Assembly (NCBI RefSeq): GCF_964204865.1
Contig: NC_135260.1
Coordinates: 13,144,001 to 13,208,000, forward strand
Reading direction: 5' to 3'
DNA: 64,000 bases
Source of the DNA: Styela clava
Lineage: Eukaryota
The notes beneath the pieces are model-generated. The model saw only the letters and a program-made list of their open reading frames with translations, was not told the DNA's origin and did not search any database. This document shows, one piece after another, positions 1 to 64,000 of the stretch. Both the position numbers and the translations under genes were made by a program. Position 1 is the first letter of the stretch. Each line of letters begins with the position of its first letter.

Positions 1-312
1 TACCCTGCTTTAAAAAAAATTCATTCATATAACATTCAAATAGACATCATGACAAAGAATTGCAGAATACCACATCTTATATAAAATATTATTTATGATT
101 AAAATAAAACACAGTAATGTCAGCACTTACAGCACTCACCACCGTTTCAATTCAAGTTTTCATTACAAAAAAGAATTCCAGAATACCAATTTAATATACC
201 CAGCATGTTATTATACCCCTGGCCTACTCGGAGTTTGAATGAGACACGATGGTCTAGGAATATTTATAATTACGCATCAACATGCTGAAGCAAGAAATGA
301 TTTCGCCTAAAA

Positions 313-389
313 AAATGCGGAACCCCTATGGAACCCTATAAACTCATGGAACCCCAGTGCGTGTATTCAACCCCTGTTGAAGAACACTG
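313..389. mobile_element. Right terminus of a hAT (Charlie-like) non-autonomous element
   Basis: GGAACCCC subterminal repeats ending in GTTGAAGAACACTG (reverse complement CAGTGTTCTTCAAC), the same terminus type as the TSD-flanked hAT elements elsewhere in this window. Confidence 0.55.
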
Positions 390-760
390 ATTTAGATTGA
401 AAATATGAAAGTGATTGATATTTTATTTTGCAAATATTTATGAACAAGAAAGACATTACCAAATAGACATTCTCAGCCATCACTGTGACACATTAATCAT
501 TGTCAGCAGCCATAAAAGCCAAATTAATCATAATTCACACCCATGTTCAATCTCATTTTATTGCTAATGCTTCATGAAGGTGAATCACTTGTCCAGTCAT
601 CATCACCAGTCTGATAAAGATTTCATAATAATTGTGTAAACCAAATTGGTCTCATTCATAATAATATATCACGATTTTTTCATGGTTAGATTCTAATAAT
701 AATTTAATTTTGGGTCTAGTTCAAATATAACGGTCATTACAATTTACAATGAATATCCAA

Positions 761-990
761 GCCAGTCACAGATATTTAACAATATATGAGGTGATACCTT
801 CATTTTGAAAAAACCAGAACCTTTGCAGTTGGAGACCTGGGATTTGGATCCAACTATGTAATTTGCATTTCTAAAGCCAGTCACAGATATTTAACAATAT
901 ATGAGGTGATACCTTCATTTTGAAAAAAGCAGAACCTTTGCAGTTGGAGACCTGGGATTTGAATCCAACTATGTAATTTGCATTTCTAAA
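761..990. repeat. 115-bp tandem duplication (2 copies)
   Basis: 761-875 and 876-990 are identical except for 2 substitutions. Confidence 0.95.
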
Positions 991-1300
991 ACAGATGAGT
1001 CTAATCTTTTAAACTCTTAATAAGCCGTACCATACTTTTAATTGGAAAGAACCAGAAGTCCAAAATCTTTCTGGTTCGGCATTGCCTACCCAATTCATTA
1101 CTCCATGGGTGAGGTGGGGACTTGGAATATGAACCCAAATATGTAATCGGTGATGCTAAAACAGTTGAGTCTAACATTTTCATCGCTAAGCCCGTTAAGT
1201 CGTATCATACTTTTATCTGGAAGGACCAGAAGAAGTACAGAATTATTCTGGTTTGGCATTGCCTACCCAATTCATTACTCCATGGGGTGAGTCAGGGACA
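988..1300. repeat. ~170-bp diverged tandem duplication of a dispersed repeat
   Basis: AAAACAG(A/T)TGAGTCTAA...TTCTGGTT(C/T)GGCATTGCCTACCCAATTCATTACTCCATGGG occurs twice; a related copy is at ~39040-39190. Confidence 0.85.
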
Positions 1301-2649
1301 TAGTAGGTGTCATAAGATATTTGAAAATAGAATAATATTATTTATAACATACTGAACATTAATATTTCTAAAAACATGAATCTATAATTTTGTTGTTATA
1401 CAAGGATATATGAATAATTAATTAGGATAAGATTATATTAATGATAAACATACAATACAAAGTTTATTATGAGGAATTGAAACTTCTATTTTCAAACATC
1501 TTAATAAGAAAATTTAAACTCAATAATATGATTTTCCATTGGTATAAAAAAATGAATCTTATGGAAAATTGGGCATCAGAGTGGTATATAAGTCATATAC
1601 CTATACATACAGAAATACTGTTGATACTCATATCACAAATAAGCATTTTGTATCAGATGAGCAAAGAACTTGTTTCAAGCCAACTATAAATTCAAAAATT
1701 TTTATGGGCGTTATTTCCCTATGAACAAGGCCCTGTACAAGCAGCCGTTATTACGATTGAGAAAATTCTTTTCGAGAGTCATTGCCTATCAAATTTATCA
1801 CCCGATAAGTGCAATGATGGGCAAGAGGTGCAAATCGGGAGATATTTGAACAAAGACGCAAGCATCATTAACAATCGCGCTACCATAAAGAATTTCAGAA
1901 AGTAAACAACAGTATAAGCAACAATTAAAATAGTTATTTGTAATATATTCTGGAAACATCATTGGTTGAATATTTTATTAAGTACTTACCAGGAGAATAA
2001 GGAAGATTATGAAAAGTATTAAATCGCTGAGGTCTGTCAGGCATTCCATACATATGAAAATTGTTAGCTTGTGGTTGCTGGTTAGGTGGGTTAGTTCCAC
2101 GTAACCTGAAAAATGAATATGAAGAGTTAGTATGTTTAGAAGAGAAGCGAAAAGCAATCTTGTCACAGAAAAAATATTATGGCTGTGTATGTAAAAATAT
2201 ATTCTTCATCCCAGCGAAGGGGTCATCAAAAAACCTAAGCCAGTGAACACAGACAAAATATTTCAAGTAATTATCTAGAGTCACGTCTGATATTAAATTG
2301 GTTATGGGCATCAAAGCATGTGACTACAGTAACTACCTACCTTCCTTCAGTTCGAGGTTAGCTCAACAAAATTTGATATCGGAAATGTTCAAAATGAATA
2401 AAAAAAATATGAATTGGAATTTAGTTGAAACTGTTATAGCAAGGTCTGAATTTCAGAAATTATTTAAAAAATTTTCATGTTAAATTGTCATTGTGATGTA
2501 TGATCACCAAACTAGAAACAGGCTTTAATTACCATTTGATGACTGAGTAAGTAATAAATAAATCGGGTAGGTAATGTGGAACTGGAAAGATACCTGTTCT
2601 TTTAAACTATATCAGTTCTTTATCTAATGAAACACTAATAAAAACTTAC

Positions 2650-3104
2650 TGCAGTAAATGTGATTGAGGTGATGACAGGAATTGGTCCAATGAATGAGGT
2701 GACGTCAGCTGCAGAGTGCCAGCTCTGCTTTGATCCGAACTTGAATACATTTGGTTCGGGTGCTGAGGTGGGTAAGCCGGAGGTGGGGCAGCGGGAATCG
2801 ATGTTGGATAGTTTGTAAATAACAAAGGGTTTGAATTTGATATAGGAAGTTGATTAGGGTGAAGATTTGATGTAGGTTGTGCAACTGATGGAGTTTCAAT
2901 TGTGCCATATGTCTGTGATACAAAATTATTATCCCCCATATTTTGGGGTTGTGTGGTGGGTCTTTCGTACATATTCCCAGATCCGTAAACAGTAGTTGCA
3001 TTGTTGTATGCAGGTGTATAGTATGATTGCACAGCAGGATCGAATGCCAATGTACTGTTGGCTTCGTTAGTCCCTGTAGGAGTGTTACTTCCTCCGTTTT
3101 CCAT
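2650..3104 (-). CDS. First coding exon of an unidentified gene (P/S/T/Q/N-rich N-terminus); the rest probably lies left of the window
   Basis: 152-codon ORF, more GC-rich than its flanks, starting at ATG 3104 and ending at a CA|GTAAGT donor (2649). Upstream polypyrimidine acceptor TTCTTCTTCATTTTCCAG at 3306 gives exon 3305-2650 including 5'UTR. No recognisable domain. Confidence 0.75.
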
Positions 3105-6100
3105 TTACGTTACTCGTATTATTCCAATTGTTTTATTGTAAGTCATTTCATAAATATGACATAAAAGTATAATGAAGCAATTTGATGTTGTCAGGTGGTA
3201 ATAATGCTGAGGTAACATGCAAAGCAAAGTGACATTGCTGATCTTTGTTTCTTCTTCCCACAAAATTATTTTACAAGTGTATAGAAAAATAAATATGGTG
3301 AAAAGCTGGAAAATGAAGAAGAATGTAATCATGGTTGCATAATCAAATCCTTAATTAATCATGACAAAATTATTTGCAATATTGATGTCATGATGGTAGA
3401 TAAATATTTACATCCTATATTTGTACTTGTCTTTCAAGCAACGTCATTCCCGAAAAATTGAAGATTCCATCACTCTTAGATAAACCCTTCAATATAACTT
3501 TTTCTATCCCAATTTTTTTTTTTAATAATACTAATTTATTTGCCTTTTGCTCTGAACAAGGCTCTCCACAAGCAGCCTCTGATAGGTACAGAGTTACTAT
3601 GGTTGGGAATAACGGAATCATTCCGATTGAGAATTGTCTATCCAATTTATTACATTGTGGGTGAAGTGGTGGGGATTTAAAACTGAAATTTTAATTTGAA
3701 ATGCCATCATAGTAAAGTCTAATGCTTTATACGCCACAGCCTCACTTATCTTAAGTTACTAGTTACTATTCTAATTACCTTTAAAAAAGTTTATTTGGAG
3801 GCTGCCAGCACAGGTACCTACTTGAAATGATTAATGTAGAAACTAAGTCCATAACGCATTAAATTGAAATATAATATGTATAGTGTAATCAAATATTACG
3901 AAGCAAAACAACATCCACAGTAATTATGATCAAACCAAAATGAGAATTATCAACTGAATCACAGATTGAAAGAAAAAGGAAGAATGGTAATTACTAATTA
4001 GTTCTACTTCATATGAATAATTTAGGATACCAAATGCATTAGACGTTCTAACAAAGAATACATAATTAATTGTACACATTGCCCTAATTTCATCCTAATA
4101 ATTATTAAACATAAAAAGGGGGCGAAAGGATAACATTTTACAAAGAATTCCCAGTTTTAATTAATGTTAAAATGATAAAGCTTGAACAAATCTATTACAA
4201 TTTAGTGTAAATTTGGTTCTAATTTATATATCCGATTTGCAATCCCCTGTTCAAAAATACTGCACTATCAGCTTTAAGAATATGCACTCCTGACTATTCC
4301 AACCAAATCTTTCTAATAGTAGAAAAACTGCATCTCCATTAACTTGATTGCTAAGTAGAAGCACAAAAAATCAGTCTAGCACACTATCGATCAATGTCCC
4401 TTTGTTGGAAAACAAATTAGAATCTCAACACTATTATTAACCCCCAGAAAAACCTTGTTTATTATCGGATTGGGAATGCACGAATACTTTGCAGTTAATT
4501 CTCAACATCTAGAGATATTTTAGATTGTTCTATTATACTTGAAAGTACAACATAATATTATGCTGAGTATTGCTTTGAAAGTTTCACTTACAGTACAGAA
4601 GGCAATTTTAACATAAATATAAAAATTGAACAATTAGGCTTGGGCCTATTGAATACCTCAACCCAAAAAACGCTCCATTTTGCCCCAATTTCAATTTACT
4701 TAGAGTGTTTTTTCAATTCAATCAAATTAAAATATCCTATTTTACTGTGGTTTTAATTTGTGTGATATACAAACCCTTTTTAAATTCAGTACCATAATTT
4801 TTTATATAAATGAAAAAATCTAATACAAGAAACGTAGACAAGGAAACGGAAATAGTAATCGGAAATATGATATCATTATTATGTCGGTCATGCTAGTACT
4901 AATATAGCGACATGGCTGGATATAAAGGGTGATCGGATAGGGTTAAAAGCACATCATAATAACATAAATCAGTAAACATCTATATAATCCAATAAACAAT
5001 TATCATAGGCCTATCCGGCAATCTAACAAAAGTTTTGATATAAATTATCCCTATTCAAAAACATAACCTCAATTATGATGATAGAAATTTCATTTGTTTT
5101 TGGAATCAAATAAATAAAAGTGAGTAACAAATAAATAAAAGTGGTAAGTTAATAGATACTACGCATATGCTCGGCCCTAAATAATAACTGACTAAGAGAT
5201 CATTCAAACTCATTCAAACAAATATCAAAGTCTTCTATACATCAAACAATGGTATGAAGTGGTTGTATTGATATGACCAACTGAAAATATACCGGTATAT
5301 ATTTTATGTTTATAAATAAACTAATGACAAATGTTTGAATTTAGCAACACACCAATAGAAACTCAAGTAATAAGTATAATATATTGGGGTACATGATTCA
5401 GACAGAAGAATCAAGATGAACATTATTCTATTTACTTCAGCAGTTCTTTTACTATTAAAAGTTGATATAGGTAGGTATTGAACTTTTTAACTCTAACACC
5501 AGGCATTAGAAACCCAAAAAGACAATTTTAAACGTACCGGTAATTACACTACATTTTTTCAAAACAAGAACTCTAGAAAGAGCCTATAATCTAATTTTGA
5601 TCACATTGAAATCTTTGATAAATTCTCAGCATCCATGACTACTGGACTCTGTATTATTGAAACTTGTAAGCTATTCAGTTCATGTAACCCGTGTTCGCTA
5701 CTAAAACTAAGTTCGTAAAGAAATAGACATAAATAATCTCACAAAAACTCAGATTCAGTATTACATGCTCTTTTTCGATAAAAAAAAACTGCATAATTCA
5801 TAAGTTAATTCACAAAAATATCATAGTTCATTACACAACAACAATCCTGCATTACTAGTATTTTCTGTGGGGATAATAGAAGCTAGACTTATTATTAATT
5901 CCATATGTCAGGAACTCTAATTTGGAAAATAGGAAAAAAGAAAGGGGAAGAGCATTCATAATTCATAACCTACAACGCAAGCTGTCCTCTCTTGTTCAGC
6001 AATTAACAACATTGATTAGCTGTTTCACTAGTACGATGGCCAGTGGGGGATTTACATTTATTAGCTTGAACCCCTTTAATATCTCTCTCTGCATGGTAAT

Positions 6101-6145
6101 ATAATCTTTGCAAATATGTGGATATAGTATTATACTATACTTTCT

Positions 6146-6430
6146 AAAATGTAACAAATATCACTGGTTTACAATAGCAATTCATGTACAGCACGAACTA
6201 CATATTCCTCATATCCCACTTTAACAGTAAAGTACAGTATACTTACTGTCACTATATACGGTACTCCACTATTACTTTTAAAAATGTAACAAATACCACT
6301 GGCTAACTACAGCAGTTTTTAAACTTATATTTTGTTTATTTTATATTTACGGTACTCTGTGCGGCATAAACTACACATCACCCATATCCTACTCTTACCA
6401 TAAAGTACTGTATACTTGCAGTCACTAATA
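6146..6430. repeat. Old diverged tandem duplication
   Basis: AAAATGTAACAAATA(T/C)CACTGG...AACTACA...CATATCC...AAAGTAC(A/T)GTATACTT...GTCACTA twice, the second copy with an insertion. Confidence 0.6.
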
Positions 6431-9400
6431 AATACTACCAGCTTTGCATCTTTCACATCAAAAAGCCTGTGAGTGCACTCACTCTACACAGCATAGTATA
6501 TAGCATGGTAACGAGAATGTGATACCTAAGTCATTCATCCAATAAAAGGAAGTGAATAGCGGATATGAGTTATCGTAATACAGGAAATGTTGCAGAGGTT
6601 AATATACGAATAATAGACAGACATAAACAAGACATTGTGGATAAAACCCAATTGCTCCGAAGGCACATTCGCTCTATTACACATCTATAAATATATATAT
6701 ATATATTGAATAAACTATAAAAACAGTTTTAAAAGGGTTCAATGCCTGCGGAGGTAAATAAAAAGAATGAAGGTAAAACTAAAATTGATAGTACAAATTT
6801 TCATTTATTTTTCAATGCCGAGGCAAATGTAAATTTTAGAATAAAAAATTCAATATTAAAAATTTCAGTCCTTTGTCCAAGTTGTTGATAGAAAATACCT
6901 ATATTTTGCATTCTATTTTATTAACTTTTTTTTTAGCTATTTTGACTATAATATTAATGCAAGGTGAATTTGATTACTATATGGCAGCAAAATATATCTC
7001 TACCAGTACTTCGATACCTACGATTAATTGTAATACAACTTTTATAAGGCTATTAGGCCTATCCAGTTAGTAATATAAAACTATCTTCTGCTAAAAATAA
7101 TTTTAAAAGCTATTTTAATAAAATACAAATTTAATTTCCTTTTAATAAATATCTCGATCCATATAAGACTAAACCGGTTATAGACTATCACTTACATTCT
7201 GGCAATACTTTCAGACGGAAATGGGTCATTTGTGTTGTGATTTATGCTATCTACATCTCAATACTTTTTATCATGCTATAGAAGATATTTTGTTGACTTA
7301 TGGTGGTTTTATAAGGAACACAATGATTCATCTAGCAAGTTGCGTAATCTTATATAAATCAAGAGGAAAACACTTTCTCAATGTAATGTATGTGCCAAGT
7401 GAATAGTGAGTCACAAAATAAATTTAATTATATATCTACGGCCCATTTGTGAATGTGCTTTATTAAAAATAGCTTTATATTCCCAAGAGAGATAGTGGTA
7501 TAAATATTGAATTTTTTACCCAATGCATCTGTATTATGAAAAGTCAACATATAATATGGAACTGCAGATGCAAAATTTATAATATAATACAACACTGGTT
7601 ATTAACTATTGAAAGCTGTAACACAGGGTGAGCTTAATAACAAAACCCTCTCATTTGGAACATATTCTAAAGAAAACATAACTTTTGTGTAAAGCCAACT
7701 AGATCACTGAAACGTATGGGTACAAATACAATCATACACATCAAAACTTCACGAGTGTTGCATAAATTTTCTTTGTCTTCATTTTTATAGAAGTACTGTA
7801 ATAAATATATGGCTTCTTTTTTTTTGGTCACCCAGCACATGACACCGGAATATGTAAAAGAAATACTGTTATTTCTACTGTAAATTTTTTTAATGCAGGG
7901 CACTGTATCAGGTACAATTTTACAATAAATTAAATTCACTCCAATTATTAGAAATCTAGATTAGCTTAGCCAAATGCTAAAATACAAAACTTATTCGAAT
8001 TTCAACATATTTAGTTAAATCATCCCTAAACTGTTTACAACATACTCATTTGAATAATTGTTTCTCATCATTATCTCAATATCATTAATCAAGCAATGTT
8101 TATTTATACTGCATGAAATATTACAAACAGTACAAATAGGAGACAACTTCAACATAAGACCGTTATCAGATGAGGGATGATATTTTAATATCTTACACAA
8201 TTTAAAATTCTCCAAATCAAATTTAACACATGAGTAGCCTGAGGGCAAATACTCATGCATTGCAGATTTATAAATGAAAAATTGAAATAAAGGGTTCAAA
8301 ATTATTTGTATATATCAAAGCCATTGCAAGGTATAATACAAAGTAAAGATTAAATCTGAAAAATTTGGTAGTATGAAAATCTACCAGATTTGATTTCACA
8401 TTCTAATAATATACCGTAATATATGATTTATATGCGCGGCCAAATAATGATATATGCCAAAATTGATCGCGTGACAATTATTCCAAATTAAGAACTTTAA
8501 AGATAAACAATAGTTCAAAACGCATCCCGAAAAAACTTTTCACATAATCTTTTTATTTTTCATTAATTCCAATCCTCTATCCTAAACATCAAAAATATAT
8601 TCTCCCAGGCTAACTACCCCTAATGAATAATAGGTTATGCGCATGAATATAACAATAGAGTAATAACAGATCATGATAGCAGAATAGTAATTATGCAATA
8701 AATCATTTCTGCCTCAGAGCCCATATGTTAATTAATTATAATAATGAGATATCATGAAATAATAAAACACCAGAATGAAAATGGTAATTTAATCAGTAAG
8801 CTTTGAATGACTTACACAGAGATGCTATGTCACCCTAAAATAAAATGCTACTCTGTACTCTAAGATGACAAATTACATTTTTGTCCAAATGTATATAAGT
8901 CTGCTAATTTATCTTGTTAATGATATTCGAGAATATGTGGTATAGTAGTATTCCGTTTCTTGGGAGTAAATATCATAGAGGAATACTTTTTATATATATG
9001 ATAAGTTATATATAATAAGTTGAATAATATTCCAGAATATTTCAAAATAAAAAAGAAATTTGAAATTGATCAAATTTTCAACAGTGAAATTTGCAGCAAT
9101 CATCATGAAAATTTAATTTCGCAATGCAGAATAGCAGAGAAGTCAAATTCTCATACTGAAAATTTTTTAAATAAAAGGTAGGCAATCTTAAATGAATTTA
9201 AAAATCAAAAATTTCGATTCCAAATAAACAAATTTTGAATATAATATATTTGAATATTTGATACTTTGGATTGGATACCCTACTCTGAATTCTACAAATA
9301 TTAATCATGCTTGAAATATGCCAGAATACATTCAGAGTTATCACATCTTTCTGTATTATCAATCAAAAAGTCAAGTGCCTTTCTAAACAATGCGGAAAAC

Positions 9401-12400
9401 GAAGGGCATGTTATTAAATTGTCAAGGTAAATAATAAACAGCCTGTAGAGTGCTGTAATGTACACCGAAGAGAGAGAGATTGTATATTATAAATAGCACA
9501 ACATTAATCATTCGATATCTGCAATAACATCTGTTCTGTTGTATCATTGTTGGAGTATCAACTTTCTGTTTACAGAATAGTGCAGTTTCACAGGTGGGAA
9601 ACCCACATGTTGTTACTACAGGATTCCCGATCTCAGTTAAATACATGTGAACGAAAATCTAATATACAAATACAATTCTACGAAAATCGCCTTGATGTAA
9701 AAATACAATTCTAAGTATAGCTAGCAGTTTATTTAACAACAGGCCTATTTAACAACCTATTAGGCCTATATGGAATATTAAAGAAATGTTTTCAACTACT
9801 GCTCCATTCCTAATGCCTATGTATGCATTGAGTACGAGGATATTGTAGCAAAGATCAAAGATTTTGATCCAGAAAAAAAACGTTACAGTATAAAACTATG
9901 GAAGGATATTTTAACCACTTACCTGGTAATTTTTTACTAGATTTACAAATTCATAATATTGTGATGCACCAAATGAAAAATATAAAACTGCAACACATTA
10001 CACAACTACAACTTGATATATAGAATTATATGATGAACTTATAATAATGGTATAAAAATGTCTCTGTCATTTTAAGCTAACTAAAATAAAGGGACATTAC
10101 ACCCTTACAATATCTGTCAGAATATTTATACTAAAACACATTGAACACACCACCTCTTTTGAGATGAACTGACACAATTCAAAATTGGCAAACCTTTGCA
10201 CACTAAACAAAAGATCTGTGTGGTTCTATTATTCATAGTATTGTTAAAAATAGGTCTGAATTAAACTGTATTCATATTGTCAATACAAGGTGTGTAAATG
10301 CTCTCTAATAAATGGCAAATATTATTTCTTTCTGTTAAATAAATAATCCTCTGGACGTTTCGAGAAAAGCCCGTTTAACAGACCTATAAAATTACTATCA
10401 TTTAGTAGTCACAAGCTTGTTCAAGCATGAAATATAATTTATAAAAATCTATCCCATATGTGATATGATATAGGAATAATACCAATGATGACTCAAGCAG
10501 TGATATTGTATGAAGATCAGTATTGAAATAGAGAAATCTAAAATGAATGTATACGATGTATTTGATATACAGCCTTACAAATTTGTTTTGCTCTTAAATA
10601 TCAAGCACATATTTGTATAGAAATTTTACTTTATTATTTACATTAGCTTGTAAGCAGGGATGGGAGTGTACTATGCAAGATAAGAAACTCTTATAGGCCC
10701 TACTCTTCCATTTTATTCATTAAAAACATTTCTAAAATTACAGAAACTTATTAATTTGACGGCATATAATCAAATAATAATTCTGAATATGGGACGGATA
10801 AAATAAAAAAACCTACCGTTCAGGATACATTCTAAAAATAATATTTTTGAATTCAGAAAATTCATATTGTTAGAATTTGGTAATGCAGAATAGTTGACAT
10901 TGTTTTTGATTGATTTCATACTTTTCACAGTGAGAAATCAAGTGAAGTATAATTAAAGTCTGACAACCTGATGCCAAATACTTGAGATGATAAATTTTCA
11001 AATAAAAATATTCTAATCTAAATATGACTACTATATCAAATATTAGCAATTTAAATTGTACTGGAATATTCAAATTGATTTGAATACACTAAATATTGAG
11101 CGCTTTAATCAAAAAAGGAAATTTCTGAACTCCTACAACTTTTGAATGAAATACCTTGGTAATTATTGTTTCAATCTATGATTAGATACCAGATAGAAAA
11201 GGATTTATTCCAAATTTCGTAATAATTTCTTAATATTTATTCGAGAAAATGGAAATCATAAAACATTAGGTATTCGTGATTTGCAGTACATAGTATTGAT
11301 TTGTGTGTCATGCTGCAATTATTCAAATACACAAAATATATATTTACCATAATTATACAATTAGATATACAATATACATTGCAGCAAAAAAGGGAATTCC
11401 ATCAATATGTATATATCGTTGTACTAAACCCAATATTTATATAAATAGAATGGCAACTCAATTTCTCAAAAACTAAGGGAAAAGCATTATCTCCAGATAA
11501 GCTGAAATAACATTAAAAAATCAATAACAAGTTCATAGTATTGACAATAAGGAGATAATTCATAATGCGCTTTGTGATTTTTTAAGTCTAATTTTGTGCT
11601 GGGCCAGAAATATTCAACAAAAAAGCTATCATTTTAGCTTTGGAAAAAAATTTGATTCATATTCAATACAATATACAATAGTAGATATTTAACAACATTT
11701 GTGTGCTTATCTAATAACTTTAACTGAATATTTTTCACTAATAAATTGAATCAATGCAAACAAACACCTACTTTACTAACATGAGTCCATTCTAATAACA
11801 TTTGATGATGTTATGAAGTTTATTATAATATCTTCCATGTATAAGGTTCGCAAGTTGTTTAGGTCATGCTTCTCCTAAAATACTGTTTCTATATGTGTTC
11901 CCTCGGGGGTTTATAGAATAATGTCATGTTACTCCGAAAATATAAGAAAAATTACATTCTGCTTCCTCTCTCGCTTTGCACAAAATAACACAAACATGCC
12001 GCAGCGGTTAACTAATAAACATTTTTGACATTTACATTAGCATGATACAAAGAAAGAATTTTTTATTGGATATTGGTGAGATGTGGAAATCTGATAAAAA
12101 GATGCAAAATTTGAATATTATAACCTATGTCAGAATGTTTGCTTTAAATATAAATTTTACAATTATGGTTTTGAAAACTGGTTTTGAAAAAAATGTAAAT
12201 ATGTCAATATTCCCTCAACAAGCGTAAGCATCAACAGTATGAAATCAAACAAAATAGCAAATTGAAACAGTTGTCATTGTCTACCTATATACTGCAATAA
12301 GTATTTCAGTTTATTTGAATATGTGATAGATCTTTTACTTTTTATCCAAGATGTAATATTATTTTGATATAAATGTCCTTATTGAGGGCTTCATAACTTT

Positions 12401-15400
12401 ATTTGACATCATGATATTTCAATTCAATTGACATCTGATTGAAAGTGGTTATTTCAAATAGTTGTAAGAGATAATGAAGTAAAACATAAATAGTACGACA
12501 ATATATCTGAAAATCAAACTAGCAAATAGGCTTGGTACTAGTCTTGGTAAATATTCTTTCAGAACAAAAATATTAATTTTATAGTTAAAATCAAACACAA
12601 TGCACAAAATAAAAAAAGAGATTTGTCTAAATTCTAACCTCAGTATTCTTCGCCTATTCCCTTGAACTTTAAAACATAAAATACAAATGAGCGGTTTCTT
12701 GCATGTATTATACTATTAAAATAATATAAACCACATCTATCAAGAAAAGTCAGGGCACAAATGCAACATATTTTGTACAAGCGTACAAATGATTGAATAA
12801 CTCTAAAAATAATTTCCCCCTGAGGGAATACGACCCCAATTATAACGGTTTAAGGAATTTTTTGAATCATGGTGAACTCGTCATAATGTTGACCTTTGGT
12901 TAAAATAGTTTATATTTAAATATTCAGATCTTAGATCAAAATAAAATCATTTATCATAGTGCAAAATTAAGAAAGATAGTTTAACTTGACATAGAAAATC
13001 ACTTTCTTTGATCCGAAGTATAAAACTATTATAACAAGTCTTTGCAAACTTCATTTGTCAATACTTAAAAAAAAAATCTCATAAAAGCTTCCATAACAAA
13101 AATCATTATTTGGGTTCTATTTCAGTCCTCTTATTTTTTTAACAGAACAAGAGATAAAATATTACGTAAAAATGGAATTGATTGAAAAAAAAAACAGTAT
13201 TATACCAAGGTGGTATTCGAAGAAGTATAATATAACTTCGAATATACTTTTTATAATTTCCGATTGAGCCTACGTTTATACTCAGATATGACAATTCATC
13301 ACATTAATGACAGAGTTAAACGATCTATAGCCTATATCTCAAGCTTTACAGGATGTTTGTTGTTCCCCCAAACATGCAATATTTCCTCAAAATATTAGTT
13401 TACATAAAATCAGATTCCATTATTGATTAAGTTTATTGATTAGAGAAAATTCTTTACCATAAGAAACCACCTATGAACAACTTATTTCGTATACAACAAT
13501 TCTTTGTTATACTGATATACAAAGTCTGTTTTTTGAATATGTGAAAAATCATTTCGCAGTATATTAGGTTTTAGATAGGCCTACTATACTTTTATAACAA
13601 ATGACACTTCTGTATGATATAATTACAAAGTAATTTACAAACGCAAGAGACAATTTATTTCAATAAGTGTTTAAGAACAAATTTTGCACTAAAGAATTAT
13701 GATCAAGAAACAATAAAATGTATACAGCCAATATCCACTTTCAATTTGCGTATGCTATTTGAAGATAAAAAGTAAAAGTAGAAGTAAATCAAATTTGTAA
13801 AATGTTGTTTCAATACTCCACTTATATCTGAATATAGAATGTCTGTCCACCTTATACAACAATGTGCTATAATGGGTCACTCGATATCATGGTTTGTAGC
13901 AATGTACCTCGAATATGGACCAACTAACATGAAGACTTTATTGATTTATATCTAAAAACAATTCTGTTTGGCTTAAGAATTGGAAACCCAAAGTATACCA
14001 TCAGATAGAGTCTTTCTGAACAGTAGCACAAATATGAAGCTTTGCCTTTGTCAGAATAGATTTTTGAACTACCGAATAACAAGAATAGTCAACTTTACTC
14101 TTGCAAAGCACCATCCAAGTTAGTCTGTGTTATTTTAGACTGAGTCAGGAATTGCGTTAAAAAGGTTTTCCATATTAGGTATTGCTTGTACCTGTGTACG
14201 TGAGTACAGGAGTGATAGAATATATATTTTTTTTTAACAATTTTCCATAATCTATATAGTCGCTATAACATATTACAGTTATTTGAATTTTGCATAAATT
14301 AGGCAATTTTGAACCCCCATATTTCAGTATTTGATGCTAGTTTCTCCATCCATATAATTCAGATATTTCTGCCATTTACCGTAGCTTTACCGGGTTCAGG
14401 GTTTGAAACACTTTCATATTTAATATTTCCTGTTTGAAACAAGTTTTAAATTTCCAGATGTGATAGTCTATTATATAGTTGAATAGTGGGTTGAAAGGTT
14501 GATGTTAATTCAATGCCAGCTGATGAAACACTTTGAAAATAGGGGAAAGAGTCAGAAAAAGAGTCATAAAAGTGAAAACAGTCCCGGTACCTACCGTAAG
14601 TTACCTATGTTATAAACAGATTCTCAAATAGAAGGTCAACAAACAACACCTTTAACACAATAAAAGAAAAGCTACTGGTATCTTGAATTTTTAGATTAAC
14701 TGTGTTCAAAATGAGTTTCATTTAACATTAATATTTTTAAAAATATATTGAAAAAGCATTCACTTAATATACCCGCCCGTCTGTAAAGGCTATTTAAAAA
14801 AACCTCAAAACGCAAAAACTAGTAAGCGGAGTTGCAGTTACAGTGCTACAGGTACCGTACCGGTACATGTTCCTGTAGGTTAGGTACGGTACCGTACATA
14901 CAGACCTACGGTACTCTGAAAGTCTAAAAACATCAGAAGCTAGACTAGCTTGAAGTTTATAAAAAAGGATGGGATTTACATATATTTTTAACAGTACGGT
15001 ATCGGTACAATACTTTATTTCGAACAATTTCCTGAATATGATAACCGACAATCACTTTAACGGCATAAGGCCACACCAAGAGCAGCCAGGAGTAATGAAA
15101 CAATCTATTACAAAAGCGCAAAAACAAACGGGAGAGACGAAAAGCGTGGTTCACTAAAATTGATCAACGTCCAAAATTTATACCGTTAGTTGGCGGGCGA
15201 TAATTTTGTTTCTTTCAGTTTCGTAGCGCACATAAGGAAACTACCTGAAAATGATTTTAAAATGTTCCTTAGAAACTTAGTAACAAATAATGACTTGTTC
15301 CCATTTCCAAAAGTTGCATGTTTTACGGTAAAGACGCTTTTACTACAAGAAACATGTGTTACCATCCGTCCTATATTTTCTGCTTTTCCGGTATCATGAG

Positions 15401-15499
15401 CCGGAATAAACGCAGCAGACTTCTGCATGACGTAACAATTAAAATTGATCAGATGTAGGTGGATTCCCGTGGTTCGATGAATATCAGATGTATTATGTA

Positions 15500-16015
15500 T
15501 CCGCAGTTTCTGTTTTGGGATCCCCTAACTTTCGATCGATAAGTCTTCGGTCTCCGACCGATATTCTCGTTTATCTGTTAGATACACGCAATATCTCACG
15601 AAAGCGAGAATCTGCTCCAAATTTTGCATGTGCTTTCATCATATCTCGGACCAGAAGCCTATTGATTTTGGATGAATTCTGTCGTATAATTAGCGAGTTA
15701 TCAATTAATTAGTGATGGGACACGCGGTGTCACTATAGAGTCATGAATCGAAACCGCAGTTTCGATCTATAAGTCTTCGGTCTCCGACCGATATTCTCGT
15801 ATTCAGGGTTGTAGAAAAATCATTCTCTTATATGTATATTTATGTGTAACTCATCTCGCCAGTTGTGCTTTTTATATTCATATTTCATGAATTTTATGAG
15901 ATACGATGAATGCACATGCAAAATTTGGAGCAGATTCATCGTTCGTGAGATATCGCGTGCATCCAACAGACAAATACCCATGAACATACTTACCGATCTA
16001 AAGATCGATAAGTAA
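15500..16015. mobile_element. Cluster of Helentron-associated (HINE/DINE-1-like) fragments in direct and inverted orientation
   Basis: ~15570-15647 is the inverted repeat of ~15897-15970 (core GCACATGCAAAATTTGGAGCAGATTC..GTGAGATAT). 15531-15570 is repeated at 15761-15800. Terminal hairpin ACTTACCGATC-TAAA-GATCGATAAGT at ~15988-16013 is preceded by ACAGACA. Confidence 0.6.
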
Positions 16016-16077
16016 TGAGTGCTAGTAAGAAATATCAAGTAGAAGGATACTAATGAAAATGATACTAATACAGTTTC

Positions 16078-16412
16078 GGCGCGGCGGTGTGGCTCAACGG
16101 ACTAAGCGTTAGGAATACGCTCGCCACCGCACCTCTAATTACTCTGCGTGGGTTCGCATCCCATGCAGGGATGGTTATGTGCGAGAAGATTGCTGGACTC
16201 CTCGCCGTCGTTAGGTGGTTCACGTAACCGCTGGTCGGTTACGGCTTCCTCCACCACCAAGTCCATGCTTCCGAAAACAAACAATACAGTAAAACTAATC
16301 CCGTACCCGACTTGGAATGGTAACCGGACGAGAGGCCGTGGTTCGCCATATGGATAAGCCGTCTTATCGGCTTTCCTTTCCCCCGGGATAAATATGTAAA
16401 TCCTATCCTATC
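16078..16412 (+). mobile_element. Full-length tRNA-derived SINE inserted in LINE ORF1
   Basis: A box TGGCTCAACGG, B box GGTTCGCATCC, (ATCCT)n tail, 7-bp TSD CAGTTTC (16071-16077 and 16413-16419). Confidence 0.9.
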
Positions 16413-17083
16413 CAGTTTCTGTGTATAAAATCCTATCTATTAAATCAATCAAAAGAAGCTGTGATGAAGGTGGTGCCGAAAATGGTGTCATGAAATGTAA
16501 AATGCTCCTAAATAGTGATATTCCTCTTGAGATCAAACTACCTAATAGTTGCACTGGAGAAGAATTTGGAGTTACTATATAACGAGGCCGAATAATATCA
16601 GAAAATTTACCAGCTGGTGTTATATATGCCACTCACTCACTCATGAAGCGGAGGCATGCCCTCGACGAAGAAAATGAAGATTCTGTGGAGGGAAAGGAAA
16701 ACCTCACATTGAAAAAGATTGCATTGAAAAAAGCAAACTCAAAGAACACAATTCACAAATCAAGTAATAACAAACGCTGAAGATTCATCAAAAGCACAGG
16801 AAACATCAGCTAGAGATCACACAGCCACTGCAATAATTGAAATAACAAAAGAATTGCAAAACAGACACCAAATACAAATCAAAAACAGAAAAATCCGCAA
16901 AAACTAGTTCTAACACTCCACAAGAAGCACCAAATCAAGAATATCCAAATGCAAAAACAAATGAAAATGAACTTGAATCAAAAAGACACAATGATTTAAA
17001 TTCAGAGGATAATGTTATAGTGAATGAAACCATTGAAGAGATAATTGACTCCTAAATACCCATGCAATATGAAAATACTGTAG

Positions 17084-17350
17084 ACAAGAGAGCTATGCTC
17101 AAATATATGGACACGTAGCGCCACCCAATGGCAATAATTTTGATGACGTCATAGCGAAAAAAAAAGTAATAGCCTTCTGGAGAAAAATTTTATCTTCAAC
17201 CACTGAAAATTTCAAAGCAATTGGTCCAGTATTCGAAGAGAAAAGCGACTTTTTAAAAACGTGTCAAAGAACAACAACAAGGATAACAAGAACAAGAACA
17301 ACAACAACATAATATTGAAACGATCGTTATGTCCACTACGTGTCCAATAA
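17084..17350 (+). mobile_element. HINE / non-autonomous Helentron-like element inserted in LINE ORF1
   Basis: Starts ACAAGAG; subterminal inverted repeats GGACACGTAG/CTACGTGTCC; core AAATTTCAAAGCAATTGGTCCAGTATTCGAAGAGAAA; (AAC)n microsatellite; no TSD. Excision restores the frame ENTVDNVSLLDSEEDILLIGDS. Confidence 0.75.
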
Positions 17351-20300
17351 TGTCAGTCTCTTGGACAGTGAGGAGGACATTTTACTTATAGGAGATTCAC
17401 AAATGGCACATATGGAAAAGAAGATAAAGTACAAATTTTTTTAAAAAGATCATACTCTGGTAGTACTTTTAAACGAATGACCCTAGAAATAGAAATGGAA
17501 CAGAAAATTTGAAAAAATAATCATTTATGCAGGAACGAATGATATAACAAAAACGGACAAGGAAATTAGAGCACACATAAGAGAAATGATTTGTAAAGCA
17601 CAAAAAATTCAGAGAAAGCGTTTATATATGTGGTATAGTACCAATCCGTGGGAGAAGAACTGGACCAGATGGATGCGATCGAATAAATGTAAAATTAGAA
17701 AATGAAGCAATTGAACACGGTGCAATATTCATTCCAAAGCCTGAATGTTTTGAGGAAAAAAAGATAATAGACAGTTACTACTTAAAAGGCATGACGCATC
17801 TTAATGGAACGGTGCAAAAACAATATCAAAAATTATGTAAAATTGGAGGAGTCACAGTTAAAGAGGAAAACCGACGACAGCCCTCCAACAACTAAAAAAA
17901 CACTTGAAAAAAGATCCACGCCAAGTATAGAAAACGGAGTATTATATACCTAAACATTATTGAAAAATTAGATATTTTATTCTAGTTACAACCAGCATTG
18001 ATTGTTTTTCAACATATATGATTGTTTTTCTAGTTTTTTCACAATAGATACACATAATGCATTTCAAACAGAGAGTGAAAATATTGACCTACAATGTTGA
18101 AGGAATTCGTAATTCGGCCAAACGAAAACAAATTTTTAATTATCTCAAAAAAGATGGATCGGCCTCCAGGAAACACATTGTGCATCTCAAAAAGAGGCAA
18201 ATGCATGGACAAAAGAATGGGGAAATAGTGCTATTTGGTCAGTAAATTCAAATGTTTCATTTCAAGGCCTAATTACTTTAATATACAAAAAATATGACAA
18301 GAATGATTTGAAAAATTGGAGACCAATCACATTACTAAATTTCGAATATAAACTAATTGCAAAAGATCTGGTCATAAGAATGAAAAAAGTGCTACCTCAT
18401 ATAGTAAATAGTGATCAAACTGGCTTCATTGAAGAAAGGGTAATTCATGAAAACTTGATAACTATTAGGGACAATATTTTTTGGGCAAACAAACAAAATC
18501 AACCTTTAATAATATTCACTATTGACCAAGAAAAAGCATATGATACTGTTGACCGATCATTGTTAATCAAATGATTAAAAAAAACTAAATTTTGGAAATT
18601 TTTTTATAAAATGGGTTTATACTCTCCTTAATAACACAAGGGCAAAAATTATAACAAATGGGTTCATGTCAAAGGAATTCTATGTAGAGCGTGGAGTAAG
18701 ACAAGGTTGTCCGCTTGCGCCTCTATTATATCTAATATTGGCTGAATTATTAGCATGTAATATCAGATGTAATAGTAGAATTATAGGTTTTAAAAATTGC
18801 ACAGGAACAAGGGAAGTATATAAGGGATTTGCTGTCGATAACATAGTGACAGTAGATAATTTAAGATCAATAGATGCAGTATTGGAATGAATGGAAATTT
18901 TTGAAAAAGCTACAGGATTAAAAATAAACATTTCCAAGTGTAATATCATGTTGTGCGGGTCAGCTAAAAATTGGGATATAGGATCTACATATAAAGGTAT
19001 TCAAATCACACAGGAACTAAATTTTAGGAGCATTTATAGGAAATAGTATCATATCACGAGATAAAAACTAGATAAAAATAACTAAATCTATACAAAATGT
19101 AGTTAATTTGTGGCAGGATGAGAATTTAACTATGATAGGAAAATGTCTAATAGTGAAAGCGTTAATGCTATCCAAAGTGTGGCACATTGCTAACTATGAA
19201 ATAATGCCTGAAACATTTATTAAATAATTAGAATCCATCATTTGGAAATTCATTAGGCACAATAAACCCCAGTTAGTGGGTAGACAAATTGTATCTGGTA
19301 GCTTCACATCTGGTGGTCTAAATATGATGGACCTCAAAAGTCAATTAAAGGCTATTCAACTCAAATGGATATTTAAATTGCTCAAACAAGAGCTATAAGC
19401 CATGGAGTAGAAGGGCTAGTTACAATACCAAATTTCTATTATCAACTAATTTAAGAAAATTCAATTGGAAACAAGTCATCCATCATATGTAAATGAGGTT
19501 AAAAATGAAATATTGTGGTATAATCCCTTGATTCTAGATCAGAATTTTCGATTTTTAAATAAGTGGATTCAAGCCAAAATCATATCATTGGCTGATATTT
19601 TGAATAATACTGTGTATACATTGACAAATAGAATATACTCCATTTCTCAGATTAGAGATAGCTGAAGGCAATTTTATTTAAACAAATGTTCCGATGAAAT
19701 TAACCAAGTTTGGAATAGTTTACCATTAAGCTGAAGGAAATACTAGCGAATAATCATAGTTTAGATGAAAATAGACCAGAAACGGTTCAGAAGATTTAAC
19801 TACAAAAAAAACTAAGTAACTTGATAAAAATTAAAGAAATTGCTACACGCCATGATATTTACATAACTCAAAAATATAATTTGAGGATACCAATTAATTG
19901 GCAAAGCGAAATACCTAACAAGTATAAAATTTTAAGCTGGAAAATTTCACATAATGGTTTACCAACAAGTGATAAGATGAATATTGATTGGTTTTATGAA
20001 GAAAAGGGATTATGTGTATTGTGTGGTGAGCATGAAGAAACATGTATACTTTTATTTAGTGATTGTGAATTTGTAGATGACTTTTGGGAATAGTGTAACG
20101 TAGACATAAACAAGGGTAAAATTATTTCGAACAATTTCCAAAACGATACAGGATTTCTAATTACCCATTGTGGAAAGTCAGCTATATGGAAATATCGAAA
20201 TAGTATAAAATATGATGATGCATACCAGATGCAACACACGTGCAATTTTGAAATGTAAGCATTTGGGGGTCATCAAATTAATGTCGAATTTCTGTATTTA

Positions 20301-20556
20301 CCTTTTCTAATTTTCCATTGTTCAGTTGTGGAAATCGCGATATATTTATCAAGTTTGGAAAATTAACAGTTCTTTCATAGTGTCAATTACTGTATGGATT
20401 GTTTGATATACGGATAGTTGTATTGTTATTTTCTTAATGGCTTCCAACTTGGACCCTCTAATCAAACTACGGTGCGGTACTGGCAGACTGTTATTGTATG
20501 CGTACTAAGTCTTTCATTCATTTAATAGAAGAAAAAAAAGATCGTGATTTTTAGTA

Positions 20557-21150
20557 ATGTAATAATCTGTTATGATGTTTTAAGTTTGATATTGAAGTCG
20601 CCGTACAATAAACAACCAATCCGGAATCCTTGAGTCTTCTGATTCATCTACAACCACAGTAGCAACACCTTTTTAATCTGTGACAATGGTGAGCACGCCA
20701 GGATTTAATCAATACCTTTCTACAGCGACAATGGCGAGCACGCAGCGGATTTGTTGACGGCTATTTCAAAGAACAGAATAGGAAGCGAATTTCAGCATAG
20801 AAGAATCCTGTACCGGAGGCGTCGATTTCAGGAACGGTGTTTCAAGCGGATACATTCTCGAATAGGAGCAACGCAATGTCTGGCTGTCTGGGCAAGTTTG
20901 AACATGATTGCACCCGGGTTTCGTTCAAGTGAACTCGATATAGCGGACGAAAATGTCTAGTGGTGGAAAGACTGTGTGCGTTCCAAGTTGCAGCAGATGA
21001 ACACTGACAGGTATTGCTGTTCACCATGTTATATCCATACTGTATTCATTTGATTTTCTCGACTTTTCCGGTAGATTTCTGAGAAATGACCGATTTATTT
21101 GTGTTTTTGTGCTCACGATGTTAATTTTAATTAAGCTTCAATAAAATAAA
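20557..21150 (+). mobile_element. Truncated non-autonomous LTR element (3' part of LTR, PBS, non-coding internal region)
   Basis: LTR end ...TGTGACA at 20685 followed by PBS TGGTGAGCACGCCAGGAT (second PBS-like copy at 20732). 20563-20652 is an inverted homologue of 21267-21358; 20858-21000 is an inverted homologue of ~25010-25050 and 23937-24012. Confidence 0.7.
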
Positions 21151-21534
21151 TGCAACTTCTTATGCTGTTCTTTGTATCAAACTGCCTGTGTCACGTTAGA
21201 AGATGCTGCTACATACAACTGCGAGTAGTAGTAGTGGTATTTATTGTATTGTATCCTACAGGAGAATGTAGATTAATCAGAAGACTCAAGGATTCCGGAT
21301 GGGTTGTTTATTGTACGGCAACTCCAGTATCAAACTTAAAACAGAATGAACAGATTAAACAAAACGCCACTAGAGAACTGAGAACACATAAAAACACGAC
21401 CGATCGACCGCCAGGTAGCCGCCGGAGAGAATAGATCGAACGACACAGTTTTTCTCTCACGTGTAGTAAGTGTTCGGAGTCCAGATCCGACGAAACTGCA
21501 TTAAACAAGGGTCAAAATAACTGTTTATAAACAT

Positions 21535-23236
21535 GCAATGCAATACATATTTCTTGAAACGAGAAAAATATAATGTGAACAAAAATAGTATCAATCTTTT
21601 ACACTACAAAGGGAAACAAATTAAAGATCCACAAAAAATAGCAAACATAGCCGCTGATTTTTATGAAAACTTATTAACTCTCAAGACAAATTTAAAGACA
21701 GAAGATATAAAAACATAGATCTTTTAACTGTGAACCTTATGCCAAAACTTCAAAAAATGAAAGTGGTCTCACTAATATGGTCCAAGAGAAATCTCGATTT
21801 CCTCGGAAAAATCACTGTTATTAAATCTTTGATGTTGAGCTTATTGGTTTATGTAGTATCCATCTTACCAGTAAGACTGCCCAATAGTTTTATAATGGAA
21901 GTAAATAAGATATGCCATGAATTTTTATGGGGTTCAAAATGGGAGAGGATCAAACGTAATACATTAATTGCATCTGTAAAGGAAGGGGGGGCCAATATGC
22001 TCGATGTGGAATCATTTTTCATTGGTCAAAAATTAAGATGGGTCAAATTTTTAATAAATGACGAAATTGATGTCTCATGGAAGTCCATAGAGCAGTTTTT
22101 CCTAAATTTGTACGGAGGAATGGCTTTATTTGATGGAAATGTATATTCCCTTGGAGTGTTTATCAAGAATATTTTTTCCACATGTTTGAGAGTTACTCTG
22201 TACTATTGGTTTATTTTCAAATCCAAGGTCATTAAATGGAATGCAAGTCATTTACATGAACCTCTGTGGTTCAATAGAAATATATCTTGTCAAGGAAAAC
22301 TTTTATATATGGATAATTGGAATAGTAAAAATATTTGCTTCGTTGAAGATATTTGTGATTCTAAACAGCAAATTGCAATATTTCCGTATATTTTTCATCA
22401 TTATTGTTTTTCTAGTTTTTATGATGACATGCTAGCGTATTTAAAAATTATATCATGTATACCCCAGGAATGGAAAACTAAATTATCAAAAACCTCACAA
22501 ATCAATCCACATCTTAGTCTGATCGAAGATATTAAAAGCATTAAGAAAACCTCTCGATACATATATGATAAGCTTTGTAATGTAAAAATTTTGCCGCCAC
22601 CCGAAAAAATAGAAAAATGGTCAAAAGAATTGTGCAGAAACTTAGATAATTGGTTGACATTGTATGAAAAAGTCTTTTATTGCTCTATTGAATCCAGACT
22701 TCGTTCATTCCATGTCAAATTTGCTTTGCGAGCAGTGCCCACCAATGACCTGCTTTATAGAATAAATAAAACACAAAGTCCAAAATGTACATTTTGTAAT
22801 ATGCAAGTTGAAACTGTGTTACATTTATTTTATCTCTGTGATTTTGTGCAGCAATTTTGGGAAATAGTTAATGTTTGGCTAACCGTTGAGTATGGATTAA
22901 ACCTTAATTTGACACATAGAGAAATGTTATTGGGGGTGGAGCAAAACCAGGGTATAAATTGTGTTTTATTGTGTGCCAGATATTTTATATACAAATGTAA
23001 ACTGCGTAATGAAAGGCCTCAATTTTGCCAATTTTTATATATGATAAAAAATACTATAAACTGTGAAAAGATTATTGCAACTAAAAATGGTAAACTGTCA
23101 ATCCATGAGAAGAAGTGGAAAACTATTATGTGCTCGTTTTTTTGAATTGTTATTGTGTTTATATAAATGTATTATGTGATATTGTGCCTATATAATGTGA
23201 TGTTTTTATTAAAAAAATATATCTAAAAAAAAAAAC
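21535..23236 (+). mobile_element. 5'-truncated, RT-deleted Tx1/L1-clade LINE with intact 471-codon C-terminal ORF2 segment
   Basis: 15-bp TSD ACTGTTTATAAACAT (21520-21534, 23237-23251) and poly(A). ORF 21730-23145 has GKITVIKSL, GGANMLD, PLWFNRNI and CTFC..ETVLHLFYLC. The upstream piece 21533-21718 is the EN-RT linker (YFLKREK...FYENL). Confidence 0.92.
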
Positions 23237-24051
23237 ACTGTTTATAAACATAAAAACATATATTCACACTATATAAACGCGGACGCCATGGTTCGCGACA
23301 GAGCCCCTTCCTTGTTCAGAATGGAACTCAACAAGTTTCATTTTAAAAAAAAATTATCTGCACTAATTGTGAAACAAATATGGAAACCGCTCTAATTAAA
23401 ATTCAAAAGACACCAAATATCAAACTTCCAAAAATTTGTATACCCCATTCCCTTCAAAATAAAGGCATATTTACGAGAAAAGTTTTAACATGTCAGCATG
23501 GGTAAAAAAAATAAAGTTGTCACAAATGAAATGGAACACACAATTTAACATAAAAAATTCAATCATAGTCGCAATCTCTAAGTTGCTTTCTAATGCAGCC
23601 AGCAAAAATATAATTCAAATAGTTTTCTTTTTGTATCCACGCGTTCGTCATTTCAGCAATTGAGGGAAAAGGTCCCTCTCGGATTTCACCCCCCGCAGGG
23701 CTACCGCTCCGATATGCAACGGTTACTGGCTCCAATTAACCACACACACACAATGAGATTCTAACACTTCAGGGATCCAGCACTGAAGTCAATACACGCA
23801 ACCCCATTTCTGAAAACCGGTCATAAAAGTCCAGCCAGCTTCAACCACCGTCTGCGTATCGAGCCACCATCATTACTCGAAAGCTCACTCATAAAAAATG
23901 GTTCAACACCAAGGTGGGACAATTTCATTTCCCAACTCTGCTGCAACTTGGAACACACAGTCTTTTCACAACTAGACATTATTGTCCGCTGTATCGAGCT
24001 CACTTGAAGGAAAATGGTCCATAGTCTACTGCTGGTCAGGATCCACTACAC

Positions 24052-24962
24052 CAGTGGTTCTCAACCTTTTATGGCTCGTGGACCTCTTCCAGCGCCCTAT
24101 TGCACTCGTGGCCCCCCTGTTCGCCATCTCAAAAAACTAAACGTGTTGGATTGTATTATGTTATATATACCGAACTTTTATGGAATGCAAAATCAAACCA
24201 CAGACAGGAAAGTAAAAGCTTTTTAGTATAAAATCAATGAGAGTCTTGTGCTTGGGACTGTCGGACAAGTTTTCTTATATTAGAAACCGTCTTTTATATA
24301 GAATATAGATAGACGAATGTCACTGTCAACACCAAGACGGTTTCTAGATTTTGTTTTGATGGCAACAATATCAGAAGAACCATATTCGCACAGAAAGGTT
24401 GCGGAAAATTGAACTAGCAGTGAAGAAGCTTTCTTGCTAAGTAGTGAGTAAGAATGTGATATGCCACTTCATAGCTGCATTCAAGAGCGTCACGGTGGTT
24501 TCGGAGATGGTATGTATGTAATGATTCATTGCTCATTACATACGAGCATTGAGCAAATTCTCTGTCATCTCGATTTACTCTGGTTAAGCCAAAGCCAACG
24601 TAATTGTCGTTTCATTTTCGTATTTTGGGCATTAGGAATTTACAAATGGGTTTTTGCGTCTATAATATGATAGCGAAGGTTATCTCACAGTCTAGTGAAA
24701 ACTACAGGATAGACGGCCTGCCGGCGAACTCTTTTGATTGGTAGATTCCAAATCACATTATGATCAAACAATTCACACACAAGAAAGTGAATACACCCTG
24801 CGATCTCAAATACCCTCTGCAGGCAATGAAACAGCGATGAACGCTGAACGGGAAATTTTATTTTAAAAGGAAAGTATGCAAACGAAGTCGCTTTATGATC
24901 AATTATCAGTGTCGTGTCGTGGCCCCCTTAGGGGGCCACCGTCCCCCGATTAAGAACCACTA
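24052..24962 (-). mobile_element. hAT-Charlie/Buster deletion derivative with transposase C-terminal relic
   Basis: TIRs CAGTGGTTCTCAACC / GATTAAGAACCACTA; 8-bp TSD CACTACAC. Minus strand ~24310-24455 reads YSLLSKKASSLLVQFSATFLCEYGSSDIVAIKTKSRNRLGVDSDIRL (ZBED5/FAM200-type dimerisation region). Confidence 0.9.
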
Positions 24963-25111
24963 CACTACACATTCACTGCCTCCGCCGGATGAATACGGGT
25001 CAGGTCCATTTCTCACAAACTTGCCCAGACATTGCGCTGCTCCTATCCGACAACATAGGGATTGCCCACTTAAAAGTACACCGTTCATGAAGGACGCCAT
25101 GGTCCGCGACA

Positions 25112-25200
25112 CTTGTCGGGGGAAGTCTAATTTTGGTCAGACAAAACGTTACAGAAATATATTTGTGTTAATGTGCAGCAGGGCTCTTGAATTGCATAGT
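25112..25200. mobile_element. Half of the palindromic MITE family also seen at 47908-48078
   Basis: GTTACAGAAATATATTTGTGTTA(A/G)TGTGCAGCA..CTCTTGAAT is shared with 48027-48071. Confidence 0.75.
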
Positions 25201-25772
25201 TCTTATGCTGTGTTGTTGTAAACTTATGGTTATTGATTTTCTGGGAACCTCTTTTTATGTTCTATTTTATTAATTTGATGATGTTATTGTACCCGGAGTA
25301 AAATTTTATCTTTTATTTAAGATTTATTTGAATCATACATTTCAGATTTAGGGCCTTTCCGATTTTTAGTCGAAAGTGTTGTTGAAAATTCCTCAAAAAA
25401 CCTTATCCATATTATCAAAACAGCGAAAAATAAATACCGTATTCTCAAACCATAAATGTTACACGGCTGCTCAAACTTCGGTATAATATTTAATTTACAA
25501 TTTCCTCAAAGTCCGATTTTTCGCTCGCTTAGAATTAGAAAAAAATGGGCATTCTGATGCCGCTGCTACCATTGCGAATACAATTTATCACACTACTCTT
25601 GGAGTGAAACAATAACTTTCGCATACTGAAGGAGTTATTGTAAGATCGTTCGACAGTCGAGACACAAGATAACCGGTACGTTCATTTCTAAACCTTGGCA
25701 GCGGTAAAACTTCAATTTGTTACGTATAATATGCTCTATCGGGCTTGTCCAGACTCAAAAACTGTATGGGTA

Positions 25773-26347
25773 CCAGAGTTGGATCAATTGTTATTCGTAA
25801 TTAATTACAGTTTTTCATGTAATTGAGGCATTTTCATTCTGCGTAATTGTAAATATAATTGTAATTTGCTAAAATTTTGGCTCAATTACACTTTCAATTA
25901 GACGGCGTCCTTTCATCTGGCCCGCAATAACACGAAAAAGGGCGAAATATTTTTCCAAGGGACGTTTTCCGAGAATCGCCTTCCTTTTTTATTTCGTAAC
26001 ATTAGCCAATCAGCAAGATGCAAAAAAGTTACGTAACAATATGTCTTTTCGCATCCGTTAGGACACTCAGTCGTGATTGTAAACAATTTCGAATGCTGTT
26101 CGTTAGTTTGCATTTTGACGAAAACCCATTAATGTATTGGAAGAATAAATCAGGAGAATTTCCAAGGCTTGCTTTTTTAACCAAGAATTATTTGGGACTA
26201 ACAACAACATCAGCCCCGCCAGAAAGAGTTTTTGCAAATGCGGGTAACTTTTATACGGCGAAAATAAATTTATTGGGGTCAGAAACTTTTCGCAGCCTAA
26301 TTTTCATCAAGTGCAATCCAACAGTTTTTGAGCAAGTGAAATTGTAA
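25773..26347 (+). mobile_element. Ac-type hAT relic: terminus with GTAATT subterminal repeats plus transposase dimerisation domain
   Basis: ORF end DENPLMYWKNKSGEFPRLAFLTKNYLGLTTTSAPPERVFANAG...FIKCN matches the hAT C-terminal dimerisation motif; CAGAGTTGG start followed by GTAATT repeats at 25774-25900. Confidence 0.75.
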
Positions 26348-26369
26348 ATATGAACCAAAATGTTAGTGA

Positions 26370-26560
26370 ACACAATGATCGTTTTGGCCTGAACTTTTGG
26401 TATTTTGTGTTGTTGTTCTTATTCTTTGACATTTCTCTTCGAATACTGGACCAAATGCTCTGAAATTTTCAGTGGTTGAAGATGGATTTTTTTTCTAGAA
26501 GGCTACTATTTTTTTTATTTATCAATTTCGTATGAAATCTGATATTTCGTCCAAGATTTC
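26370..26560 (-). mobile_element. Second copy of the 17084-17350 HINE family, inverted
   Basis: TTTCTCTTCGAATACTGGACCAAATGCTCTGAAATTTTCAGTGGTTGAAGAT...AGAAGGCTACTA is the reverse-complement homologue of ~17165-17243. Confidence 0.8.
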
Positions 26561-26566
26561 GCTGTA

Positions 26567-27080
26567 TTATTTTATCCCTGGGAACACTGGCTGTCTGGTT
26601 GATCTTCGGAGTGGAAGATGTTTTTTATTTTGACCGGGGGATTTTGCAACTGCTGGCTGTAAGTTTGGATTTACGTCTTGCAATTCATTGTGTTTGCTGA
26701 TTTCTTCAGGTATATCATGCGAAGATGCAGGGACGAGATCTGGTGGTTCATCGGGAATAATTGTAGGTTTGTTCTCAAGTGCGGGTTCACAAGTGAGGGG
26801 TTGATGTTCGTGGCCACGCATGTAAAGCTCTATTTCTGATTCTTCGTCGTCGCTTGAATTAGGTTGGACATTTTCCGCTGTATACCAATCATTTGCTACT
26901 TTGTAGCATTCACTTCGTTTAACTTTAAGAATTTTGTCTCAGTTGTGATTCAACAAATTTACGTACCGAGCACCAATCGTTGTCAACAGCGGTTACTAGA
27001 TAACGATCCCTCGAACATGCTTTACGTCCATCTGTTATAAGGTATACCAGATCTCCGATTTGAATAGGCGTCTCTTTAAG
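26567..27080 (-). mobile_element. Gypsy-type pol C-terminal (post-integrase) fragment
   Basis: PIQIGDLVYL...SRDRYLVTAVDNDWCSVRKF..SQLRQNS..VKRSECYKV, then an acidic/proline-rich tail ending PLRRSTRQPVFP, typical of LTR-retrotransposon pol ends; disrupted. Confidence 0.65.
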
Positions 27081-27089
27081 CCGTCTTCC

Positions 27090-30000
27090 GCAAGAAAACA
27101 GAATATACACAATAAAAACACTTTGAACAGTACTGATGATAGCTAGTTCTCTGACAACAACCAAAAATACACCGCCGAAATAACTGCAATGGCACTGTAC
27201 TGAAACAATAATATCAGCTTACTGTCTAGTATAAAAACATCCAACAAATCCCCATCCCGCAGTCACAAAACCACGAACAAACATCCCTGATAACCCACCG
27301 GAAACCAGCAGCACTCCCACACACACCCACGACCAGCATCCAACCAAAAACCAACCACACTGTACCGGTACCACCCACTGCACAAGCCAACAGCCACACC
27401 CCGAAAAAAAAACCGACAGTGTCACAACGCCCCCAGTGTCTTCAACGCCAAAATCCCAAATATGGGAACAATATCACATGACATCATTTAACAGATAAAA
27501 CGAGCTTCTTCACATTACCCTTCTTCTAGATGGAAAATTATGAAAGAATGTTTTCATCTTCGTTGGAAAATTTTGAACAACAAAAGAGGCAGTAGTCAAA
27601 ACAAAATATTTCCACAAAGTCTTCAAAATGTCATCGAAGCGACCAAATTGATGCTGCACATCTCCACTGGCTCAATAACGGCTTCTATGTCAGGCCTCCG
27701 GACGCTCAAGGCTGCTGTAGCTGAACGAGTACAACAACTCCCGAGCGGGCCGGTATAACCACATCCTCCTCTGCAGTTACACGACAGCAGGAAGCCGACG
27801 TCTAGTGCTGCACATTAACATCCTGTCCCGCAAGAACAAAACGACCCAACGAGGGATACAGAAAACAGTCCCATTTGCCAAGATAGTCCATACCTAGAAT
27901 GCCCATCCGTGACCCTAGATCTGCGACAACAACGGTATGCTCCGTAGACGGACAACACTAAAAGGCTGAAGGAAGAAACGGATGAAGTGGAGGAAAAACG
28001 GAAGTTGAAGTGTGCCCAAAGGTGAAAAATTAAAAAACACTAAAAGGCTGAACACTAAAAGGAAGGAGTGGATGAAATTTCTTCCGCCGGGTACTTAGGT
28101 GGCTATAAGAGTATAAAAAACACGAAAAATTGAGAGTCATCGAGAAAGAGCTGCGTGTTTGTCTCTCTCAATTAAATTCCAGCCAGAATAAAATATTGAA
28201 ACTCGTCGAAACAGGGCCAGATATTACATTAAAATACCATTTCTGTTCCTAGCTCATCGGTAGCTCTGAATCGGAATATGTGTAACGTCTTTTCCAGCTG
28301 AAGTTGACAAGCTATTATAGTTTATTTCCAAAAATCTCATTTGGTGTTCCGCCACAATTTTAGAATAAAAAAAGTGTTCCGCGATACAAAAAGGTTGAAA
28401 ATCACTGGTGTACGAGGTTAGGGTTCAAGTTGTGCGACATCTTGGTGCGCATACTTCAGTAGTACCAATATTTCAATTTCAACGGAGTTTAAATTAAATT
28501 TCGATCAAAATTAAATGTTTTCTAGAAGTCGGTATCTGATCGTTTATCAATTCATGTCAAGGCGTACCATAACTTAGTCGCAGAGAAGGTGTGCTGTTGC
28601 ATATTTTTAACAAAATTGCAACGAACTTTCGGGTATACGATCCATTTAAATTTGCGTGTGATAGAAACTTACGTCATTCAGTGGAATACTCAACTGACAG
28701 ATTGAAGGAAAATAATTACCCACACAGCACGTCAGCATCTCGAGAGATGATCAGGGTGTGTTACGCTGAACATGAAAATGAATGAAGGCAATAAAAGTAA
28801 ATAACGAAAATTCATTTACATTCCCGTCTGGCAATTGGTGTTATTTGGAGTGTTTGTTTTTCTCCGCTAAACGGCTCTCTTTCTTTCGAATCGCGTAAAT
28901 CAGATTCGAAAAAAATTGCGATTTGAATCGATTCAATTCATGAATCTAAAAGTGGCATGCCTACTCATCAGTCCGCTTTCAGGGTCTTCATCCAATCTCA
29001 CTTCCGTCGGGATATGTTTTGGCTACTTAACTCTCCTAATATTCGGTATTTTAGTGACTTCAACCGCCTCAAAATCGATAGGACAAAATATCATCTAACG
29101 TACTTCTTCCTTTCAGTGTTTAGCTTCTTAGTGACCTCAGCCACCTCACCACCCGTCGGAAGAAATTCCATCCACTTCTTTCTGTTAGTGTTCAGTTTTT
29201 CAGTGACCTCCGCCACCTCATTATTCGTCGGCAGAAATTTCATCCATTTCTTCTTTTTAGTGTTCAGCTTTTTAGTGACTTAACCACCTCAGTAATCGTC
29301 GGAAGAAATTTCATCCACTTCTTCCTTTTAGTGTTTAGCCCTTTAGTGTTTTTCAATTTTTCACCTTTGGGAACACTTCAACTTCCGTTTTTCCTCCACT
29401 TCATCCGTTTCTTCCTTCAGCTTTTTAGTGTTGTCCTCCGTAGACCAGCTTTCAATCGTGAGGTTGACATCAAGTGCACCATGAGACACTAATGACTCGC
29501 CACTGGCAGTACGCAGTGGTACTGGAAAAGTGCAGTTCTGGATGTCCGAATCTTTATGCAACATCGAGCAAACAGCGGTGTCAATGAGCGAGACAACCGC
29601 ACCGGTATGAATCAAAAACAAAACAGGCACGTTATTGACCAAAGCCTTGACATGCCATTCATTAGTTCACGTAAGAGAAGAAATTAAAGTCGAGAAAAGT
29701 GGTTCCATATCATCATCTAAAATCATGTTAGCAGGGAGTGCGCACCTCATCCCTGCCGTTCCGAGTTGAAAGACTGGTTGGGAGTGTTCTTTCGATTTCT
29801 GCGTAACCTATTATATGTTTAGCAGAGATCCTGGCGTGCTCGCCAAAAATTTGTAGCGTGCCGACAGTTTTAATGTAATAATTATCCAGGTTCTGAATAT
29901 CTTCCAATATGATCTGACGTCAAGTTTCCGCTCAATATTCACTCCAATTTTTACTATTTTATTTATAAATTAACAATCTCAACACAACCAAATACTCCAG

Positions 30001-30326
30001 AAAAAACGACAAGCATACAATAAAGCGAAAAGTACCAACAAATCCGCACCCCGCAGTCACAAAACCACAAACAAACATTCCTGATAACCCACCGAAGACC
30101 AGAGGTACTCCCACAGACACCCATGACCAGAATCCAACCGAAAAACAACCACACTGTACCGGTACCATCCACAGCACACGCCAACAGCCACACCCCGAAA
30201 ACAAACCGACAGTGTCACAACGCCCCCAATGTCTTCAAAGCCAAATTACCAAATATGGAAACAATTTCACATGACATCTTTTAACCGTAAATATATACTA
30301 CTACAGATAAAACAAGGGTCGTCACA
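27090..30326 (-). mobile_element. Non-autonomous Gypsy-like LTR element retaining only the aspartic protease region
   Basis: 5' LTR 30326-29852 (TGTGA...CTACA); PBS TGGCGAGCACGCCAGGAT 29845-29828; PPT AGAAGAAGGGTAA directly before the 3' LTR start TGTGA at 27514. The LTRs align over ~290 bp. Protease VLFLIHTGAVVSLI...GILGMDYL is split by an insertion. Confidence 0.85.
27950..29436. mobile_element. Mutator/Foldback-like element with long modular TIRs and 9-bp TSD
   Basis: TSD TCCGTAGAC (27941-27949, 29437-29445); TIR GGACAACACTAAAA..CTGAAGGAAGAAACGGATGAAGTGG of ~135 bp; right arm has extra ~70-bp tandem modules (29100-29340); contains hAT-end and TTAGGG-MITE fragments at 28340-28460. Confidence 0.9.
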
Positions 30327-31435
30327 CTGATTATAGTTGGAGTCAAATTACAAATTGCCCGATGCATTGTCCTAATTGAACTAAAACTTTCTCAGAGACA
30401 AACTTGAGACAAATTTATTTTATTTTTATTTCCGCATAACATATTGACAACCTAACTAAAAACTGACTAACAGCTTTAAAAATGGAAAAACGAGTTAATG
30501 TTTGCAACCATTCTTGAAAATCTGTCCTAGCGTAAAGAATGCCTGACTGAATGTCAATGTTCAAATTGTTACTCCGCCATTGAGTTATTGCTGATTAACC
30601 ATTGTCACTAATAAAAACAAGGATTTTGATGGAAATATCTATACAATTTAGCAAAAACGTCCTTAGATTGCGGTAAATTTGTTTCAAAATTTTACTTGAC
30701 TACCCTCCAGTGGTGAATAGGTCAGACGTTGTTTGTCTCCGTTTTGTTTTATTTTTGTAAGATTCTGAGGTTGTCTGCCTTCCTTAATTTACGCCTTTCC
30801 AGTTGTTTCTCGAAGGTCTAGTTCTTTGTCGGTGTGTTAGGAATGCTTAATTAATCTATAGAAAGAATTTTTTTTATTGTATTATATCATTGTAATTATT
30901 AAAATAACTTCATTATCATGGATGGTTATCACTGCTGAAACAAACTGGAAAAACCATGAAACTCAATTTAACAAATGGATTATGAATGCGAAATGGCTGA
31001 ATGGAGTATGGACTTTTGTACATTTATTTATTTTTCGCATATTTATTAAAATCATTCATTGAGTGAACCAATTAAAAAAAAGATAGCCTATAGTGAAAAT
31101 TTGGGAAAGAAATCTAAAGCTCAAGAATAAAATTTTATTTGAATTTGAAATTTTGCACTTAATGAAAAAACACAGGAAACGTTACCGTACTGCCGTAACG
31201 TTACCACCGTATCGGCACCGGATAATTTTATCTCTGACATTGAACAATAAAGTTAAATTAGGCATGTATATACCATAATGTCGGAGTACCGTAGCCTATG
31301 CCAACATGAAAATTTTTTTCAGGGCATAGCCCAGTAGCCAGGTCTGCAGGTGGGGGCTAGGAATAACATTTGTTATGCTACGTCCACTTGAAGTAGGCCT
31401 GCTTGTGGTACTAAACTATACTAGACCTCATGAGT

Positions 31436-31672
31436 GCTTGAATAACGCCGAATCAAAATGTGATGTAAAAATATTGCCCAAATTTTCATTTTTTCAAATA
31501 TGAGTCAGTCTCATGCGGAACGCTTTACAATATTTGGCACGAGACATACCTGCCTAATTTAAGATTGAGTGTGTTTGATTTTAACTGAACAAGAGTTTCG
31601 TTCCGCGACAGGCAAATTTTTTTCTGAGTCATAAAAATTTCACATCTCATTTCTGTCAGGCGTTATTCAAGC
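31436..31672. mobile_element. MITE
   Basis: Inverted termini GCTTGAATAACGCC / GGCGTTATTCAAGC with further imperfect pairing inward. Confidence 0.65.
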
Positions 31673-32144
31673 GGCAGTAGTTTCACATAACATATTTGTT
31701 TGGCGTTACAACAGCTATGGCATTCACTTCATTAGACATTTACTGCGCAGTTCAGTGTTTCAGTGTCAATTATACATTGGTCAAATAAGTTTTGTCTTTG
31801 ATCCTTTTTTTATGTTTTTGCAGTTTTTATATCAAATCATGTGAAGAAAAGTCTTTCTGAAATAGACTAGTCTAGCTGTTTTTTGGAAATATTGAAATAT
31901 TAGTAATCAGAGTAATGAAAAATTAATAAAATGGCATAAGCCATACGATATATTTAATATTATTATTAGCAGAGAGATGGCAGTAAATACTTTCAGACTT
32001 TATAAGCATCTTGAAATGTTTTATTGTAGTTGATCAAGCGAGACTATTAGTTTAAATTTTCAGAATAATTTTATCATGATTTTGTACACATATTCATTGA
32101 TTCATGTGTTTGAACAAAATATTCATACAAAACCAAGATTCAAC

Positions 32145-32598
32145 CTTGTCTGGGGAGTTGGGAGTCGGAGCTTGGAGCCCTGGAGTCGTGACATTTTAGT
32201 GTATCTGGATCAGAAGCTGGAATCAAGCTTACGATAACAGATAGAGCTGGAGTTGAAGCTGCCAGAAATTTTAGTGGCTCCAGCTCCTAACCATCTACTT
32301 GTTTTTCCACATTCATAATTTTGTAATACGCTATATAAATAATAAAATCTATCCTTCTCAGCTGCTTATACATCCCATTTATTAATTTTAAAACTTTGAA
32401 GATAGATTTCACAACTTGGGTTGATGTTTCATTATAGTGGTATTCCCAAAAAATATTGATGGTATGGAGCCAGAACTAGAGCGGGAGCCTGACTTCTGGC
32501 TGAAAAATAGTGCGCCGGAGCTGGAGCCACTGGGTAGTAATTATACTGTGGCTGTAGAGCTGGAGCCATTGTTATTTTTAATCAGTTCCTAGTCTCTG
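32145..32598. mobile_element. Decayed non-autonomous DNA transposon with GGAGTC/GGAGCT/GGAGCC subterminal hexamer repeats
   Basis: Two clusters of GGAG(T/C)(C/T) repeats, at 32150-32290 and 32465-32570, in an AT-rich intron. Confidence 0.5.
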
Positions 32599-33593
32599 GA
32601 TAAAATAGCATATGATATATGTTTATTTAGTATTGGTTTATCATTCCATGAATCATTTTCACATCTTCATTCAAAACAAGGCTTTCTATTTTTAAAGGTA
32701 CTGAAATCAATCAGGCGCACAATTTTCTAGACCACCCAATTTATAGATTTTTTTCTGTCACTCCTATGTTATGTTTAAAATTTATCGAAAGATTAGATTG
32801 ATATATAATAATTTATATTGTAATTGTTCCTGCCTTCAAAATACTCATACAAAGCACACTTCTATCAATTTATACTCTTATTGTTTTAATTTTGAAATTG
32901 TGCTACAGTATGTTTTCATACATCATTTATAACAATATATTTCAAACCAGCACTTAAAAACCTGGAGAACTATTTAAGAACTGCTTTTAGCACACAAAAA
33001 TTATTTGCATTTGTAGTCTGCATAAAGTAATGTTTTTTCATGAGCTTGTCTCATAAGCATGACTATATTTTTCCGACAGAATGGTGCACAGTAGGCCTAC
33101 ATGTGAAGTAAATTTCCTTTCTCTGACTCTGATGTACCACTTTGTACTGACCATTATTTATTAGTCAACTTCTTTCTATTTCCCTATTGTTAGTCATATG
33201 TATTAAACTCTTAACATTTATTCAAACTGTGCAAAAGTCAGAGTGTGAGTTGTGCGTAGCACTAGCTAAAAAATCAAATATGTATACGTGGTGAGGGAGG
33301 AAGGAATAGAGAGATCAAAAATAGGTAAAGGGTGGAATTTATCGAAAAAGTTTGGAACAATATTTTTGTTGCATTTTGCTCAGTATAAAATAATTCTTTT
33401 ATAAATTTTGATGCCCTTTTTTAATATTTCCAGAAATGTGTAACAAAATGGTCTAGAAAGGGTAATTGCGCAGTCGATTCCGTCATCCACTACTGGAATC
33501 AGTGTGGAATTGACATATATACTTTAATTCAACATCATGTTCAAGATTTGAGTGGAATACTGTCAGCTAATGACTGAAAAGTTGTGGAAATAA

Positions 33594-54425
<20,832 letters not shown>

Positions 54426-54578
54426 AAATAAAAAATGATATACGGATTTGTGAATTGAAAATGGAATTCAATCCTGAATCCTGATTACTATAAAGTAACT
54501 CGTTAAGTCCCGAGATTCATTCCCTAATAGAATGTATTTTCCAAGCTGTAATTTCAAATTAATTCCTATGCTTTAAGC

Positions 54579-54924
54579 CAAGGGTGTGCAACCTGCAGAC
54601 AAAATGCGGCCCAAATGGAAAAATTGTGTAGTCCGTGGAGAAGTGCCAATTCTGAATAGTGTGCAGCTTACGAAACAAGTTTTGAATTTAGATTAATCTG
54701 GTACGTGCGAGTGATTCCAATTTCTTTGCATTGCAAAGCCTATACCTGAGTCCAATTTATTATCTATGCCTATAATGTTACAATGCACTCACAGCTAGCT
54801 TATAAGATCGATAACCAAAATTTTTGTGCCTGCAACTACTAAAAATAAAATAAGAATGCGGCCCGCGGTTTGACTCCCAGTTATTTGTATCTGACCTTCC
54901 TATATTAAATGTTGCACATCCCTG
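54579..54924. mobile_element. hAT-Charlie-like MITE just downstream of the MLK stop codon
   Basis: TIRs CAAGGGTGTGCAAC / GTTGCACATCCCTG; TSD CTTTAAGC / CTTCAAGC (7/8). Confidence 0.85.
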
Positions 54925-56685
54925 CTTCAAGCATTTTGTAATTAAGAGACAATACTAAATAAACTTAGTACTTGATTTTTTGAGTATAAAGTTTTGATAG
55001 TGACAAAATTTTATGTTTAAATTATTTGTGGGAGATCGTATATAATTTGATAAAACATTTCTGCATATAAATGAATAGCTCAATACAATTTTTTATTAGA
55101 CATTGTTTTCGACTTGGGTCCAGAGTGCAACAAGCTTCGGGATATTATCCCTAATGCTGTACAGCTGTGCAGTCTATGTCTGTTGGGATAATAGATTTTA
55201 GTATGATGAATGATAATTTGTTAAAATAAAAATAATTCTATTTATAAATATAAAGTATTACGGTTATGTATTTCTATTTGATAATCTTTATTTGAATATG
55301 CCCATCTCAACTTCATTTAAAATTTGAAATCTTTGAATATGGAATAAACAATTGATGTTTTATCCATGGCCTTTAATGCATTTTTGTGACAAGCAACTTT
55401 TTTGGTCATTCCACTTCCAATTTGCAAAAAATTCGCATGTTTTAAATTTTACAAACAAAATTAGATACACATTATGTTATGGGTTAGCTTTATATATATT
55501 AGGACAAAATACTTGTTTTGAGAATTATTTTCTAGTAACAGAAACGAGGATATTTAGAAATTTGAGCTCTGAGTTATAAAAAGATTTGCAGTAAGCTTCA
55601 GGGAAAAAATTTTCAAGTACATTAGTGGTCTCTTGCCTATTGCTGACTTGATTTTTTGACCAAAATGTTTTTTATCTTCAAATAAATTTTTGAATTTCTA
55701 AAATTCTGTGTTCCCATGGTATATTTTGTGTTATTTGTTTCTATTTAACTTTATCAGAGGTCTAAAATGAATTGGATTTTTTTTATAAAATTTTGCTGCT
55801 ACTGCTGTAATGTAAAATTGACTTTACAAAACATGCTGGCTATTTTTTCTTTTCTTTTTAGTATCAAACTTCACTTTATACTGTGCTCAATTTTTGTTAC
55901 ACAGTATGTAATCGTAATCCTTATATTTTCTGTTTTTCTATTTTTATTTTCATTGTTGCTTTTCCAAGGCAAGTCGTCAGAGTAAAAATTGATCGAAATG
56001 TAAGGCATTGGTTTTATACAATGGCATTTCGATTTCTGAATTCCCCCAGTTCACTTTGTAAATCTATCTTATCAGCTTGATAGTTCCACGCGACCTCGTC
56101 GTCATATATTCTTGTAGCAAAATTTAACATAATAATAGTATACACCTAGATACCATGACCTAAACAATTAATTTTAACATTCAAAAGCCTGATGAAATGT
56201 GTACTAGACGCCAGAAACGCGATGTGTTTTTTTGAATTGGTGGTAGCTTTAGTTTCAACTTTTAAAATGGAAGATCAGAAATTGATTTTTTTGGTTTATA
56301 TCGTTAGTTATTACTTGCACAAGTATTCTACCACCAGTTTTGACATGATTTTTAACGGACATTTCAGCATTGAGATCGTCTGATTCTGAAGTATATATCT
56401 ATTCAATTTAGCGAAATATATTTTGATTCTATGATAAGCTCTTCAGCATCGTTCAACAATTTCTATGAGAATTCAAAATTTTAGGTTCTTATCCATGCCC
56501 ACTGATGCACCCATTGTGTAATGAGGGTTGAAAACTGTATGCTAAACTTACAGGCTTGTCTGGAGCTTTGTTCAGATCAAAAGCGAAATTATAAAATCAG
56601 AAAAACATACAAAATTTATATGGGCAATTTAATAGACTGTATTGATTGAGATTTGTTTATTAACTGCACATGCTTAACATGGATG

Positions 56686-56872
56686 GTTCTAGGGAAATTC
56701 GCCGCAGGAAATTTCGCAGCATAGCCGCAAGAGCATTTTGCTGTAAAACACGTATTTGGAATAAAAACAGTTAGATTTTTGATTTTCCTTCTTGTTAAAA
56801 AAAGATTCGTTATTTAAGACCTTACCCTAACCCAATGCGGCGAGATTCCCTCCGACGAATTTTTCGGACACG
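56686..56872. mobile_element. Small foldback-type element with GGAAATTCGCCGCA modules and CCCTAACCC
   Basis: GGAAATTCGCCGCAGGAAATTTCGCAGC on the left; inverted TGCGGCGAGATTCC..GACGAATTTTTC on the right. Confidence 0.5.
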
Positions 56873-58056
56873 ACATGGACATCTTCGGAAGCATTTAAAT
56901 TCATCATATTGCTTACATTTCATGAAATTTCAAGTTCAAAGTTTCGGAAAAAAGCTCCATTTATTTTCATTATTTGTTCTTGGTGGTGTAGCAACTGTAC
57001 AAAGACTGAACAAAAATGAAGTTGAGTTCAAATTACTTTCAAACGAGGGACCAAATTTGTGTGAGGATAAGCAATTGTTCATTAAATCATCTTTATTAAC
57101 TCAATTCCAGTGAAAATGCCATTGCCTTCTATATGTTCTGTAGTTAATTTTATATGAAATATAAAAACGTTTTTATAAAATGAAACCTATTTAGTATAAT
57201 AAACGTTTTTTTCTGTATGGAAAAATTTATAGTTTCCTGCCTGTCAGTTCATTTATATTTATTTCCATGTTTACTTCTCCTTTCATTTATTCATGCAATT
57301 CTGGTATTTTAACTATCAAGGGCAGCGTCGACATATTCTCCTTATATTTGTGGTCGAGTTTTATGGGTTCGCTATTCTTTAGTATACCTTGACATCAGTG
57401 GGGTGGGAGAAAAAAAATAATGGCAGCACTGTAACTTGTCTTTGGATTGTGCTGACCAGTCACACTTGAATGATTTCTGATTTTCACACTGTTTCTTTTG
57501 TCGTGTCCAAATTTTCTTTATCTTGTTCTTTTGAAGAAATGTTTCATGATAAATAGTTTGGTCTCCTCCAATTCCTGATTAGCGATGTTCATGCCCTTCT
57601 TTGTCAACCATGATCTGAAGATATTTCTTTCATGTCAAGTTTCAACCATTTGTATTTTTTAATCGTTTTTTTGGTCAAGTGGAAATATATAGTACCATGC
57701 CATGCGTCTTATCAATAAAATAATACTCAATTTTCATCTTTCTTGGACTATTTTTCTATCTTATCTATAATATATATTATCGGTCTATCTATTCTATATA
57801 TGTGTGTTTGTATGTATGTGTGACTGGTTGTGTGTTCGGCATAATGGTTTGTTCATTTTATATTTGTAGCGAATATGTCTTGTTGATGTTGTATATGCCA
57901 CTACATCACAGTTTTACTCTACACCTTGCTCTCTTGGAGATATTTTAATCTAGTCCTAAATATATCTATGATATATATGACTCTCTGAAGCATAGTTCAT
58001 GGTAAATTTAGGGCTGGATGAAATATACTATTCTGTCATCATCGCTGACATAAAAT

Positions 58057-58164
58057 AAAGACTGTACTCTTATGCAAAATAGTGTGCCTTTTATGGGTTG
58101 ATTGCGACGTAAAGACTGTACTCTTATGCAAAATAGTGTGCCTTTTATGGGTTGATTGCGACGT
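58057..58164. repeat. Exact 54-bp tandem duplication
   Basis: 58057-58110 is identical to 58111-58164. Confidence 0.95.
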
Positions 58165-59576
58165 ATCCGCGATAAAATGAGAACTAGGCACTCATTCGTG
58201 GTGGAAACGAGAACACTTGGATTCGCAGTATTGCATTTAGTTTCGTTGGTATTTTCGAATTCGAGTCGAACAAGTGGTGATTATATGCACGAAGATTCCT
58301 GCAGAGGTATGAGCGAAGCCGGTGACCGGTTCAGCAACATCCGTCATCTCAAGTCCTTGATCAGCTCCTCGTGGGACGAGCCATTATCCGCCATAATATT
58401 TTGGGGAATTTGCTCAATGAAAGCCCACATACGCTATACTTGGTACTATCAGTCAGTGGTACTATCATCCCTGACCAAATTCCGTTTATCGCTATATTGA
58501 GAGCTTCCAAAGCCGTATGAAGATATGGCGGCACATTACGTGAAGTCAGACAACCCTATATTCCCAGATTAATACTGTAGGTCATTATAAGCTAAATTTA
58601 ATTCTCCGCGTTGAAATTTGAGTTGAACTTGACATGAATTCAAAATGAAAATATAAGCTGGAATTCATTTCCCACGAACCGCGCGCGATCTACAGACGAC
58701 TGGCCCCGCGAGGAGTGGAATAACAAGGGTGTTTGTTATCGTCTTTGCCACGGTGATTCTGGTTCATTATGTTTGGACCGTACCACACAAAAGCGGATAG
58801 TTTCAATATAAACGAACCTTCTGAGTAAACAAAACAATTCCGCTTTATTGAATCAAATCGACTTGGGAAGTATTGTTCTGGAGAAAGTTGACGTAGTTCT
58901 TTTGTCAGTTAAAAGAATTTATATACCCGTTATAACGTTTGTAAAGGTATGGCTAACTTTGCTTGCTAAATATGTACCGAAATCAAGAAAAGGCCTGAAA
59001 TTGAGAATTAAGATCACATAGTCAGAAGTAATTAATTACAGTTTTGCGAGCAACGCCGTTCGTTCGAAAGCGAAATTTCACGGCTTCACAAGTGGGTACC
59101 AACAGAACTATGTAAGATAAATTTGAGCACGATGTGAGGTCGTGTTACTGGCATAGTTCGCTATGTTTAAACATTTCATATTCATGTACCTTGCTACTAT
59201 GGGAGGAAACTTTATTTTGAGAATTGCTGGTAGCTGGTAAAAATTGTCAGTCAGTTTTGAGGTACCTATTGGAAACCCACATGCAATTCTCATGCGCAGT
59301 TGATAACGATATGAATTTAATTAACTACCCTCAATGCATAAGTTTTTCAAGTGGTGTTTTTGGGTTTTGGGAGTGAAAGTGAGCAAACAAATTAAGCACA
59401 GATGCAAATGCCTGACGCTAACAAAGGCCCATTTGCTTGAAGAGCAAATTAGCTATGTTTGAGTTTATATTTGCAAATGAGTTTGAATATTGTTATTTAC
59501 TAATTGTTTTTATTGTTATGTTTTCAAGAATAAACTATGTCTAAAATCGAATAATCATTTACTCGAGCAAAACAAC

Positions 59577-59795
59577 ATGGGATTTTGGGGTTCTCTATCT
59601 AAATGGCTAGCCGGCAAGAAACGCGAGGCAAGAATTTTGTGTGTCGGACTGGACAACAGCGGAAAATCAACAATATTAGACAAGTTTAAACCCAAGAAAG
59701 ACCAGCGAATGGATACCGCTGCGACGCTTGGATTTTCGGTCGAAAAATTCAAATTTTCCAACATCACATTTACAGCATTTGATATGTCTGGACAA
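59577..59795 (+). CDS. ARL6: ADP-ribosylation factor-like protein 6 (BBS3), exon 1
   Basis: MG start; GLDNSGKST P-loop; GFSVEKF; FDMSGQ (ARL6-characteristic); phase-0 donor CAA|GTAAAC. Confidence 0.95.
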
Positions 59796-61273
59796 GTAAA
59801 CGACTTTATTATGATTCGATACAAACAGCTTTTTGAATATTGATGTAATTCGAGAATTGAGTTTATTGGATAGGACCAGTGTTACGAATTTAGCAATAGG
59901 GACACAAGTAATTTGTTTCTAGAACAAAGTGCAATGTTCAAACAAATACGCAATGTGATCGGAATGTTTTCCAATGAATTAAAAAAGCGCTAAATATATT
60001 TTAGCTTATTCCTCGGCTCCGTAGCACTCAGTAAAATAAAATAAAAGTAATAGCCTTGTAGCTACTTTTCGCTACAGTAGCCCATTTCAAGTACATACTG
60101 AAAGTTTGTGATCAATTGATCCGGTAGTTGCAAAAAGAAGCTATTTTTTCAAAGCAACAGTTTTGCAAAATGATCCATACGTCCATTACGTATCCAATAA
60201 ACATTATTTATGACATACATCGTAATTTGCGACCTTTGTTAGATCCTCTTTGGTTAAACAAGAATATCTTCAGATTTATCATACACTCGACCAAAATTCG
60301 GATTATGGAATCCATCATCACAGAGCAAACTTTGCTTGCTCAACTTTAGGTTCATTTGAACCCAAATCCTACGAATGCCATTTAATTGAGAATGAGTTTA
60401 AACACATTATACTTAAATTTTATACGCTAGTATTGATCTAAAAGTCGCCTCGTGTTGAATTCATATCCAAATTAAATATACATTATTGATGGAGATGTTG
60501 CTGTATAAAATGCGATCTAGCCTTTTAGCTATATAAATACGGTGTTCGATGCACAAATAAATTTTGCAATGTAAATAACACATTTTCAAATTAAAATCCT
60601 GCATTAGAGCGTAGCAACAAATACCATTATTACCTGCCACTCCGAGGCAGTGATATCTGTAAGATGTCGACGTCCTCACGTTTATGTGAAAAATGACCAT
60701 TCATAAATATGACGATGAGATAAGTAAATTTATACGACCAGAAATAGAAGCACTTTTAAAACTACCGTGCGAATAATCATAAATACGCCAGTTAAATATT
60801 GAAAACCAATCTTCGAATTTACAGGTGTACACACAGAGTTTTATAGCTAACCGCAATATGACACGTACAAAACTAGTTTTGGTGGACATTGAATGAATAA
60901 GTAAATGATGAAGACAGCTTAATTATGAACTTATTCATGACAGCCGGCGACTAAACTACGACTGCTAGCTGCTACATTTTTCTTCGTTTACCAGTTTATA
61001 GTATGTTTCACAATTTGTGATATTTGCACGAACAACCGTCATTGGTGCCGTATCTTTTCGTATATATATACTGAAAATGATTGCTTTTTGATTCTCTATT
61101 CATACTGATTTGAAATTATTTGAGCAATCTTTTCCGTCAGCCAAGCAGAACAAACATAAATACCGATGAAAATGTAAATAGTTCTAATTGTATATTGTGT
61201 AACATTGAACAAATCTAAAAATCAACGTTCACAATTAATAACTAATTAATGCAGACGTATTTGTTTGACGCAG

Positions 61274-61669
61274 GGTCGATATCGGAATCTATGGGAAAAG
61301 TACTACTCAAAGTGTGATGCAATCATCTTCGTTCTCGACAGTTCTGATCGCTTGAGAATACCAGTAGCTAAAGAAGAACTTAATGAACTACTCAAACATC
61401 CTTCGATTGCGGGAAAACCTAATCTACCAATATTGTTCTATGCCAACAAATGTGACATCAGAAATTCAATGCCAGCGCCGAAATGCGCACAACTTTTAGG
61501 CCTCAACAAAGGGTCATGGGAAGGAAATGACTTGGATAATGAAAGTCCTGATTTTAGACCTTGGTATATTTGTGCATCAAATGCTCAGACTGGCGAAGGT
61601 TTAAATGAAGGAATCAAGTGGATTTCAGAAAAATTAGTATCCCCTGGCAAGGTCAATCGCCTGGTTTAG
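61274..61669 (+). CDS. ARL6: ARL6 (BBS3), exon 2; spliced protein 204 aa
   Basis: GCAG| acceptor; GRYRNLWEKYY, IIFVLDSSDRLR..AKEEL, ANKCD, PWYICAS..GEGL; AATAAA at 61687. Confidence 0.95.
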   Translation, partial: GRYRNLWEKYYSKCDAIIFVLDSSDRLRIPVAKEELNELLKHPSIAGKPNLPILFYANKCDIRNSMPAPKCAQLLGLNKGSWEGNDLDNESPDFRPWYICASNAQTGEGLNEGIKWISEKLVSPGKVNRLV

Positions 61670-61947
61670 TAATGTTTATATCAGAAAATAAACATTGAAT
61701 TACCAAAGCCATAAGTTTCAATCTTTTATATAAAAGCATCGTAATGATCATTACAATATTTATGTCAATATTAAACGAATCTAGGATTATGATTATTATT
61801 TGAGTATATATAAATAAAATATTGATCCTATTTATTAAATAAACTAATGCAGTGAACGAATGTGATAATATGAATTTAAAATGTAAATGAACACGTTTTA
61901 ATATATTCTTGTGACGTTTTGATTATTTGTGAACATACAAAATTGTG

Positions 61948-62180
61948 CGCTCGCGTAGTATGTGAACCAAGATGGCGGACACCGGAACATAGTATGTATA
62001 CCAGGTTAGAGTTAGGCCATAATTTCATTCCAATTTCCTTATTTTAGTTCTATTACAAGTTTGGAGAATAGCCAAGTGACTCCCGTAGTATTTGTACCTG
62101 AAATTATGGCCTAACCCTAACCTGGTACACATACTACGTTCCGGTGTACGCCATCTTGGTTCACATACTTCGGGAGTATC
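61948..62180. mobile_element. Foldback MITE with ~75-bp TIRs containing telomere-like TTAGGG
   Basis: AGTATGTGAACCAAGATGGCG..CACCGGAAC..AGTATGT..ACCAGGTTAG(A/G)GTTAGGCCATAATTTCA and its reverse complement; flanking 10-bp direct repeat CAAAATTGTG. Confidence 0.88.
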
Positions 62181-62340
62181 CAAAATTGTGTCCCAGTTCA
62201 ATTATCTTCTAGAACTTAATGAGGTTTTTGTCTCAGCGACACAGCTATTTTACCATTAAAAATATTTATTTTTTTTACTTCGGTTCTAATATCGTGATCA
62301 ATTCTGTACTAATACAGGTCGGGGTGCTACCTACTAAAAA

Positions 62341-63469
62341 ATGCAATGCATACCCGCATGCTTTTGCACCAACCAATATTTGCACCCACTGACATCTGCA
62401 CTCATAGATTCTAGCACCCGCATATAGATTACACCCGCGGACATTTGCACCCATGGACTTTGCAGTTTGCACCCACGAACATTTGCACCCCTGTACATTT
62501 GAACCCACGAACATTTGTACCTTGGACATTTGCACCAACGGAAATTTGCACCTGCAGATTGCACCCGCGAAAATTTGCACCTACCTACGTTTGCACCCAC
62601 GGACATTCGCATTCACGTACATTTGCACCCATGGAAATTTGTACCCGTGACGTTTTCACGCATATGCATTCGCCCCAAGAACACCTGCTGTACCCGTGGA
62701 TATTTGCACCTGTATAAATTTGCATCCACAGTCGTGCTAGCTCGCGATGTCGCGAATAACAGTGTTTCAGAAAAACTATAACCAACTACAAATATATATT
62801 CGAAATAAAGACGGATTACAAATTTTAAGCTGACACAGCAAACGAAAACCGATCGTAGATGGATTAATTCAGTGTAAACGCCAGTGTAAAACCAACTGTA
62901 CGAGACAAGAGAGACGTGCTTTGAGAAAGAGTAATAGATAACAGAAATCAGATAGCGAGACACGAGCGAAAGCAGAATTTGTACGGAACAGGTTGTTTAC
63001 AGCACTTTCCTACTTTTTGTATTGTTGGGTCAGAATGGTGTCTATACCGATGCGGATTGTTTTCCGCCGGTTTCGGGTTTTTGCTCGACCTGAGTTGATG
63101 TATGGAAATCCAAATTTATCGCGTTCGGGTTTGCAATAAGTTCGTCTTCATTACCATTCATAACATTAAGGAGTCGTCCGTATTTCGACGCGAATGTCAA
63201 TGAAACCTTTTTTACTTCAACGACTGGTATACATGGGTGTAAACTGCAAATGTTTGAGGGTGCGAAATTCTATGGTTGCAAATGTCTATGAATGCAAATG
63301 GCCATCGATGCAAATATTCGTGAGTGCAAATGTTCATGGGTGTATATGTATGCGGGTGCAATTTTACGTGGGTGCTAATGACTGCGGGTGCAAATGTACG
63401 TGGGTGCAAATGTCCGCGGCCCAAATGTTCGCGGGTGCAAATGTACGTGGGTGCAAATGTACATGTCAC
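62341..63469. repeat. Two inverted arrays of a 16-bp unit (core CATTTGCACCC) flanking a ~500-bp unique core; probable foldback-type element
   Basis: About 23 degenerate TTTGCACC units at 62341-62730 and about 14 GGTGCAAA units at 63235-63469. Confidence 0.85.
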
Positions 63470-64000
63470 TATGCTGTGTTTGTTGAGCAATTGAATTGCT
63501 CATTCCAAAAAGGCCACGTAATGGCACAATTTCTAAAATAGGCCAAATTGAATACAAAGTAACAGACCAGAGTAAACGTAGCAACAAATAAAAGTAGCCT
63601 AATATTCTTTATGTATTATGTATTTGACTTGCAACCAATTATTTAAATATGAGATTGAATTGTGCATAAACACTCTGAACTTTGCTCATATTTATGTGAA
63701 GTATTCTTTCAAACCATAAATGATACAAATACATTCATATTTCTTCAATATATTTACTATTCTTTCCTTGCTCACACAAATCACAAAAACGGGGGGATTG
63801 TGAGACGACCGAGGACCTGAATAACCAAAAGACGTTTGAACTCAAAAGTTAAGGCCAGTTCAATTCTCTCAAAGTCACATACTTATTAACAGTTGCGATG
63901 GTGCATTTGTACTTCTATGTGGCAAATATAATAAAACCCAATATAAATACTTAGCAGCGGATTTTAGCAAATATACTGTGGTGGTAGATATAGTTTTGCT

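Follow-up and report, generated by a model that had tools for sequence, protein, structure and literature searches.

An L1-group LINE lineage of Styela clava with an SGNH esterase domain appended to a predicted RRM and zinc-knuckle ORF1

Introduction

The role of the esterase carried by LINEs has been an open question since 2003. Among the closest described systems, which are cited here from the available portions of each paper, are the type IV ORF1 proteins of CR1, L2, RTEX and Penelope-like elements, modelled on ZfL2-1 (structure 4c1b), in which an SGNH catalytic triad lies within ORF1 after a poorly conserved linker; a coiled coil ahead of the esterase is another trait of that type. Esterases have been described in CR1, RTEX and Penelope elements (PMC3905857), and other papers place them in CR1, L2, RTEX, rotifer LTR and Penelope-like elements (PMC4120745, PMC13343379, PMC5408684, PMC7140322, PMC6431247). 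The ZfL2-1 ORF1 protein has no structured RNA-binding domain, and the membrane model proposed for it rests on a very basic domain, with a pI of 10.8 (PMC3905857). As far as the available text of that paper goes, Schneider et al. (2013) found no esterase ORF1 protein in Repbase with an RRM or any other RNA-binding domain, and suggested that these modules may be mutually exclusive.

The type I ORF1 proteins of Tx1-like L1-group, Jockey and I elements (PMC4120745, PMC5203782) are a second point of comparison, as they share with the elements described below a tandem of RRMs followed by a CX2CX4HX4C knuckle, an ORF2 with APE endonuclease, reverse transcriptase (RT) and zf-RVT, a poly(A) end and short target duplications. 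Type I proteins with an RRM and a CCHC knuckle have been linked to Tx1 (PMC5203782), and the available text of PMC5203782 and PMC10294476, the latter of which mentions 14 L1-Tx1 families of Crassostrea gigas, says nothing of an esterase in L1 or Tx1. An accessory enzyme of a different kind, NADAR, has been added to the ORF1 of a Tx1 element of Crassostrea gigas (PMC12477816). Our literature search found no description of an L1-group ORF1 with both RRM and esterase; Repbase, Dfam, subscription journals and some supplements may hold one.

The locus studied here lies in a window of 64,000 nucleotides of the Styela clava genome (the whole stretch of DNA that was analysed; contig NC_135260.1, positions 13,144,001 to 13,208,000), for which the original prediction proposed an L1/Tx1 lineage that had acquired an esterase by module swap. 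An L1-group lineage with an esterase-bearing ORF1 is indeed present, but no swap took place: a Tx1-type ORF1 with two predicted RRMs and zinc knuckles has been retained and the esterase appended to it, which was the less expected outcome.

Results

The window element is a dead, decayed copy of an L1-group LINE lineage. What is left of its ORF1 starts in the second half of the second RRM-fold domain (16418..16576, on the forward strand, as are all features below except one unoriented repeat), which corresponds to residues 124-179 of an intact relative (54% identity by tblastn; a profile score of 37 bits at 16439-16576). The first RRM is missing, no ORF1 homology having been found upstream of 16418, and the other copies of the window subfamily also are without that part. 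Two zinc knuckles follow (16618..16725; 52 bits by profile, and readable in translation), CX2CX4HX4C and then CX2CX6HX4C, the second of them broken by a stop. The low-complexity linker behind them (16726..17372), for which the model of the intact relative predicts disorder, is split by the unoriented repeat, a non-autonomous 267-bp sequence (17084..17350; the HINE of the original prediction) that recurs at 99% identity at two further sites of locus L022 and in many more copies elsewhere. The ORF1 remnant is bordered upstream by a SINE (16078..16412), which has a 7-bp target duplication and copies of 95-96% identity elsewhere, two of them inside the ORF1 of locus L015; ARAGORN gave no match for it. 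Both sequences are insertions, as the original prediction held.

The SGNH esterase domain (17373..17811) is frameshifted and its motifs lie, where a position had been given for them, no more than 9 bp from it, namely the GDS block at 17382 (LLIGDS, 17382-17399), the block II glycine at 17459 (SYSG, 17450-17461), GTND at 17523 (IYAGTND, 17523-17543) and the DxxH block at 17785 (KGMTHLN, 17785-17805). The last of these reads GxxH, as had been pointed out, and this reflects decay of the window copy only, since the closest copy (90% DNA identity) keeps the aspartate (KDLTHLN); at least three other copies of the window subfamily were found, at 90-92% identity. Two pieces of the window domain score 66 and 43 bits with a profile built from relatives in the same genome, and the intact relative lies above the cut-off of Pfam Lipase_GDSL_2 (PF13472, E 8.6e-8); on both counts, the window esterase is not a chance match. 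ORF1 ends in a basic tail (17822..17911; KR..SP..KK), 60% identical to that of the intact relative and with similar tails in nine ORF1s, which may serve as a nuclear localisation signal. Two further expectations failed at this copy: a largely open ORF1 starting near 16045 had been proposed, whereas the ENGVMKC motif lies at 16478, no homology can be traced further upstream than 16418, which corresponds to residue 124 of the intact protein, and the four esterase blocks are spread over three frames with several stops, the longest open piece having 101 aa.

The L1-type ORF2 expected downstream of ORF1 was found, of the L1 group and starting with an ATG at 18057, in a more damaged state than foreseen. 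Homology to relatives covers the first part of its APE endonuclease (18057..18260), which is truncated at 18260 by a deletion of about 1.36 kb that removed most of the endonuclease; the RT (18263..19028; Pfam RVT_1 and profile) is frameshifted and its catalytic motif, FAVDN, is broken. The remainder of ORF2 (19029..20292) includes the zf-RVT at about 19887-20087, and homology ends near 20292, where no family 3' UTR or poly(A) was recognised. The zinc knuckles, the 1.36-kb deletion and the broken RT motif are features that the original prediction did not contain.

A protein search of the 377-Mb genome gave at least 53 esterase matches, and an ORF of one esterase family (L075) is identical in sequence to a protein that NCBI assigns to Styela clava. 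The original prediction had proposed looking for several copies with the esterase contiguous to an L1-group ORF2, and the full order was found at 34 of the 45 loci fetched (esterase at 43, RRM/knuckle upstream at 37, RT downstream at 38), as scored with profiles built from the same esterase families. In several families a single open frame spans the RRM through the esterase. The RTs downstream of the esterase are 43-100% identical to the L1-group query. Relative to the young family described next, RT identity falls from 100% to about 48%, and such a wide divergence between families indicates that the lineage is old. Seven of the eight Pfam PF13472 matches in the genome fall in these elements, and no esterase was seen in the host CR1-type ORF1s examined.

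A DNA search of the genome revealed a young sister family of eight near-identical copies (6.2 kb, 98.4-99.4% identity) spread over eight chromosomes, with an ORF1 of about 584 codons and an ORF2 of 1276 codons from stop to stop, both of them open in four copies. All eight show a poly(A) end, and in five the target duplication can be seen, with a length of 6-10 bp. By eye, their flanks are unrelated and hold no fixed target sequence, so that sequence-specific targeting, a Tx1-type trait known in some Tx1 families only, was not found in these copies; a type I ORF1 with RRM and CCHC knuckle, the other Tx1-type trait, is present. In sequencing runs guessed to be RNA, the young family is covered nearly end to end and unique window DNA is uncovered, a pattern that a low DNA background over about ten copies could also give.

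The ORF2 of the relatives contains, according to Pfam, an APE endonuclease, an RT and a C-terminal zf-RVT. Its comparison with human L1 ORF2p gave an E value of 4.7e-87, with 3e-18 (host CR1-type) and 3.6e-30 (host I-type ORF2) as controls, the CR1 and I labels of host rows being read from motifs and not taken from databases. In a FastTree phylogeny of 143 rows, all nine esterase RTs fall in one clade, and a 49-row likelihood tree, from which near-duplicates and 95 of the 120 database rows were left out, groups the seven esterase families, without exception, in one clade (100/99) inside the L1 group (100/100). Host L1-group families without esterase fall outside this clade, and a union of the esterase RTs with CR1 is rejected (p-AU 5e-5), so that the RT phylogeny, which had also been suggested as a check, upholds the predicted affiliation at the level of the L1 group. 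No named Tx1 or L1 elements stand among the ORF1/ORF2 search and cluster matches, and the label Tx1-like is applied here on account of the RRM-plus-knuckle ORF1, the RT tree holding no named Tx1 references.

In the ORF1 protein of the intact relative, two predicted RRM folds are followed by a pair of zinc knuckles, a linker predicted to be disordered, the SGNH domain and the basic tail. Its structure model shows two beta-alpha-beta-beta-alpha-beta domains, the knuckles, helices, the disordered linker and a compact C-terminal domain. When folded alone, the N-terminal part reaches a pLDDT of 85, and the 50 fold matches listed are all RRM-type proteins covering one or both halves, at middling Z scores (8.3-9.7). 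A profile search matched the RRM of RBMS1 (E 1.3e-8), and the Pfam RRM-type matches of host ORF1s lie below the cut-off. Structure prediction and profile search together point to two predicted RRM domains, which run directly into the CX2CX4HX4C knuckle and are followed by a second knuckle with CX2CX6HX4C spacing. Two long helices precede the esterase (residues 226-278), with middling model confidence.

The C-terminal domain has the fold of an SGNH hydrolase (Z 18.7, rmsd 2.0, 145 residues aligned), with blocks I, II, III and V on a flavodoxin-like fold, and matches PF13472 above the cut-off. Its closest folds include O-acetyl-acting enzymes; the best single-sequence match in the PDB is the ZfL2-1 esterase (4c1b, E 4.5e-6), and 4c1b is not among the best 60 matches of a family-profile PDB search. 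In 12 of 12 host esterases the catalytic Ser and Asp and the oxyanion Gly and Asn are retained, and the His of the triad in 11 (Arg replaces it in L076), at an overall identity of 21-44%. Of the two residues of ZfL2-1 described as transposon-specific, His191 reads Tyr in 11 of the 12 and Ser228 is kept in two. The pI of the host esterases ranges from 5.3 to 9.5 (6.25 in the young family), weak matches to Pfam OSK were obtained (E 0.03-0.06), and a Pfam scan found no NADAR domain in the host families. As judged from codon substitutions, the esterase domain is under purifying selection, with dN/dS values of 0.06-0.19 in six of the eight pairs with finite dS and of 0.32 and 0.63 in the other two, dN/dS being undefined in three more pairs and dS saturated or nearly so in most. 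With its catalytic residues conserved in this way, the domain is very probably active as an enzyme.

Close to the start codon, within about 90 bases of it, the young copies diverge in their 5' ends, which carry short motifs, some of them stacked. These motifs correspond to three putative spliced-leader variants with 1022, 108 and 22 exact matches in the genome (controls, 0), mostly in tandem arrays with a GT donor next to them, which reads GT(A/G)AG in all 22 array copies inspected; Rfam gave no match for the arrays. By eye, the leader matches that of Ciona at 15 of 16 positions, with one gap. A leader match (up to two mismatches in 15 bases) was found in 20 of the 28 esterase elements with an intact ORF1 start and in none of 600 antisense control windows, the third variant having been picked after inspection of the same 5' flanks. 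Dispersed leader copies also head CR1-type elements, and either variant may be found on the same family; the window copy has lost its leader-bearing 5' end. The presence of leader relics at the start of these 20 copies suggests, from genomic DNA, that the RNA of the elements is likely trans-spliced.

Similar proteins occur in other animals. Esterase and RRM-like regions are found together in 27 of the 150 top-ranking representatives for the ORF1 profile, with the esterase first in four; these 27 include the three query families (P0001, P0262 and P0263) and one protein named as that of a pearl oyster. In eight of 13 metagenome contigs, an RRM-esterase ORF1 is directly followed by an RT-bearing ORF2, and the seven contigs whose RT is complete make up a separate clade within the L1 group. 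The esterase tree contains a host group (support 82), a second group of contigs from other animals (86) and a large third group, which has PHD or NADAR domains in several members and holds the esterase-first proteins nested within it; the deep split of the tree has a support of 60. Some related proteins combine esterase and NADAR, the latter being present in 13 of the 26 esterase-bearing relatives scanned, and the ZfL2-1 residues His191 and Ser228 have equivalents in 14 and 12 of 26 members, respectively, of the other animals' group. A topology that unites the esterase RTs of the host with those of the other animals in one clade scores below the best tree without being rejected (p-AU 0.074). 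To judge from these sequences, the RRM-esterase architecture is not confined to this host.

Discussion

With regard to type IV ORF1 proteins, the elements described here differ in the two RRM folds and two knuckles that precede the esterase, in their L1-group RT and in a domain that is not uniformly basic. With regard to type I proteins, they differ in a C-terminal SGNH domain on a long linker, in the CX2CX6HX4C spacing of the second knuckle and in having no fixed target in eight young copies. The best explanation of the data as a whole, which we hold at a probability of roughly 70%, is that an L1-group ORF1 protein joins two predicted RRMs and two knuckles, through a disordered linker, to a likely working SGNH ester hydrolase. 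The RRMs and knuckles would form a coat on the RNA of the element itself, in line with other type I ORF1 proteins, and for that reason the esterase would be an add-on enzyme on the ribonucleoprotein and not a substitute for RNA binding. The esterase may bind and cut acyl esters of membrane lipids, so that the particle would dock and then be released on its way to the nucleus, where the basic tail would likely give it entry. Such a lipid substrate, drawn from analogy with ZfL2-1, is a tentative proposal at rather less than even odds, and its direct transfer is opposed by host esterases that are not uniformly basic and in which His191 and Ser228 are mostly replaced. Finally, the RNA of the element would likely obtain its cap by trans-splicing of the spliced leader and only then be copied back.

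The main rival account, possible and yet on the unlikely side, is one of counter-defence, in which the particle-borne esterase would free some host protein, RNA or small molecule of an acyl or acetyl mark and in this way lift a restriction on the element. The ADP-ribose-processing NADAR of half of the related proteins scanned suggests that such ORF1s collect modification-removing enzymes, and both the O-acetyl-acting enzymes among the closest folds and the loss of the surface charge and residues specific to ZfL2-1 fit this account; however, neither a host mark nor a target is known, function does not follow from a shared fold, NADAR is absent from the host families, and the ZfL2-1 esterase was negative in a histone deacetylation assay, according to the available text of PMC3905857. 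It is improbable that the SGNH domain lacks catalysis and, in the manner of the Oskar domain, serves as a binding module, either for RNA or for guiding the particle to germ plasm: SGNH proteins without catalysis do exist (PMC3905857, available text) and the weak OSK matches point the same way, but the catalytic residues have been kept while overall identity fell to 21-44%. From the window copy alone, broken and rich in insertions as it is, the esterase could be suspected to be a passenger or to lie there by chance, and the ZfL2-1 ORF1 protein is dispensable in HeLa cells (PMC3905857, available text). This idea is largely refuted, and its remaining probability is very small, given the single open frames from RRM to esterase in several families, the range of L1-group RTs downstream and the low dN/dS. 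In particular, the juxtaposition by chance with a piece of CR1 or L2 was rejected on the contiguous L1-group RTs, the RT tree, the PF13472 matches in the genome and the loci with full order, and the host CR1-type ORF1s examined offer no esterase as a source.

A further rival concerns the 5' ends, which might derive from insertion into leader genes followed by promoter read-through instead of trans-splicing. One leader-gene array does contain an L1-group RT (L102), but this RT lies outside the esterase clade, the young copies are scattered over eight chromosomes and have unrelated flanks without a leader intron on the 3' side, the join falls at the end of the exon, and one family takes either leader variant, all of which makes read-through a poor candidate next to trans-splicing. 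RNA of retroposed sequences or transposons that begins with a leader is a trait shared with the leader-tagged retrogenes of dinoflagellates (PMC5585692, PMC12014239) and the leader-bearing transposable element transcripts of Hydra (PMC12220107), as described in the available text of these papers; in contrast, here it is autonomous LINE copies in a chordate genome that carry the leader in their DNA, with stacked relics.

A broader reading, which we put close to, and slightly under, an even chance, is that ORF1s with RRM, knuckles and esterase are uncatalogued and widespread coat proteins of L1-group elements in marine invertebrates. They would have been gained more than once (the esterase is C-terminal in two RT clades and N-terminal in a third set), which would overturn the proposed exclusion between esterase and RRM. 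The young ascidian family would lack its own promoter-bearing 5' UTR and would be re-capped by spliced-leader trans-splicing in each cycle, leaving the stacked relics behind. These elements cut across the published division of ORF1s into types I and IV and extend esterases to the L1 group. In ZfL2-1 the role of the esterase is inseparable from RNA packaging, since its ORF1 protein contains no structured domain for RNA binding and is not required in HeLa cells. In the young intact family, with RRMs that would serve packaging and an esterase set on a linker, the esterase alone would be separable, in a chordate whose embryos can be manipulated.

Repeats and elements around the window LINE

A second L1-group element lies at window 21500-23235, where its 3′ part keeps a 492-aa open frame with zf-RVT and an A-run at the end. 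Compared with the esterase family, whose ORF1 combines RRM folds, zinc knuckles and an SGNH esterase, it shows 24% identity and is a separate, unrelated element, which has a peptide motif in common with the family L125, itself lacking the esterase. Directly upstream of the SINE at the edge of the ORF1 remnant, a repeat with internal inverted arms occupies window 15521-16016, for which no match was found that makes it part of the LINE. An exact 18-base direct repeat is also present at window 15015-15032 and 20122-20139, with its second copy within the end of ORF2, and may be due to chance.

Insertion sites and candidate spliced-leader copies

Among the esterase elements of the host genome, the one at locus L019 has a target duplication that also encloses extra sequence, ~100 bases 5′ of the element core. 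This extra sequence carries a degenerate relic of the candidate spliced leader and was apparently brought along from a previous insertion site by 5′ transduction. At L015, a host-like intronless ORF of 518 codons (8232-9785) begins ~900 bases past the 3′ end of the element on the same strand, and the element has possibly been inserted at the front of a host gene.

Candidate spliced-leader RNA genes form tandem arrays on contigs C6 (19.27-19.72 Mb; L100, L169-L172) and C4 (23.30-23.48 Mb; L101, L102), with three variants and periods of ~490 and ~831 bp. The C4 array contains an L1-group element, which has a CCHC ORF and gave no esterase match. A leader variant is also found in both terminal repeats of a Copia-like LTR element (L110/L111 and L113/L114, position 1501), whose gag starts 56 bases after the variant of the 5′ terminal repeat.

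Related proteins

Other domain orders occur among the database proteins related to the esterase ORF1, with the esterase N-terminal to the RRMs and knuckles (P0265, P0266, P0268 and P0272) or with RRM, knuckles, NADAR and esterase combined in a single protein (P0270, P0300, P0323 and P0405). At L076 (6662-8302; NCBI protein P0263), ORF1 stands alone, with no ORF2 downstream and an Arg at the catalytic His position. The NCBI model fuses this ORF1 to an additional C-terminal part, which resembles an ETS domain. This is either an exaptation or a gene-model artefact.
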